DNA from: Phycisphaerae bacterium | GTDB taxonomy: Bacteria; Planctomycetota; Phycisphaerae; UBA1845; Fen-1342 | Assembly (NCBI GenBank): GCA_050115495.1 | Contig: JASFQK010000002.1 | Span: forward strand, 96,001 to 160,000 | Reading direction: 5' to 3' | Length of the DNA stretch: 64,000 nt | Part shown: one piece after another, positions 1 through 64,000 of the stretch | Numbering within the stretch: the stretch's first letter is position 1 | Layout of the letters: every line of letters starts with the position of its first letter | Program-made: the position numbers and the translations under genes | The notes under the pieces: model-generated | What the model was told of the DNA's origin: nothing | Database searches by the model: none | Seen by the model: the letters and a program-made list of their open reading frames with translations, nothing else

Positions 1-147
1 ACAGTAGGTATAGGTCTGCTCGTCGAGCGTCGTCTCCTTGAACAGGAAGCCGGTGGCCGTGGTGGTGGCCGGCTGGGTGGTGGCGGGCGGGTTGGCGGTG
101 AGGATCAGGGCGGGCATGACGATCATCCAGGACAGGTTCGGCATCAT
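1..147 (-). CDS. Secreted protein, 5' part only (runs off window); possibly alpha/beta hydrolase or peptidase
   Basis: Manually read ORF MMPNLSWMIVMPALILTANPPATTQPATTTATGFLFKETTLDEQTYTYC; GGAG upstream; signal peptide-like start. Confidence 0.6.
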   Translation of the reverse strand, partial: MMPNLSWMIVMPALILTANPPATTQPATTTATGFLFKETTLDEQTYTYC

Positions 148-394
148 CAAGTCTCCAGCGTGACAACCGCCGTATGCTACCGTCTCACAGCCCGCTTGGC
201 GCGGCGGGGGCCATCTTGCCGGGGCGGGGCGCTTCGCATAGACTCTCTGCTTCGGCGACCGCCACGAAGGAAGCGCTGACGGCGCGGGGACGGTGACGTA
301 CCCCGGGGATTACGGGATCGGTTGGGGGAGCGGTGCCGAATCCTCATCGCGGGCGCGACGCGGCGGTGTGGTGCGACGCACAGGAGAATTGTTC

Positions 395-1504
395 ATGGCG
401 ACCATGAAGGCTGTGGTCAAGACGAAACCGGAGTTGGGCGCAGAGATGCAGGACAAGCCCATTCCGGAGCTGAAGTCGGACTGGGTGTTGGTGAAGGTGC
501 GGGCGACGAGCATCTGCGGTACGGACGTCCACATCTACAAGTGGGATCCGTGGTCCGCAGGTCGCATCGGCGCGAAGGCTTTGCCGCAGATCCTCGGGCA
601 CGAGGTGGCCGGCGAGGTCGTCGAAGTCGGCCAGCACTGCAAGCGGATCAAGGTCGGTGACTACATCTCGGCCGAGACGCACATTTACGATCCCGGCGAC
701 CTGACCAGCATGCTGGGCTCGTTCCACGTCGGCGCGCACATGAAGATCCTCGGCGTCGATTACGACGGCTGCTTTGCCGAGTACTTCGCGCTGCCCGAGT
801 CGATCTGCTGGCCGAACGACCCCTCGATTCCGCCGGAGATCGCCAGCATTCAGGAGCCGCTGGGCAACGCCTGCTACGCGGTGCTCGGTGAGGATGCCGA
901 CGTGGCCGGCAAGACCATGGTGATCACGGGCGACGGCCCGATCAGCCTGTTCGCCATCGGCGTGGCCCGAGCGACCGGCGTGGCCCGGATCTTCCACTTC
1001 GGCAAGTACGACGTGAACATGGCCATCGGCAAGAAGATGGGCGCCGATTTCCAGCAGTACACGAACAAGACGACCGCCCAGGAGCGGTTGCAGTTCGTGA
1101 TGGACCACACCGGCGGCAACGGTGTGGACATCGCCCTGGAGATGGTCGGCTCGCAGGACTCGATCAACGACTGCTTCGCCATGGTGCGCAAGGCGGGGCG
1201 CGTGACGGCCTTCGGTATCGCCGCCGAGTCGCCGCTGCCGGTGGACTACAACAACGGCATCGTCTTCAAGGGCTGCCAGATCCACGGCATCAACGGGCGG
1301 AAGATCTTCGACACCTGGTACCGCAACCGGAACCTGCTGGCCAACGGCCGGCTCGATCCGACGCCGGTGATCACGGACCTCTTCCCCCTCGGCGAGTTCG
1401 AGGCTGCGTTCGGCAAGATGATCGAGCGGCCCCGGAACAGCGCCAAGGTCGTGCTGTTCCCGGATGACAAGGAATACCAGGCGGCATTGAAGCGGCGTAA
1501 GTAA
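395..1504 (+). CDS. tdh: L-threonine 3-dehydrogenase (Zn-dependent ADH family)
   Basis: ICGTDVHIY, GHE, QEPLGNA and GINGRKIFDTWY motifs; adjacent to kbl; AGGAGA SD before ATG 395. Confidence 0.88.
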   Translation: MATMKAVVKTKPELGAEMQDKPIPELKSDWVLVKVRATSICGTDVHIYKWDPWSAGRIGAKALPQILGHEVAGEVVEVGQHCKRIKVGDYISAETHIYDPGDLTSMLGSFHVGAHMKILGVDYDGCFAEYFALPESICWPNDPSIPPEIASIQEPLGNACYAVLGEDADVAGKTMVITGDGPISLFAIGVARATGVARIFHFGKYDVNMAIGKKMGADFQQYTNKTTAQERLQFVMDHTGGNGVDIALEMVGSQDSINDCFAMVRKAGRVTAFGIAAESPLPVDYNNGIVFKGCQIHGINGRKIFDTWYRNRNLLANGRLDPTPVITDLFPLGEFEAAFGKMIERPRNSAKVVLFPDDKEYQAALKRRK

Positions 1505-1599
1505 CGGCCAGAACCCGGCGAAACCGGGCGGCGGTGTCAGGAACGGTTTCCCACGCGTGCACGTGCGGGACAAATAGCGAGTAAGAGCGGAGCGACCCT

Positions 1600-2841
1600 A
1601 TGTTTGGCAAGATGAAAGAGGACCTGCAGAAGGAACTGGCCGCCGTTCGCGAGGCCGGGTTGTACAAGGAAGAGCGCTTCATCCTGGGACCGCAGTCTGC
1701 GGACATCCAGGTCGAGTATCCGGCGGGCGCGCCGAAGAAAGGCGTCATCAACTTCTGCGCCAACAACTACCTCGGCCTCTCCTCGCACCCGCGCGTGATC
1801 GAGGCCGCCCACGAAGCCCTGAAGACGCACGGCTACGGCATGAGCAGCGTCCGCTTCATCTGCGGCACGCAGGACATCCACCGCGAGCTCGAAGCCAAGA
1901 TCGCCAAGTTCTTCAAGACCGAAGACACGATCCTGTACTGCGCCTGCTTCGACGCCAACGGCGGCGTGTTCGAGCCGCTCTTCGGTAAGGAAGACGCGAT
2001 CATCACCGACGCGCTCAACCACGCGTCGATCATCGATGGCATCCGCCTCTGCAAGGCCAGCCGCTACATCTACAAGAACAACGACATGGCCGACCTCGAG
2101 TCCAAGCTCCAGGAGGCCAAGGACGCCCGCTATCGCGTCGTCGCCACCGACGGCGCTTTCTCCATGGACGGCACCGTCGCCCAGCTCGACAAGATCTGCG
2201 ACCTGGCCGACAAGTACGACGCCCTCGTCATGGTCGACGACTGCCACTGCACCGGCTTCATGGGCAAGACCGGCCGCGGCTCGACCGAGTACTGCAACGT
2301 CATGGGCCGCGTCGACATCGTCACCGGCACGCTGGGCAAGGCCCTCGGCGGCGCTTCCGGCGGTTTCACCACCGGCCGCAAGGAGATCGTCGAGCTGCTC
2401 CGGCAGCGCAGCCGCCCCTACCTGTTCAGCAACACGGTCTCGCCGATCGTCGTCAAGGCGTCGATCACCGTCTTCGACATGATCACCGAGTCCACCGCCC
2501 TGCGCGACAAGGTCATGGCCAACACCACGCGCTTCCGCGAGGGCATGACCAAGGCCGGCTTCGACATCAAGCCCGGCGAGCACCCGATCGTTCCGATCAT
2601 GCTCTACAACGCCAAGCTGAGCCAGGACGTCGCCCGCGACATGTACGCCGAAGGCGTGTTCGTGATCGGCTTCTTCTACCCGGTGGTCGGCAAGGGCCTG
2701 GCCCGCATCCGTTGCCAGATGTCCGCCGCCCACGACTTCAGCCACATTGACAAGGCCATCGCGGCCTTCACCAAGGTCGGCAAGAAGTACGACATCCTTG
2801 GCAAGACCAAGGAGCAGATCATCGCCAAGTACGGCGAGTAA
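1600..2841 (+). CDS. kbl: Glycine C-acetyltransferase (2-amino-3-ketobutyrate CoA ligase)
   Basis: [32 protein letters not shown] (PLP Lys), [11 protein letters not shown]. Confidence 0.96.
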
Positions 2842-3082
2842 TTCCGCCGGACTTCGCCGGGCTCGATCCGGCGAGAGCGCGAGATGATACGAAAGCGCCG
2901 GGCCCTCGGGTCCGGCGTTTTCGCTTGGTCCGCGGGCAGGGGATGTTCGCAAAGCCCCAATTCCGGCGGGGCTATGGCGAAATCGCGATTTGCGTCATAC
3001 TCATGATGTGTGGCGCGGATGTCCTCGCCGCGGGCAACAACGTCGCGCTGCGTCAGAGGAATCGTGCATGAAGGGGACGCAT

Positions 3083-3715
3083 ATGAATCGCTGTCGGCAC
3101 TCGATCATCATGGTTGTTGCGCTCCTGGTGTTGGCGGTCGTTGGCTGCCGGACGCCAGAACGCCCGGCTGCTTCGGACGCGACACCGGCCGCCGAACCCG
3201 TCGCCGTGGCCGACAACGAGGAACTCCAGGCCATGTTCGAGGCCGACCAGGGAGAGCGCATGACGGAGGACGGCAAGATTAACTGGGCCGTCGTCGCGAA
3301 GAACGACAAGGAGCGACAGGCTCGCGTGCTCGAACTCGAATCAGCCGGGCTGATCCGCACCGGCAACGACTATTTCCACGCCGCGATGATCTTCCAGCAT
3401 GGCAGCACGCCGGAGGATTACGAGCGAGCGCACCAGTATGCGAAGAAGGGCGTCGAGCTGGGCAGCTCACATCCCGTGGCGAAGTGGCTGATCGCCGCCA
3501 CGTGGGATCGCTGGCAGATGTCGCGCAAGCTGCCGCAGTGGTACGGGACGCAGTACATACGAAGATCGCTGGACGGTCCGCTGGAGCTGTACACGATCGA
3601 CGAAACCGCTGTCACGGACGATGATCGCCGTGCCCTCGGTGTGCCGACGCTGGCGGAGGCGAAGCAGCGGCTGGTGGAGATGAACGGGGAGCGGCAGGAA
3701 TCGACGTCGCCGTGA
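3083..3715 (+). CDS. Hypothetical lipoprotein with helical/TPR-like domain
   Basis: Lipobox-like VVGC after a hydrophobic stretch; AAMIFQHG and PQWYGTQ motifs; start chosen after AAGGGG. Confidence 0.7.
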   Translation: MNRCRHSIIMVVALLVLAVVGCRTPERPAASDATPAAEPVAVADNEELQAMFEADQGERMTEDGKINWAVVAKNDKERQARVLELESAGLIRTGNDYFHAAMIFQHGSTPEDYERAHQYAKKGVELGSSHPVAKWLIAATWDRWQMSRKLPQWYGTQYIRRSLDGPLELYTIDETAVTDDDRRALGVPTLAEAKQRLVEMNGERQESTSP

Positions 3716-3775
3716 TCTTCGTGTAGATCTGCAACGGCGCGACTGGTGGTCCCCCATGCGGCCTTCGAGCCAGAC

Positions 3776-4609
3776 TCAGGCCTGCGTGTCGTCGTTGCCC
3801 TCGGCCTCGGTCGTCTCGTCCGTCGCCGACTCGTCCTGCTCTTCGTCCTCTTCCTCGTCTTCCCGTTGGGCGGCGAGGATGGGGTTCTCGAAACCCTTCT
3901 TCTCACAGATCAGTTCGGCGATTTCGCTGAAGCAGGCGATTTTCTGGTTGTCGATGCGCAGGCGCGTTTCGTTGCCGCCGGAAGTCCGATAATGCAGGTC
4001 CACCCAACCTTTCGGGTTGTAGTCGCGCAGGGAGACCATGTTCTCGAAGGGGATCCGCCGGCTCCCGTACGTCATCCCGTCATCATCGATCACCGCCCGG
4101 AGCGTGAAAGCCCGATAGGCACGGAGCACGAAGTACAGGGCGATCACACCAACGATGATCGCCATGTAGAGCTGCATTTTGATATCGCCCGGGCTGTGTG
4201 CCCACGACTGCCAGGTCGTGCGGGCGATGTCTGGTCGGCCGTCGCCGTGGAGCGGCACGGTGACCATGCCCCAGGCGCTGGCATAGCGCGCTGCGTCTAT
4301 GGGGCCAATGTCGTCCGCCTTGGGAGGCAGCGGCTTGCCGAACTCCCTCTCCAGCATTGCGCGGTCAGGTTTGGCGGCCCGCACGCGTTTGAAGTCCTCC
4401 TCGGTTGGACGCTCGGGGAGGTTGGTGATCAGGTCGTCGGCGACGCGGGTCCACCGGGCGAGTTCCGTCGCCGCCGCGGCTCGGTTTTCCGCCGGATAGC
4501 GATAGGCCCAATCGTAGACACACCAGCCGGCGAAACCCATGAAGGCAATCGTAACCACCAGCCAGTAGTACCGATCGGTCTTGGCCGGGCCGCTTTCTAG
4601 CAGAACCAT
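3776..4609 (-). CDS. Hypothetical membrane protein (2 TM, C-terminal PH-like domain, acidic tail)
   Basis: Two hydrophobic segments; IDDDGMTY..RIPFENM pattern; E/D-rich C-terminus. Confidence 0.7.
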   Translation of the reverse strand: MVLLESGPAKTDRYYWLVVTIAFMGFAGWCVYDWAYRYPAENRAAAATELARWTRVADDLITNLPERPTEEDFKRVRAAKPDRAMLEREFGKPLPPKADDIGPIDAARYASAWGMVTVPLHGDGRPDIARTTWQSWAHSPGDIKMQLYMAIIVGVIALYFVLRAYRAFTLRAVIDDDGMTYGSRRIPFENMVSLRDYNPKGWVDLHYRTSGGNETRLRIDNQKIACFSEIAELICEKKGFENPILAAQREDEEEDEEQDESATDETTEAEGNDDTQA

Positions 4610-4811
4610 GTTCAGGATTCCCGTTTACGCGTGACCAAGCGGTAGGGCGCCAGCCGATGATCGTCAGCCGGCGGACGAGTTCGCGAAATACACTTGCCCC
4701 TTATGCTGTTGGTATTATGCCGTGGGTGTTGCCGGCTGTCTGCCACGCAGGTTGCAAAAAACCGTCGGCGGGCGGTACGCTACCTCGTTCTGAGCCGACA
4801 GGAGACACGCC

Positions 4812-6428
4812 GTGCCCAAACCCATGAAACACCGGCCCTGCCTGTTGCTGATCCGGGACGGCTGGGGCGATAACCCGGATCCCTCCTGGGACCATGCCAA
4901 CGCCGTCAAGGTCGCCAAACCGCCGGTCGATGCCCGATTGCGGTCCGAGTGGCCGGCGACGCTGATCGCCACCAGCGGGCTGGACGTCGGTCTGCCCGAA
5001 GGCACGATGGGCAACAGCGAGGTCGGGCACCAGAACATGGGGGCCGGGCGGATTGTCGACCAGGAGTCCGTGCGGATCTCGAAGGAGATCCAGCAGGGCG
5101 GGTTCTTCCGCAATCCCGAGCTCGTCGCCGCCGTCGAACGCTGCCTGGCCCGCAAGTCCAAGCTGCACCTGATGGGCCTGGCCAGTGATATCGGCGTGCA
5201 CTCGCGGCTGGAGCACCTGTACGCCTGCGCCAAGCTCGCCGCCCAGCGCGGCCTGCGCGACGTGTTCGTGCATTGCTTCACGGACGGTCGCGACTCGCCG
5301 CCCAACAGCGGTGTCGACTATGTCCAGCAGATTGAGGCCCGTCTGCGCGAGATCGGTGCCGGCCGCATCGCCTCCGTTTGCGGGCGCTTCTACGCCATGG
5401 ATCGCGACAACCGCTGGGACCGCGTCGAGCAGGCCTACCGCATGCTTACTCGCGGTCATGGCGAAGCCGCCCCCAGCGCCGTCGAGGCCCTCCGCCGCTA
5501 CTACGCCAAACCCACCTCGCCCAACATGCAGGGCGACGAGTTCGTCGCGCCCACCGTTATCAGCGAGGACGGCCGGCAGCCGATGGCCACCGTCACCAGC
5601 GGCGACGCCGTCATCTTCTTCAACTTCCGCGGCGACCGCCCGCGCGAGCTGACCCGGGCCTTCACGTTCGACACGTTCCCCTACACCGCTCGGGACAAGT
5701 CGGGGGAGGACGTGGAGATGGGCTTCGAGCGGCCGGAGAAGCTCGACCTGTTCTACGTCACGATGACCGCCTACGAGAAGAGCCTGCCGGTCAAGGTGGC
5801 TTATCCAAAGCCGCCGCCGATGAAGAACATCGCCGGCGAGTACCTTGGCGGCCTCGGCCTGCGGCAGTTCCGCTGCGCCGAGACCGAGAAGTACGCCCAC
5901 GTGACGTTCTTCTTTAACGATTATCGTGAAGAACCGTTCCCCGGCGAAGAACGCAAACTCGTGGCCTCGCCCAAGGTGCGCACGTACGACGAGCAGCCGG
6001 AGATGTCGGCGTACGAGGTGTGCGAGGGGGCACTCCAGCGCATCGCCAGCCGCGTCGACGACCTGCTCGTGGTGAACTTCGCCAACCCCGACATGATCGG
6101 GCACACCGGCTCGCTCGAGGCGGCGGTGAAGGCCTGCAAGGTCGTGGACGAATGTGTCGGCCGCGTGCTGGCCGCCATCGACGAAGTGGGCGGCGTTGCT
6201 CTCATCACCGCCGACCACGGCAACTTCGAGCTGATGATCGACCCGGAGACGGGTGGCCCACACACGTCGCACACGACGTTCCCCGTGCCGCTCTATCTCT
6301 ACGGGGAGGGGCTCCGCGGCCTCAAGCTGCGCACGGATGGACGCCTGGCCGACGTCATGCCTACCATCCTGACGATGATGGGCCTCGACATCCCGGCGGA
6401 GATGACCGGCCAGCCGCTGATCCTGTAG
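4812..6428 (+). CDS. gpmI: 2,3-bisphosphoglycerate-independent phosphoglycerate mutase
   Basis: DGWG, MGNSEVGH, DGRD, AETEKYAHVTFF, NPDMIGHTG, TADHGN. Confidence 0.97.
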   Translation: MPKPMKHRPCLLLIRDGWGDNPDPSWDHANAVKVAKPPVDARLRSEWPATLIATSGLDVGLPEGTMGNSEVGHQNMGAGRIVDQESVRISKEIQQGGFFRNPELVAAVERCLARKSKLHLMGLASDIGVHSRLEHLYACAKLAAQRGLRDVFVHCFTDGRDSPPNSGVDYVQQIEARLREIGAGRIASVCGRFYAMDRDNRWDRVEQAYRMLTRGHGEAAPSAVEALRRYYAKPTSPNMQGDEFVAPTVISEDGRQPMATVTSGDAVIFFNFRGDRPRELTRAFTFDTFPYTARDKSGEDVEMGFERPEKLDLFYVTMTAYEKSLPVKVAYPKPPPMKNIAGEYLGGLGLRQFRCAETEKYAHVTFFFNDYREEPFPGEERKLVASPKVRTYDEQPEMSAYEVCEGALQRIASRVDDLLVVNFANPDMIGHTGSLEAAVKACKVVDECVGRVLAAIDEVGGVALITADHGNFELMIDPETGGPHTSHTTFPVPLYLYGEGLRGLKLRTDGRLADVMPTILTMMGLDIPAEMTGQPLIL

Positions 6429-6538
6429 CGGCCGACCTCCGCACGCACCGGATTGCATCCGGTGCGTCGTTGTCCGTAGCGTCGGCCCCCCGTGGCCGAC
6501 GTCGATCCCTTGAAACGCCGGTCCGCCGGAGACCGCCG

Positions 6539-7516
6539 ATGACGACCTCCATCCTCGGCCTCGATATCGGCGGCACGAAGACCGCGGTTGTTCTTGGTGA
6601 TTCGGCGGGGCACATCCACGACCGGACTGAGTTTGCCACCCAGCCCCAAGGCGGCTTCGACGATACCTTCGCCGAATTGTGCGCGTGCGCCGACGACGTT
6701 CGCACCCGGGCAATCGCCGCCGACCGGGCCCCGACGGTGATCTCCGTCTCCATCGGCGGGCCGCTGGCAATCGAACCCGGGATCATTCAAGCTCCGCCGA
6801 ACCTGCCAGGCTGGGACGACATTCCGCTGAAACAACTGCTCGCCGACCGGTTCGGTCTGCTCGTCCATGTCGAGCACGACGGCAACACGGGGGCGCTGGC
6901 GGAGTGGTACTTCGGCGCCGCCCGCGGGGCCCGCAACGTCATCTTCCTGACGATGGGCACCGGTTTCGGCGGCGGGCTCATCCTCAACGGTGACCTCTAC
7001 CGCGGCACGTGCGATCTCGCCGGCGAGGTTGGCCACCTGCGCATCGCCGACGACGGGCCGCTGGCCTTCGGCAAGGCCGGGTCATGGGAGGGGCTTTGCG
7101 GCGGGGCGGGCATCGTGCGGCAGGCGGTTCGGCGGTTTCCACAGCGCTGGCGGGCGGACGAGCTGACCATGCCCGAACTGGCCCGGCTGGCCCGCGCGGG
7201 CGACGCCGACGCCCTGGCCGTGTTCGATGAGACCGGCCGGCACCTGGGCCGCGGTCTGGCGATCCTGCTGGACGTGCTGAATCCCGAGGTGATCGTGATC
7301 GGCTCGCTGGCCTGCCGGCTGGGTGAACTCGTGCTGGGCCCGGCCCGCAACGAACTCCGCCAGGAGGCCCTGCCCGGGGCCGTGGCGGTCTGCCGCCTCG
7401 TGCCGGCGGCGCTGGGCGAGCAGCTCGGGGACGTGGCCGCGCTCTGTGCGGCGATTCGTGCCGGCGGCGGACCGGCCGGTGGCCCTCAGGGACGCCCGGA
7501 GCCCGCCACCCGCTGA
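6539..7516 (+). CDS. ROK family sugar kinase (glucokinase-like)
   Basis: LDIGGTK, EHDGNTGALAE, GTGFGGG, AGEVGH; ATG 6539 within the long ORF. Confidence 0.9.
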   Translation: MTTSILGLDIGGTKTAVVLGDSAGHIHDRTEFATQPQGGFDDTFAELCACADDVRTRAIAADRAPTVISVSIGGPLAIEPGIIQAPPNLPGWDDIPLKQLLADRFGLLVHVEHDGNTGALAEWYFGAARGARNVIFLTMGTGFGGGLILNGDLYRGTCDLAGEVGHLRIADDGPLAFGKAGSWEGLCGGAGIVRQAVRRFPQRWRADELTMPELARLARAGDADALAVFDETGRHLGRGLAILLDVLNPEVIVIGSLACRLGELVLGPARNELRQEALPGAVAVCRLVPAALGEQLGDVAALCAAIRAGGGPAGGPQGRPEPATR

Positions 7517-7621
7517 CCCACCGCGCTTCCCGTGCGGTGAAAGGGGTGTTATAGTACACTGTTTCTGCCGGTGGCCGTCCGGCGGCCCGAATGACGGGCG
7601 GGAGCGGCCCCGGCACGAAGG

Positions 7622-9091
7622 ATGGCCATGGCCGAAGCGAACAAAGACGATAAGGCGTCGGCGAAGGCGGTGACATTCACGGAGGTAGAGCAGAAGAAGG
7701 CGCGAGCCTGGTTCGAGAAGGCCGCTGACTGCCGTGAACGCCGCGAGTACGACTACGCCATCGAGTGCATCATCACCGGCCTGGGCTTTTGGCCCGAAGC
7801 GGTCGAGGATGGGCACATGCCCCTACGCTCGCTGGCCATCCAGCGGCAGCAGGTTGGGGGCAAGAAGCCCGGTATGGGCGAGCGGCTGAAGAAGTCGACC
7901 ATCGGTCGCGACCCGAAGCAGTGCATGCTCAACGCCGAGTTCCTGCTGGCCAAGGACCCGACCAACGCCGGCTACGTCGACAGTCTGCTGAAGAACGCCA
8001 CCAAGGCGGGCTACCTGAACACGGTGAACTGGGTGGCCCCCCTGGTGATGGAGTCGCTCAGGCGTGACAAGAAGCCGGATCGCGCCCGCTTCAAGGCCTA
8101 CCGCGCCGCCCTGGTCGAGTCGGCCGAGCGAGCCGACGCGCAGGAAGACATGGTTATGACCTGCCAGTTGTTGCAGGCCGCCGTGGAGTCGCTCGAGTAT
8201 CTGCTGGTGCGCATGCCGGGCGACGAGGACCTGCGCATCGAGCAGCGTGACCTGGCCGGCAAGCTGGCCATCGCCCGCGGCAAGTACGAAGACGCGGACA
8301 CGTTCCGTGACTCGTTGCAGGATGCCGAGCAGCAGAAGCTGCTGCACGACGCCGACCGCTCGAAGCAGGCCGAGGACACGTACGAGGCGGTGGTAGCCGC
8401 GGCCCGCAAGGCCTGGGAGGCCGAGCCGACCGTCCCGAAGGTGATCAACGCCCTGGTCGACGCCCTCCTCCGCCGCGAGGTAGCCAAGGAGGAGAACGAG
8501 GCCGTCGTCGTGCTGATGAAGGCCTACGAGCAGTCGAACGACTACAGCTACAAGGTCCGGGCCGACGACGTGCGCCTGCGGCAACTCGCCCGGCAGACCC
8601 GGCGCGTGCTGGCCCAGGCCCGTGAGTCCGGCGCCGCCGAGGACGCTCAGCAGGCCCGCCTCGCCCGGCTCGAGGAGTTGCAAACCGAGATGGAGGTCTA
8701 CCGCGAGCGCGTGGACAAGTACCCCACCGACCTGCGGCTCAAGTACCGGCTCGGTCGGACCCTGTTCGCGGCGAAGGAATACGACGAGGCGATTCCTGTT
8801 CTCCAGATTGCGCAGGGCGATCCGCGCAGCCGCCGGCAGTGCCAGCTCCTGATCGGCCGTGCGTTTTACGAGAAGCAGGCGCCGGCCCAGGCCGTCGAGG
8901 TGCTGAAGGAGCTGCTCACCGACGACGAGCTTTCCGACGACCAGAGTCGGGAAGCGATGTACTGGCAGGCCCGCGCCCTGGAGGCCGATGGTCGGATCGA
9001 CGATGCCCGGAGCGCCTATGGCAAATTGCTCCGACAGGATTACAACTACGCCGACGGCGACGCCCGCCGGCGTATGGAAGCTCTGAAGTGA
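7622..9091 (+). CDS. Tetratricopeptide repeat protein
   Basis: All-helical sequence with TPR-like C-terminal repeats (YRLGRTLF..EYDEAI, AMYWQARALE); alternative start 7628. Confidence 0.8.
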   Translation: MAMAEANKDDKASAKAVTFTEVEQKKARAWFEKAADCRERREYDYAIECIITGLGFWPEAVEDGHMPLRSLAIQRQQVGGKKPGMGERLKKSTIGRDPKQCMLNAEFLLAKDPTNAGYVDSLLKNATKAGYLNTVNWVAPLVMESLRRDKKPDRARFKAYRAALVESAERADAQEDMVMTCQLLQAAVESLEYLLVRMPGDEDLRIEQRDLAGKLAIARGKYEDADTFRDSLQDAEQQKLLHDADRSKQAEDTYEAVVAAARKAWEAEPTVPKVINALVDALLRREVAKEENEAVVVLMKAYEQSNDYSYKVRADDVRLRQLARQTRRVLAQARESGAAEDAQQARLARLEELQTEMEVYRERVDKYPTDLRLKYRLGRTLFAAKEYDEAIPVLQIAQGDPRSRRQCQLLIGRAFYEKQAPAQAVEVLKELLTDDELSDDQSREAMYWQARALEADGRIDDARSAYGKLLRQDYNYADGDARRRMEALK

Positions 9092-9119
9092 AGACTGGTC
9101 AGTAGCAGAGGAACGTAAC

Positions 9120-9401
9120 GTGGCCCATTCGCTGTCCGCCAAGAAACGCATTCGCCAGAACGAAAAACGGCACGCCATGAACCGTGCCCGGCGAACGGCG
9201 TTGAAAACCAAGATTCGCAAGTGCCGGGAAGAGCTGCTCCGCGGTACGCCGGAGTCCGCCAGCGAGACGCTGTGCGACGCGGCCCGCGCCCTGGACCGGG
9301 CGGCGACCAACGGCACGATTCACCGGAACGCCGCGGCCCGGAAAAAGAGCCGCCTGACGCGCAAGCTGAATACGATGCGCGCCAAAGCCGCCGCTTCCTG
9401 A
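9120..9401 (+). CDS. rpsT: 30S ribosomal protein S20
   Basis: SAKKRIRQNEKR, IHRNAAARKKSRL; GAGG SD. Confidence 0.97.
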   Translation: MAHSLSAKKRIRQNEKRHAMNRARRTALKTKIRKCREELLRGTPESASETLCDAARALDRAATNGTIHRNAAARKKSRLTRKLNTMRAKAAAS

Positions 9402-9674
9402 GCCTGTTCCCGTCGTCGGTTGCCGGCTGGGGTCCGCTTCGGCCCGGAGCGGAGCACGTTTCCGCCGGCGATAGTCCGATAGCTTGCAGCGCTTCGTCTG
9501 AGGGCCGATCACCCGCTCCCAGGGCAGTACCACGGCAGGGGGGACGAACGGGGCCGGGGTGCAGGGTGTGCGCGGTGGACGAAGTCGGACGGGCGCCGGC
9601 AGCCTCTTGCTGTAGCTCGCAGCCCAAGGCGCCGATAGTACCACGCGGACCTTCGCCGGCATGAAGGATTATCG

Positions 9675-11441
9675 TTGCTCAACGTCATCCACGTTACACA
9701 CGAGGCGGTCTACAAGGTCGGTGGCATCGGCACCGTCCTCGAAGGCCTGATCAACAGCCGGCCTTACCGTGAGCAAGTCGGCCGCACCGTTCTCGTCTGC
9801 CCCCTGTTCTATCCGGAGAATACGGAGCGGCTGGGTCCGGGTGGCATTATCGAGTACTCCTCGCTCGACGGTATCTGCGAAGGACCCTACGCCCGCGCCT
9901 TCCAGCAGATCGAGCACGAATTCAACGTGCACCTGGTCTATGGCCGGCGCCCGCTCGAAGACGGCCCCACCGCCCGGCGGAGCCTCTGCGAGGTGCTGCT
10001 CGTCGACCTGCGCGGCATCAACCAGGATCGGCTGAACTACCTCAAGAGCCGGCTCTGGGATCGGTACGGTTTGCAGTCCGACCACTTCCAGCACATCTGG
10101 GAGTACGAGCAGTACGTCCAGGTGGCCGCCCCGGTTGTTCCGGCCATGGAAGCCATGCGCCTGGCCGGCGACGATCAGCCCGCCGTCGTCTTCGCCCACG
10201 AGTTCATGGGCCTGCCGACCGCGCTCGCGCTGGCGGCCCACAACCCCAATCGCTATCGCACGCTCTTCCACGCCCACGAGGCCGCCCCGATCCGCCGCAT
10301 TGTCGAAGCTCACCCCGGCCACGACGTCATGTTCTACAACGCCATGGCGCTCGGCCGGCGCGAGGGGGCCACGCTCGACGACGTGTTCGGCTCGCAGGCT
10401 GACTACTTCAAGTACGCCGTTGTTAACACCGCCCCGTATTGTGATGCGGTCCTGGCGGTCGGGCACCACATCCCCCACGAGCTCGAATTCCAGAACGCGG
10501 CCTTCGCCGACGTCAACGTCGAGCTCGCCTACAACGGGGTGCCCATCGGCCAGGTCAGCCTCGACGAACGCAAGGCCAGCAAGGAGCACCTGCGCGACTA
10601 CTGCGCGGCGATGCTCGGCTGGCGGCCGACCTACGTCTTCACGCACGTCACGCGTCTCGCCGTCAGCAAGGCGCTCTGGCGCGACATGGACGTGCTCGAA
10701 GCGATGGAGCCGGCCCTCGCCGCCCGCGGCGAGACCGCCGTCATGCTTGTTCTGTCCACGGAGTTACCCTCCCGGCCGGCCGGCGACATCCGCCGCATGG
10801 AGTCCGAGTGGGACTGGCCCCTGGCGCATCGCGAAGGCCCGCCCGACCTCACCGGCGGCGAGGCCCGCTACTACACGCGCGTGCAGTCCTTCAACGCCCG
10901 CGCCCGCCACAGTCACCTGATCTACATCAACCAGTTCGGCTTCAGCCGCGAGCGCTGCGGCAACCGCGTGCCGGAAAGCGTCGAGTTCCAGGATCTGCGC
11001 TGCGGCACAGACGCCGAGTTCGGCTTGAGTCTGTACGAGCCGTTCGGCATCTCGCCGCTCGAGCCGCTGACCTTCGGCGCAATCTGCGTGATCAGTACGT
11101 CGTGCGGCTGCGCCGGCTTCGTGAAGCAGGTCGGTGGCCGCCGGGCTATGCCCAACGTCATCCTGGCCGACTACATCCAGGCCGCGGGTAAGATGAAGAC
11201 CGCCGAAGAGGCCCTGGCCATCGGCAAACCGCAGCGTCGTGAAGCGGAACGCAAAGTGGCGGTGGAAGTGGCCCGCGTGCTCATGGATCGCCTGCCGCAC
11301 ACGGTGGCCCAGGAGCGGGATCTGCTGCGCACCGGGTACGGTCTGGCCCGCCGGATGAGTTGGGACGTGGTGGCCGAGACACTCATCTTCCCGGCGATTC
11401 AGAAGGCCTGCGCGCGGCGGCTGCTGCACGTCGTAGCCTAG
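9675..11441 (+). CDS. Glycosyltransferase, GT3 glycogen-synthase-like
   Basis: HEAVYKVGGIGTVL, AHEFM, SLYEPFGISPLE. Confidence 0.75.
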   Translation: MLNVIHVTHEAVYKVGGIGTVLEGLINSRPYREQVGRTVLVCPLFYPENTERLGPGGIIEYSSLDGICEGPYARAFQQIEHEFNVHLVYGRRPLEDGPTARRSLCEVLLVDLRGINQDRLNYLKSRLWDRYGLQSDHFQHIWEYEQYVQVAAPVVPAMEAMRLAGDDQPAVVFAHEFMGLPTALALAAHNPNRYRTLFHAHEAAPIRRIVEAHPGHDVMFYNAMALGRREGATLDDVFGSQADYFKYAVVNTAPYCDAVLAVGHHIPHELEFQNAAFADVNVELAYNGVPIGQVSLDERKASKEHLRDYCAAMLGWRPTYVFTHVTRLAVSKALWRDMDVLEAMEPALAARGETAVMLVLSTELPSRPAGDIRRMESEWDWPLAHREGPPDLTGGEARYYTRVQSFNARARHSHLIYINQFGFSRERCGNRVPESVEFQDLRCGTDAEFGLSLYEPFGISPLEPLTFGAICVISTSCGCAGFVKQVGGRRAMPNVILADYIQAAGKMKTAEEALAIGKPQRREAERKVAVEVARVLMDRLPHTVAQERDLLRTGYGLARRMSWDVVAETLIFPAIQKACARRLLHVVA

Positions 11442-11537
11442 CCACGGACGGTCCTTCAGCGCGAACCGATAGCGCCCCCCAGACGAAGACAGGAACTGCG
11501 GACTCTCGCCTCGCGCGGGTCGCGATGCGACGGCGGT

Positions 11538-11819
11538 CTAGGCGTACTCGTCGACGTTGGCACCCACGTCGGGTATGACGCGGCCGTCCGCCTGTTCGCC
11601 GTCACCGGGCGGCGCCATCTCTGCCATCTGGTCTTCCATATCGCTCAACAACAGCGCGATGATGGCCGGTGGCATGCTGACGCCTTGCTGCTGCGCCGAC
11701 TCCGGTCCTGTCTGCTCGGTCTGTTCGACTGCCCGCGGTGTTTCGGCTTCCCGCACCGGTTGCGGGGGCACCATGTTGACCACGGGTGTGGCGATAACGG
11801 GGAGGTTTGCGCCGACCAT
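11538..11819 (-). CDS. Small hypothetical protein with YjfB-like C-terminal G-x-x-V-D-x-x-A motif
   Basis: GGAGG SD upstream of ATG; ends DVGANVDEYA. Confidence 0.6.
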   Translation of the reverse strand: MVGANLPVIATPVVNMVPPQPVREAETPRAVEQTEQTGPESAQQQGVSMPPAIIALLLSDMEDQMAEMAPPGDGEQADGRVIPDVGANVDEYA

Positions 11820-11953
11820 TTGGCACCTCCGTTCTTTAAACGGAAGGCCGTGTCCTTCGAACGGAAGTGTTCAATAGACCGGGGGCGTTCGTCAAAAAGG
11901 TTGTGTAACGTTTCGTTCGGCGGCGCGTCTCCCGTTATCGGGCACGCGGTCGG

Positions 11954-13003
11954 TCAGCTTACCTCGACGAGGATCGTCTTGGAGTAATCCGGGTCGCCGG
12001 CGAAATCGACCGGCAGCGGCAGCCGCTCGACCGTCCGCCAGCGCCGGCCGCACCGACTGGCGACGTTGCCCACAACTTCCTCCAGGCGGGCCACCGTCGT
12101 CTGGCGATGGTTCGTCGCCAGTAGCAGCAGCCCGCCCGGCGATAGCAATCCGACCGCGTCGCCGACGAGCCGTTCGAGGTCCGCCACCAGCGAGAACACA
12201 CGCGTCGGCCGCCGCGTTCGCGAAAACGTCGGTGGATCCAGAATGACCAGGTCAAACTGCCGGCTCTGTCGCTGGGCGCGCCGGCAGTAGTCGAACATGT
12301 CCGTGGCCAGGAACACGTGGTCATCGAGCGGCTGGCCGTTGGCGGCGAGATTGCACTTGCCCCACTCCAGTGATTTCCGCGACACGTCCACGCTGACCGT
12401 TCCGGCCGCACCACCCACCGCCGCCGCCACCGTGAACCCGCACGTGTACGCGAACGCGTTCAGCACGCGCCGGCCGGCGGCCAGTTCGCGCACGCGCCGG
12501 CGGCTCTCGCGATGTTCGAGGAACAACCCCGTCGCGTACCCATCGTAAGGCCGCACGAGGTAGCACAGCCCGCCCTCTCGCACGGGCAGCTCCGGCTCGA
12601 CGGCACTCCCGAGCCACGGTGCCGCATCATGATGCTGCGGCTCCAGACGTTGCAGGGACATGCTGCGATCTCGCGGAAACACCTTGCGATACACGGCCCG
12701 CGCCTTTAGCCGCTCCGCCACGTCAGCACACAACGTGCGCGACAGCTCCTCGTCGGCGGTCCACTGCTCCTCGTGAAGCTGCACGACCAGCACGTCGCCA
12801 AGCTTCTCGATCACCAGCCCGGGCAGACCGTCGGCCGTGCTGTGGCACAGGCGACAGGCCGTCGTCAGCGGATCGGCCAGCAGGGCGGCCCGCCGATCGC
12901 ACGCCTGTTCGAGAAGCTCCCGGCAGCGCGCTTCATCAAGAGGCGGCGCTGCCGGCGGGCGGCGGCCCGTTGCCGGACGGTGTGGTCGGTGGGGACGTTT
13001 CAA
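11954..13003 (-). CDS. Class I SAM-dependent rRNA methyltransferase (RlmI/RlmK-like, no PUA domain)
   Basis: DGLPGL, TGLFLEHRE, VLNAFAYTCGF, FDLVILDPPTF. Confidence 0.88.
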   Translation of the reverse strand: MKRPHRPHRPATGRRPPAAPPLDEARCRELLEQACDRRAALLADPLTTACRLCHSTADGLPGLVIEKLGDVLVVQLHEEQWTADEELSRTLCADVAERLKARAVYRKVFPRDRSMSLQRLEPQHHDAAPWLGSAVEPELPVREGGLCYLVRPYDGYATGLFLEHRESRRRVRELAAGRRVLNAFAYTCGFTVAAAVGGAAGTVSVDVSRKSLEWGKCNLAANGQPLDDHVFLATDMFDYCRRAQRQSRQFDLVILDPPTFSRTRRPTRVFSLVADLERLVGDAVGLLSPGGLLLLATNHRQTTVARLEEVVGNVASRCGRRWRTVERLPLPVDFAGDPDYSKTILVEVS

Positions 13004-13032
13004 CGCGGGTTTCTCGTGTTCGCCGCGGGTCG

Positions 13033-14319
13033 CTAGTTGGTCGCGACGCGCAGGACGTGGTACGTGCGCTTGCCCTTGCGCAGGATGACGAACCCGCCGG
13101 GCAGCACGTCCGCTTCGCTGAGGATGTACTCGGCGTCGCGGATCGGCACGTTGTTGACGGAGACGCCGCCGGCGGGAACGTCCTTGCGGGCTCGCCCGCG
13201 CGACGGGTAGAGCTCCGTCTCGGCCAGCAGGGCCACCAGGGCCCCGTCGGGCGTGCTGAGCTTGCCGGCCTCCAGCGTCGTCGTCGGCGCTCCGTGGAAC
13301 GCCTCAGCCAGCTCCTGCGCCGAAAGTTGCCGGTAGTCGGCGTCCTTGGCAAAAAGGACCTCGGTCGCCCGCTGCGCGCGGGTCAGCGCGTCCGGCCCAT
13401 GCACGAGCCGTGTCAGCTCCTCGGCCAGCAGACGCTGTGTGTCACGTCGTTCCGGCGCCGCGGCGGCCGCGCGGGCCGCTTCGTCGATCTCCGCCACCGG
13501 CAGGTCGGTGAAGAACTTCAGGTAGCGCACGACGTCGGCGTCTTCCGTGTTCATCCAGAACTGGTAGAACTGGTAGGGGCTCGTGCGCTGGGCGTCCAGC
13601 CAGACGTTTCCCTCCTCGCTCTTGCCGAATTTCTTGCCGTCGCTGCGGGTGATCAGCGGCATCGTAAGCCCGTACGTCTCGGCACCGCGCAGCCGGCGGA
13701 CGAGGTCGTTGCCCGAGACGATGTTGCCCCACTGGTCCGAGCCGCCCATCTGCAACTGGCAGCCGTACCGATCGTACAGCGCCAGGAAGTCGTACGCCTG
13801 GAGCAGCATGTACGTGAACTCGGTGTACGACAGACCCTGCTCGCGCGTCTCCAGCCGCATGCGCACCGAGTCGCGGGCGATCATCTGGTTCACCGAGAAG
13901 TGCTTGCCCACGTCGCGCAAGAACTCCACCAGGTTCAATTCGCACAGCCACTCGGCGTTGTCCACCAGTACGGCGTCACCCGAGAAGTCGAGGAACTGGC
14001 CGATCTGCCGGCGGATGCCCTCGCGGTTCTCGGCAGCCTTTTCCAGCGTGAGCAGCGTGCGCTCGCTTTCCTTGCCGCTGGGATCGCCGATGAGGCCGGT
14101 GCCGCCGCCGACGAGGCCGATGGGACGATGTCCGGCCCGCTGGAAGCGGCGGAGCGTGACGAGCGGCAGGAGGCTGCCCACGTGCAGGCTGTCCGCGGTG
14201 GGGTCAAAGCCGATGTAGGCGGTGACGCGCTGGCTGCGCAGGAGGTCGGCGAGCGTCGGCGCGGAGGTCTGGTGCACCAGGCCGCGCTGTTGCAGGTCGG
14301 CGAGGAAGTCAGTGTTCAT
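13033..14319 (-). CDS. tyrS: Tyrosine--tRNA ligase
   Basis: YIGFDPTADSLHVG, LQAYDF, GGSDQWGNI, KFGKS; C-terminal S4 domain. Confidence 0.97.
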   Translation of the reverse strand: MNTDFLADLQQRGLVHQTSAPTLADLLRSQRVTAYIGFDPTADSLHVGSLLPLVTLRRFQRAGHRPIGLVGGGTGLIGDPSGKESERTLLTLEKAAENREGIRRQIGQFLDFSGDAVLVDNAEWLCELNLVEFLRDVGKHFSVNQMIARDSVRMRLETREQGLSYTEFTYMLLQAYDFLALYDRYGCQLQMGGSDQWGNIVSGNDLVRRLRGAETYGLTMPLITRSDGKKFGKSEEGNVWLDAQRTSPYQFYQFWMNTEDADVVRYLKFFTDLPVAEIDEAARAAAAAPERRDTQRLLAEELTRLVHGPDALTRAQRATEVLFAKDADYRQLSAQELAEAFHGAPTTTLEAGKLSTPDGALVALLAETELYPSRGRARKDVPAGGVSVNNVPIRDAEYILSEADVLPGGFVILRKGKRTYHVLRVATN

Positions 14320-14493
14320 AGTCCCGGTATTATACCCCCGAAGACGATGTGACCGAACGGGGCGGCGGCCCCTGCCGAGCACGATTCTGCGCGCTGCCGC
14401 CGCTGGTTCGGATGGATGCCGGCCGTGCCGCGAGCTGCCGGTCCCCTGATACCGGCGCCGTGCGGGTCGACGGCCGGGTGGCCGGGCAACCGT

Positions 14494-14970
14494 CTACTTC
14501 ATGCAGAACATGCCGCGGCCGACCTTGTTCACATCCGGCATCTGGGCGAGCGCGATCCCGACACTCTTGGCGAGCGTCTTGTTGGTCGTGGCGTAGCCGC
14601 TCTTGCGGACGGCGGCCGTGATGTCCTTGACGGCCATGGGGCTCTTCTTGGTCGTGAGCACCCGGGCGATGTGGTCCTTCAGCGAGCCGGAGCGCCGGCC
14701 GCCACCACCAGCCGCAGCCGTGCCACGGCGCCCGCGGCGGACCGAGGCCGAGGCCGCGCCCATGGCGGCCAGAGCACGATCGAGCACCGCGATCTTGGAT
14801 TCGAGCGCGCCGCGCTCGGCGACCAACTGGTCGCGGGCCTGGACGAGGTTGGACATGACGTTGCCCAGGCTCGTCGCCGGTCCGCGGCTACGGGTGCGCC
14901 GGACGCGCTTACGAGCGACCGGTTTCGTGTGCTTGCCTGCTGTCTTTCGACGGCGTTTTGCCTTCGCCAT
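14494..14970 (-). CDS. Basic putative DNA-binding protein (K/R-rich N-terminus, coiled coil, C-terminal winged helix)
   Basis: SLKDHIARVL..PMAVKDITAAVRKSGY..KVGRGMF; GGAGA SD. Confidence 0.7.
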   Translation of the reverse strand: MAKAKRRRKTAGKHTKPVARKRVRRTRSRGPATSLGNVMSNLVQARDQLVAERGALESKIAVLDRALAAMGAASASVRRGRRGTAAAGGGGRRSGSLKDHIARVLTTKKSPMAVKDITAAVRKSGYATTNKTLAKSVGIALAQMPDVNKVGRGMFCMK

Positions 14971-15051
14971 AGTTGTGTCTCCACTGTCAGGGTGAGAATT
15001 CCGTCGGTTGCCGGGGACCGCGCGATACGTCCGACAACCGAACTGAAGGGA

Positions 15052-15081
15052 ATCTTAGACAGGCCGTAGCGCTCAAGTCAA
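15052..15081 (-). promoter_or_regulatory. sigma70-type promoter of the 14494-14970 gene
   Basis: TTGACT-N18-TAAGAT on the minus strand. Confidence 0.6.
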
Positions 15082-15197
15082 GCATGAGACCAGAATGAAA
15101 TGCCGCAAATGCGATATGCTCCATCGTTTCACGGCGAGCGCGCGCTCGCGCCGCCGGACGCTGAGGCCACATGTCGAGGCCGGGCGGCGCACCGCGC

Positions 15198-16319
15198 CTA
15201 GTCGTCGAAATCCCCGCTAACCGCAGCGCTCGGCAGCGGTGCCGGGCGTGAGCACGTGCTGGCCAGCGTCACCGCCCGGCCCTGTTGCGATGACTCCTCC
15301 AGCGCGTGCATGATATCCAGCACATGCCAGGCCATTTCTGCGCTGGCCCGGTGCGGTCGGCCGCGCCGCCACGCCCGAACCATGTCCGCCAGGCCCAGAC
15401 CGCGGCTGTTTTCGGCGTAACCAGGCCGTAGCGGCACCTCGTTCCACGCCGCATCGGCCGCACGACGCACGTGCACCGGCCCGCCGAAGGCATTCGGATC
15501 GGGTGCGCTGAGCGAGCCCTCCGCGCCATGAATCTCCAGCAGCGGCAGGTGGGCATGCCAGATGTCGAAGCTGGTGATGATGGTGGCCAGGGCACCGTCG
15601 ACGAAGTCTAGTGTGCCGGCCACGTGCGTGGGCGTGCGGACGTCGATGGTCCTGCCGCGTAGCGGCTCGCTGGTGATCGTCCGCTGCGGGAAGCTGATGC
15701 GGCTGAAGCCACAGACCCGCCGCACCGGCCCCAGCAGGTGGACCAGGGCCGTCAGATAGTATGGTCCCATATCAAACATGGGCCCGCCGCCCGGCTGATA
15801 ATAGAACTCCGGGGCGGGATGCCAGCCCTCATGCCCGTGGCAGACCATGAACGCCGTCGCCGCCACCGGCCGGCCGATGACGCCCTCGTCGATCAGGTGG
15901 CGGACCGTCTGCCAGCCGGCTCCGAGAAACGTGTCCGGGGCGCAGCCAACCCGCAAGCCGCGCTGGCGGGCTTCCGTCAGGATCTGTTGGCCGTCTTCAC
16001 GCGTGATGGCCAGCGGCTTCTCGTTGTAGACGGACTTACCGGCACGTAACGCCGCCACGGCCACTTCCGCATGCGCTGCGGGCACCGTGAGGTTAAGAAC
16101 CGCCTGGATGTTCGGATCGGCCAGCAGTTCGTCCACACTGCACGCCCGTGGCACGCCGTGCTGGCGGGCCTTCTCCGCCGCCCGCGAGGCGACTAGGTCT
16201 GCACAGGCCACGATTTCGATCGGCGGCAGTTTGCGGGCATTGCTCAGGTAGATGTCGCTGATGTTGCCACAGCCGATCACGCCGACTCGCACCGGTTCTC
16301 CGGTCACGGTTCGCTCCAT
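15198..16319 (-). CDS. Gfo/Idh/MocA family oxidoreductase
   Basis: [36 protein letters not shown]. Confidence 0.92.
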
Positions 16320-16389
16320 GGGGGTGGTGATACCACGCCGCCGCACCCTGCGGGAGACGACCAGTCGCGCAGTATACCGAGCCGAGCGC

Positions 16390-17865
16390 CTACCGGCTCA
16401 GGATGTAATGCCCCTCGCGATCCGTCGATGTGCCGGCGGGTTCCGACTCATCCGCGTCGAGCCCAAGCCGGCGAGCGGCTGCGCTCTTGTCGGTGCGGGC
16501 CAGCTCGTGAGCAACCTCACGCAGCCCGCGCAGCGGGTCGTCGCCCACCGGCGGCAGCGTGTCGTTCAAGTGTGAGAACATCTCGTACGTGATGACGATC
16601 TGCCCGTCCGCCGCCCGCCACACTTCGACCAGCCGCCCCTCCTCCGGCCAGTCGAGCGTCGAGCAGGTTTCGATTTCGAGGTAGCCGCCGCGGTCGATGA
16701 CGCGGTTGCGGTGCTTGTGTCCGGCCACGTGTAGCACGACGTTCGGACAAGCGGCCAGCAGCGCGCGCAGCTCTTCGCCTTCTACCTCGACGCCGTATCC
16801 GGAGTACACCGCTTGCGTTGGATGGTGCGAGGCGACGATGACGAGCTCGTCACGGGCGACCGCCGCGTCGAGCTCGCCGCGCAGCCAGTCGCGTTGCGCC
16901 CGTGATAGCGCTCCGTCGTGGTAGAGCTGGCCCGCCAGCCGCGCCGTGCGATCCGTCGTGTCCAGCCCGATCAGCCGCAGCCCTGCCGTCGGGCTGACGC
17001 TGTACCACGTATGTCCGTCGGTGGCGCCGGCGAAGCCATGTCCCGTCGGCTCGGTCGCCGATTCGAAGAGGGCGTCGATGAACTCGGCTTTGCTGAAGTA
17101 GGCGCGAGCTGGATTCGGCGTGACCGGCTCCGGCAACTCGAGCAGGGTGGGAGGGCCGGGATCGGCCGGCGTGATTCGCCCGTGCGTCTCGTCGGCAACG
17201 GGGTCGAGCTCCAGCGGCAGCAGCCAACCCGGCCGCAGCGGCAGCGGCAGAGGGGCCACGCGGTGGCCGTCCGCCCGTTCGTAGATGGGGAAGACGCCGA
17301 TGCCGTGCACGTCGTGGTTGCCGAGGAGGATGTACCAGGGAATCGACGGCAAGTCCCCGTGCACGCCCTGCCGATACAGCCCCTGCGCCTGGAACGGCGC
17401 GTGCGGGTCCAGCTCGGCGGCGGGGCGCTCATCGGCCGGGCGGTCATCCGGACCGGTCAACGGGTCGATGGTTCCGCCGTCCAGGTCGGCGAGCACCCAG
17501 CCCAGCTCGTTGCCCTGCGCGTTGTCGCACGCGTCTCCGGTATGGATGAGAAAGTCGACCGTCCGCCCGCCGGCGTGGATGCGGTTCACCGTGCGGATGA
17601 TCCCGTCGAGAATCTGGGCCGAGTAGCTTTCCTGCGGCCGCCACGCGCTGCTGGCTAGAGCGTTTGCCCCAGGAAACCGGGCAGGCGACTCCTCGTCCAC
17701 GACGTGTGTGTCGGTGATCTGCACGAGCCGGGCGACGAGGGTCAGGTCCGGTTGTTCGTCGGCGGTGCTGTCGCGCGCCGCGAGCAGTATGCCCGGGTCT
17801 GCCTCGCAGCCGAGGTTGACCGCTGTCGCCAGTACGAGAATCCACAGTGTGCGCCATCCGGACAT
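16390..17865 (-). CDS. Secreted/lipoprotein calcineurin-like metallophosphoesterase
   Basis: DTH, GDACD, GNHD, SHHP, GHKH motifs; lipobox-like NLGC. Confidence 0.85.
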
Positions 17866-17941
17866 GGGACCACTCCTTGGCAGTCCCCAGTATAGCCGGC
17901 GACGGCGGACGGTTCTCGTCCGCCGCCGTCGGCTCCGTGGC

Positions 17942-20350
17942 TTACTGCGGGTTTAGCGGCATGTTGTGAGCACCGCGAACGTAGGCCACGAAGTGGCGGA
18001 AGAAGTCGGGGGCCCGTGGACGAGGCCCGGGGAAGATGACCAGCTCGTCGACGTAATCCCACGGCGGATAGTCCGGACTCTGGCCGTACCAGGGGTCGTT
18101 CAGCTCCGCACCGATCTGCCACGAGACGCTCAGCTCGTAGTCCTTGTCACACAGGTAGAAGTAGCGGTCGCCGTCCAGCCTAACCGTACCTTCGCCCAGG
18201 GAGAACCACGGCTGAATGGGCACGTTGCCGTACAATTGCGCCTGGTCGTAGATCTGGAGGAAGTAGGCGCGCATGGCCTCCATGTCCTGCGAGTAGAATC
18301 CGCCGCTGAACGAGTCGCCCTGTTCCTCGAGGTTGAAGTAGCGGTTGCAGCAGCCGCGGCCGCGGGCGAACCAGTTCACAGGCGCGCTCGGGTAGACGCT
18401 CTTGCAGATGTCGTACATCGCGTCGTATTTCTCGACCATCGCCGCATTCCACGTGTCCGCCCCGGAGCCGCCCTGCTCCTGGATCTTCCAGATTTCCGTG
18501 TCCAGGAAGATGCCGGAAACCTGCACGTTCGAGCCGAACTCGGTGTTCGCCGCGTCGATCATGTCCTTCACGCCGGAGAGGTAGTAGGTGAAGTTGTCCA
18601 GCTCCTCCTGGTACTCCGGCCCGGTGTACGTCGGCGGCGCGCCCCGCGGCCACCAGTGGGCGTACGGCGAGAAGTGCAGAGCGATCGTCGCCGGCAGCGT
18701 CGGGTTCGTCGCGTTCACCTGCTTGCACGCGTACACAGCGGCGCGTGCTTCCGGCGCATCCACCCAGCGCACGAGCAACCCGGCCGAGTGCGTCACACGC
18801 ACGTATTCATACAGCACCGGATCGTTCGGATCGTCCAGCATGTAGTCGTAGAAGCCGAAGTTGTGGTGTACCTTCGGCAACGGCGGCAGAAGCTGCAGCG
18901 CCGCCACGATCTCCGCATCCGACGGCGGAGGCGCGCGCTCCACCAGCACCGGTAGCACGTACTCCTCGCCGCCGCCGGTGATTACCAACGTGCTCTCGTT
19001 CAGCCCCGTCTGCCAGCTCGTTTCACAGCGGCGCACCACCACCGAGACCGTCCGCCACGCCTTCGGCCCCAGCGACCCCGACCGGACATCCGGTTCGACC
19101 CAGTCGTCGTCCGGCGTCACGACGAACGACAGCGTCTGGTCACTCGAGTTGTACAGCTCGACCAGTCGCTCGATGTCGTCTTCACCGTAGTCCAGCGTGT
19201 CGACGTTCACCTGCAGAGCGGCCGGCGGCGGGTCCACCGTCATCCGCACCACCACGCCGGCCCACTGCCCGTCCTCGCTGGCCACTTCGACCAGCCCCGA
19301 GTAGTTGCCCGGCGTCAGCTCGGCTCGCGACACGGTGACGTTGATCACGTCGTTTTCGCCGGTGTTCGAGCCGCTCTCGGGCGAGACTCGCACCCACTTC
19401 TCATCGCAACTCACGGAGAAGTCCAGCGTGCCCAACCCGGTGTTGCGCACCACGAACGAACCGGCCTCCGTGGCGTGGCCGAAGTCCACCTGGCTTTCGC
19501 TCACCCATAGCACCGGCTGGCTGTCGGCCTCGCCCACGGCCATCGTGACCGCCACGTAGGCCCGCTCGCCGCCAGCGTTCACCACCAGCGTGCCCTGGTA
19601 ATACCCGGTTGGGAGGCCGTCACGGCTGACGTGCACGCCCACGGCCCGGTATTCGCCGTTACTCGTTCCCGAGGCGTTGTCCAGCGTGATCCAGCCGACG
19701 TCGGCCTGCACCTCGTAGGCCAGTTCGCCGGTGCCCAGGTTCCGCACGTAGATCTGCGCCGTGGTGGCCGCAGAGCCCAGTGCGAGGGTTTCCGGCGTGA
19801 CGGAGAGGCCGCCCTCGGTGTCGCCCCCGGTGTCGTCGTCAGTCGGTCCAAGCGGAGATGGGCCGCCGCCGCCGGTGCCACCCGAGGTGCCGCCCTCTTC
19901 CGCGTCGCCGGTGTCGGGGACGTTTGCCTGTACGGTCACGAGCGTGGTCTGGCCCTCGGCCTGGATTTCCAGTGTGGCTGAATAGTCGCCGCTCGACAGG
20001 GCGCCGCGATCCACGACTACGCGGACTTCCTGCGTCTCGTCACCGATATCGCCCTGCGGGGCGCTGGCCTGCACCCAGTCCGCGCCGCTGCTGACGGTGT
20101 AGGTGACTGCGTGTCCGGAGAGATTGGTCAACTCGAATGATCGTTCAGTGAGGTACTCGCCGAACACGAGGGTGGCTGGGTCGGCCCGCAGCCAAGCCCC
20201 ACCTTCCCCCAGTTCCCCCAGCACGCCCGCGCCGTCCTCCAGCAACGATCCGCCGCCACAGCCCGACAGGCTGCAAGAGACGACGAGCACCACTGCCACC
20301 GACAGCGCGCGCTTCCAGCCCCACGTTTTGGCGACCCACGCCTTGAACAT
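17942..20350 (-). CDS. Lipoprotein with about four BACON-like Ig domains and an uncharacterised C-terminal domain
   Basis: LSGC lipobox; repeated units (RNxG..L.Y.V..D.xW..S...G..V.V.V.R..L.xG.Y.G); start 20350 after GGAGAG (alt 20380). Confidence 0.8.
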   Translation of the reverse strand: MFKAWVAKTWGWKRALSVAVVLVVSCSLSGCGGGSLLEDGAGVLGELGEGGAWLRADPATLVFGEYLTERSFELTNLSGHAVTYTVSSGADWVQASAPQGDIGDETQEVRVVVDRGALSSGDYSATLEIQAEGQTTLVTVQANVPDTGDAEEGGTSGGTGGGGPSPLGPTDDDTGGDTEGGLSVTPETLALGSAATTAQIYVRNLGTGELAYEVQADVGWITLDNASGTSNGEYRAVGVHVSRDGLPTGYYQGTLVVNAGGERAYVAVTMAVGEADSQPVLWVSESQVDFGHATEAGSFVVRNTGLGTLDFSVSCDEKWVRVSPESGSNTGENDVINVTVSRAELTPGNYSGLVEVASEDGQWAGVVVRMTVDPPPAALQVNVDTLDYGEDDIERLVELYNSSDQTLSFVVTPDDDWVEPDVRSGSLGPKAWRTVSVVVRRCETSWQTGLNESTLVITGGGEEYVLPVLVERAPPPSDAEIVAALQLLPPLPKVHHNFGFYDYMLDDPNDPVLYEYVRVTHSAGLLVRWVDAPEARAAVYACKQVNATNPTLPATIALHFSPYAHWWPRGAPPTYTGPEYQEELDNFTYYLSGVKDMIDAANTEFGSNVQVSGIFLDTEIWKIQEQGGSGADTWNAAMVEKYDAMYDICKSVYPSAPVNWFARGRGCCNRYFNLEEQGDSFSGGFYSQDMEAMRAYFLQIYDQAQLYGNVPIQPWFSLGEGTVRLDGDRYFYLCDKDYELSVSWQIGAELNDPWYGQSPDYPPWDYVDELVIFPGPRPRAPDFFRHFVAYVRGAHNMPLNPQ

Positions 20351-20630
20351 GCTTCTCTCCCGGCCGCCCACCCAAACCATGTAGCAGGCCCCGATACCGC
20401 TCCCGGGCCACGAACTGAAGTGTGTGAAACAGGGTAAGCTGGGGCAAATAGAAAGATAACTAGATGACAGCTGTCGTTAATAGGGGCAGTATTAGAGGTG
20501 TGGACGGCCTCGCAGGGCCGGTCAGAGCAGACGAGTGCTATCGGTTCAGTTGGCGGGGTTCAGCAATAAGGAATTGCCGGTCGGCGGTTGGGTGAGTGAG
20601 GCGGACGGGAAATGGGGACAGATAACAAGA

Positions 20631-20657
20631 ACGAGGCCACCGCGTGGGTGGCCTCGT
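20631..20657 (-). terminator. Intrinsic terminator after the RRM gene
   Basis: ACGAGGCCACC/GGTGGCCTCGT inverted repeat, followed on the minus strand by TCTTGTT. Confidence 0.65.
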
Positions 20658-20695
20658 GAACAACTGTCTCGGACGTTGTGTGTCGGTAGGGGGGT

Positions 20696-21013
20696 CTAGT
20701 ACCCGCCGCGGCTCCCGCCGCGACCACCGTACCCACCGCGACCGCCGCCACCGCCGCCGCGAGATTCGCGGGGTTTGGCGACGTTGACGGTCAGTGCCCG
20801 GCCCATGTGCTGCTGGCCGTTCAAGGCACTGATGGCTGCCTGCGCCTCTTCTTCGCTCGCCATTTCGACGAAACCAAAGCCCTTGCTCTGCCCGGTCGCC
20901 CGATCCGTGATGACTTCCGCGCTCTCAACAGTTCCATGCTGGCCCAGCAGTTGTTCGAGGTCTGAGCTGCTGACCGAGTAGCTCAGATTCCCCACGTACA
21001 GCTTTTTGCCCAC
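20696..21013 (-). CDS. RRM (RNP-1) RNA-binding protein with Gly/Arg-rich tail
   Basis: LYVGNL (RNP2), KGFGFVEM (RNP1), RGG tail. Confidence 0.95.
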   Translation of the reverse strand: MGKKLYVGNLSYSVSSSDLEQLLGQHGTVESAEVITDRATGQSKGFGFVEMASEEEAQAAISALNGQQHMGRALTVNVAKPRESRGGGGGGRGGYGGRGGSRGGY

Positions 21014-21183
21014 CGCAAGCTCTCCTATGGCTGGCGAGCACGACCCGTTCTTTCTCTTTCAGGGTCGTAAGTGAAAGTGGCCTACGTTCCGGCCCGGAAG
21101 GTGCGAGGCGTCCAGGAAGTGCGTTGCGGACATGACTGTCAAGCGCCACGGCGCGACCTGTTCGACGAACCAACCAATGACAC

Positions 21184-21211
21184 AGTATATCCCCCCGCCC
21201 ACCAATGGCAA
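21184..21211 (-). promoter_or_regulatory. sigma70-type promoter of the RRM gene
   Basis: TTGCCA-N16-TATACT. Confidence 0.6.
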
Positions 21212-21288
21212 CGGGTTTTCGGGCCCCCGATGGGGGTACGGGCCGCCGGTGCCAGGCGGCGGCCCGGACCGTATACCGCCGGGTGTGC

Positions 21289-21624
21289 CTAGCTGGCGGC
21301 GCGTTGCGTGACCGGGGCATGGCCATCCGCCTTCAACTCACGCAGGATGGCGTCGACCACATAGTCGAGCTTGGCCTCGGTAACGTACGTGTCTGCGGCG
21401 ATCTGCTGCCGCACCTGCTGCACGCGCAGCTCATCGGGCGGCGTCGGCTGTGCCAGCCACGTGGCGAGCACCTCCCGGAAGGCCGCGTCCGTCCCGGACG
21501 GTGGCGTTTCGGCCGCCTTGCCGGGCGCGGCCGATGCCGCGTGCCGCTGTGTGGCCGCAAGTGCGTCAGTACAAACCCGACTGCTGTTTCCCGTCCAGCC
21601 TGTTGTCGCGTGTACCGTGTTCAT
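21289..21624 (-). CDS. FlgM-like (anti-sigma28 C-terminal motif) small protein
   Basis: LRVQQVRQQIAADTYVTEAKLDYVVDAIL resembles the FlgM C-terminus; low-complexity N-terminus. Confidence 0.55.
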   Translation of the reverse strand: MNTVHATTGWTGNSSRVCTDALAATQRHAASAAPGKAAETPPSGTDAAFREVLATWLAQPTPPDELRVQQVRQQIAADTYVTEAKLDYVVDAILRELKADGHAPVTQRAAS

Positions 21625-21967
21625 GATTCTCTTCCAATTCACGCCTCGCTCACGAGCACCTCCAGTGCTCACCCGCTTGACCTATCGACGTGCGGGACGC
21701 GACCGCTTCTGCATTGCCGACGTCGCCTAAATCCTTTGTATGTTACGCACTCCCCCCGGTTTAACAGTTTCGAGACTCTGAGACGCGCGTCGCGTTAAAC
21801 TGGGAGGAATTTGTCCCGTTTCGAAGTTGAAAGAACTTCTCCGCCGCGCAAAAAAGCTGGAAGATTCAGGCGCAATCTCTGCGCAGTGGATCTTGAAAGG
21901 GGCGATAACTCCGCGGAATTTCCGACTCCAATTGCCGTCCGCGTCAGCCTTTGCGGGCCGGTTCAGA

Positions 21968-23476
21968 TTATGGGTAGACCTTGCCCAGCATGCGGGCGTA
22001 TGGAATCGTCTCGCGAATGTGCTTCAGTCCGCATATCCACGCCACCGTCCGTTCCACACCCAGGCCGAAGCCACCGTGCGGGACGGTCCCATACCGGCGG
22101 AGGTCGAGATACCACTCGTAGTCGGCCGGGTTGAGATGTTGTCGGTGGATGGACTCCAGCAGTACGTCGGGATCGTCCTCGCGCTGTGAGCCACCGATGA
22201 TTTCGCCGTAGCCTTCCGGGGCGAGCAGGTCCAGGTTGTTTACCACGCGGTGGTCCTGCTCGTTGCGTTTCATGTAGAACGCCCGGCAGTCGCGGGGGTA
22301 GTGCGTGACGAAAACGGGGCGGTCGTGGAGGCGGGCGATGATGGTTTCGTCTGAGCCGCCCAGGTCCGTGCCCCATTCGAAGTTGGCGGCGAGCTGCATG
22401 TGCGTCGGGATGTTGCGCACGTCGTCTTCGCGGTCGGCCAATTCCTCGCGCAGTTCGGCGACCTCCTGGGCGAGCTTCTCCGCCTGCCATTTTTTCGCCC
22501 CGGGAGCGGTGCGCTCGGCCTCCTTGTCCTGGATGAGCTGCCGCAGCTCGGCCACGCGGGCGGTGGCGGCGGCGAGCTGCTCTTCGAGCATTTGCCGCAC
22601 GCGGTCGCTGTGCAGGATGTCGGCGGCCTCGGTGTACGTCAGGCGGTAGAACGGCTTCTGGACCCGCTCCAGTGCCGCCAGGTCGCGGCCGAGCAGCTCC
22701 AGCTCTGCCCGCCGCTCGCGCAGGACAGTCTGCACAATCTCGTAGACAAAGTCCTCGGCGACGGCGAGCACGTCGTCCAGGTCGGCGTAGGCGATCTCGG
22801 GCTCGACCATCCAGAACTCGGTGAGGTGTCGCCGGGTCTTGCTCTTCTCCGCCCGGAAGGTCGGCCCGAAGCAGTAGACCTTGCGGTGGGCCATGCAGGC
22901 CGCTTCGAGGTAGAGCTGGCCGGTCTGGGCCAGGAAGACGTCGTCGCCGAAATAGTCGACCTTGAAGAGCGTCTGCGTCTCTTCGCCGGCGGCGGGGGCG
23001 AAGATGGGCGTGTCGATCAGGATGAAGCCGCGATCGTTGAAGAAGCGGCGGATGGCGTCGACGACGGTGGCCCGCACGCGCAGGATGGCCCATTGCCTTT
23101 GCGACCGGAACCACAGGTGCCGGTGGCGCATCAGGAAGTCGATGCCGTGCTCTTTGGGCGTGATGGGGTAGCCCTCGGCGGCCTGGACGGGGCGGACGTT
23201 GCTGACGGCCAGCTCGTGGCCGCCGACGCTGCGCTCCTCCCGGCGGACGGTGCCGTCGACTTCGAGCGAGGACTCCTGCCCGAGGCGCTTGGCGGCGGCG
23301 AAGACCTCCTCGTTGTCGGGGGTCTTCTCCAGCACGCACTGGCACAGGCCCGTGCCGTCCCGCAGGACGAGGAAGAGGAGCTTGCCACTGGAGCGGCTGT
23401 TGTACAGCCAGCCCCGAAGTGTTACCGTTTGGCCGACATGGTCGGGCAGTTCTGCAATGGTTGTGTCGATCGCCAT
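21968..23476 (-). CDS. asnS: Asparagine--tRNA ligase with a coiled-coil insertion
   Basis: LAQTGQLY, FRAEKSKTRRHLTEFWMVEPE, EIIGGSQRE, LRRYGTVPHGGFGLGVER. Confidence 0.96.
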   Translation of the reverse strand: MAIDTTIAELPDHVGQTVTLRGWLYNSRSSGKLLFLVLRDGTGLCQCVLEKTPDNEEVFAAAKRLGQESSLEVDGTVRREERSVGGHELAVSNVRPVQAAEGYPITPKEHGIDFLMRHRHLWFRSQRQWAILRVRATVVDAIRRFFNDRGFILIDTPIFAPAAGEETQTLFKVDYFGDDVFLAQTGQLYLEAACMAHRKVYCFGPTFRAEKSKTRRHLTEFWMVEPEIAYADLDDVLAVAEDFVYEIVQTVLRERRAELELLGRDLAALERVQKPFYRLTYTEAADILHSDRVRQMLEEQLAAATARVAELRQLIQDKEAERTAPGAKKWQAEKLAQEVAELREELADREDDVRNIPTHMQLAANFEWGTDLGGSDETIIARLHDRPVFVTHYPRDCRAFYMKRNEQDHRVVNNLDLLAPEGYGEIIGGSQREDDPDVLLESIHRQHLNPADYEWYLDLRRYGTVPHGGFGLGVERTVAWICGLKHIRETIPYARMLGKVYP

Positions 23477-23527
23477 GGACCGCGTTCCTTTCTGCTGCGT
23501 GGTCAACGAGCGGACAGTGTACGCGCC

Positions 23528-24409
23528 CTGGCGCAGACCCTGCAACGTGTCGCCGGCTGGTCGTTGCTATTGCTGCTGGCCGGGGGCTGCACGCTGGGGA
23601 ACGTGCCGCCGACGGTTCACGTTCGGATAACCGGGGCCCAGATTGCCACCGAGCTCGTCCAGTCCTGGCTCGAAGACGCGAAGTCCTACCGCTTCGACGT
23701 GACCCGCTCGGAGAACCCGGTCTGGTCGGACGTGGGGTTCCGGGCCCTGGCCCGCGGCGATTGCGACGTGGCCTGCACCGACCGTCCCATCGAGCGGGCG
23801 GAGTTGGAGCGTTTCGGCGACCGCGAGGTGCACGGCTACCGCGTCGCCTTCTACGGCTACGCCCTATACGTCCACCCGAGCAATCCCCTGGACAGCATCT
23901 TCGCCAGGCACATCAGCCTGCTCTTCCAGCGGAAGATCGTGGACTGGCATGAATTGGGCGGGACGCAGCTTCCCGACCTGACCGGCCCGATCATCCTGTA
24001 CGGCCCGCGCAAATGCACCCGCGGCGGCTTGGTCCTGATGCGGCAGGCGGGCATCTGGTTCGCCGAGCCGACGTGGCACGCTCTGGACAGCGACACCGAG
24101 ATTGTGGGTCGCGTGGCCGCCGACCCGCAGGCCGTCGGTTTTGCCAGCATCGGCCTGGACGAGGGCGTTCGTTACCTGGGCATCCGCATGCAACGAACGG
24201 GGACGCCGGCCTTCCCGTCGCTGGAAGAGATCGAGTCGGGGCGCTACGGCCTGGCCAAGGTCATCTACGTGTACTGCGTGGCCCCGCCGAACGAGCCTGC
24301 CGGCGCCGTGATCGAGTATCTCTTCAGCGAGCGCGGTCGCCAGGCGATCGAGCGTACGGACGTCTGGCCGATCGCGTGGGACCGGGCCGCGGTCAACACG
24401 CCACAATGA
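23528..24409 (+). CDS. PstS-like (PBP2) substrate-binding lipoprotein; start uncertain
   Basis: LLLLAGGC lipobox; YVHPSNPL, IVDWHELGG, AVGFAS, IESGRYGLAKVIYVY; only CTG/TTG candidate starts. Confidence 0.75.
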   Translation: MAQTLQRVAGWSLLLLLAGGCTLGNVPPTVHVRITGAQIATELVQSWLEDAKSYRFDVTRSENPVWSDVGFRALARGDCDVACTDRPIERAELERFGDREVHGYRVAFYGYALYVHPSNPLDSIFARHISLLFQRKIVDWHELGGTQLPDLTGPIILYGPRKCTRGGLVLMRQAGIWFAEPTWHALDSDTEIVGRVAADPQAVGFASIGLDEGVRYLGIRMQRTGTPAFPSLEEIESGRYGLAKVIYVYCVAPPNEPAGAVIEYLFSERGRQAIERTDVWPIAWDRAAVNTPQ

Positions 24410-25602
24410 CCCCGCTTCGCATCCGCAGTGTCAAGATTCACCAACTGGCCATCCCGTTGCGCCTGCGCTTCGAGCACGCCGCGGCCACGCGTGATACGGC
24501 GGATCCGATCATCGTGCAGCTCGGGGCCGGCTCGCCCTATGCCCACGTGGCCGGTTTCGGCGAGACGCTGGCCCGTACGTACGTGACCGGCGAGTCGGTC
24601 GCCTCCGTGGTCGAGGACATCACCCACGTATTCGCCCCGCGGCTGGCGGCGTTCACCGCGACGAGTTTCCCCGAGGCGCTGGAGTTCATTGAGGCGCTGC
24701 CGGTGCAGCTCGGCGGCCGGATCGTCACCGCCGCCCGGACCGCCGTCGAGCTGGCCCTGCTCGACCTGGCGGGTCGCGTCTATCGACGCCGGCTGGCGGA
24801 CATCGTTGGCTGGATGGGCCTGCCCGGTTTCGGCCCGCCCGGCTGCCTGCCCACGGCCCGGTATTCGGGGGTCGTTGTGGGTCACACGCGGGCGAAGGTC
24901 GCCGGCCTGCTTCGCCTGCAACGGCTGTACGGGCTTCGTGATTTCAAGCTCAAGGTCGCGGTCGAGGGGTGGGAGGAGCGTCTTGGCTGGGCGCGGGCGG
25001 TTCTCCGGCGGGGGCTGGAGCACCGCCGACTGTCGCTGCGCGTCGATGCCAACGCGGGCTGGTCGGCGGCGGACGCCAGCGAGGCGCTGCCGATTCTCGA
25101 ACAGGGCGGCGTCTGCGCCGTGGAGCAGCCGCTCTCCGATGCCGACGACGAGCACCTGCCCTGGCTGGCCGAGCAGACCCGCTGCGCCCTGATCGTCGAC
25201 GAATCCCTGCTGACCATTCGCGACGCCGAGCGGCTCATCCACGCCGGCGGGGTCGACGTGCTGAACATCCGCATCGCCAAGAACGGCGGGTTGATGCCGG
25301 CGTTGCGCATCGCTCGATTGGCCCTGACCTCCGGGCTGGAAGTGCAGCTCGGCTGCCTGGTCGGCGAGACGAGCGTGCTTACCGCCGCCGGCATCGGCTT
25401 CCTCGAAGCCTGCCCGAAGGTGCGCTTCGTCGAGGGGGCGTTCGGCCGGCTGCTGCTCCGGCGGGACATCGTCCGTAGGCCGTTGCGGTTCGGGTATCGC
25501 GGGCGGGTTCGTCCGCTACGGGCCCCGGGGCTGGGTGTCGAGGTCGATCCGCAGGCCCTGGAGGAACTGGCGGCCGAGCGGCCCCGGGTCCTGTCCCTCT
25601 GA
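24406..25602 (+). CDS. Enolase superfamily enzyme (MLE subgroup, dipeptide epimerase-like)
   Basis: KLK, DAN, EQP, DES motifs; ATGA overlap with the upstream gene. Confidence 0.85.
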   Translation: MTPLRIRSVKIHQLAIPLRLRFEHAAATRDTADPIIVQLGAGSPYAHVAGFGETLARTYVTGESVASVVEDITHVFAPRLAAFTATSFPEALEFIEALPVQLGGRIVTAARTAVELALLDLAGRVYRRRLADIVGWMGLPGFGPPGCLPTARYSGVVVGHTRAKVAGLLRLQRLYGLRDFKLKVAVEGWEERLGWARAVLRRGLEHRRLSLRVDANAGWSAADASEALPILEQGGVCAVEQPLSDADDEHLPWLAEQTRCALIVDESLLTIRDAERLIHAGGVDVLNIRIAKNGGLMPALRIARLALTSGLEVQLGCLVGETSVLTAAGIGFLEACPKVRFVEGAFGRLLLRRDIVRRPLRFGYRGRVRPLRAPGLGVEVDPQALEELAAERPRVLSL

Positions 25603-25656
25603 TCGCAGGTCCGATATGCCGCAGCCCTTGTCTTGGCACTGGCTTGGCCCGCCGAT

Positions 25657-26166
25657 ATGATGGGCGGGATGCGTCGGGTTCTTGCCGACAAGCTGATCAG
25701 TATTGGTGGCGGGGTAGCGCTGCTGCTTCTTCTGGCCGTCCAGGAGAAGGTCTGCCCGCAGTTGCTCGAACCGCCCGCCGCGCCGGCGAAGTCGCGTGCG
25801 GCGACGCCGGCGACCCCCGCGCAACCGCAGACTCCCGAACAAGACGGATCCACCGAGCCCGAGCCGATTCCGCTGACGCTGACCAGCGTGCTGCCGGATG
25901 CGGTGCCGGCTCGCTGGTCCGGTCTGCCCAGCCGGGCTTCGGTGCGCGACACGGCCGGCTGGTGCAGTGGTGTCTCCGCCCGCCAGCCCCTGCTGCCGCC
26001 CGCCAGCGCGGCGGGGCCGTTTGTGGATCTCGACGCCACGCCGTTCTGGCGCTTGGCGCAGTGGTTACCTACCCCGGAAGGGACGCTGCCGCGCGGCGAT
26101 GCGCCGCCCGTGCGTGATCCCGCCCTCCACACCGTGCTTACGAGAACCGGACCGCCGCAGGCCTGA
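25657..26166 (+). CDS. TM-anchored Pro-rich leader ORF upstream of secDF; candidate translation-arrest peptide
   Basis: N-terminal TM (LISIGGGVALLLLLAV), Pro/Ala-rich linker, C-terminal TRTGPPQA*; ends 121 nt before secDF. Confidence 0.65.
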   Translation: MMGGMRRVLADKLISIGGGVALLLLLAVQEKVCPQLLEPPAAPAKSRAATPATPAQPQTPEQDGSTEPEPIPLTLTSVLPDAVPARWSGLPSRASVRDTAGWCSGVSARQPLLPPASAAGPFVDLDATPFWRLAQWLPTPEGTLPRGDAPPVRDPALHTVLTRTGPPQA

Positions 26167-26287
26167 GCCGTGCGGTGTTCCCCGGCCATCTCCCGGCCGG
26201 CCGTGGCTCGCGCTGTTGCCGCAGCCGTAGCCTGAATGCTCGTAAGCAAGGTCCAAGCGACGTTGTACGTCCGTTGAGGAACCCTCT

Positions 26288-29200
26288 ATGTGGGAAAAGA
26301 ACCTGAATCAGAAGTTGCTGTTGATCGGCGTCGTGATCCTGTTCGGCGCCCTGCTCATCTACCCGCCCAGCGAGAAGCTGCGGCCCGGCCTGGACATCGC
26401 CGGCGGCGTGGCGTTGATCTTCGAAATCGACGACACCGGCTTGGAGGGCGACCCGACGCTGGCCGAGCAAATGAAGCAGTTGCTCCAGAAGCGCGTCGAC
26501 CCGAAAGGCGTGTTTGACATTGCCTGGCGCGTGCACGGGCGCAACCGCCTCGAAGTGCAGATCCCGCTGCCGCCGCCCGGCGTGACCGAGAAGCGGGAAG
26601 CCTATGCGGACAGCCTTGACAAGCTCTTCTCCGGGAACGTCACGCGCGGCGAAATGGAGACGGCTTTCGCCATGACCGGCGACGCACGCGCCGCCGAGAT
26701 CGCCCGCCTGGCCCACGGCCAGCCGCATCGCGAGCAACTGCTGACGAAGGCCGCGGAGGCTTTCGACGAGTATCAGACGGCCCTGGCCGCATATCGGCGT
26801 GGGCCGGAAGCGCCTGCCGAGAGCCAGCCGACCGAGCCCGCGGCCTCGCAGCCGACCGAGTCCGCCCCGGCCTCGCAGCCGACGAGTGCCCCGGCCAAGA
26901 CGCGCATTGATCTCGAGGACGACCTGAACGCGGCCGAGGACGACATGGACGAGGCCTACGCCGCGTTCCTGGCGACCAACCTCAACCGCGCTCGCTTCCT
27001 CGAGGTCCTGAGCATGGATCAGGGCTCGGAGATCCGTAAGAACCACCTCGCCGAGTTCTCCAAAGAGCACCCCGAGCTGCAGAAGGAGATCGAAGCGGTC
27101 GTCGTGGCACACGCCGCCTGGCGCAAGAACAGCGGTTACCTTGACGGCGCGGCCGATCTGCAGCGTTTGCTGCGTGGTGCCGGCGTGCTCGAATTCCGCA
27201 TCCTGCCCACGCACGAGCGGGAGAACCCGACCAAGTACGACGTGCAGCGCCGTCAGCTCCGGGAGCACGGCCCCCTGCCACGGGAGGGAACACTCGGTTG
27301 GTTCAAGGTGGACAACCCGCTGTCCTTCTTCGACCTGAAGACGCCGGCCGACCTGGCCGAATTCAGTCAGGCCTCCACCCGCTACGTCGTCGAGAAGCAC
27401 GGCGAGGATTACTACGTTCTGGCCAAGCTTTCCCCGGAGGACGGCCTGCTGGCCGAGAAGAAGAACTGGCAGTTGCGCTCGGTGTCGATCTCCCGTGACC
27501 AGCACGGCAGACCGTGCGTCAACTTCGCCCTGGACGTGGTTGGCGGCGGGCTGTTCGAGGAGCTCACCCGCAAGAACATCGGCAACCCGCTGTGCATTCT
27601 CGTCGACGACGTGGCCTATTCCGCCCCCAACATCCAGAGCAAGATTCGTTCGAACGGCCAGATCACCGGCGACTTCAGCCGCGAGAAGGTGACCTATCTC
27701 GCCCAGACCATGCGGGCTGGCTCGCTGCCCGCCCGTCTGCGCGAGACGCCCATCTCCGAGCGTACCATCGGCTCCAGCCTCGGTGCCACCAACCGCGACC
27801 TGGCCTTCCGCGCCGGCCTGATCGGCGTGATCGTCGTCGCCAGCTTCATGGCCATGTACTACCTCGTCTGCGGCCTGGTGGCCGACGCGGCCCTGGTGCT
27901 GAACATCGTGCTGGTCCTGGCCATCATGTCCCTCCTGCAGGCCCGCTTCACGCTGGCCGGCATCGCCGGTGTGATCCTGACCATCGGTATGAGCGTCGAC
28001 GCCAACGTGCTCATCTTCGAGCGCATGCGTGAGGAGAAGGAGCGCGGCTCATCGCTGCGACTGATGTTGAAGAACGGCTACGAGAAAGCCTTCTCGACCA
28101 TCGTCGACGCCAACATCACCACCCTGCTCACCTGCGTGATTCTCTATTACGTCGGCAGCGAAGAGATCAAGGGCTTCGGCCTGACGCTGGGCTGGGGCAT
28201 TGTGATCAGCTTGTTCACCGCCCTCTTCGTCACCCGCACGCTGTTCATGTTGCTGATCAAGTATGGGCTGCTCAAGGACATCAAGATGCTCCGCTTCATC
28301 GGCGTGCCCAAGGTTGACTGGTACGCCAAGCGGAAGTTCTTCATCCCCCTGTCGATCAGCCTCGTTGCCTTCGGCCTGTTCCTGCTCTGGGAACGCGGCT
28401 CGGATCAGTTCCTGGACGTCGAGTTCCTCGGCGGTGTCAGCGCCGAAATCGAGGTCAAGCCGCCCCAGCAGGGCGAGGAAGCGCTCGACGACGTCGAGAT
28501 CGGCGAGCTCATGGTGGAGGCCGGTGGGAAGATCGCTGCCGACGCCGACAAGCTGAACCAGGCCGAGGTGAGCTCGGTCGTCGGCGATCCAGCCGCCTTC
28601 CGAGTGCACGTTCCGGGGCTGACCGCCGCCCGCCTCGAGGCCATCCTCACCGAGCCCCTCGAGGATCAGAACGCACTTCAGCGTGGCGGCATGCGGCCCC
28701 TGCCGGACGAGCAGGCCGTCATCGTGCATATGGCGGGCAACCAGGACAGCGACTGGCTCCGCGAGTTCGTGAAGGGCGAAGTGGCTGACGTGCGGAAGGC
28801 CGGCGAGGAAATCGCCAAGGCGACGGTCGGCTCGGTCATGGAGGCCGGGTTCGAGGAGAAGGCCGGGCGCTACTGGAGCGTCACTACCACCGAGAAGAAC
28901 CGCCGGTTGGTGCAGGAAGCCCTGGAGATGGCCCTGGGCAACCGCCTCGAGCGCCAGCAGCGCATCACCTACCGTTTCCGCGGCGATTCCCAGGAGCGGC
29001 CGCTGCCCATCCTCGGCCAGCGGCTCGACAACGTCTTCCCCAACGCTCAGTTCCCCGCCGGCGTGGCCGCGGAGCCGCTCATCGAGTACCGAGACGGTGC
29101 GGCCATGTTCTTCGACGACCTCGACCCGCCGCAGAGCGTCAATCCGGAGGTGTCCGGCTCGCTGCCCGACCGCCTGCGGAACATGCGCTTGCAGCCGGGT

Positions 29201-30007
29201 TACCAGGAGTACCCCTTCCGCAAGTTCAAGGTCATCGGCGTGCGGCCGACCGAGGAACGTGACGACAAGGGTGGCCCCCTGTATGCGAGCGTCGTCGTCG
29301 TCGTTGTGGACGAGAACTTCCGCTACAACGACGATACGGCCGCCTGGTACCAGCAATTCGCCGAGCCGGAGCTCGACCTGGCCAAGACCGCCCTGGACAC
29401 CGAGCAGTCCTTCCGGCGCGTTTCGCAGTTCAAGCCGCAGATTGCCCGCCGGGCGACGACCCAGGCCGGCATGGCCCTGCTGCTCTCCTGGGCGATGATC
29501 ATCGGCTACCTGTGGATCCGGTTCGGGCGGCCTATGTTCGGTATCGCCGGCGTGGTGGCCCTGATCCACGACGTCTGCATCGCCCTGGCCTTCGTGGGCA
29601 TCGCCGGCTGGCTTGGCGGCACGAAGCACCCGATCGGGGCAGCCCTGCTGATCGACGACTTCAAGATCAACATGACCATCGTGGCGGCGTTCCTGACGAT
29701 CATCGGTTACTCGATTAACGACACGATCGTCGTGTTTGACCGCATCCGCGAAACGCGCGGGCGGCTCGGACAGGTCACGCCGCAGATCATCAACGACAGT
29801 ATCAACCAGTGCATGTCGCGTACGTTGCTGACGTCGGCGACGACGCTGGCCATTCTGGTGGTCATGTACATCTTCGGCGGCGGCAGCATCCGCGGCTTCA
29901 ACTACTGCATGATCATCGGCGTGCTCACCGGCACGTACTCGTCGGTCGCCATCGCGGCCCCGCTGCTGATGGTCCAGATGCACCGTAAGAAGTTGTCGCC
30001 GATGTGA
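26288..30007 (+). CDS. secDF: Protein translocase SecDF fusion with large periplasmic insertions
   Basis: GLDIAGG, AGSLPA, IGMSVDANVLIFER, DANITTL, DVEFLGG, IGYSINDTIVVFDRIRE, GTYSS. Confidence 0.96.
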   Translation: MWEKNLNQKLLLIGVVILFGALLIYPPSEKLRPGLDIAGGVALIFEIDDTGLEGDPTLAEQMKQLLQKRVDPKGVFDIAWRVHGRNRLEVQIPLPPPGVTEKREAYADSLDKLFSGNVTRGEMETAFAMTGDARAAEIARLAHGQPHREQLLTKAAEAFDEYQTALAAYRRGPEAPAESQPTEPAASQPTESAPASQPTSAPAKTRIDLEDDLNAAEDDMDEAYAAFLATNLNRARFLEVLSMDQGSEIRKNHLAEFSKEHPELQKEIEAVVVAHAAWRKNSGYLDGAADLQRLLRGAGVLEFRILPTHERENPTKYDVQRRQLREHGPLPREGTLGWFKVDNPLSFFDLKTPADLAEFSQASTRYVVEKHGEDYYVLAKLSPEDGLLAEKKNWQLRSVSISRDQHGRPCVNFALDVVGGGLFEELTRKNIGNPLCILVDDVAYSAPNIQSKIRSNGQITGDFSREKVTYLAQTMRAGSLPARLRETPISERTIGSSLGATNRDLAFRAGLIGVIVVASFMAMYYLVCGLVADAALVLNIVLVLAIMSLLQARFTLAGIAGVILTIGMSVDANVLIFERMREEKERGSSLRLMLKNGYEKAFSTIVDANITTLLTCVILYYVGSEEIKGFGLTLGWGIVISLFTALFVTRTLFMLLIKYGLLKDIKMLRFIGVPKVDWYAKRKFFIPLSISLVAFGLFLLWERGSDQFLDVEFLGGVSAEIEVKPPQQGEEALDDVEIGELMVEAGGKIAADADKLNQAEVSSVVGDPAAFRVHVPGLTAARLEAILTEPLEDQNALQRGGMRPLPDEQAVIVHMAGNQDSDWLREFVKGEVADVRKAGEEIAKATVGSVMEAGFEEKAGRYWSVTTTEKNRRLVQEALEMALGNRLERQQRITYRFRGDSQERPLPILGQRLDNVFPNAQFPAGVAAEPLIEYRDGAAMFFDDLDPPQSVNPEVSGSLPDRLRNMRLQPGYQEYPFRKFKVIGVRPTEERDDKGGPLYASVVVVVVDENFRYNDDTAAWYQQFAEPELDLAKTALDTEQSFRRVSQFKPQIARRATTQAGMALLLSWAMIIGYLWIRFGRPMFGIAGVVALIHDVCIALAFVGIAGWLGGTKHPIGAALLIDDFKINMTIVAAFLTIIGYSINDTIVVFDRIRETRGRLGQVTPQIINDSINQCMSRTLLTSATTLAILVVMYIFGGGSIRGFNYCMIIGVLTGTYSSVAIAAPLLMVQMHRKKLSPM
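26813..26895 (+). repeat. Short imperfect coding repeats (S-Q-P-T x3) in the SecD insertion
   Basis: PAESQPTEPAASQPTESAPASQPTSAP; CAGCCGAC repeated three times. Confidence 0.7.
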
Positions 30008-30111
30008 TTCCCGGCTGACGTCTCGTCGGCCGCGTTAGAGTGGCTATAATGTTGTCCGGCCCGCGACAGGTGTCGCGGGCCGGACAGCGGCGGCTCTAGC
30101 GGGGCACGACA

Positions 30112-31362
30112 ATGCGCACGGAAGTCAAAGTCGGGCTGGTGTTGGCCCTGGTCATCATCGGGGGCGTCGTTTTCTTCCTGGTGCGGAACAGCGGCACCGG
30201 CGACACCGAGGCCGAGACCATCCCCTTCAACGTGAGAGGTGCACAGGCGACAACGCCGCCTGAGACTGATCGCACGGCCGCCGCCGATCCCCCGCGAACT
30301 GCGCAGCGACCGGCCAACACGCCCCGACAGTCGACCACGCCACCGGCGCGTACGACGCGCCAGCCGGCGCAGGAGACCACGCATCGACCGACGGTCACGC
30401 ATCTCACGCCTGAGCCCGCCGTGACGCCGCGCCACACGCCGGAGCTGCCACCGCTCGCTGGCCAGCGCTCGGAAACGCCTCCCGCGGAGCCCGTGCGCCC
30501 CGGGCCGACCAGCGCGCCGATCGCCGGCGCCGAGCGCCCCGAACCGGGCGCGTCCTCACAGCCGGTTGTGCCGGGTCTACCGACGCCCAGCACAACGGTG
30601 GTCGTGCCCCCGCGTCCGCCGGTGAACACGACGCCGACCGAGCCCGTCACCCCTGTGCGCGAGGCGCCCAAGCCACGGGCGACGCCGACGAAGTACACCG
30701 TCAAGGACGGCGACACGCTGTCCAGCATCGCCCGCGAGCTCTACAGCAACCCGAATCTGTACCCGCGGATCCAGGCCGTCAATCCGGGCATCGATCCCAA
30801 CGCCCTGAAGGTCGGCCAGGTGCTGAACCTGCCTGCGCCCGAGGGTGCTACGCCAGCGCCCGCGACGTCCACCCCGGCGGCGAGTCGCCCGACCCCCGCG
30901 CCGGAGACGTACGTCGTCCAGGACGGCGATACGCTCACCAGCATCGCCCGCGAGAAGCTCGGCGATGGTTCGCGCTGGCGGGAGATCTTCGAGCTCAACC
31001 GCGACAAACTCACCGATCCGGACAAGGTACGTGAGGGTATGCGGCTGAAGCTCCCCGCTCGTCAAGACCGTGAAGTAGCGTCGGCCCCCCGCGGCCGACG
31101 TCGAATGGTAGCGTCCGGGCTCCGTACCGGACGTCTTCGTGGCGCCGGCCCCCTGTGGCCGTCGTCGAATGCCGAACGACGCGCTCCCCCTCAGCCCCCC
31201 AACTGCGTCAGGACTTCCGTCCAGTTCGTGAACCGGATGGCTCGGTCGTCGATCCACACGTCGGCCACCGGCTTGCCCATGTGCAGCCCGTCGTACGCGA
31301 ACCCGTGGTCGTCCAGCCACTTGCGCGTCACGCGATACTCGGGCCAGTTCCGCGCCGTATAG
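30112..31362 (+). CDS. Membrane-anchored protein with two LysM domains
   Basis: N-terminal TM; YTVKDGDTLSSIA and YVVQDGDTLTSIA; the 3' end overlaps the convergent HAD gene and is uncertain. Confidence 0.85.
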   Translation: MRTEVKVGLVLALVIIGGVVFFLVRNSGTGDTEAETIPFNVRGAQATTPPETDRTAAADPPRTAQRPANTPRQSTTPPARTTRQPAQETTHRPTVTHLTPEPAVTPRHTPELPPLAGQRSETPPAEPVRPGPTSAPIAGAERPEPGASSQPVVPGLPTPSTTVVVPPRPPVNTTPTEPVTPVREAPKPRATPTKYTVKDGDTLSSIARELYSNPNLYPRIQAVNPGIDPNALKVGQVLNLPAPEGATPAPATSTPAASRPTPAPETYVVQDGDTLTSIAREKLGDGSRWREIFELNRDKLTDPDKVREGMRLKLPARQDREVASAPRGRRRMVASGLRTGRLRGAGPLWPSSNAERRAPPQPPNCVRTSVQFVNRMARSSIHTSATGLPMCSPSYANPWSSSHLRVTRYSGQFRAV

Positions 31363-31508
31363 ACCACAACCGTATGGCCGGCGTCGCGCAGTTTCTGCAG
31401 CGCCTCGCGGGCCCCCGCGATCGGCTCCGCCAGCGGCCGCTCGAACGTGCGCTCCTCCGTGCAGATCACCCCGTCCAGATCGACCATGATCGTTTTCGGC
31501 CGGTTCAT
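31191..31508 (-). CDS. Minimal capless HAD-family phosphatase
   Basis: DLDG motif I, YTAR motif II, GKP..DVWIDD motifs III/IV; GGAG SD. Confidence 0.85.
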   Translation of the reverse strand: MNRPKTIMVDLDGVICTEERTFERPLAEPIAGAREALQKLRDAGHTVVVYTARNWPEYRVTRKWLDDHGFAYDGLHMGKPVADVWIDDRAIRFTNWTEVLTQLGG

Positions 31509-31705
31509 GTCGCGTTCTCCTGGCGCTCGATCGGCGGACCCGCGCCGGTCCGCGGCGCTCAGTGTTGCCGCTGTCGGCAGAATTTGCCACCGCTCGCCGC
31601 GGCCCACCGGATCACCCCGGCGAAGCAGCGGTCGCAAGTTTTTATGGGGCAAGAGGTTATCAGAGCATCGCCAGATGCGGTTCCCCACTAAGGTTACCGT
31701 GACCG

Positions 31706-33043
31706 TTGGCCGAAAATGTCGTGAGGTGGCACACGCCAGACGACACGCCGTCGTCGGTGCGCCCGGAGCATTGGCCTGTGAAGCACGCAGACGCAACGCG
31801 GTGCCGACTACCTTCGGGTTCTCGGACGGAGCCAGGGCTCAAGCTCGACTGCCTCCATTACCGGGGGCATCGACCTTGTGCTGTGGGCGTGCAGGGCGTC
31901 TGTCCGGCCGAATGCCCCAAGTACGAGTCCATGTACCACCGCATCCTCGTTATCAAGCTCGGTGCGCTCGGTGACGTGATCCGGACGGCGGCCCTGCTGC
32001 CGGGGCTCAAGAGCGCCTGGCCGCGCTCACACATCACCTGGGTGACGCGCGAGGCCGGCGTACGCGTACTGACCAACCACCCCCTGATCGACCGGCTGCT
32101 GCCCTTCGACGCCGAGTCCATCTGCCACATCGAGTGCGAGCAGTTTGACCTCTGCCTCAGCCTCGACAAGGAGCCCGGGCCGGCCGCACTCGCCATGCGC
32201 GTGCACGCCGCCCTGCGCCGCGGCATCGGTCTCAGCCGGTTCGGCACGATCTTCCCGCTGAATCCCGAGTGCGTGCCTTACTTCCGCCTCGGTCTCAACG
32301 ACGATCTGAAGTTCCGCCAGAACGACAAGAGCTACCAGCAGCTCATCTACGAAGCCGTGCGCCTGCGCTACAGCGGGCAGCGCTATCGCCTCTACGTCGG
32401 CGGCGACCACCGCCGCCGGGCCCGCGAGCACTGGGCCGCCCTCGGTGTCCACGCCGACGAGACCGTCATCGGGCTCAACACCGGGGCGGGCACCGGTTTC
32501 GCCAACAAGACTTGGCCGCCGGAGAAGTTCGCCCGTCTGGCCGAGGTGCTCAGCCAGCGCCACGGCTGGCGCATCGCCTTGCTCGGTGGCCCCGGCGAGG
32601 TCGAGCAAAACCGCAACCTTGCCAAAGCCTGCCAGCAGCTCACCCTGCCCATGGACGGGCGGGACGTGCCGGCGGTGCTCAACGTGTGCGATCCGGTGTT
32701 GTGGGAAGGGCGCGTGCCGCTGGAGCTCGAATTCGCCGCCTTGCTCGAACGCTGCCGCGTGATTGTCACCGGCGACACGATGGGCATGCACATGGCCATC
32801 GCCGCCGACATCCCCTGCGTCGTGCTCTTCGGCCCGACGTGCTCGCAGGAGATCGACCTGTACGGCCGCGGCACGAAACTGTGCAGCACGATGCCGTGTT
32901 CGCCGTGCTACCTGCGGGTGTGCGACAAGTGCCCGAGCTGCATGGACGAGCTGCCGCTGGACGACGCCGTCGCCGCGGTGGAGAAGTGGGCTGGCGTCCC
33001 CGCCACCCGAGCGCCGATCGAACTCACCCTGGCGCCCGTCTAG
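31706..33043 (+). CDS. Glycosyltransferase family 9 (heptosyltransferase-like)
   Basis: IKLGALGDV, KTWPPEKF, TGDTMGMH, LFGPT; start uncertain. Confidence 0.88.
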   Translation: MAENVVRWHTPDDTPSSVRPEHWPVKHADATRCRLPSGSRTEPGLKLDCLHYRGHRPCAVGVQGVCPAECPKYESMYHRILVIKLGALGDVIRTAALLPGLKSAWPRSHITWVTREAGVRVLTNHPLIDRLLPFDAESICHIECEQFDLCLSLDKEPGPAALAMRVHAALRRGIGLSRFGTIFPLNPECVPYFRLGLNDDLKFRQNDKSYQQLIYEAVRLRYSGQRYRLYVGGDHRRRAREHWAALGVHADETVIGLNTGAGTGFANKTWPPEKFARLAEVLSQRHGWRIALLGGPGEVEQNRNLAKACQQLTLPMDGRDVPAVLNVCDPVLWEGRVPLELEFAALLERCRVIVTGDTMGMHMAIAADIPCVVLFGPTCSQEIDLYGRGTKLCSTMPCSPCYLRVCDKCPSCMDELPLDDAVAAVEKWAGVPATRAPIELTLAPV

Positions 33044-33061
33044 CAACCCGGTGACCCTGCG

Positions 33062-33568
33062 CTACTTCAGCGGCAGCTCTCCGGTTGCCAGACCGTACAC
33101 CAGCTTGAATGCCCATCCCCCGACCAGTAGGATGATGACCCCCATGCACAGCCGGTATGGTGTCACGATCATCGCCAGCCGCATTGGCCAGCGGTTGGTC
33201 AGCAGCATGTGCAAGCCGGTCAGTGTCGCCGCGATCGTGCCCAGGGCCAGGACAAAACCCGCAGGTTGGGCGAGAAACGCCCGCCAGAGCTGCCCCCGAA
33301 CGACGTAGGCGAACGCGGTGGTCATGCCGCAGGTGGGGCAGGGGTAATGCGTGACGAGCAGCCAGCCGCACGGCGACCCGCTCAATTGCTCGTGCGTGCC
33401 GTAGCCGCGTGGATCAGGTTTCAGCCAGAGGGCCAACCCCAGCACCGCCGCCCCGATCACGAACACCAGCGCGCCGATGGCGCGGGCGGCCCACGTTTTG
33501 GTCGTCTGCTCGACCGGCTCGGCGGCCGGCTCCGTTTCGGGGCTGTCGTCTTCCCGCCTCAACGTCAC
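33062..33568 (-). CDS. DUF2752-like membrane protein
   Basis: GYGTHEQL, PCPTCGMTTAF, three TM segments. Confidence 0.8.
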   Translation of the reverse strand: MTLRREDDSPETEPAAEPVEQTTKTWAARAIGALVFVIGAAVLGLALWLKPDPRGYGTHEQLSGSPCGWLLVTHYPCPTCGMTTAFAYVVRGQLWRAFLAQPAGFVLALGTIAATLTGLHMLLTNRWPMRLAMIVTPYRLCMGVIILLVGGWAFKLVYGLATGELPLK

Positions 33569-34038
33569 TTTCGCCGTGTTCGGCCGGCGGTGCGGACGCC
33601 GGCGGGCTCCTGCTTGCGCCGCGGTCGCCGCTCCGAGAGAATGCTGATGGCTCGATTCAGGTCAGACACGCGGAAGACACCGAGCGATTTGCCTCGCGGG
33701 GCGCCCGCCGTGCAGTACGCATAGTTGACGTTGACGTGCCCGACGGAGAGCCGCTCGACGACGTCCGCCAGCGCCCCCGGGCGGTTCGGCAACTCGGTCA
33801 CCAGCACCTGCGTTTCGGCCGTGGGTACGTCCAGCGCCCCCAGGCTGGCCCGCGCCTGCGACGCATCCTCGACCACCATACGCAGCACGCCGTGCTCCGT
33901 CGCGTCCATCATGCTCAGGGCGGCGATGTTGACCTTGTCGTCGGCGAGCCGCTGGCACACCCGGGCCAGAATCCCGGGCTTGTTCACCAGGAACACCGAG
34001 AACTGCGTGTCACTCTTCACCCCGTCGGTTTTCGGCAT
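33565..34038 (-). CDS. Tandem ACT domain protein
   Basis: QFSVFLVNKPGILA..VNI and LPNRPGALA..VNVNYAY. Confidence 0.88.
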   Translation of the reverse strand: MPKTDGVKSDTQFSVFLVNKPGILARVCQRLADDKVNIAALSMMDATEHGVLRMVVEDASQARASLGALDVPTAETQVLVTELPNRPGALADVVERLSVGHVNVNYAYCTAGAPRGKSLGVFRVSDLNRAISILSERRPRRKQEPAGVRTAGRTRRK

Positions 34039-34275
34039 TGTTTTGCTCCTGCCCAGAGAAGCCGGGGTCGTCGCCCCCGTGCCCGGGCCGTACGACCCAC
34101 CGTGCCCGCCAATCGCTCCAACCCGGAAAGCGCGTCGTTGATTCGCGGCAGGATGCCGGCATGCGTTGGCCACGGCCGGGCCGTGCCACTATGATCGCCT
34201 TGCCTGACATGAACCTCGGCCTCGCCGAGCGAACCGTCCCCGCCGGTCCTGACCGGAAACCCGAGACGATCCCGC

Positions 34276-36498
34276 ATGCCCACGCCCACCAGAACCTCGA
34301 CGGCCGCAACGTGGCGCAGAGCCATTCTTCAATATATCGCCGATCATCCCGACCGGCCACTGAAGACCCGGGCTCTGGCCCGTGAGTTGAACATCCCGAC
34401 TCCTGATTATAACGACTTCCACAGCCTCGTCCGCGACCTCGTCCGCGACGGCACGCTGCGCCTCGCCGGCGGCCGCGCCCTCGCCTTACCCGCCGACAGC
34501 GGGACCATCGTCGGCACCATTCACCTGCACCCGCGCGGGTTCGCTTTCCTCAGCGTGCCCGGCCAAGCCGACCTCTACATCCGCCGCGGCCACACCGGCG
34601 GCGCTCTCGACGGCGATACCGTATCCGCCAGCGTCGTTCGCCAGCGACGCGGTCGCCAGACCGTGACGCGTGCCGAGGTTCGGCGGATCATCACCCGCGC
34701 GCCGATCCGCTGGGTCGGTGTGCTCCAACGCGCCGGCCGGCGCTACGTTGTCCAGCCGCAGGGCCGCACGCCAACGCCACTCGTGCACATCGAGGATCCC
34801 ACGGCCAAGTCGGCCCGGCCGGGCGACCTGGTCGTCGTCGAGCCGCTTGAGCGCACGCTCGGCACGACGAACGTCCGCGGTGTCATCCTCGAGCGGCTCG
34901 GTCCGCCGGACGAGGCCCAGACGAAGATCCTCGGGATCATTCGTCGTTTCGGGTTGATGGAGGATTTCCCGGCGCCGGTGCGGCGTGCCGCTCAGCGTGC
35001 CGTCGCCGCTTTCGATCCGGAAGCGCCGGCCGGCCGAGAGGACCTGCGGCAGGCGCTGACCGTCACCGTCGACCCGGACGATGCTCGCGACTTCGACGAC
35101 GCCTTCTCGATTCGCACGCTCGACGATGGGCGTGTCGAGCTCGGCGTGCACATCGCCGACGTGGCCCACTTTGTCCGGACCGGCGGCCCGCTCGACGCGG
35201 AGGCGCTCCGTCGCGGTAACAGCGTCTACTTCCCCGGCCGCGTCGTGCCCATGCTTCCGGAGGTGCTCTCCAATGGCGTATGCAGCCTCCAGCCGGGCGA
35301 GCCTCGTCTGACGAAAAGCGCCTTCATTACTTATGATGCGCAGGCCCGCCCCGTCGCCACCCGGCTGGCGAACACCGTCATCCGTTCCGCCTGTCGCCTG
35401 ACCTACGACGAGGTGACAGCGATCCTCGAAGGGAAGCAGTCCACGCCGGCCCGTATCACGAAGCTCCTGTGCGAGGCCGAGGCACTGGCCCGGCGGATCC
35501 AGCAACGCCGACTCCGGCAGGGCATGATCGTTCTTTCGATGCCCGAGGTCGAGATTCGTCTCGGCAACGACGGTGAGGTCGCCGACGCTTACCCGGCGGA
35601 CCGCAGCTTCTCGCACACGATCATTGAGATGTTCATGGTCGAGGCCAACGAGGCGGTCTCTCGCTACCTGAAGGACGCCGGTCTTGCGCACCTCCGCCGA
35701 ATTCACCCGCCGCCCGAGCCATTGCCGGGCAAGTCGTTCCGACAGTTGGCGGGCGTGCTCGGCGACGACCTGCCGGCGACCATCGACCGGACCGCCATCC
35801 TGCGACTGCTCGACCGCGTCCGCGGCAAGCCCGAGGAGCCGGCGGTGCATACGCTGCTGCTGCAGTCCATGGCCCAGGCTTACTACGGCCCCGCGGACGA
35901 AGGCCACTTCGCCCTGGCCAGCGAGGATTACTGCCACTTCACGTCGCCGATTCGACGATACCCGGATCTGGTCAATCACCGTTTGCTGGATCACGCCTTG
36001 CGCGCCGGCCGACCGCGGGGTGGGCGGCGTCGAGCGCCGGTGCCGTTTACCGAGCTGGAGGAAATCGGCCGCCAGACGAGTTCAACCGAGCGTCAGGCGC
36101 AACAGGCGGAGCGCGAGGCGACGGCAGCGTTGTTGTTGGGGTTCATGGCGGACAAGGTGGGGCAGACGTTTGAGGGCGTCGTGACCGCGGTGGTCTCCGC
36201 CGGCGCGATCGTGCAGATCCAGCCGCATCTCGCAGAGGGGTTGGTGCCGGTGTCGGAGTTCGGCGACGATCGGTGGGAGCTCGACGAAGGGCGGGCGGCG
36301 TTCATCGGTCGGCGCACGCGCCGCGCGATCATGGTGGGTCAGTCGGTGCGCGTCATGGTCGCAGAGGTGGACGAGACGCGCCAGCAGATGCTGCTGGTTC
36401 CGGCGCGGGCGTCGGCGATGGGTCGCGACGTTCGGGCGTCCAGGAAGTCGCGACGCGGCCGCGGCCGGACCGTCTCGGGACGGAAGAAACGCACATAA
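34276..36498 (+). CDS. rnr: Ribonuclease R
   Basis: HPRGFAF, TVDPDDARDFDDA, HIADV, HFTSPIRRYPD; C-terminal S1 domain and basic tail. Confidence 0.93.
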   Translation: MPTPTRTSTAATWRRAILQYIADHPDRPLKTRALARELNIPTPDYNDFHSLVRDLVRDGTLRLAGGRALALPADSGTIVGTIHLHPRGFAFLSVPGQADLYIRRGHTGGALDGDTVSASVVRQRRGRQTVTRAEVRRIITRAPIRWVGVLQRAGRRYVVQPQGRTPTPLVHIEDPTAKSARPGDLVVVEPLERTLGTTNVRGVILERLGPPDEAQTKILGIIRRFGLMEDFPAPVRRAAQRAVAAFDPEAPAGREDLRQALTVTVDPDDARDFDDAFSIRTLDDGRVELGVHIADVAHFVRTGGPLDAEALRRGNSVYFPGRVVPMLPEVLSNGVCSLQPGEPRLTKSAFITYDAQARPVATRLANTVIRSACRLTYDEVTAILEGKQSTPARITKLLCEAEALARRIQQRRLRQGMIVLSMPEVEIRLGNDGEVADAYPADRSFSHTIIEMFMVEANEAVSRYLKDAGLAHLRRIHPPPEPLPGKSFRQLAGVLGDDLPATIDRTAILRLLDRVRGKPEEPAVHTLLLQSMAQAYYGPADEGHFALASEDYCHFTSPIRRYPDLVNHRLLDHALRAGRPRGGRRRAPVPFTELEEIGRQTSSTERQAQQAEREATAALLLGFMADKVGQTFEGVVTAVVSAGAIVQIQPHLAEGLVPVSEFGDDRWELDEGRAAFIGRRTRRAIMVGQSVRVMVAEVDETRQQMLLVPARASAMGRDVRASRKSRRGRGRTVSGRKKRT

Positions 36499-36540
36499 AA
36501 AAAGAGGGCACCAGGGGCCCTAAGGCGTCCCGGTGCTCTC
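36497..36540 (-). terminator. Intrinsic terminator oriented for a minus-strand transcript
   Basis: GAGAGCACC...GGTGCCCTC stem followed by a T run on the minus strand (AAAAAA on +). Confidence 0.7.
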
Positions 36541-36608
36541 CGGAGGGGAAAGAAGCCAGGTACTTCAGTGGACCGTTGCTGTAGCAAGGTCCGGTATTAT
36601 GTTATCCT
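36497..36608 (-). ncRNA. Candidate ~110-nt small RNA
   Basis: Bounded by a TTGACG-N16-TACATT promoter and the terminator; internal hairpin GGACCTTGCT/AGCAACGGTCC; no ATG/GTG-started ORF. Confidence 0.4.
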
Positions 36609-36613
36609 CCTTA

Positions 36614-36641
36614 AATGTAGCCACGAATCTCGATTCGTCAA
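36614..36641 (-). promoter_or_regulatory. sigma70-type promoter with a palindromic operator in the spacer
   Basis: TTGACG-N16-TACATT; ACGAATC-TC-GATTCGT at 36623-36638. Confidence 0.55.
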
Positions 36642-36876
36642 TAGGATCATGGCATAATCTTAAATATCTCGTCCAATAGCATCGGCCAGGATATGCGGGC
36701 CACTTTAGCAATAATTCCAAAAAGCCCGCGAAATCTCCACTTTGTCCGACTCCAGTCACGTTTTTCTCGGCACCTATTCTACGGCGGGGCCGGGTACGAG
36801 TTCACGTAACGTGCAGATCTCGACAAGCCGCTGCTACCGTGATCGCTCCCGAAGGCAGTTATCGACCCTAAGCCTG

Positions 36877-38232
36877 TCACTTTCCCACGCAGAAGCGGGC
36901 GAAAACACGGCCCAGTATTTCTTCCACTACCTCGGCGCCCTTAGGTCCGGTAAGTGTTTCAAGGGCCGAACGCAACTCCAGCGCGATGAGCTCGGGCTCC
37001 AGGTAGTTGACGTCTTTTGGGGTGATGAGCGCTCGCGCACGCTCGATTGCTCGGCCGCATTCTTGGATTTCCTCACCACCCGGCCCAAGACTGACGTCCA
37101 GCGGAGGAGTTATTGACAGGCGCCGGGCAATCGCGGTCTGAAGTGTCGGCAGACCGGCGCCGGTTGTAGCACAGATGGGCAGCGTTTCGCCGAGGTCGGC
37201 AAACGCCTGTGTCGCTGGGGCGGGGAGGTCTGTCTTGCTGGCGACGATGAGCCGCCGATCCGGGGCAGTGCGGGTCGCGGCCTGCGTTTCTCCGCTCGTC
37301 CACGGCTCGTTCTGAGCATGGACCCAGAGCACGAGGTCGGCCTGGTCGGCGGCGCGTTCGGCGGCGAGGTGCGCCGCCAGCTCCAGCTCGTCGGAACTCT
37401 GGCCGAGCCCCGCACAATCCTGGAGTACAACCGGCACACCCGATAACTCGATCTCCGCCGACAGCACGTCCCGCGTCGTGCCCAGGATCGGCGAGACGAT
37501 GGCCCGCTCGCCGCCCACGAGAGCGTTGAACAGCGTGCTCTTGCCGGCGTTGGGCAGGCCGACGAGGGCTACGTGCGGTTGGCCGAGGCGTGGCTGGATC
37601 GCCGACGGCATGCTGGCGAGCGTGGTGAGGAGCTCATCCAGCCGGCTCGCCAGCTCCGCAGGTTCTATCAGGCGAACGTCTTCCTCTTCCACGAAGTCGA
37701 TCCCGGCTTCGACCAGCGACAGCAGGTCGGCCAGGGCTTCCCGCACGTCGTCCAGCCTCCGCTCACGGCTGAGGGCGACCCCGCGGGCGGCCTGCCGGGA
37801 CGATGTGCCGGCGCCGGCGTGGATCGTGAGCAGCACGTCCTCGACCTGGGCGGCGTTGAGCTTGCCGGCCAGGTAGGCGCGGGCGGTGAACTCGCCGGGC
37901 AGGGCCCGCCGGGCACCGCGGTCGATCAGGTGGGCGGATAACTCGCGGAGCAGCGGCAGGGAGCCGACGGTGTGCAGCTCGATGAGGTCCTGGCCGGTGT
38001 AGCTGCGGGGCTGTCGGAACCAGAGGGCCGTTGCTGGCAGCGTGATCCCCGGGCTCAACGTTATCCGGCCGGTGGTCCAGGCGGGCGACGGGGGATCGGT
38101 CGGAGCGCTCAGACCGAGCGACGTGGCGTGGGCGAAGCTGTCCGGCCCGCTCAGGCGGACGATGCCGATCCGGCTGGGGAGCCAGCCGCTGGAGACGGCG
38201 ATGATGGTGTCGTCCAGAGCCGGGAACTGCAT
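36877..38232 (-). CDS. mnmE: tRNA modification GTPase MnmE (TrmE)
   Basis: DTIIAVSS, IVRLSG, PRSYTGQD, PGEFTARA, GLPNAGKSTL, GTTRD, FCVGK. Confidence 0.93.
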   Translation of the reverse strand: MQFPALDDTIIAVSSGWLPSRIGIVRLSGPDSFAHATSLGLSAPTDPPSPAWTTGRITLSPGITLPATALWFRQPRSYTGQDLIELHTVGSLPLLRELSAHLIDRGARRALPGEFTARAYLAGKLNAAQVEDVLLTIHAGAGTSSRQAARGVALSRERRLDDVREALADLLSLVEAGIDFVEEEDVRLIEPAELASRLDELLTTLASMPSAIQPRLGQPHVALVGLPNAGKSTLFNALVGGERAIVSPILGTTRDVLSAEIELSGVPVVLQDCAGLGQSSDELELAAHLAAERAADQADLVLWVHAQNEPWTSGETQAATRTAPDRRLIVASKTDLPAPATQAFADLGETLPICATTGAGLPTLQTAIARRLSITPPLDVSLGPGGEEIQECGRAIERARALITPKDVNYLEPELIALELRSALETLTGPKGAEVVEEILGRVFARFCVGK

Positions 38233-38249
38233 GTCAGCGGCCCTCCGCG

Positions 38250-38837
38250 TCAGGGAGCGGGGGCGGACGCCGGCTGGCTCGTCGTGGCGACGTCGGCGAA
38301 GTCGAGGCGGGCCACGCGCCAGTGGTCATCGCTGTCCTTCTGGCATTCGAGGCTGATGACGGCCGGCCCAGCGGGCGACGTCGCCGGTACACGCACGAAC
38401 GCATGCTCGGTGCTGCCGACCGGGGTCACCGTGCTGATGCTGTCCAGCTTAAGGCCGTCGGCGTAGAACCCGATGAGCGGTGCCCAGCCGGAGAGATACG
38501 TTGCCAGGTGCTGCTCGGGGTCCCTCGGCTTGATGTGGAAGGCGTCCTCGTACCGCCGAAGGATTGCGTTACTGGCGACCATCGACCGCAATCGCTTTCG
38601 GCAGAGCTTGACGGCGGCGTCATCGTGGCGGTGCAGGGCGGCCCGCTCGGCCAGCAGGCAGTTGAGCACGCTACGGGCGGCGTCCTGCGGCGTGGCCAGG
38701 TTGATGTCGATCGTCGGCGCGGAGGTGGTCGTCGCCGAGTTGGCTTCGGATTTCCCGCAGGCGGGGATCAGTGGCAGGCCGACGGTGGCCAGGACGACCA
38801 AGCCCAGCGGCAGTATTCGGGCGGAGCGCGCGGTCAT
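38250..38837 (-). CDS. Hypothetical lipoprotein
   Basis: Signal peptide ending in PAC; between metG and mnmE; GGAGG SD. Confidence 0.7.
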   Translation of the reverse strand: MTARSARILPLGLVVLATVGLPLIPACGKSEANSATTTSAPTIDINLATPQDAARSVLNCLLAERAALHRHDDAAVKLCRKRLRSMVASNAILRRYEDAFHIKPRDPEQHLATYLSGWAPLIGFYADGLKLDSISTVTPVGSTEHAFVRVPATSPAGPAVISLECQKDSDDHWRVARLDFADVATTSQPASAPAP

Positions 38838-38853
38838 TCGGAGAGCCTCCTCG

Positions 38854-40536
38854 TCATCCCATGCAGCCGGGCTCGAGCTTCTCGAAGAGGATCGCCGGCT
38901 CGGCCAGCGCGTGCCCGGCGGGCAGCGGGGCCGGCACTTCCCAGTGTATCTCGTCGGCGGGCTGCCCGAGCATGCCCAGCAGCCGACGGGCGGCCCCGGG
39001 CATGAACGGGTAGATCATCACGGCCAGGTGTTGCACCGCGTGGATGCAGGTGGCGATGGTGGCAGCGCAAGCCGGCAGATCTTCCTTCCGCGTTCGCCAG
39101 GGCTCTCGGAGACTGAAGTGTTCGTTGCCGAGGCGGGCGTAGCTCATCATCTCTTCGAGGGCGGCCCGGTAGCGGTGCCCCTCGATGTGCGCGCCGACGC
39201 GGGCCAGGGCCTCGCCGCCACGGGCGATATGGGCCCGGTCCTGGTCGGTCTGGGCGTCGGCGGACGGAACGCGGCCTTCGAAGTAGCGGACGGCGAAGGC
39301 CAGCGTGCGGTTGATGAAGTTGCCGAGGGCGGCGACGAGTTCGCTGTTGTTGCGCTGGACGAAATCAGCCGGGTCGAAGGCGGTGCGGGCCGTCTCCGGG
39401 GCGATGGCGGTCAGGTAGTAGCGCAGGGCGTCGGCGTCGAAACGCTTGAGGTACTCCTCGATCCAGACGGGGGAGTCCTCGGGTGTGCGGCTCTTGCTGA
39501 CCTTTTCGTCCTCGCCGCCGAGGCGGAAGTTGACGAAGTTGTTGGCAACGACCGCGTGCGGAAGCTGGTGCCGGCCGTCGGCCATGAGCATCGCCGGCCA
39601 GATCAGGGCGTGAAAGACCGTATTGTCCTCGCCGATGAAGTGCGTGATGTGCGTTTCGGGGTCGCACCACCACTTCTCGTATTCCTGCCAGTTGCCGGCG
39701 GTGTCCTCGCAGAGCTGGGCGGTGAACGAGATGTAGCCGATCGGGGCGTCGAACCAGACGAAGAGCACCTTGCCGGTAGCGTCGGGATCATCGAGCGGGA
39801 CGGGGATGCCCCACGAGATGTCGCGGGTCATGGAGCGCTCGGGCAGTCCCTGCTTGATCTGGCCGAGGGCGAAGTTCAGCACGTGTGGGCGCCACTGGCC
39901 CTGCTTCGATTCGAGCCACTCGCGCAGGGGTTGCTCGAACTTGTGCAGGCTGAGGTGCCAGTGGGTCGTTTCGCGGACGATGGCCGGCACGCCGGTGATC
40001 TGGCTGACCGGTTCGATGAGCAGCAGGGGGTCGATCATCTGCCCGCAGTTGTCGCACTGGTCGCCGGTGGCGCCGGGCGTGCGGCAGTGGTGGCAGGTGC
40101 CGCGGACATAGCGGTCGGGGAGGAAGCGCTCGGCCTGCGGGTCATAGAGCTGCTTGGTGCGGAGCTTGGTGAAGAAGCCCTGCTCGTGGATGCGGCTGAA
40201 GAATTCCTGACTGAACCGCTCGTGCATCTGCTGGTAGCCGGGCTGGTGCGTGCCGCCGTAGACGTCGAACTCGACGCGCAGGCCGGCGAAATCACGAAGC
40301 TGCCGGTCGTGAAATTCGGTGGAGATGTCCTGGGGCTGTCGCTTGGACTTCACGGCGGCGATCTCGATGGCCACGCCGTTGTCATCGCTGCCGCAGATGA
40401 AACGCACCTCGCGGCCACAGGCCCGCAGGTAGCGGACGAAAATGTCGGCCGGCAGGTACGCGCCGGCTATATGGCCGACATGCAGGCGGCCGTTTGAATA
40501 GGGCAATCCCGCCGTTACCAGATATCGACTGGGCAT
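38854..40536 (-). CDS. metG: Methionine--tRNA ligase (no C-terminal tRNA-binding appendix)
   Basis: PYSNGRLHVGH, Zn-knuckle CxxC pairs, VWFDAPIGY, KVSKS. Confidence 0.95.
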   Translation of the reverse strand: MPSRYLVTAGLPYSNGRLHVGHIAGAYLPADIFVRYLRACGREVRFICGSDDNGVAIEIAAVKSKRQPQDISTEFHDRQLRDFAGLRVEFDVYGGTHQPGYQQMHERFSQEFFSRIHEQGFFTKLRTKQLYDPQAERFLPDRYVRGTCHHCRTPGATGDQCDNCGQMIDPLLLIEPVSQITGVPAIVRETTHWHLSLHKFEQPLREWLESKQGQWRPHVLNFALGQIKQGLPERSMTRDISWGIPVPLDDPDATGKVLFVWFDAPIGYISFTAQLCEDTAGNWQEYEKWWCDPETHITHFIGEDNTVFHALIWPAMLMADGRHQLPHAVVANNFVNFRLGGEDEKVSKSRTPEDSPVWIEEYLKRFDADALRYYLTAIAPETARTAFDPADFVQRNNSELVAALGNFINRTLAFAVRYFEGRVPSADAQTDQDRAHIARGGEALARVGAHIEGHRYRAALEEMMSYARLGNEHFSLREPWRTRKEDLPACAATIATCIHAVQHLAVMIYPFMPGAARRLLGMLGQPADEIHWEVPAPLPAGHALAEPAILFEKLEPGCMG

Positions 40537-40572
40537 CGCTCGCCTCACTCCTGGGGAGAAACTGCTGCGCGG

Positions 40573-40601
40573 ATGGTACGCACCGTGGCGGCGGTCTGCA
40601 A
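40573..40601 (-). promoter_or_regulatory. sigma70-type promoter of metG
   Basis: TTGCAG-N17-TACCAT. Confidence 0.6.
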
Positions 40602-40640
40602 TGCGGTCGGACCGCGAGGCCGGTCGGTGTCGTGTGCACC

Positions 40641-40695
40641 AAGAAAAAGGAGCGCGTCAATCCACTACCCGGTGGGGTCGTGGGTTCACGCGCTC
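40641..40695 (-). terminator. Long-stem terminator of unit P1
   Basis: GAGCGCGT/ACGCGCTC outer stem plus inner stems, then CTTTTTCTT. Confidence 0.7.
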
Positions 40696-40752
40696 GGGGC
40701 AGCCGCCGGGAGGCGGCGCCCCCGCGAATTCCGGTTCGCCAGCAGGTGACTG

Positions 40753-40863
40753 CTAGGCGATGAGGTCGGTGCTACCCGACAGGTACCACCAGATGACGAC
40801 GGCGCCAACGGCGATCCAAACCCAGGACCACCATCCGCTGAAGATCGGCAATTCGTTAATCAT
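40753..40863 (-). CDS. Small Trp-rich membrane peptide P1 (36 aa) MINELPIFSGWWSWVWIAVGAVVIWWYLSGSTDLIA
   Basis: GGAGG SD 6 nt upstream; promoter TTGGCG-N17-TACCAT at 40978-41006; homologous to P2 and P3. Confidence 0.75.
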   Translation of the reverse strand: MINELPIFSGWWSWVWIAVGAVVIWWYLSGSTDLIA

Positions 40864-41036
40864 CACATTCCTCCATTGAATGCGAAGCCACTCGCCCGAG
40901 CCCGCCCACCGCAGGCGGGATCGGCGGCAGCAGGGCTCCGTGCCGCACGCGGCACCACGGTGCATCCTGCGCTAAACATGGTACGCGACGGGCGACAGCG
41001 CGCCAACGCCGCGGCGGCGGGCGGGGCCGGGTGAAG

Positions 41037-41088
41037 AAAAAAGGCACGCGCCGATTCGCCGTCAGGCGACGGCTGATCGACGCGTACC
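41037..41088 (-). terminator. Long-stem terminator of unit P2
   Basis: GGTACGCGTCGAT..GCCGTC/GACGGC..ATCGGCGCGTGCC then TTTTTT. Confidence 0.75.
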
Positions 41089-41129
41089 GTCGGCGCCGCC
41101 GAAGCGGCGCGATGCTCGTTCGGCTGGCT

Positions 41130-41216
41130 TTACAGGAGGTTCTGCCCGGTGAGCAGGAACCACACCACCACGATGCCGCCGACAACCACGAGCCACCACC
41201 ACCAGTTGCTGAACAT
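41130..41216 (-). CDS. Small Trp-rich membrane peptide P2 (28 aa) MFSNWWWWLVVVGGIVVVWFLLTGQNLL
   Basis: GGGAG SD 7 nt upstream; promoter TTGCAC-N17-TAATAT at 41375-41403; absent from the ORF track. Confidence 0.75.
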   Translation of the reverse strand: MFSNWWWWLVVVGGIVVVWFLLTGQNLL

Positions 41217-41454
41217 CGAAACACTCCCTGCAATCTTGTACCACTCGCCTCGGCCCCCGCCGCGCTGACGGGGTAACACCGAGCCGCGATTCACGATGAG
41301 ATAGAACACCGGACGTGCCGGCGGAGCCGCGAACGACCCACATTCGGGCAGGCCGGCCGCCGATTCGCCAGAAAATATTACCCAACCGGCAAAGAACGTG
41401 CAATGGGTGGAAGGCCGGCAAGGTTACCGCCCGGGGGCGTGCCCCGCGGGGGCC

Positions 41455-41502
41455 AAAAAGGACGCGTCGAGCAATTGCCCACTGGCAGTTGATCGACGCG
41501 TC
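41455..41502 (-). terminator. Long-stem terminator of unit P3
   Basis: GACGCGTCGA/TCGACGCGTC outer stem plus inner stem, then CTTTTT. Confidence 0.75.
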
Positions 41503-41550
41503 GGGTGTTCGCGCCGCAGGAGCGGCGCGACGCCAGGTCAGGATGCGGCA

Positions 41551-41631
41551 CTAGGCAGCGAGCAGCCAGTAGGCCACGAGGAAAATGCCGCCGAAAATCA
41601 ACCACATCCACCAGTTGCCGAAGAAATCCAT
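41551..41631 (-). CDS. Small Trp-rich membrane peptide P3 (26 aa) MDFFGNWWMWLIFGGIFLVAYWLLAA
   Basis: GGAGAG SD; promoter TTGACG-N17-TAGCGT at 41711-41739; absent from the ORF track. Confidence 0.75.
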   Translation of the reverse strand: MDFFGNWWMWLIFGGIFLVAYWLLAA

Positions 41632-41771
41632 GTTCTCTCTCCAAACATGTAACGAACCACTCGCTCCGGTCCCGCCGCGCCGACGGGTCTAACCTCGGCG
41701 ATTACTAAACACGCTAGTCACGCAGAGCCTCGCCGTCAACAGGTCGAGGCCACAAACTGCGCGCGCCTCCC

Positions 41772-41835
41772 AAAAAGAGAGCCCCGTCCGGCGATTAGCG
41801 CCTCCGGCCAATTCGCCGGAGTGTCGAGACGGGGC
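41772..41835 (-). terminator. Terminator-like structure of unit P4
   Basis: GCCCCGTC/GACGGGGC outer stem, inner CGGCGA/TCGCCG, then TCTCTTTTT. Confidence 0.6.
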
Positions 41836-41924
41836 ACCGTCAAGTGCCACCCGCGCGTTCCGCGGGGGGCTACCTGACGGACCTTGACTGGCGCGACACT
41901 TGTCGTCGCGCTTCGACGGTTGCT

Positions 41925-42005
41925 TTAGAAGAACGCGTTGTACGCCCACACGCCGGTGAACGCCGCGACCGCCGCAACCAAGAAATCAACGAACCAAGTC
42001 CACAT
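41925..42005 (-). CDS. Small hydrophobic peptide P4 (26 aa) MWTWFVDFLVAAVAAFTGVWAYNAFF
   Basis: AGGAGA SD; same leader hairpin as P2/P3; -35 TTGACG at 42104-42109 with a weaker -10. Confidence 0.7.
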   Translation of the reverse strand: MWTWFVDFLVAAVAAFTGVWAYNAFF

Positions 42006-42292
42006 CGTGTCTCTCCTGTGCAGATCTGATTCGTGTCCGTCCTGCCGCGCCGACAGGTCGACCCGGACACAGTTGCTATCATTTACGCTACTTACGAGAA
42101 TGTCGTCAAGGACTGCGCCCCCTTGTTTTTCGTATATTCTGGAGCTTGTTGGACCGCGGTTTGCTACGTCCCGCCGGCAGTCGCGACCCTTTTCTCCCTC
42201 GCGCATCGGCCCGCAGCCGGTCGCCAGGGCCGTTTTGCAGCGCCCGCCGTGCGGCGACCACGTAACCCGCTCCGCCCGCACCGGAGACCCAT

Positions 42293-43207
42293 ATGCCCGA
42301 AGAAAGACGGAAACTCGTCATCGGCGTCGGCGAACTGCTCTGGGACTGTTTTCCCGATTGGCGCCGCCCAGGCGGGGCTCCGGCGAACGTGGCCTTCCAC
42401 GCCAGCCAGCTCGGTCTGGCCGGGGCGATTTGTTCCGGCGTGGGTACGGACGCCGGCGGTGACGAACTCGTCCGCTACGTCGGCGAACGCGGTCTGGACA
42501 CGCGCTGGATCCAGCGCGACCCGCATCATCCCACTGGCACGGTCACCGTCGACACGACGCGGCCCGAGCACCCGACGTACGTGATCCACGAAAACGTGGC
42601 CTGGGACTTCCTGCAATTCGACGAGCCGTCGGCCGAGCTGTTTGCCGCCGCCGCCGTCGTCTGCTACGGCACGCTCGCCCAACGCTGCGCTGCGAGCCGG
42701 GAGACGATTCGGCGGGCGCTGACGGCGGCGGAGCAGGCGCTGCGCGTGTACGACGTGAACCTGCGCCCACCATGGTACACCGCGGAGATCGTCGCCGAGT
42801 CGCTGCGTCTCGCGCACGTCGTGAAGCTCAACGCGGATGAGGTGGGGGAACTAGGCAGACTGCTCTCATTGCCGGCGGATCCGCCGGAGGGATTTGCCGC
42901 TGCGCTAAGGGAGCGCTACGGCGTGCGGCTGGTGTGCGTTACGCGCGGGGGACGCGGGTGTCTGCTGCTGTCGGAGACGGAACGGGTGGACGTAGCGGGC
43001 AGGCCGGTGGAGGTTGTGGACGCGGTCGGTGCCGGGGACGCGTTCACCGCCGCCCTGAGCTACGGGCTCGTGCAGGGTTGGCCGGTAGCGCGGGCGGCGC
43101 ACCTGGCGAACGAGGTCGGCGCGCTCGTGGCGGGACAAGCCGGTGCGATGCCGGTGCTGGGCGAGGCGCTGGCGGATGCGTTGCGGCGGTGTGCTCCTGG
43201 TACGTAG
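42293..43207 (+). CDS. PfkB family carbohydrate kinase (fructokinase-like)
   Basis: GELLWD, PGGAPANVA, DVNLR, VKLNADE, VDAVGAGDAF. Confidence 0.92.
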   Translation: MPEERRKLVIGVGELLWDCFPDWRRPGGAPANVAFHASQLGLAGAICSGVGTDAGGDELVRYVGERGLDTRWIQRDPHHPTGTVTVDTTRPEHPTYVIHENVAWDFLQFDEPSAELFAAAAVVCYGTLAQRCAASRETIRRALTAAEQALRVYDVNLRPPWYTAEIVAESLRLAHVVKLNADEVGELGRLLSLPADPPEGFAAALRERYGVRLVCVTRGGRGCLLLSETERVDVAGRPVEVVDAVGAGDAFTAALSYGLVQGWPVARAAHLANEVGALVAGQAGAMPVLGEALADALRRCAPGT

Positions 43208-43222
43208 CGGAGCGCGGCGGCT

Positions 43223-44524
43223 TCAGTCGTTGCTGTCGGGCGGCGGCGACCCCGGTGTGGTGGTCGCGGGCGTGTGGCCGAACAGCTCGTCGAGGTGTCG
43301 GACGTCGACGTCGATGGTGTGGTCGCCCTGGAGGCAGAGGTAGGCGGCCACGTACGAAGCGGCACTCCAGGCCTGGTAGGCTTTGCCCATGGGGCGGCCG
43401 GTTTGGCCGTGAGCCCATTCGGTGAATTCCCAACGACGCTCGATTCCGTCGCGGCAGAGCCGGGCCAGGCGATGCAGGGCGTGTTCGGCTTCGGCTCGCT
43501 GGTCGAGGCGCAGCAGGAAGCGCACCCACAGTCCGCCGACGAACGGCCAGATGCCGCCGTTGTGGTAGTGGTGGGGGAGGTTCTGGAGATTGACGAGGAA
43601 GTAGGCCCGCCAGTCCGGGGCGCCGGGACTGACGGCCGGGTAGAGCACGCGCACCGGATAGGGCCGGTCGACGCCGACCTGTCGCAGGAAACGCCAGACG
43701 CGCAGCGCCCGTTCCTCGTCGATCACGCCGTACAGGAAGGCGATGAGGTTGGCGAACACGTCGCAGCGCCAACTGAAGCCGAAGGGCGTGATCTGGGCGA
43801 GCAGGTAGCGGGCCTTGCCCAGGCTGAACTGCGTTTCAGCGAAGGACTCGACGCTGTCGCGGACGGTGGCCGGTGTGGGCCAGAACTGCTTGTTGATCAG
43901 AGAGCGGATGCGCTGGGCCCGCTCGGCGTAGCGGGCGACCTCGCCGTCGCCGAGGCGACGCAGCTTGACGAAGTCGACGTTGGCCCGGTACCAGAGCACC
44001 TCGTCGTAGAGGACGTTGTACGAGCGGGGGAAGATGTCCATCCAGTCGGAGGCTTCGGGCACTTCGAGCAGGCCGCAGTTGTTCGAGTCGTGGGCCCGCA
44101 GCCATTTCACCGTGCGGTGAATCGCCCGGAAGTAGCGGTTGAGGAAAGCGGTGTCGCCGGTGGCCTGCACGTAGTTCCAGGCGGCGATGATGACCCACAT
44201 GGGGCCGTCGATGCCGGCGATGTTCCCCGTGCCGCCGTAGACCGGCCGGCGGGTTTCGACCTCGACGTAGTTGGGCAGGTGGCCGTCGGGCGACTGGGCG
44301 TCGAGCAGGGTTTTGAGCGAGCGGCGGCCGCAGGCGGTGAGCTCCGGATCGCGCAGCGGCAGCGACCACATCAGCGTGATGGCCGCGTCGCGGGCCCAGA
44401 CGGCGCGGTAGTTGCTGCCGGCCTCCTCGTCATGCTCCATCGAGCAGGCGGTGAAGCCGCGCTTGGACACGTTCATGCGCAGCACGTCCTGGGCCCGTGC
44501 AAACGCTTCGTCGATCAGGTTCAT
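43223..44524 (-). CDS. (alpha/alpha)6-barrel glycoside hydrolase (GH100 invertase-like / amylo-1,6-glucosidase-like)
   Basis: NYRAVWARD, DWMD, YHNGGIWPFVGG, QAWSAASY. Confidence 0.8.
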   Translation of the reverse strand: MNLIDEAFARAQDVLRMNVSKRGFTACSMEHDEEAGSNYRAVWARDAAITLMWSLPLRDPELTACGRRSLKTLLDAQSPDGHLPNYVEVETRRPVYGGTGNIAGIDGPMWVIIAAWNYVQATGDTAFLNRYFRAIHRTVKWLRAHDSNNCGLLEVPEASDWMDIFPRSYNVLYDEVLWYRANVDFVKLRRLGDGEVARYAERAQRIRSLINKQFWPTPATVRDSVESFAETQFSLGKARYLLAQITPFGFSWRCDVFANLIAFLYGVIDEERALRVWRFLRQVGVDRPYPVRVLYPAVSPGAPDWRAYFLVNLQNLPHHYHNGGIWPFVGGLWVRFLLRLDQRAEAEHALHRLARLCRDGIERRWEFTEWAHGQTGRPMGKAYQAWSAASYVAAYLCLQGDHTIDVDVRHLDELFGHTPATTTPGSPPPDSND

Positions 44525-44684
44525 GCCGCTCGCACTCCGCGGCTGGGGTGCCGAATAGGCCGGGCCGCCCCGGCGCGACCGGCATCATAACCGAAGACGC
44601 CCGCGCGGCGTGGACCGCGAGGGCGCCATGATGGATCGTGGGTGTATCCGCGTGCGCAGATTCTGCCGGCTGGTCGGGCGGGGG

Positions 44685-46022
44685 CTAGTCGGCGGCGGCG
44701 ACGAGCTCGCCGGCCAGGAGCTCGTCAGTCTCACGCGCTTCCCCGCGGTCTTTTCCCGACGTCCGCATCCGAAAGCCCTGCAGGATGCTGAGCATCTGCT
44801 GGGCGATACCCATCCAGGTAAACGCCGCCCGGGCCTTCTGCGAGCCGTACTTGGCCAATTGGCCGGCGATGGGCGGGTGTTGCAGAATCTGGTAGATGGC
44901 GTGGCCGAACGCCTCCGGATCGAACGGGTTGGCGTACAGCGCCTCGAGCCCCCAGCGGACCTGCTCCCATAGCCCACCTTCCGTCGTTACGACGGCCGGC
45001 GTGCCGCAGGCCATCGCTTCCACCGCTGTCATGCCGAACGGCTCGTAGCGGCTGGACAGGGCGAAGACGTCGGCCAGGCGATACCAGTCGGGCAGCTCCT
45101 CGTCCGGGATGTAGTCGTGGAAGTGCACGCGGTCCGCGATCTTCAGCTCGCGGGCGATCGTGCGCAGCTCTTCGATCTGCTCCTGCTCTCGTTCCGTCGG
45201 TTGCGTCGAGCCGATCGCCAGGATCAGCTTCGCATCCTCGATCCGCTGGAAGACGACCGGCATGGCCTGTATCAACAGGTCGTAGCCCTTGTTGTGAGCC
45301 ATGCGCCCCACGGCCAGCACGATGCGGCCCTCCTGGCCGTACTGCCGCTTGATGCCCTCACGCGATGCCCGCGAGATCGGGAAGAAACGCGAGTCGTCAT
45401 AGCCCGGCGGCACGACGTAGATTTTCTCCCGCGGCGTGTCGTAGGCGCCGTTCGTCAGGATGTCGCGCTGCACGGGCGTCGTCGCGACAACCGCGTCGCA
45501 CTCGTCGTAGATGACCTTCTCTTCGCGGATCCGGCGGCGGAAGTTGTACTTGCGCTCGAGGTCCGCTGGCTCGCCGTCCATGTTGTCCCGTTTCCACGAG
45601 CCGATCGAGTGCGGGACGTGGACGTGCGGGATGGACAGGCGGTTGGAGAGGGCCTGGCCGGCCAGACCGGCATCCCAATAATGGCTCACGATGAACGAAT
45701 AGCGCAGCCGCTTCGAGTAGATGTGCTGACGGACGTTCTCCACCCACTCGGGGATGTGGTCGCACAGCGTTTCCTTCGGGATGAACTCCTTGCCGCCGCA
45801 GGGGAAGCGCAGCACACGCATGCGCTCGCCGACCTCCTCGACCGCCGGCTGATCCTCGAAGCGGCGGGTGAGCACGTCGACGTGGTAGCCCATGCGGGCC
45901 AGGCACTTGCTCAGCTCGAGGACGTAGACGACCTGGCCACCGGTATCGGGCTTGCCCAGTTCCGGCTCGGCCGCGACGTACCCGTGGGTGGAGATCATCA
46001 TGATCCGTTGTTTGGTGGACAT
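44685..46022 (-). CDS. GT4 mannosylfructose-phosphate synthase-like / sucrose-phosphate synthase family
   Basis: ISTHGY..DTGGQVVYVLEL, SHYWDAG, SSRYEPFGMTAVEAMACG; closely resembles MfpsA as I recall it. Confidence 0.85.
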   Translation of the reverse strand: MSTKQRIMMISTHGYVAAEPELGKPDTGGQVVYVLELSKCLARMGYHVDVLTRRFEDQPAVEEVGERMRVLRFPCGGKEFIPKETLCDHIPEWVENVRQHIYSKRLRYSFIVSHYWDAGLAGQALSNRLSIPHVHVPHSIGSWKRDNMDGEPADLERKYNFRRRIREEKVIYDECDAVVATTPVQRDILTNGAYDTPREKIYVVPPGYDDSRFFPISRASREGIKRQYGQEGRIVLAVGRMAHNKGYDLLIQAMPVVFQRIEDAKLILAIGSTQPTEREQEQIEELRTIARELKIADRVHFHDYIPDEELPDWYRLADVFALSSRYEPFGMTAVEAMACGTPAVVTTEGGLWEQVRWGLEALYANPFDPEAFGHAIYQILQHPPIAGQLAKYGSQKARAAFTWMGIAQQMLSILQGFRMRTSGKDRGEARETDELLAGELVAAAD

Positions 46023-46035
46023 GGTCCGACTCCTC

Positions 46036-46602
46036 TTAGCCCCCGACCTCCGCCCGCGGGGCGGGTTGCTCCCCGGAGGGGCAGGGGGATTGTGGCTCGA
46101 TGGCCGGCGTCTCCGGCGACGTGGCGTGGTCAGCGCCCATCATCCTGGCCACGCGCTGGAGCGTGGCCAGGATCATGGTCTGCTCCCAGTCTTCGAGCCG
46201 ACTCAGCTCGCGTCGAAAGCGTTCGTGCAAAGGCGACGGCACGGCGTGCAGCGCCTGGATGCCTTCCGGTGTGACCCGGATGAGAATGCTTCGCCGATCG
46301 CGCGGGTCGCGGTTGCGGCTGATGAGGCCGCGGCGTTCGAGGCGGTCGAGAATGCCCGTCACGGTGGGCTGGCTCAGACGCACGGCGCGGGCTAGGTCGC
46401 CCGCGGAAGCGCTGTCCAGCCGGAGGGCCGCCCGAAGCGTGGCGGCCTGGGGAGAGGTGAGTCCGTGCTCCTCGACGAGCCAGCGAGACTGCCGGTCAAC
46501 CGCCCGGACGATGCTGCGCACCGCGGCGGCGATGTCTTCCTCGATCGGTCGGGCGAGGAGCGGGGTCAGTGACGGATCCAAAGTATAACTCCGCGCTAAC
46601 AA
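46036..46602 (-). CDS. MarR family transcriptional regulator (EctR/CosR-like)
   Basis: GLTSPQ, LSQPTVTGILDRLERRGLISR..DRR, ILATLQRVARMM; start uncertain (TTG 46602 or 46581). Confidence 0.85.
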   Translation of the reverse strand: MLARSYTLDPSLTPLLARPIEEDIAAAVRSIVRAVDRQSRWLVEEHGLTSPQAATLRAALRLDSASAGDLARAVRLSQPTVTGILDRLERRGLISRNRDPRDRRSILIRVTPEGIQALHAVPSPLHERFRRELSRLEDWEQTMILATLQRVARMMGADHATSPETPAIEPQSPCPSGEQPAPRAEVGG

Positions 46603-46820
46603 TTAGCATCCAAAATATCGGCGACTAAATACGGACGGCTTGAGATGAATCCGGCCGCGCCTCTTCTCACGAATTGTAGTCGAGTTGGTAGATTCCGCAA
46701 GCTGGGACCTATAAGAAGAGTTGCTGGATACGCGAAATGTCGTTTGTAAGCGAAGAATAATTAGCGTTGTGTGAAGCTTCGGAACCGATTTCGTTTTCTG
46801 CACTCGCGGTTCTGGCGCGC

Positions 46821-46856
46821 AAAAAGAGGAGGAGCCGGGTTGCGGCCCGGCTCCTC
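46821..46856 (-). terminator. Intrinsic terminator after the PEP-CTERM gene
   Basis: GAGGAGCCGGG/CCCGGCTCCTC stem followed by a T run. Confidence 0.75.
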
Positions 46857-46890
46857 ATGAGGACTCAGCTGATGCGCTGGGAAAGGACGG

Positions 46891-47421
46891 CTAGCGGCGT
46901 CGACGCAAGAGCAGGAGCCCTGAGGCACTGAGCGCCACGAGCGCGGACGGTTCCGGCACGACGGTCAGGCTCGCCGGCGTGAAGCTGACGTTCGTTTCCA
47001 GGCTGCCCGCTTCGAGCAGGAACCCTTCGTCTTCCTGCGGGCCACTGCTCAGGGTCAGCGTGGTCGTGCCCTCGACGAGCCCTTCGAACGTGACGGTGGC
47101 GAGCCGCACATCGCCCGTGATGCCGGCAGGGAAGCGCATACCGGACAGACCGTCACCGTCGAGCGTGGCGGTCGGGTTCCAGTCGTCGCCGATGACGGTG
47201 TCGGTCCAGGCGGCGAACGCCGGTTCGTCGAGCACTAGGTCCATGCCCCAGGCGACCACCGGTTCGTCGAAGTGCGCCATGAGACCGACGCTCACCGATC
47301 CGCCCACGTCGACCGTCGAACTGGCTGGATCGAGCCACACAATAATGTCGGCCGAAGCCGGAGATACGCACGCCAGCACGGCCAGCGTCGCGATGCAGAT
47401 CAGACCTTTCTGGATTGTCAT
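46891..47421 (-). CDS. Cohesin-like domain protein with PEP-CTERM sorting signal
   Basis: Signal peptide; PASSTVDVGGSVSV...LATVTFEGLVEGTTTLTL; VPEP-TM-RRRR. Confidence 0.85.
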   Translation of the reverse strand: MTIQKGLICIATLAVLACVSPASADIIVWLDPASSTVDVGGSVSVGLMAHFDEPVVAWGMDLVLDEPAFAAWTDTVIGDDWNPTATLDGDGLSGMRFPAGITGDVRLATVTFEGLVEGTTTLTLSSGPQEDEGFLLEAGSLETNVSFTPASLTVVPEPSALVALSASGLLLLRRRR

Positions 47422-47568
47422 GACTTTCTACCTCCTCGCAGATTTCCGCGTCCTGGTCAGCCGTTGCCGGCCGGTGGATTCGGAATCTCCTCGTTTTCCA
47501 TGCGAACGTTCGACAATCGGCGACGCGCCCGGCGGATGACGAAGCTCCCGCCGGGCCGCGCCGACCAT

Positions 47569-49407
47569 CTACGGACGCTTTGCCCCGCTGGCCTTCACCT
47601 TGTTCGTACTACCTGATTGCCCTGGGTGCGCCGTCGCCGGAATGCTGGCGCTGGGTTCCGGAACGCTCGGGCACGCCGGCGGACCGGCCAGGAAGTCGCC
47701 GATGTAAGCGCGATAGCAATCCAGCCAGGCGGCGTAATCCGTCATGCCGACGGCGCCACTGTCGTCGTAGTCGCACATGGCATCCTGCGGCGGCTGGCCA
47801 TCAACAGGGCCACCGAAGGCGGAGAGGAAGATGACGTAGTCGTCGTAGTCCACGTCGCCGTCGAAGTCGAGGTCGCCACAGATGTGGACGTACTCGTCGG
47901 CGCCGACGTCAACCCGCTCGATGCCGTCTCCGTTGCCGTCGCTGACGCGCGCGTCGCCGTCGATGTCGGTGTCTTCGGGGTCGGGGGCCAGGCTGGGATC
48001 GCCGGTGTCGATGCACGGCGACGTGCCGGCGACGTGATATGCGCTGCTCTCGCGGTCGCCCGCGAATTCCGGATCGTCACCGAAGTTGCCGGTGCCGCCG
48101 TAGGTTCCGGTCCACCCCTGGACGCAGGAATAATCGATGGTGATGGAATCGCCGTTGAGCTGATAGTCTTCCGTTTCCCCGCCGTTGCCCCAGAGGATGC
48201 AGCTCGTCACGTTGGACGGCTGCGCGCCGGCATAGTCCACCAGGCCGAGGCTGTTGCCGGTCAGCGTGCAGTTCTGCAGCGTGGTATGCACGACGCCGCT
48301 GCCACTGCGGTAGTTTCCCACGCCCGCACCCGGGTTGTCGGCAATCACGCAGTTCACGAGCGACAATTCGCTCCCCGAGCTGCTGGAGTTGGTGTTGTGG
48401 ATGCCGGCCCCGTAGCCACCTTCGTTGTGGAAGATGCGGCAGTTGGCCACGGTGACGGTTCCTCTGGTGTACATGCCGCCGCCGTAGGCCGACCCGACGT
48501 TGTCCTCCAGGAAGCAGCCGGTGATCGTCGCGGTGCCGCCGGTGACGTTGATGCCACCGCCGTTCTGCGTGGCGGTGTTCCTCAGGAACTGGCAGCCGCT
48601 CACGTCCGCCGCACCGGCGAAGCTCTCGAGCCCGCCGCCGTTGCCGCCGGCATTCTCTTCAAAGAGGCAGTTGGTAATCCACGCGCCAACCTGATTGACG
48701 TACACGCCACCACCGCCGCCGCGGGCCTTGTTCTGGAAGAAGTAGCAGTCCTCGACATGCGGCGTTCCGGTGACGATGTACATGCCGCCGCCGTTGCCTT
48801 CGGGGGATCCGGACCGCCCGGCGGCGTTAGCGGTGATGAAGCAGTTGGAGATGGTCGGCTCGCCGCCGAGGACGTAGAGCCCGCCGCCGCGCAGGCTGAA
48901 GGGGACGGCGGTGCGATCGGCGTTACCGCCCCGCACGGTCACGCCATCCAGCAGGGTGCCGACAGCGCCGTGGTAGATGTACACGACCTTATACGAGTTC
49001 TCTTCCATCCCCACGAAGCCAGGCTGGTCGTCGCCGTTCAGGTCGCCGCTGAGCACGGTTTCGTAGAGGTGGATGTCGCGGGCGTCGGGATTGGGGGCAC
49101 CGACCCCGGCATAGCCGCCGAGGACGACGACGCCGTTGTTGAGGCGGAAGTATGCGTTCCGATCGCCGGAGCCGGTGGGATTACTGGTCGACTCGTCGGG
49201 GCAGTAGGTGCCCTGGGCGATGTGGATCTCGGTTGGGCCGGCGGACGACATATCGAGCGCCGTCTTGAGTTGTGTGAGAGCCGAATCCCAGGAGAAGCCG
49301 TTTCCGCCCGGGGGCGCGTCGTCATCTACGTACAAAATGACCGCGAGTGCTGGTGTGGTGGCACACAGCAGCAGTGCGGTAAGGGCAATGGCGCACTGAC
49401 GATACAT
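47569..49407 (-). CDS. Secreted right-handed beta-helix protein with C-terminal dockerin-like domain
   Basis: YVDDDA..GNG.SW, GGG(I/L/M)..N.A repeats, SPCIDTG, VDVGADEY, GDLDFDGDVDYDDY..CDYDDSGAVGMTDY. Confidence 0.85.
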   Translation of the reverse strand: MYRQCAIALTALLLCATTPALAVILYVDDDAPPGGNGFSWDSALTQLKTALDMSSAGPTEIHIAQGTYCPDESTSNPTGSGDRNAYFRLNNGVVVLGGYAGVGAPNPDARDIHLYETVLSGDLNGDDQPGFVGMEENSYKVVYIYHGAVGTLLDGVTVRGGNADRTAVPFSLRGGGLYVLGGEPTISNCFITANAAGRSGSPEGNGGGMYIVTGTPHVEDCYFFQNKARGGGGGVYVNQVGAWITNCLFEENAGGNGGGLESFAGAADVSGCQFLRNTATQNGGGINVTGGTATITGCFLEDNVGSAYGGGMYTRGTVTVANCRIFHNEGGYGAGIHNTNSSSSGSELSLVNCVIADNPGAGVGNYRSGSGVVHTTLQNCTLTGNSLGLVDYAGAQPSNVTSCILWGNGGETEDYQLNGDSITIDYSCVQGWTGTYGGTGNFGDDPEFAGDRESSAYHVAGTSPCIDTGDPSLAPDPEDTDIDGDARVSDGNGDGIERVDVGADEYVHICGDLDFDGDVDYDDYVIFLSAFGGPVDGQPPQDAMCDYDDSGAVGMTDYAAWLDCYRAYIGDFLAGPPACPSVPEPSASIPATAHPGQSGSTNKVKASGAKRP

Positions 49408-49526
49408 CCTTGGTCTCCTTCCTCTTCCGATGGGGCGAAGCGGGTCTCCTACGCTGATCCCCGCATGCCGGAATCGTACTAGGAAACGGATTGGAGTTCA
49501 AGGCAAATCTCCCGGAGATATTACTC

Positions 49527-49555
49527 TTGCGTTTTTCGCCCATTCTCGCTACTCT
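49527..49555 (+). promoter_or_regulatory. sigma70 promoter implying a leaderless mRNA
   Basis: TTGCGT-N17-TACTCT, 6 nt before ATG 49562. Confidence 0.6.
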
Positions 49556-49561
49556 CCGAGC

Positions 49562-50797
49562 ATGACAACGTCGCCCCGCGCTACCGAATCTGCGATCGAA
49601 GAGAAACTCATTGAGTTGGGTCGCAGGCTGGGGAGTTCGTTACGAGAGGTTATAGGACATCTGCTCGAGTCGTCCCGGGCCATGCGGCCGAGTCAGCTCG
49701 ACCACGCGACGCGCGTCGGGAAGGATGTCGCGTATCGCGTGCTGAAGGCTGTGCGCTCAGAGGATCCGATCGCGGTTGTGCATTTGCTGCCAGGACCGAC
49801 GCCGTTGCGGCGGTTGCTCCGGGCCGCGACGGACCAGGCGGTGAGTCCGCCGGTCGTCGCGGAGGCAAACCAGGCCGTGGATGCTCTCGAGGAGTTCATC
49901 GCCGCCGAAGCCGGTGACCGGGGCACGCTCGACCTGATCATCAGCGGTTGGTTGCCGCAGGCGCGGCACAAGGGTGAACTGCTCGCCAAGCAGACCGTGT
50001 TTCGGGGGATGAGCCAGATCAAGGGCCTCTCCGGCGACGTTCTGTTCGAGGCGGCATTCGCGTGTCCCTCAGCGGACGGCACGCAGATAAACACGGCGTG
50101 GGTCCGCGGCGTGAAGGGCTTCCGTCGGTGGCGCCGGGGCGTGGAGCTGCACCTGTCATCGCGGCGGGTCAGCGCGCCGGTGAACGGCCCGGTGTCGTCG
50201 AGTCTGGACGGCCGGCCGATCACCGGTGTAAGTGACTGGATCCTGCCGCAGTTCTCATCTGTTGCGGCGGCCGACCTGGAGGTCGCGCGCACGACGACGG
50301 CCGATCTGTATACGCTGCGGAGCGATACGCTCGGGATGCGGTCAGCGGAGGACATCGTCTTCGCCGAAGTGATGAGACACTCCCTGCCGCGCTACGAGGA
50401 GCCGGGCGTCATGCGGCGGTCCGGTCTGTTCAGCGAGGTGGTGCTGCCGGCACGGCTGTTGGTCTTCGACGTGCTGCTGCACGCCGAGGCGTTTCCGGAA
50501 GCGCAGCCGCAATTGCGCGTCTACGATACAGGATTGCACGGCGTCGCGGACTGCAACGATGCGACGCGCGATCGCGACATCCTGCCGCTGAACGAGTCCA
50601 TCAGCGCCGCCGGCAAGGGCGTGGACGGCCTGCGTGTGCCGGAAGTGCCGCAGTACGTGGACATCATGCGTCACGTCCTCGATTGCGTGGGGTGGGATGC
50701 GCAGGCGTTTCGCGCGTTCCGCTGCCGGATCGAATACCCGCTGTACGCGTCGCAGGTCATCATGACCTTCGAGCGCCCACCACTGCGGCGACAATAG
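49562..50797 (+). CDS. Hypothetical cytoplasmic protein, possible N-terminal HTH
   Basis: 411-aa ORF; RPSQLDHATRVGKDVAYRVLKA is HTH-like. Confidence 0.7.
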   Translation: MTTSPRATESAIEEKLIELGRRLGSSLREVIGHLLESSRAMRPSQLDHATRVGKDVAYRVLKAVRSEDPIAVVHLLPGPTPLRRLLRAATDQAVSPPVVAEANQAVDALEEFIAAEAGDRGTLDLIISGWLPQARHKGELLAKQTVFRGMSQIKGLSGDVLFEAAFACPSADGTQINTAWVRGVKGFRRWRRGVELHLSSRRVSAPVNGPVSSSLDGRPITGVSDWILPQFSSVAAADLEVARTTTADLYTLRSDTLGMRSAEDIVFAEVMRHSLPRYEEPGVMRRSGLFSEVVLPARLLVFDVLLHAEAFPEAQPQLRVYDTGLHGVADCNDATRDRDILPLNESISAAGKGVDGLRVPEVPQYVDIMRHVLDCVGWDAQAFRAFRCRIEYPLYASQVIMTFERPPLRRQ

Positions 50798-50801
50798 CGT
50801 T

Positions 50802-51848
50802 TCACAGGCGAATCTCGCGGCCGGCGTCGGCGGAGGCGTAGAGGGCCTCCAGGATGCGGGCGACGCGCAGGCTCTGCTCTGCGGGCACGGGCGACGGGCC
50901 GCCGGTGCGGACCGCGTCGGCGAACGCCGCCAGCTCGGTCCGGTGGCCGGGGACGTCATCGTGGCTGGCGACCTGCGTATCGAGCAGCAGGCCGTGGCGG
51001 ACCTGATTCACGGTCATGTCGGGCCAGCAGGCGCCGCCGCGGGTGCCGAACAGATGGACGGCGCGGACTTCCGGCTCGCGCATGTTGAGCAGCCAGCTCG
51101 CTTCGAGTGATAGCACGGCGCCGCCGGCGAAGCGGATAAACGCCGTCGCCAGATCCTCGACCTCGTAATCCGCCGGTTGGTAGGTGCCCCACTGATTGCC
51201 GATGTCGGGTTGGTGAGCGAGCTGGCGGACGGAGTGGCCGCTGACGGAGACGGGCTCCGGGTGCCCCATGAAGTGCATCGCCAGGTCGAGCACGTGCACG
51301 CCAATGTCCAGACCCGGCCCGTGGATGCCCTGCGCCTTGGCCATGAGGCCGGGCGACGTCGGAGCCATGCGGCGGCGGAGCCACCAGGCCCGACCGTAGT
51401 AGATGTCGCCGAGGTCGCCGGCGTCGATGAGCTTCTTCAGGGCGAGGGCGGGGTGCTCGAAACGCAGGTGCTGGGCGGTCATAAGCAGCTTGCCGCTACG
51501 GTCGCGGGCTTCGATCATCTGCTCGATTTCCGCGGCGGTGGCGGCGAGGGGTTTCTCACAGATGCAATGCTTGCCGGCGTCCAGCGCGGCCACAACTGTG
51601 GGGGCGTGGGCGTGGTTCGGCGTGCAGACGTCGACCGCGTCCAGGTTCGGCTCGGCCAGCGCCGCCTCCAGCGACTCGAAAACCTGCTTGACGCCGTACT
51701 TGTCGGCGACGGTGCGGGCGATCTTCGCCGACATGTCGTAGATGCCGACAAGCTCGGCACCGGGGATCTTCTGCCACTGGCGGACGTGGTAATCGCCGAT
51801 GCCGCCGACACCGATGAGCACAACGCGGACAGGGGCGGGCGTCTGCAT
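50802..51848 (-). CDS. Gfo/Idh/MocA family oxidoreductase
   Basis: IGVGGIG, CTPNHAH, CEKPLA, DIGVHVLD. Confidence 0.92.
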   Translation of the reverse strand: MQTPAPVRVVLIGVGGIGDYHVRQWQKIPGAELVGIYDMSAKIARTVADKYGVKQVFESLEAALAEPNLDAVDVCTPNHAHAPTVVAALDAGKHCICEKPLAATAAEIEQMIEARDRSGKLLMTAQHLRFEHPALALKKLIDAGDLGDIYYGRAWWLRRRMAPTSPGLMAKAQGIHGPGLDIGVHVLDLAMHFMGHPEPVSVSGHSVRQLAHQPDIGNQWGTYQPADYEVEDLATAFIRFAGGAVLSLEASWLLNMREPEVRAVHLFGTRGGACWPDMTVNQVRHGLLLDTQVASHDDVPGHRTELAAFADAVRTGGPSPVPAEQSLRVARILEALYASADAGREIRL

Positions 51849-51942
51849 GGGGAGCTCCTCGCCTGGGCCGGACCCAGGGAGCAGGAATCTATGGCGGGGC
51901 GTCGCGGCGGGCAAGTTGGGCGGGCGTGAGTCTGCTGGCGCT

Positions 51943-52022
51943 GAAAAAGGGGACAGGCACCGCGCTGCGGGCGATGGTTGGTGTTCGGGGATTTCTGGGG
52001 CGCGGAGCCAGTCCCCTTTTTC
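51943..52022. repeat. REP-like intergenic inverted repeat
   Basis: 22-bp arms GAAAAAGGGGACAGGCACCGCG / CGCGGAGCCAGTCCCCTTTTTC with 2 mismatches and a 36-nt spacer. Confidence 0.75.
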
Positions 52023-52149
52023 CGCAGGTCCCGGGCCCGTCGCGTGGGCTTGCCCGGGGGGGCGGTCGTTTTATAATCGCCCAATCGTCCCGGTCCGGGG
52101 CACGAACCGGGTCAGACATCGTGCCGGTACCCCGACGGAGAGGACAACC

Positions 52150-52887
52150 GTGGCCACATCCACGACGTCGCTGTTGAAACGCCATGACTTCCTGCTGCGG
52201 CGGCTGCATTCGCTGACTGGGATCGTGCCGATCGGCGCGTTCCTGGTGAACCACCTGCTGGCGAACTCGACGGCCTTCCTCGGTGAGAAGGAATTCAACC
52301 ACCACATCGAGCTGATCCACAGCCTGCCGTGGCTGCTGGCGGTGGAGGTGGCGTTCATCTTCGCCCCGCTGGCGTTCCACGGGCTGTTCGGGCTGCTCAT
52401 CGCCTTGCAGGGGCGGCCCAACCAGAACCTGTATCCGTACATGGATAACTGGCGGTACACGCTGCAACGCGTGACGGCGTATATCACTGTCGCGTTCCTG
52501 GTCGTGCACCTGCTGCACTACCGCTTCGCCCACTGGCTCGGCGGGACATCTTATGCGGCCGCCCACGCCGACCCCGGTTTCTATGCGTTCACGATCGCCG
52601 GCTTCTCGCTGGTCCTGCCGACGTGGCTGTGGGTGGTTATCTACACCATCGGGCTGGCCGCGGCCGTGTACCACTTCGCCAACGGCATCGTGACGTTCTG
52701 TATCACGTGGGGCATCACGGTCGGCGACGAATCGCGGAAGAAGATGTCGGTGGTGGCCGGCGGCGTGGGGCTGGTGCTGCTCGTCTGGGGCGTGCTGTCG
52801 CTGGTTGCCCTGAGCACGCGACCGCTGCCGCCGGCGTCGACGCCGGACGCGGAAGGTCCCCCGGTGGCGGTGCTCAGCGCTCCGTAG
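52150..52887 (+). CDS. sdhC: Succinate dehydrogenase/fumarate reductase cytochrome b558 subunit
   Basis: LRRLHSLTGIVPIGAFL, PLAFHG, YTLQRVT, YHFANG..ITWGIT; GTG start after GAGG. Confidence 0.88.
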   Translation: MATSTTSLLKRHDFLLRRLHSLTGIVPIGAFLVNHLLANSTAFLGEKEFNHHIELIHSLPWLLAVEVAFIFAPLAFHGLFGLLIALQGRPNQNLYPYMDNWRYTLQRVTAYITVAFLVVHLLHYRFAHWLGGTSYAAAHADPGFYAFTIAGFSLVLPTWLWVVIYTIGLAAAVYHFANGIVTFCITWGITVGDESRKKMSVVAGGVGLVLLVWGVLSLVALSTRPLPPASTPDAEGPPVAVLSAP

Positions 52888-54685
52888 CCGGACTGGCGGG
52901 AGATTTCTCGGGGGCGGGCGTGACTAGGCTGATCAATGTATGTCCGGGTTGCGGCCCGGATTCCTGGCCGGCGGTGAACACGCTCAGCCGGCGACCCTCA
53001 CTCACCATGAAGAGCGGCAACGCGTCCGGGTACAGCTCGCGGAAGGCGGCGTAGTCGAACGACTCGGTGATCTTGTTGGCCTTCACGACGCAGCCGCCGG
53101 TTAGACGCGACTGGAGCTCGGCGAGTGTGGCCTTCGGGGCGAAGAGCGGTCGGCCGTAGAGATGGCGGGCGTGCGCCAGACGGCCGGTCGCGGTCTCCGT
53201 GACCGGCAGTTGGTACACCGCGGCGCTGCCGAAGAGCGGGCGGAAGCGCTGCACGGCGAGCACGTTCACTTCATCGTTGGGCGTGAGGGCGATCAGGCGG
53301 CCGATACCGCCGAGATCGATCTCTTCGAGGGCCTGGTCGCCGAGAATACTGCCGTGGTACGCCGGCAGGTCGGCCATGCGGGCGGCGCGGATCTCGGCGT
53401 GGTTGGTGTCGACGAGCAGAACGCGGATGCCGGCGGACTTGAGCATGGTGGCGATGCTGCGGGCCAGTTCGTGGGAACCGGCGATGAGGACGCCCTGCGG
53501 GTTGGGGACGGCCACGCCGAGCCACTGGGCGACGAGTGTGGCCGGCAGGCCGTAGATCACGACCGTGCAGACGATCGTGATGAACGTCAGCGGCACGAGC
53601 GGTCGCCCGGCGTCGCCGAGCTGAATGGCCAGCACGGCGGCGATGGCGGCGGCCACGATGCCGCGGGGGGCCATCCACATCAGGAAGAGGCGTTCGCGCC
53701 AGTGCAGCTTCGAGCCGGCGGTGGAGAGCCACACCGCCAGCGGCCGGGCCACGAATACCAGGGCGGCGACGAACAGCAGGCTCGCCGGCCCGAGCCCTTC
53801 GAGCACGTCGAAGGGCAACTGGGCGGCGAGAATGATGAACAGCGCGGAGATGAGCAGGACGCGCAGGTTCTCCTTGAATTCGAGCACGTGGCGGATGTCG
53901 GCGATGCGCTGGTTGGCCAGGGCGATGCCCATGACGGTGACGGCAAGCAGTCCCGACTCCGGTTGCACGGCGTTCGAGAGCGTGTGCGCGAGGCACACGA
54001 GACCCAGGGCGACGGCGTTGTGCAGAAACTCCGGGATCCAGAAGCGGGCCATCGTCACCGCGAGTAGTCCGGCCGCCAGCAGTCCGAGTCCGCCGCCGAC
54101 CACGACCGTCTTCAGCAGGGCCAGGGCGACGTGCGCGGTGGCTCCCTGCACGTTGCCGGCGAAGAGCACCTCGAACACGAGCACCGTCAGCAGGGCGCCG
54201 ACCGGGTCGATGACGATGCCCTCCCACTTCAGCACCGGTCCGACCGGTCCGCTCGGCCGCACGTGGCGCAGCAGCGGGATGATCACCGTTGGTCCGGTGA
54301 CGATGAGCAGTGCCCCCAGCAGCAGCGCGAGCCGCCATTCGAGGCCGACGATCAGCCGGGCGGCGACGGCGGCGACGGCCCACGTGGCGAGGGCGCCCAC
54401 GGTTACCAGTCGGCGGACGACGTTGCCCGTCGCCCGCAATTCGCGGAAGTTCAGTGTCAGGCCGCCTTCGAACAGAATCACCGCGACCGACAGCGACACG
54501 AGCGGCAGCAGCAGGCCGCCGAACACTTCGTCCGGATGCAGCAGGTTGGTGACGGGGCCGGCGAGAAAGCCGAAGAGCAGCAGCAGGAGAATGGACGGCA
54601 GGCGCAGGCGCCAGGCCAGCCACTGGGCGGCGCCGCCTAGTGCGACGACGGCCACCAGTTCGAACAGGATGGTCCCACTGTCCAT
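52874..54685 (-). CDS. CPA1/NhaP-type cation:proton antiporter with C-terminal TrkA-N-like domain
   Basis: ILFEGGLTL, VTGPTVI, WEGIVIDP, APRGIVAA. Confidence 0.9.
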   Translation of the reverse strand: MDSGTILFELVAVVALGGAAQWLAWRLRLPSILLLLLFGFLAGPVTNLLHPDEVFGGLLLPLVSLSVAVILFEGGLTLNFRELRATGNVVRRLVTVGALATWAVAAVAARLIVGLEWRLALLLGALLIVTGPTVIIPLLRHVRPSGPVGPVLKWEGIVIDPVGALLTVLVFEVLFAGNVQGATAHVALALLKTVVVGGGLGLLAAGLLAVTMARFWIPEFLHNAVALGLVCLAHTLSNAVQPESGLLAVTVMGIALANQRIADIRHVLEFKENLRVLLISALFIILAAQLPFDVLEGLGPASLLFVAALVFVARPLAVWLSTAGSKLHWRERLFLMWMAPRGIVAAAIAAVLAIQLGDAGRPLVPLTFITIVCTVVIYGLPATLVAQWLGVAVPNPQGVLIAGSHELARSIATMLKSAGIRVLLVDTNHAEIRAARMADLPAYHGSILGDQALEEIDLGGIGRLIALTPNDEVNVLAVQRFRPLFGSAAVYQLPVTETATGRLAHARHLYGRPLFAPKATLAELQSRLTGGCVVKANKITESFDYAAFRELYPDALPLFMVSEGRRLSVFTAGQESGPQPGHTLISLVTPAPEKSPASPATER

Positions 54686-54773
54686 GTCGTTTCCCGCGCC
54701 GTCGCGCCGCCTCGGCTGCCAGTTCGCCGGCATTGTCCCCGGCAGTCGCCCAGACGACAACCGCCGTCCGGCG

Positions 54774-55853
54774 TCAGTCGCTAACGCCGCCGTACCGCCG
54801 GACACACTCGATTAACCAGCGGTAGCTGTCCAGCGAAATCGTCGGCGGCACGGAATGGTCGATGTGATAGATGTAACCGCTGCCGGCCGCGGCGACGGGC
54901 ACCTTCTGCGCCACCTCGCGCTCGATCTGCGCGGGGTCGTTGGTGGCCACGATGTCGGCGTCGATGTTGCCGATCAGGCAGAGCCGGTCGCCGTAGCGCT
55001 GTTTCAGATCGCGGACGTCGTTGCCGGCGCGGGCTTCGAGGGGGTGGATGGCCTGCCCGCCGGCGTCGAGCAGGAGCGGCAGCAGGTTACGCACGTCGCC
55101 GTCGCAGTGGAACATGAAATACATGCCGTGCTCGCGGGCGAACTCCGCCAGCCGCTGCCAGGGGACGAGCACCAGTTGCCGAAGGTTTGTCGGCGAGAGC
55201 AGCAATCCGCCCTTGTAGCAGAGGTCGCTCCAGAACCACAGGGCGTCGAAGCGATAGCCGCGGTCGTGAACCAGGGCGAGCATGCCCAGCACGTAGTCGG
55301 TGTACGTGTTGACCATGTCGGCGACGAGGTCGGGCTGGCGGCGCGTCGCTAACAGGCCGCGCTCGAAGCCGCAGCAATGCTCCAGGACGAACCACAGCGG
55401 CTCGGCCGGCGTGATGGCCAGGAAGCGGCCGGCGGCGCGGGCGGTGTCGTAGTCGGCGGCGGCCGCGGGATTGTTGAGCTTGTCCGCGCCGACGGTGAGC
55501 GTCTCGCGCAGGCGGTGCCAGTCGGCGGGATTCTGAATCGCCGGCGTAAGCACCCGCGGCGGGCTGGTCGTGCCGAGCGGCTCCTGCATGGTCTTGCCGT
55601 AACGGTCGACGTAGACGCGGCGGTCGCTGATCTGTTCGAGCGTGCGCTCGGGCAGGCCGAAGGAGGGATCAAACAGGTCGTTGATGCAGGCGATGGGATC
55701 GAGGCGGAAGTGTTCGACCGGATCGACGCCGGCGGGCAGCCCCTCGGCGTGCCAGCGCTCAAGCGTCTCGGGCCAGAACGTGGTTTCGCACATCGGCAGC
55801 CGATCGCACGGTTCGTGAGCCAGGGCCGCCAGCAGTCGATTACGGCTGTTCAC
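54774..55853 (-). CDS. Uroporphyrinogen decarboxylase / cobalamin methyltransferase (MtaA/CmuA) superfamily protein
   Basis: RNRLLAALAHEPCDRLP, WSDLCYK, FHCDGDV, YIYHIDHSVP; GTG start after GGAGAG. Confidence 0.85.
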   Translation of the reverse strand: MNSRNRLLAALAHEPCDRLPMCETTFWPETLERWHAEGLPAGVDPVEHFRLDPIACINDLFDPSFGLPERTLEQISDRRVYVDRYGKTMQEPLGTTSPPRVLTPAIQNPADWHRLRETLTVGADKLNNPAAAADYDTARAAGRFLAITPAEPLWFVLEHCCGFERGLLATRRQPDLVADMVNTYTDYVLGMLALVHDRGYRFDALWFWSDLCYKGGLLLSPTNLRQLVLVPWQRLAEFAREHGMYFMFHCDGDVRNLLPLLLDAGGQAIHPLEARAGNDVRDLKQRYGDRLCLIGNIDADIVATNDPAQIEREVAQKVPVAAAGSGYIYHIDHSVPPTISLDSYRWLIECVRRYGGVSD

Positions 55854-55885
55854 GTCAGCTTCTCTCCGAAAGAGCGACGTAGATG

Positions 55886-56692
55886 CTACGCCCCGCAGCA
55901 CTCGGCCCAGGTCTTGGGCGTTTCCCATACGCGGACGCAGTGCAGCGTCGCCGGCGCGACCTGCTCGCACAATAGCCGCCAGATCACGCGGCTGATGTTC
56001 TCCACGCTCGGGTTGAGGTCGTGGAACTCGGCGACGTCGGCGTTCAGGTGCCGGTGGTCGAGGTAGTCGACGACGCGCTCCTGGACGATCTGCTCGAAGC
56101 GGGGCAGCGGCAGGACGGCGCCGGTCTGCGGGTCGGGTTCGCCGACGACGGTGATTTCGAGGAGGTAATTGTGGCCGTGACCGTTCGGATTGTTGCACTT
56201 GCCGAACGTTTGGCGGTTTTCGTCGGCGGAAAACTGCGGGCAGTGCAGGCGATGGGCCGCGGAAAATTCGAACTGCTGTGTCAGATGCACCATGTCGGGA
56301 TTCTCGCGTTCGAGGGAATACTGGAGGGCGGGTGTCGCACATAGCGTGAGGGCGACGAGCGGCACGCCGGCGGGCGCGGCGTCCGCCACGCGGCGCCAGA
56401 TGTCCTGCAACAACCGCTCGGCGGTCATGCGCCAGCCGTGGCGGCGGAGGACATCGGCGGTGTGGGGGATGGCATGTCGGCGGAGCAGGTCGTCGAGCAA
56501 CGCAATGTTGCAGAGATAGCCAGTGACGGGATCGGGCTCGCCGGTGACGGTCGCCCGCAACTTCAAGTAGGGGACGATGCCGACGGCGCTCGGCCAGCCG
56601 CCCCACGAGTTGGTCACCGGGCGTGAGAACTCGACGCGTCCGGCCCAGTCGCGGTCGATGGAAAAACGGACTTCGCGCGTCAGATAGACCAT
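55886..56692 (-). CDS. Two-domain 6-pyruvoyl-tetrahydropterin synthase/QueD family protein
   Basis: FSAAHRL, CNNPNGHGHNY, LDHRHLN, PSVENI, WET in the C-domain; degenerate N-domain. Confidence 0.85.
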   Translation of the reverse strand: MVYLTREVRFSIDRDWAGRVEFSRPVTNSWGGWPSAVGIVPYLKLRATVTGEPDPVTGYLCNIALLDDLLRRHAIPHTADVLRRHGWRMTAERLLQDIWRRVADAAPAGVPLVALTLCATPALQYSLERENPDMVHLTQQFEFSAAHRLHCPQFSADENRQTFGKCNNPNGHGHNYLLEITVVGEPDPQTGAVLPLPRFEQIVQERVVDYLDHRHLNADVAEFHDLNPSVENISRVIWRLLCEQVAPATLHCVRVWETPKTWAECCGA

Positions 56693-56837
56693 CTCCAGGA
56701 TTCTACTGCGCTGTCGGCGGCCGACCAGGATTGACGGTGCACTTCCGGCCGACTAGCCTCCCCGGACGGTGATCCGGAGCGCGAACGCAGGGGGCGGCAC
56801 GCACCGGACCCGGTGAACCACAGATGAGGAACCACGC

Positions 56838-57536
56838 ATGGCATCGAAAACGTGCGTCATTACCGGCGCCAGTCGCGGGATCGGCCTGGCCACGGCGTTG
56901 CGCTTCGCCCGCCAGGGCATGAATGTTGTCGCCGCCGCGCGCGGGGCAGAGGGCCTGGAGCACGCCGCGGAGTCCATCCGGTCGGCAGGTGGGACGTGTG
57001 AGGCGGTGGTGGCGGACGTGGCGCAAGCGGCGGACGCGGCGCGGCTGATCGTCCGGGCCCGAGAGCGTTTCGGGCGGGTCGACGTGCTGGTGAACAACGC
57101 CGGCTGCGCCGTGCTTAAGCCGCTGCCCGAGCTCAGCCACGAGGATTTCGACGACCAGTTAGCGGTGAACGTGGGCGGCGTTTTCCACGTGACGCAGGCG
57201 GCGTGGCCGGTGATGGTGGAGCAGGGGGGCGGCGTCATCGTCAACGTGTCGTCGCTGTCGTCGGTCGACCCGTTCCGCGGCTTCAGCGTGTACGGGGCCT
57301 GCAAGGCGTGGGTGAACCTGTTCACGCAGGCGGCGGCGTCGGAGGGCAAGGACGTCGGCATTCGCGTGTACGCGGTCGCGCCCGGTGCCGTGGAGACCGG
57401 CCTGCTGCGCAACATCTTCCCCGACCTGCCGGCGGCGCACCTGCTCGAGCCGGAGCAGGTGGCCGAGGTCATTACGAGCCTGTGCGAGGAACGGCTGAGC
57501 CCTTGCAGCGGGCAGACCTTCTTCGTGCGCAAGTAA
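56838..57536 (+). CDS. SDR family oxidoreductase
   Basis: TGASRGIG, NNAG, YGACK. Confidence 0.92.
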   Translation: MASKTCVITGASRGIGLATALRFARQGMNVVAAARGAEGLEHAAESIRSAGGTCEAVVADVAQAADAARLIVRARERFGRVDVLVNNAGCAVLKPLPELSHEDFDDQLAVNVGGVFHVTQAAWPVMVEQGGGVIVNVSSLSSVDPFRGFSVYGACKAWVNLFTQAAASEGKDVGIRVYAVAPGAVETGLLRNIFPDLPAAHLLEPEQVAEVITSLCEERLSPCSGQTFFVRK

Positions 57537-57648
57537 ACGCGGGCGTGCCCGAGCACAAAGGGCGGCGCACGCCACGGGGACGCGCGCCGCCAACTTACTC
57601 CCGGGCGGGAAGGGTCCACCCAGGCCCGGGAAGAGACGGTTGTCTCGA

Positions 57649-60600
57649 TCACGGACGGGCCGCCGGCGTGGTCGCCGACTCCGTCGGGGTCTGCAACGCC
57701 TGCTCGAAGGCCTCGATGTCCTGCACGTCGAGCCAGCCGTCGCCGTTCAGATCCGCCGCCGCGAACTCGCCTTGACCGGTGGCCCGCAGCTCGGCGAGAG
57801 AGATGGCCAGGATGGGCTGGTCACCGCCGAAGGCGCCGAGCAGGCAGCAGTCCGGCTCGCAGAGAGCCAGGAAGTTGTTGCGGAAGTAGGTGAAGTCCTC
57901 CTGCCAGACGACGCCGTTGCCGCTGAAGTCGGCGTGGAAACGCGGCGGCGCGGCATGGGGATCCCACATGCCGCACGGCGTGTTCCCATCGTCGACGCCG
58001 TCGCCGTTGCTGTCGAAGTGTGTGCCCGACAGGCAGACGAACACGCCATAGTCGCGCACGTCGATCACGCAGTCACCGTTGGCGTTTCCGCTGATCAGCA
58101 GCTTGTCGGCGGTGACGAAGTCGGCGCGGTACATGCCGTCCTGGAGGCCGAAGTCGGGCGCGCTCAACGTGCGGCGGACCGTATGCAGCGGGTCGCGGGC
58201 GGTGATGCACGTGTAGTCGCCGGCAGGGATGTCCGTGAGCACGGCGTGGGCCAGGCCGACCGTGTGCGAGCCGTCTCCGCTATCGACGAAGGTGAGCATC
58301 GCCTCGTACTCGACCGGCGGCAGCTCGGGCATGTCGCAGTTCCACAGCTCGAAGAGGAGACAGCGGTCGAGCATGCCCTCGGTGGGGATGTTGACCTGCA
58401 TTTCGATGGTCACTTCGAGGGCGGAGAGATCGACGATCACGACGTCGAAGGTGCAGATGGTGGTGTTGCCGGCCGCGTCCCCGGCGGTGTACGTCACGGT
58501 GTTCGTGCCCATCTCGAAGAAGTCGCCGGGGCTGTGCGTGCTCTCCCAGACGGTGACGCCGCAATTGTCGGTCGCGTTGGGCTCGGTCCAGGTGATGATG
58601 GCGCCCATCTCGCCGGGATCGGGACCGCGGACGATGTCCTGCGGGCAGCCCTCGATGAGCGGGGCCTCGACGTCGCTGATGGTCACGAGGAACGTCTGCG
58701 GATCTGATTCGAGCTGGCACGCATCGCGGGCAACGGCCTGGACCGTCGTTTCCCCGACCGGGAACTCGTACGGGTTGGTGATGGGCTCGTCGAAGACGCC
58801 CGAGCCCGGCTCACTCTCGATCGCGTAGAGGACTTCGGGATCGGCCGTGCAGTTGTCGGTCGCGGTGACCGCGAGTGTGAGGACGGCGCCGCACAGGCCC
58901 GTGTCGTTGTCGGCGCTCAGCGGCGGACAGGTGCCCAGGATTGGCGGCGTAGTGTCCTGAACGTTGATGAGCTGCGTCACCGTCGTTGTGTTGTCGCAGG
59001 CGTCGGTGGCGGTCCAGGTGCGGGTGATCGTGTACTCGTCCGGGCAGGAGCCGGGCGTGATCGACTGGCCGTCGTAGGTGGCCGCCTGCACCTCCGGGTC
59101 GCAGGCGTCCGACGCCGGGAGCGTCGCCGGCGCGTCGGGGATCGCGTCGCATTCGACGGTCGTGTCGGCGGGCGGATCATCGACCTGCGGTCCGATCGTG
59201 TCGATCACGCCGATGAGCTGGACCTGTGTGCACTCGAGATCACACTCGTCCGTGACGCGCCACGTGCGCGTGATGACGTACGTGCCGCCGCAGCCGGGTT
59301 CGATCTCGTCGCTGTGCGTGATCGTCACGTCGCCGCAGGTGTCGGCGCCGGTCGGCGTGCCGGTGTCGCCGGGTTCATCGGGGCATTGCACGACGGCGTC
59401 GGGCGGGAAGCTGGTGAAGGTGGGTGGCGTTGTGTCGCTGACGCCGATGAGCTGTGCTCGCTCGGTGAAGTTGCCGCAGTCATCCGTGACACGCCAGGTG
59501 CGGGTGGTGGTGTACGTGTCGCCGCAACCCTGGACGGTTTCGTCCACGTGCGTGATGGTCACGTCACCGCAGCCGTCGCGGCCGGTGGGCGCGCCGGTAT
59601 CGCCCGGCTCGTTGGGGCACTCGACCAGCACGTCCTCCGGGAAGCTGGTGAACGTGGGCGCCGTGGTGTCCTCGACGGTGATCACCTGGTCCTGCTCGCG
59701 GAAGAGCCCGCATTCGTCCTCGATATGCCAGGTGCGAGTGATGATCCCGGTCAGGCCGCAGCCGGGCTCGACATCGTCACTGTAGGTGATCGTGACGTCG
59801 CCGCAGGTGTCGTGGCCGGTCGCGGTGCCGGTGGCCCACGGACTCGTCGGCGAGCCGCACTCGACGGTCCGGTCGGGCGGGAAATCGTCCCACTGTGGGG
59901 TGGTCGTGTCCCGGATGACGATTATCTGGTCGCGTTCGGCGACGTTCTCGCATTCATCCTCGATGTGCCAGGTGCGGGTGATGATCCCGGTCAGGCCGCA
60001 GCCGGGCTCGACGTCGTCACTGTAGGTGATGGTGACGTCGCCGCAGGTGTCGTGGCCGGTCGGCGTGCCCGTCGCCGACGGGTCGGTGGCTGAGCCGCAC
60101 TCGATGGTCCGGTCGGGCGGGAAATCGTCCCACTGCGGGTCGGTCGTGTCCTGGACGATGATCTGCTGCACGCGCTCGACGAAGTTGCCGCAGGCGTCCT
60201 CGGCTCGCCAGGTACGGTGGATCGTTCCCGTATTGCCGCAGCCGGGGATGATCTCGTCACTGTAGGTGAGGGTGGGCGTGCCGCAATCATCGCTGGCGGT
60301 CGGCGTGCCCGTCTCGCCCGGCTCGGCGGGGCATTCGACGATGACGTCCTCGGGGAACGTGTCGAAGGTGGGCGCCGTGTTGTCCTCGATGGTGATGAGC
60401 TGCGTGCAGGATGCATAGTTGCCGGCGCCGTCGGTGACGCCGTACGTGCGTTCGATGACCAGCGGGTCACCGGCGCAGCCGCTGCCGCCGTTGCTGGTCT
60501 CATTTTCGAGCGTGAAGGTCGGATCGCCGCAGTACGACGAGCCGGCGTCGTAGAACGTTCCACCCTGCGCTTCGAACTCCGCCGTGGTCGTCGCCGCCGG

Positions 60601-61311
60601 CGGCAGGTCCACGAGGCAGGAGATCACGAGCGTCGGCGGGCACGTGACCTCGGGCGGCGTGGCGTCGATGTAGATCTGCGTGTATTCGAGGTAGGCCGAG
60701 TAGTTCTGGAACTCCGGGTCGTAGAACCGGGTCCACGGCGGCGGGAAGCGGAAGGCGACCGTGGCCGGTCCCTCCTCCTGGGCGGCGGTGAAGGTTAGCG
60801 TCACAAGGTCGGCATCTTCCTGCGTGGGCGACTGGTCACTGGTGACGGCCGCCCCGAGTTGCAGGTACTCGCCGGAAGGACCATATGGCTCGATGGGGGT
60901 GAACGCCGGCAGGCCGTAGGGCGTCGGTGTGTACGCGCCCTCGACGAAGGTCAGGCGTGTCGGATCGAAGATAAGATAGGCGAAGTAGCCCTGCATCGGG
61001 CGCGACAGGCACTCTTGCGCAAGCACGACCGTCACGGTGTCGCCCGGACGTACACAGGGTGAGCCGTTGCCGTTCATGGATAGGCGTAGCGTGTTCGGCT
61101 CGCACTCGCGGCCGGCCGGCCGCACGCCCGGGGGAATGAGATGCTGCACGAAGGCAGCGCCGGTCGCCGGGTCGGGATTTGGCGGCTCCGGGAGATCGGC
61201 TGACGCCGGGACTGGCGTCGCTACGACACACAGCAGAGCCATCGTGAGCAGGATTGCAGGAAGGCCCGCGGTCTCGCCGCGTTTTCGGGGGGGAGTCAGT
61301 GGCAGGTACAT
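57649..61311 (-). CDS. Large secreted protein: cohesin-like N-domain, HYR-like Cys-containing repeats, C-terminal module with dockerin/EF-hand-like motifs
   Basis: Signal peptide; GDTVTV..FDPTRLTF..LVTLTF; about 8 DTT.P..C..TRTW repeats; GNANGDCVIDVRD, ADLNGDGWLDVQD. Confidence 0.85.
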   Translation of the reverse strand: MYLPLTPPRKRGETAGLPAILLTMALLCVVATPVPASADLPEPPNPDPATGAAFVQHLIPPGVRPAGRECEPNTLRLSMNGNGSPCVRPGDTVTVVLAQECLSRPMQGYFAYLIFDPTRLTFVEGAYTPTPYGLPAFTPIEPYGPSGEYLQLGAAVTSDQSPTQEDADLVTLTFTAAQEEGPATVAFRFPPPWTRFYDPEFQNYSAYLEYTQIYIDATPPEVTCPPTLVISCLVDLPPAATTTAEFEAQGGTFYDAGSSYCGDPTFTLENETSNGGSGCAGDPLVIERTYGVTDGAGNYASCTQLITIEDNTAPTFDTFPEDVIVECPAEPGETGTPTASDDCGTPTLTYSDEIIPGCGNTGTIHRTWRAEDACGNFVERVQQIIVQDTTDPQWDDFPPDRTIECGSATDPSATGTPTGHDTCGDVTITYSDDVEPGCGLTGIITRTWHIEDECENVAERDQIIVIRDTTTPQWDDFPPDRTVECGSPTSPWATGTATGHDTCGDVTITYSDDVEPGCGLTGIITRTWHIEDECGLFREQDQVITVEDTTAPTFTSFPEDVLVECPNEPGDTGAPTGRDGCGDVTITHVDETVQGCGDTYTTTRTWRVTDDCGNFTERAQLIGVSDTTPPTFTSFPPDAVVQCPDEPGDTGTPTGADTCGDVTITHSDEIEPGCGGTYVITRTWRVTDECDLECTQVQLIGVIDTIGPQVDDPPADTTVECDAIPDAPATLPASDACDPEVQAATYDGQSITPGSCPDEYTITRTWTATDACDNTTTVTQLINVQDTTPPILGTCPPLSADNDTGLCGAVLTLAVTATDNCTADPEVLYAIESEPGSGVFDEPITNPYEFPVGETTVQAVARDACQLESDPQTFLVTISDVEAPLIEGCPQDIVRGPDPGEMGAIITWTEPNATDNCGVTVWESTHSPGDFFEMGTNTVTYTAGDAAGNTTICTFDVVIVDLSALEVTIEMQVNIPTEGMLDRCLLFELWNCDMPELPPVEYEAMLTFVDSGDGSHTVGLAHAVLTDIPAGDYTCITARDPLHTVRRTLSAPDFGLQDGMYRADFVTADKLLISGNANGDCVIDVRDYGVFVCLSGTHFDSNGDGVDDGNTPCGMWDPHAAPPRFHADFSGNGVVWQEDFTYFRNNFLALCEPDCCLLGAFGGDQPILAISLAELRATGQGEFAAADLNGDGWLDVQDIEAFEQALQTPTESATTPAARP
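59709..60151 (-). repeat. Near-identical 240-bp intragenic tandem duplication (80-aa units)
   Basis: 59709-59911 matches 59949-60151 over long exact runs. Confidence 0.9.
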
Positions 61312-61525
61312 GGCTGTCGGTCCTCGCTTCGTTTTGTTCGCCGGCAGGCACGCGGCATTACGCGTGGCCCAGCGGCGAACCGCCGGCGGGAGTGGTCAGA
61401 GAATGACCACCCCGGCCCTTGGCCGGCGGCCAACGGCGCGACCCGGCACCGTCGGCATGTCCTCCGTTCCCATTTAGCGACCGGCCTGCGCCGCCGGGGC
61501 GGTCGGCCGGTGCCGTCGCGCCGGG

Positions 61526-64000
61526 TCAATCGCCCGGCACGGTCGATCCCTTCGGGTGGTCCTCGATGATCAGGGGCCCGGCGCCGTCGGCGAAGGCCTC
61601 GAGGTCCAGGCGATCCAGGCGGCCGTCGCCGTTCAAGTCGGCGATGGCCAGCTCTTCCAGCCCCAGGACCTGCAGGTCGAAGACGGAGATGGACTCCAGC
61701 GGCGCGTCGAACCAGTGCGCGCTCATGTTGAACGTCTGGCAGCAGTTCACGTCGGACCACACCAGGAAGTTGACGCGTACGTACTCGAAGTCCTCACGCC
61801 AGGCGCAGCCGTTGCTGCTGAAGTCAGCGTGGTAGCGGGCCGGCTGGGCGTGCGGATCCCACATACCGCACGGCGTGTTGCCGTCGTCGACGCCGTCGCC
61901 GTCGCTGTCGTAGTGCGGGTGCGACATCTCACAGACGAGGATGCCGTAGTCGCGGATGTCGATGTAGTTGTCGTCGTTGCCATTGCCGCCCAGCAGCACG
62001 TTGGCGGGGCCGACGAACTCCGCCGCGTAGTGGTCGCCTTCGACGGCCAGGTCGACCGTGCGGCGAATGGTGTGCAGCTTATCGCGGGCGGTGATGCAGT
62101 TGAACGCGCCGCACGGCGCGTCGGGCAGCAGGGCCTCGGCGATGGCCACCGTGTGCGTGCCGTCGCCGGAATCGACGAACGTGAGCATGGTTTCGTAGAT
62201 TTCGGGCTGCGGGTTTGGCTCGTCGCAGTTCCACAGTTCGAAGGTGATGCAGCGGTCGACTGTGTCGTTCGGCTCGCCGGCGCAGGCCACCTGCATGGCC
62301 ACGCGGACGCGCAGCGGCGTGTAGGGCGCTACATCGACGTAGAACGTGCAGTCCGTCTGGTTGCCGGCGCGGTCCTCCGCCGTATACGTCACCGGCGTGA
62401 CCCCGGCCTCGAACCAGTCGCCGGGCGAGTGCGTGGACGACACGCCCATCAACTCGCAGTCGTCCGTCGCCTGCGGCTCGGTCCAGGTGACGTACGCCCC
62501 GCACTGCCCCGGCAGCGGTGTCGCGTTGATCGTGTCAAAGGGTTCCTCGGCGGTGGCTTCCACCGGCGGGCAGGGATAACCGGGAACGTCGAACGCCGGC
62601 GGAACGTTGTCCACCACCGTCACGTAGAAGATGCACTGCTCGGACTCGTTGCCGGCACCGTCCAGCGCCCGGTAGATCACCGGCGTCGAGCCGACCGGGA
62701 AGATCTCACCCGGGTTGTGGTTCGTCTGCCAGTCGGTCACGCTGCAATTGTCGGTCGCCGTCGGCAGCGGCCAGAACACCTGCGCCTCGCACGCCCCCGG
62801 CGGATCCTGCGGGACGACGACGTCCTCCGGGCAGGTGACGATTTCCGGCGCCTCGGTATCGCGCACCGTGACCTGGAACGTGCAGGGCAGCACCGAGGGC
62901 TGGCCGGTCGAGTCGAACGCTTCGACCGTGACCGTCGTCGTGCCGACCAGGAAGAAGTGCGGACTGGTGATCTCGTTGAAGCCGATGCGGTAGCGGATGA
63001 TCACGCCCGGGGCGTCGTCGCAGGCCCAGGCCTCGAAGGCCACCTCGGCCCCACACTCGTCCGGGTCGTTCGGGTACTCATCGACCCAGTTGTCGACCCA
63101 CGTCTCACGCCACTGCTCGTAATCGCCGGAGGGATACCATGTTTCGTCGCAGCCCGTGCAGCCGGCGTTGCCGGGGCAGCAGATGACGGGCCGCTCGTTC
63201 TCGATGACGACCTCGAAGATCAGCTCGGCCGTTCCGCGCGACTCGTCCGAGGCCACGGCCTTCACCAGCGTGGCGACGTCCTGCGGGAACAGGTGAGGCA
63301 GATCGCGCGGCAGGGAAACGTCGAAGACGCCCGGCGAGCTCTCCAGCCAGTAGGTGATCGGTTGCAGGAACTCGGCGCAGTTGTCGATCGCCGAGATGCA
63401 GTCGGCTTCACCGCCACCGCCGCACTCGAAATCGACGGACGGCGTGAGCCACGCCCCATCGTTCGGCGGCTCCGGCGGGAAGGTGAAGCGCTCCGGACCG
63501 GAGATCACCGGCGGCTGCTCGTCGCCGATCTCGACCGTGAACGTGCAGGTGGGGCTCGCGTTCTCGCAGTCGTCGATCGCTTCGGCCTGGACGGTCGCCG
63601 TCCCCACGTCGAACACGTGCGGGCTGGTGATGGGCTGGTCGTCGATGAAGAAGTGGACGTCGGGATCGGCGTCGCAATCGTCATGGGCCTCGACGAGCGC
63701 CAGGAGATCGACGCTGGCGCTGCACACGTCGGGGTCGTTGGCTTGGTACAGGTCGTCGCATTCCAGCGTCGGCGGCCTCGTGTCCTCGATCGTGAACGTC
63801 GCGGAGAGGGACTCTGCGCTGTTGTCGCACTGATCCGTCGCCCAGAACGTGACTAGCACGTGCTTCGCCTCGCCGCAGTCGACGACCCAGTGCGACGGAT
63901 CGAAGTCGTTGTGCCACTCCGCCGGCGGGCTGCACGTGTCGGACGCCTGTGGGGCATTGAGCCATTCGTCGAACTCGGCCGGGTTCACATCGCCGTTGCA
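61526..64000 (-). CDS. Large HYR-domain protein, partial (5' end beyond window), sharing its C-terminal module with the 57649-61311 protein
   Basis: HYR repeats (F.VG.T.V.Y.A.D.AGN..C.F.V.V); DRCITFELWNCD..TFVDSGDG..CITARD; ADLNGDGRLD; frame open to the window edge. Confidence 0.85.
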   Translation of the reverse strand, partial: CNGDVNPAEFDEWLNAPQASDTCSPPAEWHNDFDPSHWVVDCGEAKHVLVTFWATDQCDNSAESLSATFTIEDTRPPTLECDDLYQANDPDVCSASVDLLALVEAHDDCDADPDVHFFIDDQPITSPHVFDVGTATVQAEAIDDCENASPTCTFTVEIGDEQPPVISGPERFTFPPEPPNDGAWLTPSVDFECGGGGEADCISAIDNCAEFLQPITYWLESSPGVFDVSLPRDLPHLFPQDVATLVKAVASDESRGTAELIFEVVIENERPVICCPGNAGCTGCDETWYPSGDYEQWRETWVDNWVDEYPNDPDECGAEVAFEAWACDDAPGVIIRYRIGFNEITSPHFFLVGTTTVTVEAFDSTGQPSVLPCTFQVTVRDTEAPEIVTCPEDVVVPQDPPGACEAQVFWPLPTATDNCSVTDWQTNHNPGEIFPVGSTPVIYRALDGAGNESEQCIFYVTVVDNVPPAFDVPGYPCPPVEATAEEPFDTINATPLPGQCGAYVTWTEPQATDDCELMGVSSTHSPGDWFEAGVTPVTYTAEDRAGNQTDCTFYVDVAPYTPLRVRVAMQVACAGEPNDTVDRCITFELWNCDEPNPQPEIYETMLTFVDSGDGTHTVAIAEALLPDAPCGAFNCITARDKLHTIRRTVDLAVEGDHYAAEFVGPANVLLGGNGNDDNYIDIRDYGILVCEMSHPHYDSDGDGVDDGNTPCGMWDPHAQPARYHADFSSNGCAWREDFEYVRVNFLVWSDVNCCQTFNMSAHWFDAPLESISVFDLQVLGLEELAIADLNGDGRLDRLDLEAFADGAGPLIIEDHPKGSTVPGD

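Follow-up and report, generated by a model that had tools for sequence, protein, structure and literature searches.

The gene that precedes secDF in a 64,000-nt stretch of DNA from a Phycisphaerae bacterium (the whole stretch analyzed, hereafter the window) is, judged by its sequence, a real upstream open reading frame (uORF) conserved in one planctomycete order, and its product is probably a Sec-monitoring arrest peptide that would raise secDF output in cis when export is slow (we put the probability of this reading at roughly 0.75). The arrest-peptide part of this reading is strongly supported by conservation, because (i) of 119 genomes examined in the order, 112 have a uORF ending in x[GA]PP before secDF, (ii) the spacer between export signal and motif keeps its length, (iii) the frame is under purifying selection, and (iv) RGPP occupies the matching register in two homologues; from these features we infer that the ribosome stalls. 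The features of the locus are as follows, in window coordinates.

25633..25661, + strand: predicted sigma-70-type promoter (-35 TTGGCA at 25633-38, 17-nt spacer, -10 TATGAT at 25656-61)
25669..26166, + strand: uORF, 165 aa, candidate Sec-monitoring arrest peptide (homologue alignment; pN/pS)
25669..25740, + strand: predicted N-terminal export signal, with a basic n-region and a Gly/Leu h-region, then QEKVC (sequence, heuristic)
25873..25917, + strand: mid-chain element, comprising a short hydrophobic run, Pro76-Asp77, and Arg82-Trp83 (family alignment)
26047..26049, + strand: Trp127, 35 residues before the predicted P-site, at about the tunnel exit (family mode 36)
26116..26145, + strand: tunnel-proximal segment, consensus D-P-A-L-x-T-x-I/L-x-R/P (family conservation)
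26135..26144, + strand: 5' arm of helix 1, real in the source genome, not conserved
26146..26157, + strand: T160-G161-P162-P163, with predicted P-site Pro162 (26152-54) and A-site Pro163 (codon use, RGPP homologues, and the P-site rule of PMC10987492)
26149..26181, + strand: predicted hairpin over the GPPQA codons, stop codon in the loop (folding)
26239..26248, + strand: 3' arm of helix 1; the secDF Shine-Dalgarno (SD) site follows about 30 nt downstream (folding)
26276..26287, + strand: secDF SD region (TGAGGA), with a weak GAGG/CCUC hairpin (folding)
26288..30007, + strand: fused secDF, 1239 aa (Pfam, NCBIfam)

The frame 25657-26166 is open and ends in VLTRTGPPQA before the stop codon, 121 nt upstream of the secDF ATG (26288), exactly as the original prediction had it; the predicted identity of the downstream gene as secDF was borne out by Pfam and NCBIfam, and the uORF product itself has no match in either. 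The proposed start at 25657 did not hold, since this ATG overlaps the -10 box and homologues align from the Met at 25669, which is the most likely start; a start at 25633 is ruled out on the same grounds, as it too overlaps a promoter box. Starting at 25669, the product has 165 residues, and its ATG lies 7 nt behind the -10 box. A TTGGCA-17-TATGAT promoter was found once against 0.1 expected. Moreover, of 96 homologues, 69 have a TAnnnT box 4-9 nt ahead of the start (a count somewhat inflated because, where there were several candidate starts, the most favorable one was used), compared with 22 of 1167 other ATGs, and 51 of those 69 homologues have TTG at -35. With a promoter box so close to the uORF start, we infer a leaderless or nearly leaderless transcript, and the uORF and secDF share this one predicted promoter. 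A single wetland RNA run contains exact contigs on the uORF (25683-25861 and 25994-26144) and on secDF, at a depth of ∼3 and with none bridging the two; strand and transcript start are not readable from them and DNA may be present, and we give them no weight. The frame shows purifying selection (pN/pS 0.29-0.53) in 12 of 12 close pairs, and the Gly and both Pro residues of the motif each use all four synonymous codons across the family; on these grounds, the uORF is a protein-coding gene.

The check originally proposed, a comparison of ORFs upstream of secDF in relatives for a conserved xGPP, came out in favor of the peptide. For this, secDF was located in 71 of 72 family genomes and the stretch upstream of each was read, with a duplicate contig (L072) and three loci that repeat others already included left out of the family set. 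When the uORF was chosen by hydrophobicity alone, 65 of the 71 genomes had x[GA]PP within the last 20 residues; the same ending occurred in 9 of 305 other upstream ORFs, five of which are true uORFs that the hydrophobicity rule had missed. With the missed uORFs added, the count rises to 69 of 71, and the two exceptions read NPPP and LASP. The other families of the order have an x[GA]PP uORF in 43 of 48 genomes (12/12, 9/12, 1/1, 1/1, and 20/22). Outside the order, such a uORF was found at none of 15 loci sampled from the 241 secDF loci found, and the ORF upstream of secDF at most of these resembles, by eye, what we take to be yajC. Among 116 loci of the order, the motif is TGPP in 51, HAPP in 21, HGPP in 9, and QAPP in 4. 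A family profile matched one protein per family genome (two in one genome, G141), all adjoining secDF, and gave no match in the other families of the order, which keep the layout and the motif with no homology detectable by this profile. Paralogues or copies before other genes were found neither with this profile in 301 genomes of the class nor by a motif scan of the source genome. Among public proteins, the profile had 194 matches; of the best 150, 147 have x[GA]PP, a figure that is not independent of the motif because the profile contains it, and these 150 include TGPP in 107 and RGPP in 2.

The encoded protein is more structured than the original description suggested. The N-terminal transmembrane segment that it named is present as a hydrophobic stretch, but one of only ∼15-16 residues behind a basic n-region, which resembles the h-region of a signal peptide more than a complete transmembrane helix; we read it as a predicted export signal, either a cleaved signal or a signal anchor. 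Across the family, this region comprises a basic n-region and a Gly/Leu h-region ending AA-QEKVCPW, and a hydropathy heuristic gives a best 15-residue value of 2.53 here, with a family median of 2.0. Likewise, the linker described as Pro/Ala-rich is indeed long (signal-to-motif spacer median 131, range 97-173, in 65 family members) but not featureless, as it contains conserved elements. The Arg of the mid-chain element is present in 94% of 71 aligned rows, at a median of 79 residues before the predicted P-site, to which it is tied more tightly (sd 6.7) than to the signal (sd 11.0); further, among the best 150 of the 194 profile matches, PD..R lies 70-85 residues before the P-site in 108 of 143. 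A Trp is found at -36 in 18 of 59 members, counted without alignment, versus a background of 2.1%, and at -35 to -37 in 77 of the 147 x[GA]PP-ending proteins among those best 150 of 194 matches. The family C-terminal consensus is D-P-A-L-x-T-x-I-x-R/P-T-G-P-P, and in 46 of 65 members the motif stands two residues before the stop. Two homologues have a canonical RGPP in the same register as TGPP, which places Thr and Arg in the same slot and fixes the register. A SecM-type register (RTGP) is ruled out, since the Arg that it requires is Pro in 20 of 71 members and G/A-P-P is nearly fixed.

These features place the family in a class that is already described. According to the accessible text of Fujiwara et al. 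2024 (PMC10987492), RQH arrest peptides are defined by position, signal, spacer, and a list of motifs that includes TGPP, HAPP, HGPP, and QAPP; in the stalled ribosome, the third residue of the motif occupies the P-site; and 11 uDF groups are distinguished. Here, (i) a small unannotated ORF lies upstream of secDF on the same strand (165 aa, 121-nt gap), (ii) a hydropathy heuristic finds an N-terminal signal or transmembrane segment, (iii) listed RAPP-like motifs occur in at least three uORFs of the order (TGPP 51, HAPP 21, HGPP 9, and QAPP 4), and (iv) the spacer exceeds 30 residues (median 131; the same source gives 131.5 for SecM and 133 for VemP). By sequence, the family falls within the published definition of RQH arrest peptides, and a stall at Pro162 is predicted. 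The accessible text of that paper reports no TGPP peptide tested experimentally. It was the only work that our literature search returned on TGPP arrest, and the search returned no paper on arrest peptides in Phycisphaerae; neither TGPP nor planctomycetes are mentioned in the accessible parts of the LudP preprint or of the 2024 paper's bioRxiv version. In the accessible material of PMC10987492, TGPP is absent from the secA table and occurs in the yidC table only inside ApcA sequences (two rows), which suggests that the TGPP query motif probably came from the secDF table, where this family may already be listed. The original view of the peptide as a planctomycete analogue of SecM, VemP, ApdA, and ApdP with a variant TGPP motif is thus upheld by the order-wide motif, the spacer length, purifying selection, and the RGPP homologues, but not as a new class, as TGPP was already an RQH query motif. 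What may be new here is a family of candidate arrest peptides with an Arg-free motif; the class itself is known.

The near-absence of Arg sets the motif apart from the RAPP type. Arg occupies its first position in 0 of 112 genome loci and in 2 of 147 proteins among the best 150 of the 194 profile matches. According to the accessible text of PMC12992588, arrest by ApcA, ApdA, and ApdP became weaker whichever residue replaced the motif Arg, and RAPP arrest withstands EF-P; the RAPP motif Arg fills a pocket of the 23S rRNA, according to that of PMC10951233. In vitro, ribosomes do stall on HAPP and QAPP peptides, which likewise lack Arg; in vivo, a HAPP peptide showed low arrest, possibly through EF-P. 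In 3286 long ORFs of the source genome, RGPP (7 seen versus 19.8 expected) and RAPP (10 versus 29.9) are depleted about threefold, whereas TGPP (16 versus 18.5) and HAPP are not. The lack of TGPP depletion suggests that TGPP by itself is no barrier and that arrest would need the upstream segment or would amount to a weaker, EF-P-sensitive pause.

Our preferred reading, a Sec-monitoring arrest peptide, takes the first of these courses and comprises four steps: (i) the uORF would be translated from a leaderless mRNA and its signal would engage SecYEG; (ii) the ribosome would pause once Pro162 occupies the P-site and Pro163 the A-site, and the DPALxTxI segment would make tunnel contacts that replace those of the usual Arg; (iii) the hydrophobic-PD..RW element, ∼80 residues upstream, would sit in the translocon at the stall, so that, as we propose, release would need a late SecDF-driven pull, as in VemP; and (iv) a lasting stall would raise secDF expression in cis from the same mRNA, which is the weakest of the four. 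The second course is that TGPP is a weak diproline pause relieved by EF-P, and that the peptide reads EF-P status besides, or instead of, export force. In its favor are the scarcity of Arg, the undepleted TGPP, the lower in vivo arrest by some HAPP/QAPP peptides, of which EF-P has been discussed as the cause, and the gene order at 11 of the 24 efp loci of the order, where efp immediately precedes secA. We nonetheless consider it unlikely, since a plain pause could do without a conserved DPALxTxI segment, a Trp at -36, a PD..RW element, an export signal, or a spacer of 130 residues.

For the fourth step, the original prediction had proposed an mRNA switch made of two helices, and parts of it are present at this locus. 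The arms of helix 1, TGCTTACGAG (26135-44) and CTCGTAAGCA (26239-48), match each other as exact complements, with a pairing probability of 0.91-1.0. Those of helix 2, CAGGC and GCCTG, are also exact complements, but their pairing probability is 0.00 in all four folds that contain both, because CAGGC is taken up by the local hairpin at 26149-26181. The GAGG/CCUC pairing foreseen at the secDF SD site does appear, as a hairpin in the minimum-energy fold. When 26100-26300 was shuffled 300 times, 8 of the shuffles gave a stem of at least 10 bp, and the fold of 26120-26310 has z = -3.94, which indicates that the modeled structure at this locus is more than chance in the source genome.

To see what a stall would do, we compared the opening energy of the secDF ribosome-binding site between an mRNA carrying a ribosome at Pro162 and the free mRNA, under equilibrium folding, which can miss kinetic switches. 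In the source genome, the modeled stall changed the opening energy of -16..+2 from 9.1 to 8.9-9.9 kcal/mol and that of the SD alone (-14..-5) from 6.1 to 7.0-7.5 kcal/mol, whereas the Escherichia coli secM-secA control fell from 8.6 to 3.5 kcal/mol with the covered and upstream part removed (7.5 if the footprint was only blocked). In 59 family members (those of the 71 loci with a secDF start at most 200 nt from the P-site), the mean opening energy was 7.18 without and 6.93 with the modeled stall (a change of more than 1 toward opening in 14 of them and toward closing in 8), and in 37 other members of the order the mean change was 0.17; for one locus, L015, the motif was placed 12 codons too early in the family opening-energy, duplex, stem, sliding-window, and terminator tests. 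By equilibrium folding, therefore, an SD-masking stem opened by the stall was found neither here nor on average in the 59 and 37 relatives, whereas secM-secA opens by up to 5.1 kcal/mol. The secDF start lies at a median of 139 nt from the P-site, versus 82 nt in secM-secA.

Conservation gave a similar picture. A stem of at least 10 bp at the position of helix 1 occurs in only 2 of the 59 family members, and cognate pairings are no better than non-cognate ones, the shuffled-duplex comparison included, nor than those of synonymously recoded codons. Folding z-scores fall below -2 in 7 of 59 members, versus 3 of 59 for a control stretch. No family-wide RNA signal emerged from opening energies, duplexes, sliding-window and whole-region z-scores, recoding, or consensus folds of five small clades, and Rfam gave no match. 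A long hairpin spanning the TGPP codons is common to the three members of one clade, none of which opens the SD by more than 1 kcal/mol.

Returning to the arrest-peptide reading, the most likely route from stall to secDF, at somewhat short of even odds, is a refolding of the ∼120-nt spacer by genome-specific structures and not by a conserved SD hairpin. Control could also act at the mRNA level, in that the peptide stalls and senses export, but the ribosome, parked on the mRNA, shields the untranslated spacer from Rho or RNase E. The folding tests, in which no SD switch was seen, the presence of Rho and RNase E/G in the source genome, and the single predicted promoter for the uORF and secDF are all consistent with this route. 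It is rendered rather improbable by a spacer that is hardly C-rich (C-G skew 0.046), by an RNase J that was not found above its cut-off, and by terminator-like sites that occur at 10 of 96 loci versus 5.0 expected, none of them in this spacer. These same site counts leave an intrinsic attenuator a weak candidate. The preferred reading, mRNA protection, and the EF-P-sensitive pause overlap in part, and their odds do not sum to one.

The switch as originally drawn, in which the stalled ribosome melts helices 1 and 2 and so frees the secDF SD site, fares worse. Helix 1 is real, it lies under the predicted ribosome footprint in a region of marked folding (z = -3.94), and a kinetic switch could escape equilibrium folding. 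We nevertheless judge this switch very unlikely, because, of the two helices, the second has a pairing probability of 0.00 and the first is not conserved, its cognate pairing being no better than that of recoded codons, and because the modeled stall leaves the site as closed as before or slightly more so.

Least probable of all, and by our estimate hardly probable, is a peptide that does not stall but serves as a small exported or anchored partner of SecDF/SecYEG, co-transcribed with secDF, its C-terminal GPP being a binding or processing motif. The conserved mid-chain residues would suit such a partner, as would the replacement of yajC by the uORF before secDF in many members. However, yajC is still present elsewhere in the source genome and, in one family (f28), lies just upstream of the uORF; other families keep only the layout and motif with no detectable homology; and the motif fits known arrest cores in sequence, register, and position.

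Put together, the arrest-peptide reading may describe an order-wide leaderless export monitor. It would stall without Arg in the motif, using DPALxTxI together with a hydrophobic-plus-Arg gate similar to that of VemP, and would act on secDF across ∼140 nt with no stem masking the SD, either by way of mRNA survival or as an EF-P-sensitive pause; in this full form we hold it to be doubtful. The interest of the family lies in three points. First, the RAPP model rests on an irreplaceable, pocket-filling Arg in three tested peptides, and the family supplies more than 100 naturally occurring variants that lack it, plus two RGPP members to serve as internal controls, for a test of Arg substitutes, be they upstream tunnel residues or EF-P sensitivity. 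Second, the constant spacing between the hydrophobic-PD..RW element and the predicted stall site suggests that VemP-like sensing of late SecDF-driven export may have arisen twice. Third, regulation that works without an SD hairpin would be a new output route for export monitors.

The closest known systems include the RQH family: the peptide shares with it a secDF uORF, an N-terminal export signal, a long spacer, and a C-terminal x[AG]PP, and differs in that Thr dominates the first motif position and Arg is nearly absent. The SD-masking stem opened by the stall, shown for uDF_RQH_Enterobacterales in the accessible text of PMC10987492, has no conserved counterpart in this family. ApdA and ApdP, as far as the accessible texts of PMC10951233 and PMC12992588 describe them, likewise lie upstream of secDF and have an x-[AG]-P-P core with Gly or Ala second, matching the predicted Pro/Pro in the P- and A-sites. 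Unlike them, the present family has Thr, His, Leu, Asn, or others as first motif residue, never Arg at the 112 loci, and an upstream segment of its own.

VemP also precedes secDF and has a spacer of ∼130 residues. It needs a short hydrophobic segment and Arg-85, ∼71 residues before the stall site, and has codon 156 in the P-site (accessible text of PMC11470409); here, too, a short hydrophobic segment is followed by a conserved Arg 70-80 residues before the predicted stall site. The arrest motif is different, however, and the Arg follows a PD linker and does not stand three residues beyond the hydrophobic run. Pfam and NCBIfam reported no match of the uORF product to the VemP family, and we offer the parallel as an analogy.

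SecM of E. coli is similar in size (170 versus 165 aa), signal, and spacer, and its RAGP resembles the RTGP seen here; a SecM cluster scored 0.89 in an Atlas search, in which matches of 0.89-0.90 are leads only. SecM, however, controls secA, its SD switch is visible in the folding test that shows none at this locus, and the register here is x-G-P-P and not R-x-G-P, with an Arg at that position in only 39 of 71 members; the uORF lies before secDF, has no match to PF06558, and lacks FxxxxWIxxxxGIRAGP. Finally, uA_LPPP, described for Phycisphaerales and two other planctomycete orders in the accessible text of PMC10987492, is likewise a planctomycete, Arg-free, proline-ending peptide with an export signal, but it stands upstream of secA, carries an LPPP motif, and belongs to other named orders, whereas the family described here places x[GA]PP before secDF and, in the source genome, it is efp and no uORF of this kind that precedes secA.

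Relatives in two other families of the same planctomycete order differ in the gene order around secDF. In three genomes of family f28 (L161, L163, and L166), a yajC-like gene is followed by the uORF, the candidate arrest-peptide gene, and then by secDF; in family f26 (L154 and L157), the uORF is absent and secDF directly adjoins a yajC-like gene. From these two arrangements, it looks as if an ancestral operon gained the uORF by insertion. The -10-like TAnnnT box, present ahead of the uORF in most homologues, was not found in the three f28 genomes, and in the source genome (G000) yajC lies on a different contig from the uORF and secDF.

A long predicted hairpin is common to three related genomes (L034, L049, and L057), in which the TGPP codons are paired with a downstream stretch that is G-rich and then U-rich, while the inner stems vary. 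As modeled, this hairpin could be an attenuator-like element within that clade. The source genome carries two Rho-like genes, one above and one below the family cut-off:
G000, contig C2, 2670-3908: Rho-like gene
G000, contig C30, 65761-66855: Rho-like gene

The secDF gene of the window (26288-30007) is unusually long, encoding 1239 aa (relatives' open frames reach about 1470), with large inserts within the extracytoplasmic parts. A second pair is split, and no motif-bearing ORF was found upstream of it:
G000, contig C16, 84319-85959, minus strand: secD/secF-like pair

In G000, efp lies immediately 5' of secA (contig C9, about 62950-63570; L118 and L130), and 11 of the order's 24 efp loci (L121-L144 examined) fall within 1.5 kb of secA. 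The connection is a curious one in light of the diproline motif ahead of secDF.

A single family member, the L015 uORF, carries RAGPP 12 codons ahead of its terminal TGPP. IGPP, LAPP, and LGPP, each found as a motif variant in the uORF family, are depleted across G000 (5 seen versus 16.2 expected, 33 versus 55.6, and 19 versus 28.3, respectively), a depletion resembling that of RGPP and RAPP.

Follow-up and report, generated by a model that had tools for sequence, protein, structure and literature searches.

A conserved leader stem-loop precedes tandem genes for predicted Trp-rich membrane peptides in one family of planctomycetes

Introduction

What occupies the spacer between pfkB and metG in the genome of a Phycisphaerae bacterium? 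In the window analyzed here, a 64,000-nt stretch of contig JASFQK010000002.1, direct reading of the sequence reveals four self-contained minus-strand units between these genes. An earlier sequence-only reading took the units to be genes for tiny Trp-rich membrane peptides and proposed an undescribed family, either type I toxin-antitoxin-like or regulatory. Are the units genes, do they behave as type I toxin loci, and which of their parts does evolution preserve? The explanation that we favor, with moderate confidence, is that they are self-contained small-membrane-protein genes under a conserved 5′-UTR control element, present as four paralogous, lineage-restricted cassettes.

Results

Four units of common layout lie between pfkB and metG

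Each unit contains an ORF that is preceded by a promoter-like site, a stem-loop in the 5′ leader, and a GGAG Shine-Dalgarno (SD) sequence and is followed by two 3′ hairpins with a final U-run. Pfam confirmed the identities given earlier to the flanking genes: metG, encoding methionyl-tRNA synthetase (38854-40536, minus strand; PF09334, E 4e-131), lies downstream of the array in the same orientation, and the pfkB-family kinase gene (42293-43207, plus strand; PF00294, E 1.8e-46) is divergent from it. The positions reported for the minus-strand ORFs were also correct (peptide P1, 40753-40863, 36 aa; P2, 41130-41216, 28 aa; P3, 41551-41631, 26 aa; P4, 41925-42005, 26 aa), as were the stop-to-stop distances of 377, 421, and 374 bp and the peptide sequences, all four of which are free of Lys and Arg. 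The tandem arrangement is not a chance pattern, as both a leader covariance model and a peptide profile match it.

The hexamer pairs quoted as promoters in the sequence-only reading are all present in the sequence, but they are weak as promoters and fail a strict consensus scan, which found 0 promoter-like sites in 40300-42500. On the minus strand, these pairs are TTGACG, 18 nt, TAAATG for Unit 4 (42080-42109), where the –35 position fits a TTGAC conserved in relatives; TTGACG, 17 nt, TAGCGT for Unit 3 (41711-41739), where TTGAC is 58 nt upstream of the leader loop; TTGCAC, 17 nt, TAATAT for Unit 2 (41375-41403), ~110 nt upstream of the leader; and TTGGCG, 17 nt, TACCAT for Unit 1 (40978-41006), likewise missed by the strict scan. 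Support for the promoters comes from relatives: in 30 of 40 units, TTGAC is located 58-65 nt 5′ of the leader loop.

The terminators claimed earlier are supported by predicted folding. Each of the four 3′ regions ends in a long hairpin with a U-run behind it and folds much better than shuffled sequence (z-scores, –4.7 to –5.4; none of 200 shuffles equals the native fold). These minus-strand regions comprise the 3′ hairpins and terminator of Unit 4 (41772-41924; z-score –5.41, 0/200 shuffles as good), hairpin A and the terminator of Unit 3 (41454-41550; z-score –5.34), hairpin A and the terminator of Unit 2 (41037-41129; z-score –4.74), and the 3′ hairpins and terminator of Unit 1 (40640-40752; z-score –4.93). 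The Unit 3 hairpin has a ACGCGUCGAUC...GACGCGU base before its U-run, and this stem-base sequence is kept across genera. A simple terminator scan missed all four structures because their hairpin loops exceed the scan's length limit. No A-run precedes the terminators, which thus are not bidirectional. Genome-wide, there are 24 occurrences of the terminator-base 11-mer and 3 loci with the long inverted repeat, so the sequence is not a dispersed repeat element.

Parts of the array are present in an RNA library. In a wetland metatranscriptome, one contig is 100% identical to 41195-41353, which covers the Unit 2 leader and ends downstream of the Unit 2 promoter-like site, a second is 100% identical to 41531-41986, which spans all of Unit 3 and the 3′ part of Unit 4, and a third matches the leader core only, with 2 mismatches; these are assembled, unstranded contigs that lack transcript ends, and the library may contain DNA. 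In the sequencing run analyzed, no contig covers metG, pfkB, Unit 1, or the ORF and 3′ part of Unit 2, which is a gap in contigs and no sign of silence; three other runs contain only minor portions of the stretch.

The leader stem-loop is the most conserved element of the cassette

The conservation of the 5′ leader stem-loop, which was overlooked in the earlier reading, exceeds that of every other part of the cassette. The leader is bipartite, with a stem P1 that covaries and a stem P2 that bears an apical CGGCGCGGCG, invariant in at least 38 of 40 distinct leader sequences. A covariance model of the leader matches all four units, with E-values from 1.3e-12 to 1.7e-7, and matches nothing else anywhere in the 5.97-Mb genome. 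The Unit 4 stem-loop (42033-42070, minus strand; match 42013-42085, E 1.7e-7) contains stem P1 (GUGUCCG/CGGACAC) and stem P2 (CCUGUCGGCGCGGCAGG), both of which are present in the minimum-energy fold, and its P1 pairs although the sequence departs completely from the consensus. In Unit 3 (41662-41700, minus strand; match 41639-41715, E 1.3e-12), stem P2 is CCCGUCGGCGCGGCGGG and is followed by AGUGG. The minimum-energy fold of Unit 2 (41246-41286, minus strand; match 41224-41301, E 8.4e-11) contains both stems, and Unit 1 (40893-40926, minus strand; match 40871-40947, E 7.4e-8) carries a variant P2, CCCGCC UGCGGUG GGCGGG.

Several results bear on the reality of this structure. First, in 42 aligned leader matches, 87.9% of cells pair, compared with 32-59% when the partner column is slid. 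Second, compensatory changes occur in 13 of 16 leader pairs in the same alignment versus 5.3 expected, a number equaled by 0 of 500 shuffles; a hand-built seed alignment gave 83.3% paired cells and compensatory changes in 11 of 16 pairs. Third, when each of the four leaders is folded singly, its energy is unremarkable (z-scores, –0.1 to –1.7, not significant), and the single-sequence minimum-energy fold of Unit 3 departs from the consensus structure, so it is covariation that carries the case for the leader structure. Finally, the conserved bases sit in a GC stem and a tight loop (triloop) and none is in a junction, which argues against a small-molecule aptamer.

Searches of Rfam 15 at E-values up to 10 returned four matches, the best of which was rydB, whose 20 bits fall short of its threshold of 50; the best Rfam scores were 13.6-20 bits compared with gathering scores of 44-75, and there was no sense-orientation match on the leader. 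The leader stem-loop is thus a new RNA motif, as defined by sequence covariation, and is absent from Rfam.

The leader model matches 33 of 72 genomes of its own family (G000 included), representing 19 of 40 genera, and each genome with a match has it at a single locus. In a sample of the order, it matches 14 of 32 own-family genomes and 1 of 118 genomes outside the family, the latter marginally at E 9e-4. Because 39 of the 72 family genomes, some of them incomplete, have no leader match, the cassette is probably dispensable within the family. Two cruder searches were less informative. A pattern scan of genome contigs, too permissive for GC-rich genomes, gave at least 119 loci, only one of which was a true cassette after filtering (L098), and is no measure of global distribution. 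A DNA search of relatives had matches with E-values of at most 0.01 in 25 of 61 genomes, and most of its extra-family matches, which are ~22-54 nt long with E-values above 1e-3, are taken to be chance; the profile and covariance-model searches supersede it.

A small hydrophobic ORF always follows the leader

In 40 of 40 analyzed leaders, GGAG is followed by an ATG or GTG that opens an ORF of 26-54 aa. The gap from GGAG to the start codon is 6-9 nt in 38 of the 40 and exactly 7 nt in 24. These ORFs encode hydrophobic runs of 15-35 residues (18 or more in 32/40), and all 14 leaders at nine metagenome loci likewise precede such an ORF. In other genera, the same leader precedes unrelated small membrane ORFs, some of which contain Arg. 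Cassettes number from 1 to 4, in tandem, and the number varies among related genomes.

Might the transcript itself be the effector, a small regulatory or dual-function RNA whose apical loop pairs with targets and whose ORF is secondary? The leader is conserved far more than the ORF, the transcripts would be short (about 250-420 nt) with two 3′ hairpins like many small RNAs, and the RNA-library contigs cover parts of the array. We nevertheless consider this reading improbable: an intact ORF with an SD at fixed spacing stands behind the leader in 40/40 and 14/14 cases, the ORF is hydrophobic in every one, synonymous changes outnumber non-synonymous changes in the Trp-rich peptides (see below), and a genome search gave no target complementarity.

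The Trp-rich peptides are under purifying selection

Peptides P1-P4 are uncharged, Trp-rich, and hydrophobic, with lengths of 26-36 aa and hydrophobic runs of 15-28 residues. On the minus strand, the SD GGAG and ORF occupy 42013-42016 and 41925-42016 overall in Unit 4 (P4, MWTWFVDFLVAAVAAFTGVWAYNAFF), 41639-41642 and 41551-41642 in Unit 3 (P3, MDFFGNWWMWLIFGGIFLVAYWLLAA), 41224-41227 and 41130-41227 in Unit 2 (P2, MFSNWWWWLVVVGGIVVVWFLLTGQNLL), and 40871-40874 and 40753-40874 in Unit 1 (P1, MINELPIFSGWWSWVWIAVGAVVIWWYLSGSTDLIA). A peptide profile matches P1-P3, the likeness of which was noticed in the sequence-only reading, with E-values of 1e-9 to 1e-11 (P1, 1.9e-9; P2, 1.2e-11; P3, 1.7e-10). 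The Trp-rich consensus is xxNWWxWLxxGGIAxVxYxLLTG. P2 has orthologues in G004, G005, and G006, and G001 has a peptide 62% identical to P4.

A profile search across relatives, as had been suggested earlier, found the Trp-rich peptides in 11 of the 71 further genomes that belong to the organism's own family but in none of 207 from the order's other families. When 400 other genomes sampled from the phylum were searched, 5 gave scores, none above 22.6 bits and all within ORFs of 498-690 aa; we take these scores as chance because of the low bits and the location in long ORFs. Among 1.84 billion protein representatives, the profile matched 12, all of 29-67 aa and none within a larger protein. The ESM Atlas gave no usable match to the peptides, NCBIfam gave no match to P1-P4, and Pfam at E-values up to 10 gave two unrelated sub-threshold matches (Spore_YhaL, E 1.2; SoxE_N, E 0.017). 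By these sequence searches, the peptide family is real but narrow in range. One member of the family bears the NCBI label Planctomycetales.

Two close Trp-rich pairs differ by 5 synonymous versus 1 non-synonymous and by 4 versus 1 changes, and seven pooled peptide pairs give a pN of 0.085 versus a pS of 0.23, with 22, 20, and 43 differences at the three codon positions. The Trp-rich peptides are thus under purifying selection; for the non-Trp-rich peptides, a pN/pS of about 0.5-0.8 in three pairs indicates weak selection. A DNA contig from a related population carries an in-frame 3-nt deletion within P2. With their fixed SD spacing, hydrophobicity, and pN below pS, the predicted ORFs have the sequence properties of generic small single-pass membrane proteins.

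Spurious open frames abound in high-GC DNA, and the ORFs might be chance products of a GC-rich spacer that contains no genes. That reading is already very unlikely, and we give it the least credence of any considered here, as the peptides are conserved across genera whose DNA identity is only 71-75%, the SD is fixed in its spacing, differences accumulate in excess at third codon positions, and covariance-model E-values reach 1e-12. Sequence comparison confirms that the predicted Trp-rich membrane peptides are encoded by real genes, conserved within a single family of planctomycetes. The proposal of an undescribed microprotein family in highly structured, self-contained transcription units is likewise upheld.

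Genomic neighbors argue against attenuation and peptide modification

The cassette locus is chromosomal and syntenic, beside housekeeping genes. At 18 of 30 loci, metG lies downstream of the cassette in the same orientation, and at the other 12 it is not within reach. A pfkB-family kinase gene adjoins the cassette in 0 of 28 other loci examined. Upstream neighbors include a GT2 glycosyltransferase (13/29) and a PF10672 methyltransferase (7/29), with PfkB, UvrD, and DUF2203 found once each among the 29.

Proximity to metG raises the question of whether the small ORFs and terminators are leader-peptide attenuators that control read-through into metG or sense tryptophan supply. Such a role would suit the immediate succession of the cassette and a co-oriented metG in 18/30 loci, the runs of Trp codons in the Trp-rich peptides, and the terminator after each ORF. 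Several observations make it highly improbable. First, metG has its own promoter-like site in the window (40573-40601, minus strand; TTGCAG, 17 nt, TACCAT), and a motif of this kind (TTGCnn, 16-18 nt, TA[CG][CGT]AT) is conserved in 16 of 18 loci, where it ends 30-43 nt before the metG ATG and sits between the cassette terminator and that start codon. Second, Met codons past the initiator are absent or very few in the ORFs, Trp runs do not match metG, and other peptide types behind the same leader have no Trp runs. Third, the stop codon is 20-40 nt 5′ of the first 3′ hairpin, and alternative pairing with the ORF shows no conservation. Finally, metG is out of reach in 12/30 loci.

Tandem, diversified small ORFs are also typical of precursor arrays, and the units might yield secreted or modified products such as bacteriocins or RiPPs. 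The neighbors of the cassette (GT2, PF10672 methyltransferase, PfkB, UvrD, DUF2203, and metG) include no modifying, export, or immunity gene, however, the peptides have no recognizable leader or cleavage motif, and each is essentially a single uncharged transmembrane segment. We find a precursor role scarcely credible.

Features expected of type I toxin loci were only partly found

In the type I toxin-antitoxin reading, the array would encode putative membrane-depolarizing toxins, and a small RNA, either antisense or trans-acting, would restrain their structured mRNAs. The ORF sequences do describe small, hydrophobic, single-pass membrane peptides within highly structured mRNAs, tandem copy number varies from 1 to 4 among related genomes, peptide sequences diverge rapidly, and the cassette is patchily present (33/72 family genomes). 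Against these features stand several results. First, a promoter pattern, applied to sequence alone, finds a sense promoter in 21 of 40 units and an antisense promoter in 0 of 40, in agreement with the earlier failure to see one. Second, the terminators are not bidirectional. Third, complementarity to the leaders elsewhere in this 67% GC genome consists only of scattered 14-mers, as expected. Fourth, sequestration of the SD appears inconsistent among predicted folds: the predicted unpaired probability of the GGAG averages 0.45 and is above 0.5 in 16/40 units, and no conserved SD-masking pairing was seen. Finally, no Pfam toxin family matches at E-values up to 10, the Trp-rich peptides do not have the basic residues typical of many toxins, and the locus is syntenic, chromosomal, and beside housekeeping genes.

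We conclude that the type I toxin reading of the array is possible but unsupported and regard it as unlikely. The type I-like inference made in the sequence-only reading was not sustained by these sequence-based tests, which found no antisense promoter, bidirectional terminator, toxin-family match, or extended complementarity; its alternative, a regulatory microprotein family, fits better.

Discussion

The sequence and its conservation establish the anatomy of the cassette: a putative sigma70-type promoter is followed by the bipartite stem-loop, a short, variable, A/U-richer spacer, a strong GGAG SD ~7 nt before the ATG, an ORF for a predicted single-pass peptide of 26-36 aa, a 3′ hairpin, and a long intrinsic terminator. 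The peptides would be translated and inserted into the cytoplasmic membrane, where their target would be the membrane itself or a complex within it. Because the leader is nearly invariant while the peptide payload diverges and even gets replaced, we read the stem-loop as a controlled element that may set the amount of peptide, with a binding site for a protein, RNase, or RNA and a 5′ stabilizer as candidate functions. The array may have arisen by local duplication of one ancestral cassette upstream of metG.

A bolder proposal, which we offer as speculation and think doubtful, is that the leader represents a cis-regulatory RNA of a new class, which would act as a sensor or dedicated protein-binding switch and gate interchangeable membrane-active peptides. 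The cassette would then be a toxin-like or stress-effector module controlled via its own 5′ UTR instead of antisense RNA, with a conserved chassis and a swappable, fast-evolving payload.

For annotation, the array adds an unannotated small-protein family and an RNA motif missing from Rfam, both in a poorly studied lineage; gene callers miss these ORFs or extend them too far, through the leader. A near-invariant leader with unrelated peptides behind it suggests that selection acts on the 5′ UTR as a unit, and the cassette offers a clean system for studying how small membrane peptides are controlled when no antisense RNA takes part. Should the peptides prove membrane-active, toxin-like modules would be extended to Planctomycetota. 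Full-text literature searches found no description of type I systems in this phylum and nothing relevant on the cassette.

How does the array compare with known systems? One public source names a member of the peptide family TatA. Like TatA, the peptides start with a short hydrophobic helix and continue into a turn that contains Gly; unlike TatA, they have no PF02416 match at E-values up to 10 and no amphipathic helix after the transmembrane segment. A canonical TatA is encoded elsewhere in the genome, and profile comparison gave it a 7.5% probability against the peptide profile. On these grounds the label was rejected.

The Ldr/Rdl, Ibs/Sib, Zor/Orz, and AapA/IsoA systems are chromosomal type I toxin loci that occur in tandem copies. 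The array resembles Ldr/Rdl-type loci in its tiny hydrophobic single-pass ORFs, mRNAs with 5′ and 3′ hairpins, variable tandem paralogues, and narrow taxonomic range. It differs in that no antisense gene or promoter (0/40) and no Pfam toxin match were found, the SD appears not to be consistently sequestered, the Trp-rich peptides have no basic residues, and a conserved leader is common to unrelated peptides at a syntenic housekeeping locus.

AcrZ, MgtS, MgrB, KdpF, and CydX are enterobacterial stand-alone small membrane proteins that modulate larger ones. As in proteins of the AcrZ/MgtS type, the array peptides fall in the 25-50 aa range, have a single predicted transmembrane helix, easily go unannotated, and may be expressed from short dedicated transcripts. 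In contrast, the array has no linked partner gene, its copies are multiple and fast-diverging, the N-terminus of its peptides is an uncharged Trp cluster, and its 5′-UTR structure is strongly conserved.

For the leader, one precedent is the 'Downstream-peptide' motif, the glutamine-II riboswitch, a conserved RNA found upstream of short ORFs. Both are 5′ leaders defined by covariation with a very short ORF invariably next, but the array leader has no Rfam match, has its conserved bases in a GC stem and triloop, and is limited to one bacterial family and one locus per genome. The ompA 5′ UTR exemplifies a second precedent, the 5′-terminal stabilizer hairpin of bacterial mRNAs, and in the array, too, a stable stem-loop begins no more than about 10 nt from where the transcript is predicted to start and leads into a spacer without structure and then a strong SD. 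A pure 5′ stabilizer hairpin requires structure but no particular sequence, and the near-invariant apical CGGCGCGGCG therefore sets the array leader apart from a pure stabilizer.

Organization of the array

Four minus-strand units occupied a 1.75-kb interval that we read on the minus strand. It is bounded by metG (38854–40536, minus strand; PF09334, E = 4e-131) and, in divergent orientation, by a gene for a pfkB-family kinase (42293–43207, plus strand; PF00294). The ORFs, all on the minus strand, were P4 (41925–42005), P3 (41551–41631), P2 (41130–41216), and P1 (40753–40863). The array agreed with what had been claimed from sequence alone: the quoted peptides matched, stop codons were spaced by 377, 421, and 374 bp, and Lys and Arg were absent from P1–P4. 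The promoter hexamers quoted in that sequence-only reading were present but weak, and a strict sigma70 scan of 40300–42500 returned none. Among related units, TTGAC lay 58–65 nt 5′ of the leader loop in 30 of 40, of which 21 had a good −10 box, often nAGAAT; these positions put the outer leader stem no more than ~10 nt from where transcription probably begins. Unit 2 had an unusually long 5′ region (41287–41374), with ~110 nt from the previously proposed promoter to the leader and an extra GC-rich hairpin, and Unit 1 also had an extra hairpin (40941–40975).

A terminator claimed for each unit was borne out. Folded alone, the 3′ regions of Units 1–4 gave z-scores of −4.7 to −5.4 (0/200 shuffles equally stable), and each had two hairpins in succession, the second long and followed by a U-run; these terminators escaped our initial scan, whose rule admitted only loops of 3–8 nt. 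In the cassette, a covarying hairpin and then a terminator followed the stop codon. At its base, the terminator stem had a sequence (ACGCGUCGAUC...) that was kept across genera and was not a dispersed repeat in this genome.

A conserved leader RNA

Within the cassette, conservation is strongest in the leader. A hairpin, CCCGUCGGCGCGGCGGG, lay ~53–56 nt 5′ of each start codon; an outer stem, in most cases CGUUUCGG with CCGAAGCG, closed around it, and AGUGG came after. The motif defined by R1, our covariance model of the leader, occurred in 33 of 72 genomes and 19 of 40 genera of the family, with one to four copies per genome invariably clustered at a single locus. In this genome, R1 matched Units 1–4 (E 1.3e-12 to 1.7e-7) and nothing else. 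Sampling of the order gave matches in 14 of 32 genomes of the same family and a single marginal one (E = 9e-4) among 118 genomes of other families, and the leader matched no family in Rfam 15.

First, in a seed alignment that we structured by hand (18 leaders), pairing held in 83.3% of cells, and 11 of 16 pairs had two-sided changes, compared with 4.4 in shuffles (0/500 as good). Second, among 42 model-aligned leaders, an alignment fitted to R1 itself and biased toward the structure, 87.9% of cells paired, compared with 32–59% when the partner column was slid, and 13 of 16 pairs had compensatory changes (0/500 shuffles). Third, free covariation of the outer stem (the Unit 4 variant is GUGUCCG/CGGACAC), together with C-G to U-A swaps and U·G/C-G alternation (26 vs 14) in the lower inner stem, argues that the leader pairs as RNA and against a palindrome in the DNA. 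Essentially no variation was seen in the apical CGGCGCGGCG. Because single-sequence energies of the four leaders were not significant (z −0.1 to −1.7) and Unit 3 lacked the consensus structure in its minimum-energy fold, the leader structure rests on covariation.

Small hydrophobic ORFs behind the leader

ORFs were analyzed behind 40 of the 42 leader matches, dropping L098, which comes from a named MAG record and duplicates the unit of G020, and L019, a partial match whose leader likewise precedes a small hydrophobic ORF. In all 40, the terminal GGAG of the leader was followed by ATG or GTG (gap 6–9 nt in 38, exactly 7 nt in 24) and an ORF of 26–54 aa; hydrophobic runs spanned 15–35 residues and reached at least 18 in 32 ORFs. 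The leader–SD spacer varied in sequence. Many ORFs were Trp-rich and uncharged like P1–P3, others began with a polar N-terminus that led into a single transmembrane segment and ended in tails like WRFF...GG(N/S)DD, and some fit neither type. Several peptides ended in Thr-rich tails. An exact-pattern scan of metagenome contigs found nine loci, some of them duplicates, with a Trp-rich peptide behind 14 of 14 leaders. That the units are purely small RNAs is at odds with ORFs that are intact, SD-spaced, and always hydrophobic, although they may have a dual function.

Arrays of L165/L166, L186, and L183 (genome G029) contained extra small hydrophobic ORFs, for example MLKWFFDGTTGSVIGFVLVALLYIFAFSQTGWLQLQ and MFFGIGDGTWYWNVLVLVILGVFVYVLFGNVTIA, that had no model-detectable leader, and leader counts therefore underestimate array sizes. 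Those of L165/L166 (G004, G006) lay ~100–450 nt past the second unit, and the second copy in G009 (L186) was preceded by an SD alone.

Neither Pfam nor NCBIfam recognized a family in P1–P4. A DNA search recovered relatives' units at 71–75% nucleotide identity with the peptide retained in small ORFs, as in MWSNWWWWLVFGGIAVVVYFLLTGQNLIT vs MFSNWWWWLVVVGGIVVVWFLLTGQNLL of P2; other genomes of the genus also had tandem sets of 2–4 ORFs, and G001 encoded a P4-like peptide. Searching Planctomycetota with a profile, A2, built from 14 peptides showed that the Trp-rich peptides form a genuine family of narrow range: within the organism's GTDB family, A2 matched 11 of 71 other genomes, and it matched none of 207 from the order's ten other families. 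When the phylum was sampled evenly, five of 400 other genomes scored; we took these matches as chance transmembrane segments because all were ≤22.6 bits and inside ORFs of 498–690 aa. Against 1.84 billion protein representatives, A2 gave 12 matches at E ≤0.001, all 29–67 aa, the longer ones being gene calls over-extended through the leader. Public calls P0004 (41130–41309), P0001, P0007, and P0010 were over-extended to 53–67 aa, beginning at an upstream GTG/ATG and translating the leader hairpin as well, so that the true products of 28–36 aa are obscured. Among ten clusters that we looked up, three were named 'hypothetical protein' and one 'TatA'. The latter, P0005 from a metagenome relative, is publicly named 'Sec-independent protein translocase protein TatA'; we rejected this label, as PF02416 did not match at E up to 10, the real TatA of this genome was related to the peptides with a probability of 7.5% by profile comparison, and the peptides lack the amphipathic helix.

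Codon-level conservation, which the sequence-only reading had named as a test of the genes, was found: pooled over seven same-length ORF pairs, and with few sites, pN was 0.085 and pS 0.23, with 22, 20, and 43 differences at codon positions 1, 2, and 3. On similarly few sites, two close Trp-rich pairs had 5 vs 1 and 4 vs 1 synonymous vs non-synonymous changes, and three pairs of other peptide types had pN/pS of ~0.5–0.8. A DNA contig from wetland run X3, from a related population, carried an in-frame 3-nt deletion in P2 at 41193. Wetland metatranscriptome contigs were 100% identical to 41195–41353 (the leader of Unit 2 with the first codons of its ORF) and 41531–41986 (the end of the Unit 4 ORF, its terminator, and all of Unit 3), and a third, from another organism, matched in the leader core only; such contigs carry no strand, end, or level information, and the library may contain DNA.

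A fixed locus, often upstream of metG

Downstream of the cassettes, metG lay on the same strand in 18 of 30 loci. In 16 of these 18 (within L165–L186), a promoter-like motif, TTGCnn-N16–18-TA[CG][CGT]AT, ended 30–43 nt before the metG ATG; here it occupies 40573–40601. Eleven of the 16 motifs had exact TACCAT. We rejected attenuation of metG by the cassette, since metG has its own promoter-like motif, Trp codons do not suit a Met enzyme, and Trp-poor peptides occur behind the same leader. Modification, export, and immunity genes were absent nearby, which speaks against RiPP or bacteriocin precursors.

The upstream neighbor was a divergent GT2 glycosyltransferase in at least 13 of 29 loci, a co-directional PF10672 methyltransferase in seven, and PfkB (this genome), UvrD, or DUF2203 in one each; in the six loci whose upstream gene had no Pfam match, the longest frame was chosen, possibly on the wrong strand, making the GT2 count a lower bound. 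The GT2 protein (~340 aa) was encoded directly upstream of the cassette in all 13 (L167, L168, L169, L173, L175, L177, L179, L180, L182, L185, L187, L188, and L192), some of which lack metG. This adjacency may reflect shared ancestry of gene order, and a functional GT2–cassette link would be pure speculation. Comparison of neighbors over loci indicates that the four-unit array arose locally, by amplification from one ancestral cassette between GT2 and metG.

Function and relation to known systems

The sequence-only reading had proposed an undescribed family of regulatory microproteins or type I toxin-antitoxin-like modules. The family is indeed unmatched in Pfam and NCBIfam; the toxin-antitoxin part fared poorly. 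Features of the peptide and mRNA fit a module of the type I toxin sort whose antitoxin has escaped notice, but an antisense promoter was found in 0 of 40 units by a pattern that finds 21 of 40 in sense, unit terminators were not bidirectional, complementarity elsewhere in the genome amounted to scattered 14-mers at most, and no toxin family matched. We consider this module unlikely. Predicted SD accessibility was middling (mean 0.45), with no conserved masking seen.

On balance, we lean toward self-contained membrane-peptide genes with the leader stem-loop as the regulated element, a smaller share of probability falling on the type I-like module and the remainder on the other alternatives together. 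The mRNA of each unit would be short, stable, and well translated, and would encode a membrane peptide with a single pass. The leader is the candidate regulated element because selection fixes its sequence, whereas the peptide behind it drifts and in some cases has been exchanged for another; it could be a sequence-specific site for a protein, RNase, or RNA, or a combined 5′ stabilizer and control site. In the membrane, the role of the peptides may be to modulate a complex, to change the properties of the membrane itself, or to exert mild toxicity.

The cassette had no match in Pfam, NCBIfam, Rfam 15, or the ESM Atlas, and full-text literature searches, judged from result lists and abstracts, yielded no description of it. 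Its general kind is known: genes for small membrane peptides carried on structured mRNAs. Besides showing no sign of an antisense partner, it is distinguished by its fixed housekeeping locus and by a conserved leader RNA common to unrelated peptides.

Follow-up and report, generated by a model that had tools for sequence, protein, structure and literature searches.

In the stretch of DNA analysed here, a 64,000-nucleotide section of a Phycisphaerae bacterium contig (the window), the minus strand between the divergent pfkB gene (42293-43207) and metG (38854-40536) holds an array of four units, P4 to P1. Each unit consists of a leader hairpin, a GGAG located 6-9 nt 5' of an ATG, and a hydrophobic open reading frame (ORF) of 26-36 amino acids, and in all four a long hairpin with a U-run lies 50-110 nt past the stop codon. 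From P4 towards metG, the features are:

42081-42109, minus strand: predicted P4 promoter-like site, TTGACG-17-GTAAAT, 14.0 bits with the family promoter matrix
42033-42070, minus strand: P4 leader hairpin (two stems separated by an asymmetric loop, GGCGC terminal loop), from folding and the covariance model
41925-42005, minus strand: P4 ORF, 26 amino acids, one predicted transmembrane (TM) helix
41772-41900, minus strand: P4 3' region with two long hairpins, the second (41772-41835) terminator-like with a U-rich tail
41711-41739, minus strand: predicted P3 promoter-like site, TTGACG-17-TAGCGT, 13.9 bits with the family promoter matrix
41661-41701, minus strand: P3 leader hairpin (41657-41701 with the trailing GCGAGUGG), from folding and the covariance model
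41551-41631, minus strand: P3 ORF, 26 amino acids, Trp-rich, one predicted TM helix, within an RNA-run contig
41455-41502, minus strand: P3 terminator-like long hairpin with U-run
41375-41403, minus strand: possible distal P2 promoter, TTGCAC-17-TAATAT, read by eye and not listed by the matrix scan at its 8-bit cut-off
41245-41289, minus strand: P2 leader hairpin with AGCGC loop (41241-41289 with the trailing GCGAGUGG), from folding and the covariance model
41130-41216, minus strand: P2 ORF, 28 amino acids, Trp-rich, one predicted TM helix
41037-41088, minus strand: P2 terminator-like long hairpin with U-run
40978-41006, minus strand: weak predicted P1 promoter-like site, TTGGCG-17-TACCAT, 9.5 bits
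40892-40928, minus strand: P1 leader hairpin with diverged apex and GCGGU loop (40888-40928 with the trailing GCGAGUGG), from folding and the covariance model
40753-40863, minus strand: P1 ORF, 36 amino acids, Trp-rich, one predicted TM helix
40644-40695, minus strand: P1 terminator-like long hairpin with U-run
40573-40601: metG's own promoter-like site, read by eye
38854-40536, minus strand: metG, methionyl-tRNA synthetase (Pfam tRNA-synt_1g, E 4e-131), the conserved downstream neighbour

Similarity between the P2 and P3 units is 71% across 107 nt. In P1 the conserved apex sequence has been lost, and the 7-nt loop can close by a U.G pair to give 7 bp and a GCGGU loop. A first-pass annotation of this DNA had quoted the motif sequences of all four units correctly on the minus strand, as it had the lower stems that it listed; it gave none for P3, where that stem is weak (UCGC/GCGA plus GGU/ACC). 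The invariant sequence that it described behind the hairpin in P1-P3 is present there, with GCGAGUGG located 13-14 nt 5' of the GGAG, but its GCGAGUG recurs in only 25 of 65 hairpins across the family. A built-in sigma70 scan, whose consensus is stricter than the promoter-like sites listed above, found no promoter in the window.

Several other features of this region were observed. The terminator-like hairpins of the Trp-rich units (41455-41502, 41037-41088 and their relatives) lie about 40-55 nt past the stop codon and have in common a long inner segment and an arm, RCGCGYCGAY, that is rare elsewhere (2 of 155 other terminator-like sites of the genome). For one of the P4 3' hairpins (41772-41900), an Rfam miRNA model scored weakly and at chance level. 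According to Pfam, genes for a family 4 glycosyltransferase, an invertase-like glycoside hydrolase and the PfkB kinase (43223-46022 and 42293-43207) adjoin a MarR regulator, and together they look like a cluster for sucrose-type sugar synthesis and breakdown. ARAGORN made two tRNA-SeC calls in the same genome.

The stretches 41195-41353 and 41531-41986 each have an identical contig in a wetland metatranscriptome (run X2). A third contig there comes from a relative; it agrees with the P3 leader along 32 nt and then runs on into its own Shine-Dalgarno sequence (SD) and ATG. These contigs come from a single run that carries no information on strand, ends or level and has no silent-stretch control, and they could derive from DNA carry-over; stretches that they leave uncovered are uninformative. 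The longer one crosses the P4 terminator, both P4 3' hairpins and the P3 promoter, while the shorter one reaches 41353, beyond a proximal P2 start.

Structure and covariation of the leader hairpin

BLAST of the array against 72 genomes of its family recovered the leader in other genera, and we built an RNA covariance model from 30 aligned leaders picked by their apex sequence and a following short ORF. In the consensus hairpin, a lower stem of about 9 bp is separated from an upper stem of 6-7 bp by an asymmetric internal loop, which has about 5-7 nt on its 5' side and 0-1 nt on its 3' side and varies in both sequence and length. The terminal loop is GGCGC in 55 of 65 hairpins. A strict core pattern occurs three times in the 5.97-Mb genome, always inside the array, and at E < 0.3 the covariance model found only the four array copies there, all four of which are training sequences.

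Folding of single leaders was not significantly better than that of shuffled sequences (z = 0.12, -0.51, -0.22 and -1.82 for P4, P3, P2 and P1), so the structural case rests on comparison. In the training alignment 85.6% of the cells are paired, against 38-52% in slid controls. Both sides change in 10 of the 15 pairs, a level that none of 500 shuffles reached in a control that makes no correction for kinship. For the lower stem we also exchanged arms among 35 non-redundant hairpins of less than 55% identity, a set whose model-selected members bias the result upward: hairpins with their own arms gave -13.9 kcal/mol, compared to -8.7 ± 0.45 kcal/mol for permuted arms (0 of 20,000 permutations). 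All of these structure tests are only partly corrected for kinship, and model-selected hits lean towards pairing.

The upper stem combines variable and fixed positions. Pairs 4-7 covary, with C-G, U-A, A-U, G-C and U.G forms all occurring, and pair 2 is U.G in 42 of the 65 hairpins, C-G in 22, U-A in one and C.A in none. Because the G of pair 2 is fixed, this distribution points to RNA wobble and not to symmetric half-sites in DNA. The central CG of the loop is found in 63 of 65 hairpins, under an anchoring rule that gave CG a small bonus. The earlier claim that the motif is better conserved than the peptide extends to the whole family, since the apex 13-mer YGYC-GGCGC-GGCR is exact in 53 of 65 hairpins compared to a mean column identity of 18% among 31 peptides. 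In contrast, the suggestion of a small-RNA target acting through CCACUCGC finds no support here: GCGAGUG is missing from 40 of the 65 hairpins and is half paired, with its GCGA forming the 3' arm of the lower stem in the consensus, and so does not offer an unpaired target common to all hairpins. The RNA search that the same annotation had recommended would be uninformative, because the 8-mer occurs 394 times in the genome.

Taken together, the alignments show a leader element with a covarying structure, a characteristic position, an invariant apex and a family-restricted spread. Judged by its pattern of substitutions, it has two parts: a lower stem in which pairing appears to matter and sequence is free, and an apex whose sequence appears to be held fixed. 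A shared protein target, the other partner proposed in the first-pass annotation, would fit such an apex.

Distribution of the unit and its peptides

A covariance-model search of genomes had been proposed as a check on the motif, and at E <= 0.05 our model matched 53 of the 72 family genomes, with covariation present. Re-scoring 62 loci gave 73 model hits, and by requiring a called short ORF we kept 61 units in 50 genomes. The 12 hits dropped for want of such an ORF all scored at or below 31.6 bits (rows 50, 53, 57, 58, 61, 62, 65, 66, 67, 69, 70 and 73), and two of them, rows 70 and 73, are probably real units. The RNA model includes the SD and ATG and takes no account of ORF length or hydrophobicity; all 19 of the held-out hits within its top 49 precede a short hydrophobic ORF. 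A peptide profile added five genomes outside the RNA-selected locus set (G052, G018, G057, G058 and G044), each with a TTGAC-like site, which reads TTGAC in four and CTGAC in L313, as well as a leader hairpin that can fold and has an RRCGC loop. Two of these hairpins have new compensated upper stems. The unit is present in 55 of the 72 genomes, 50 through the RNA model and five through the peptide alone. These homologues, together with the covariation, support the earlier proposal that the motif is probably a functional cis RNA element, and it always stands in the leader of a small hydrophobic ORF.

Outside the family, we found no convincing match in a class sample of 151 genomes or in order samples of 151 and 201 genomes. 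The best out-of-family match to the RNA model had an E-value of 4e-5; four weak ones were inspected, none with a short TM ORF. Five weak out-of-family peptide matches were obtained, and the two inspected both lie inside long ORFs. A pattern scan of one of the 64 parts of a metagenome collection yielded at least 120 loci, and none of the 80 tested was a full-length match to the model, indicating that the pattern was too loose. The same kind of scan across a 185,579-genome collection gave 27 hits, 13 of them full-length and the other 14 weak, partial or absent. All 13 come from records with Planctomycetota, Planctomycetales, Phycisphaerae or Phycisphaerales in the title, and these genomes are apparently those already in our family set. 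Viral contigs gave three hits, none full-length.

The genomic setting is also shared. In the same genus, related small ORFs lie upstream of metG in four of six genomes, three of them with the hairpin in view. The unit is present in two to four copies in this genus, and tandem copies also occur in a few others; most of the 50 loci have a single model hit. metG follows within 139-617 nt in 27 of these loci. Of the 48 loci scanned, 16 are preceded by a same-strand SAM methyltransferase gene (PF10672) and 10 by a divergent GT2 glycosyltransferase gene. Some tandem copies lack the hairpin or its apex (in G006, G004, G009, G001 and G005). We conclude that the leader-peptide locus is vertically inherited and has been tandemly expanded in this genus.

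A few loci depart from this layout. Extra small TM ORFs with no promoter or hairpin of their own follow the first unit at L003 and L006 (G006, G004), L018 (G009), L036 (G069) and L049 (G078), which suggests peptide operons, and G009 encodes two near-identical peptides. Upstream of metG at L004 and L005 (G002, G003) no peptide array was seen; these loci instead hold short tandem repeats and an ORF rich in Asn-Asp-Asn repeats and Cys. At L017 (G022) a repeat-rich intergenic region with several direct repeats replaces the peptide unit. A weak model hit with a different apex at L159:2301-2388 (G007) precedes an 88-residue lipoprotein-like ORF; it stands outside our counts and is probably unrelated.

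The peptides of the 61 units are 23-65 residues long (median 35), and 59 have a TM-like segment, defined as a 17-residue hydropathy of at least 1.5. Net charge is zero in 29, and 26 have neither Lys nor Arg. Two types can be distinguished: Trp-rich, signal-less peptides such as P1-P3, and Gly-rich peptides with a WRFF-like end, in which a signal is optional. By a simple rule, 9 of the 61 have a signal-peptide-like N-terminus, with basic residues, a hydrophobic stretch and an A[LM]AQ site. Between close pairs, 34 codon changes are synonymous and 33 non-synonymous, and third positions account for 44 of 80 base changes. For a close relative in DNA run X5, among the changes listed, third positions account for 6 of 7 in P1 and 5 of 6 in P2. 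Searches of 31 peptides against Pfam, PHROG and NCBIfam found no shared family, with no model matching more than two members, and the ESM Atlas returned only unnamed leads below 0.9 or nothing. A homologue search with an 18-member alignment recovered 15 proteins, and the named ones are hypothetical proteins from Phycisphaerales or Planctomycetes records.

N-termini that resemble signals, end in A[LM]AQ and lead into a Thr-rich stretch were seen at L074, L105, L153, L154, L163, L165, L067, L068, L313 and L322, and in sister lineages of the signal-bearing ORFs the ORF starts at or just past the A[LM]AQ site. A signal seems to have been gained or lost within one peptide family. Separately, we rejected Trp-sensing attenuation of metG by the leader peptides: Trp counts range from 0 to 8, metG is downstream in only 27 of 50 loci, and it has its own promoter-like site.

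Predicted transcription signals and the possible role of the leader

A promoter-like site of the form TTG[AC]C-16/18-NANNNT lies at a fixed distance from the hairpin in 47 of the 61 units, with a median of 13 nt from the end of the -10 box to the lower stem. If transcription starts 7 nt after the -10 box, a median of two unpaired 5' bases is predicted in 45 units, a pattern from which P1 and P2 differ. A promoter matrix found the sense site in 48 of 61 units, a circular result, as the matrix was trained on those sites. Among 489 promoter-like sites in the genome, the apex falls within the first 50 nt only at P3 and P4. On the antisense strand, no promoter-like site of at least 13 bits crosses the leader or ORF in any of the 61 units with a sigma70-type matrix, and the best scores there average 4.0, compared to 4.8 for shuffled sequences.

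The lower stem ends 10-22 nt 5' of the SD. Predicted base pairing between the ribosome binding site (RBS) and the hairpin has a mean probability of 0.036 and exceeds 0.2 in 3 of 61 units, and predicted RBS accessibility is 0.44 with the hairpin and 0.43 without it. Local structure leaves 26 of 61 SDs less than 0.3 unpaired, no more than with recoded ORFs (0.44). The hairpin is thus predicted to stay apart from the RBS, with no RBS switch. Prediction found no terminator within the leader, and we found no conserved 5'-3' pairing in the 61 units. Pairing between GCGAGUGG and the ORF was considered and rejected, with p <= 0.05 in 1 of 25. Leaders have a median folding energy of -25.3 kcal/mol compared to -18.9 kcal/mol for other predicted leaders in this genome; 15% of 40 background leaders are as stable.

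Our leading reading, which we hold tentatively and at slightly under even odds, is that the leader is a standing stabilising stem at the 5' end of a short mRNA, with an apex bound by some protein or RNA. Transcription from the sigma70-type site would begin a few bases 5' of the lower stem, to judge from the predicted start, and the stem would hide the 5' end from decay enzymes that need a single strand. Stabilisation of mRNA by 5' structure is described as established in E. coli and B. subtilis, and RppH and RNase E are described as requiring single-stranded 5' ends (PMC3997798). The apex could then serve as a recognition site that sets the level or the place of expression. The product would be a single-pass inner-membrane protein with its N-terminus outside, a topology that homologues with a cleavable signal-peptide-like leader suggest. 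In this genus the unit would have been amplified in tandem and its copies would have diverged, with loss of the apex in P1. Some observations count against a stabiliser. The P2 hairpin is intact, yet about 90 nt separate it from the only promoter visible upstream, and it would not then stand at the 5' end of its transcript; compared with background, the gain in leader stability is only moderate, and some tandem copies lack the hairpin or its apex. Furthermore, a plain stabiliser needs no fixed loop sequence, and this step leaves the apex unexplained. One long shot is that the apex is an mRNA address label, recognised by a factor restricted to the lineage or kissing a second copy by way of its invariant CG. 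In either case it would bring the mRNAs of a coat-like single-pass protein to the membrane for co-translation into an abundant family-specific lattice, and the RNA signal would have outlived a protein sequence that switched between signal-peptide and signal-less forms.

Several other explanations were weighed against a recognised 5' stabiliser. The units could be type I toxin mRNAs, encoding membrane-toxin peptides whose antitoxin RNA, acting in trans or made from another type of promoter, is seeded at the apex. Searches for such toxins have used as criteria an ORF below 70 amino acids with a single TM helix and a polar or aromatic C-terminus, repeated in tandem within one intergenic region and with sequence outside the ORF also shared (PMC2887945). 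The peptides here are 23-65 residues long with a hydrophobic 17-mer in 59 of 61, two to four copies occur in this genus, and the exposed invariant loop could seed pairing. Nevertheless, we think this unlikely: none of the 61 units has a sigma70-type antisense promoter-like site of at least 13 bits, folding predicts no RBS sequestration by the leader or by 5'-3' pairing, and the locus is syntenic and mostly single-copy, with metG downstream in 27 of 50 cases. In many loci the upstream ORF ends as close as about 70-130 nt from the leader, which would leave little room for a divergent antitoxin gene, and there are homologues with a signal-peptide-like N-terminus as well as 26 of 61 peptides without Lys or Arg. 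A switch sensing a small ligand, an ion or temperature, for example by guanidine-II-like kissing through the central CG, would account for the cis position and for a loop whose CG is kept in 63 of 65 hairpins, and SAM- or methionine-related neighbours (the methyltransferase upstream in 16 of 48 loci, metG downstream) are in keeping with it. However, each leader has one hairpin with a pentaloop and not two with ACGR tetraloops, the internal loop varies in sequence and length, no Rfam riboswitch matches, and neither an SD overlap nor a leader terminator is predicted that could act as an expression platform; we find such a switch quite unlikely. Distinctly improbable, too, is a processing signal of the RNase III type, in which cleavage would set the mRNA level: the stem of about 9 bp, asymmetric loop and stem of 6-7 bp resemble such signals, but the fixed terminal-loop sequence is left unexplained.

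Three further readings were weighed. The apex might pair with the terminator arm CGCGYCG, as an antiterminator or a 5'-3' circularising arm, and so control read-through into the next gene or metG. This arm is apex-complementary, conserved in many Trp-rich units and rare among the terminators of the genome (2 of 155), and the strandless RNA-run contig 41531-41986 spans the P4 terminator and P3 promoter. Even so, the duplex of apex and 3' region is on a par with shuffled controls (-16.7 compared to -16.3, with p <= 0.05 in 5 of 61), the apex is retained in lineages that lack the arm, the loop change in P2 is uncompensated in its terminator, and metG has its own promoter-like site, which makes the idea very improbable. 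The palindromic core, whose spacing from the -35 box is almost constant, suggests a double-stranded DNA operator in the early transcribed region, read as the imperfect palindrome CCGYCG-N3-CGGCGG. The asymmetry of pair 2 (U.G 42, C-G 22, U-A 1, C.A 0) is that of RNA wobble, however, covariation extends to the outer arms beyond a variable internal loop, and the apex lies near only P3 and P4 among 489 promoter-like sites, so that there is no regulon; we judge an operator very unlikely indeed. Finally, the four copies are tandem paralogues, P2 and P3 being 71% alike over 107 nt, and their likeness could be neutral, left by recent duplication. That the element is kept and covaries in 55 of 72 family genomes from many genera, while the peptides diverge, makes this scarcely credible. 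With no RBS switch, antisense promoter-like site or apex-terminator pairing found, we regard the riboswitch, type I toxin-antitoxin and antitermination readings as weak.

Comparison with known systems

Rfam 15 gave five matches in the window, the best at E 0.23 and all far below the gathering threshold, and for 12 genome-collection loci (11 of them full-length model hits) a single match at E 3.7 that lies outside the motif. In the literature covered, which did not extend to subscription papers or the supplements of RNA-motif surveys (PMC2864571, PMC8632094), we found no paper on the leader motif or the peptides. We conclude that the element is real, family-restricted and, in the sources searched, undescribed. 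It comprises an RNA motif that Rfam 15 lacks, joined to a membrane micropeptide family for which Pfam, NCBIfam and PHROG have no model, at one syntenic locus across an uncultured planctomycete family. Since conservation is far higher in the RNA than in the protein, the RNA offers a handle for finding these unannotated genes, and its clean division into a lower stem constrained only in pairing and an apex constrained in sequence translates into a direct design for a partner search. A partner that proved to be a new localisation factor or RNA-binding protein would extend the sparse knowledge of post-transcriptional control in the Planctomycetota.

The layout of the peptides, with an optional signal, a short acidic or polar N-terminus, one TM helix and an aromatic and basic C-terminus, resembles that of inovirus major coat proteins such as M13 procoat and Pf3 coat. 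Unlike those coats, the peptides share no PHROG family, have no flanking phage genes and found no full-length match in the viral contigs scanned. At the ibs-sib, ldr-rdl and z3289/z3290 loci, short TM ORFs are described as lying in tandem within a single intergenic region and sharing structured flanks (PMC2887945), as here; the present locus differs from them in that no sigma70-type antisense promoter-like site was found and no RBS sequestration is predicted, in its syntenic and mostly single-copy distribution, and in its homologues with a signal-peptide-like N-terminus. Guanidine-II (mini-ykkC) elements, reported as two hairpins with ACGR tetraloops 7-40 nt apart (PMC5558903), resemble the leader in being short and G+C-rich with a conserved loop and central CG. 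Here, in contrast, there is a single hairpin with a GGCGC pentaloop (55 of 65), no SugE-like or carboxylase gene, no SD sequestration and no Rfam hit. The closest likeness we can draw is to the leaders of ompA and papA in E. coli and aprE in B. subtilis, which also place a stem-loop near the 5' end (a predicted one in our case) and off the RBS, on the mRNA of an envelope protein, and whose stabilising action our leader may share. Plain 5' stabilisers are not known to need an apex sequence fixed across a family, as the leader here has. We assign the hairpin to no named family, and our tentative view, held at a little below an even chance, is that it may act as a stabilising leader at the 5' end to which a recognition loop has been added.
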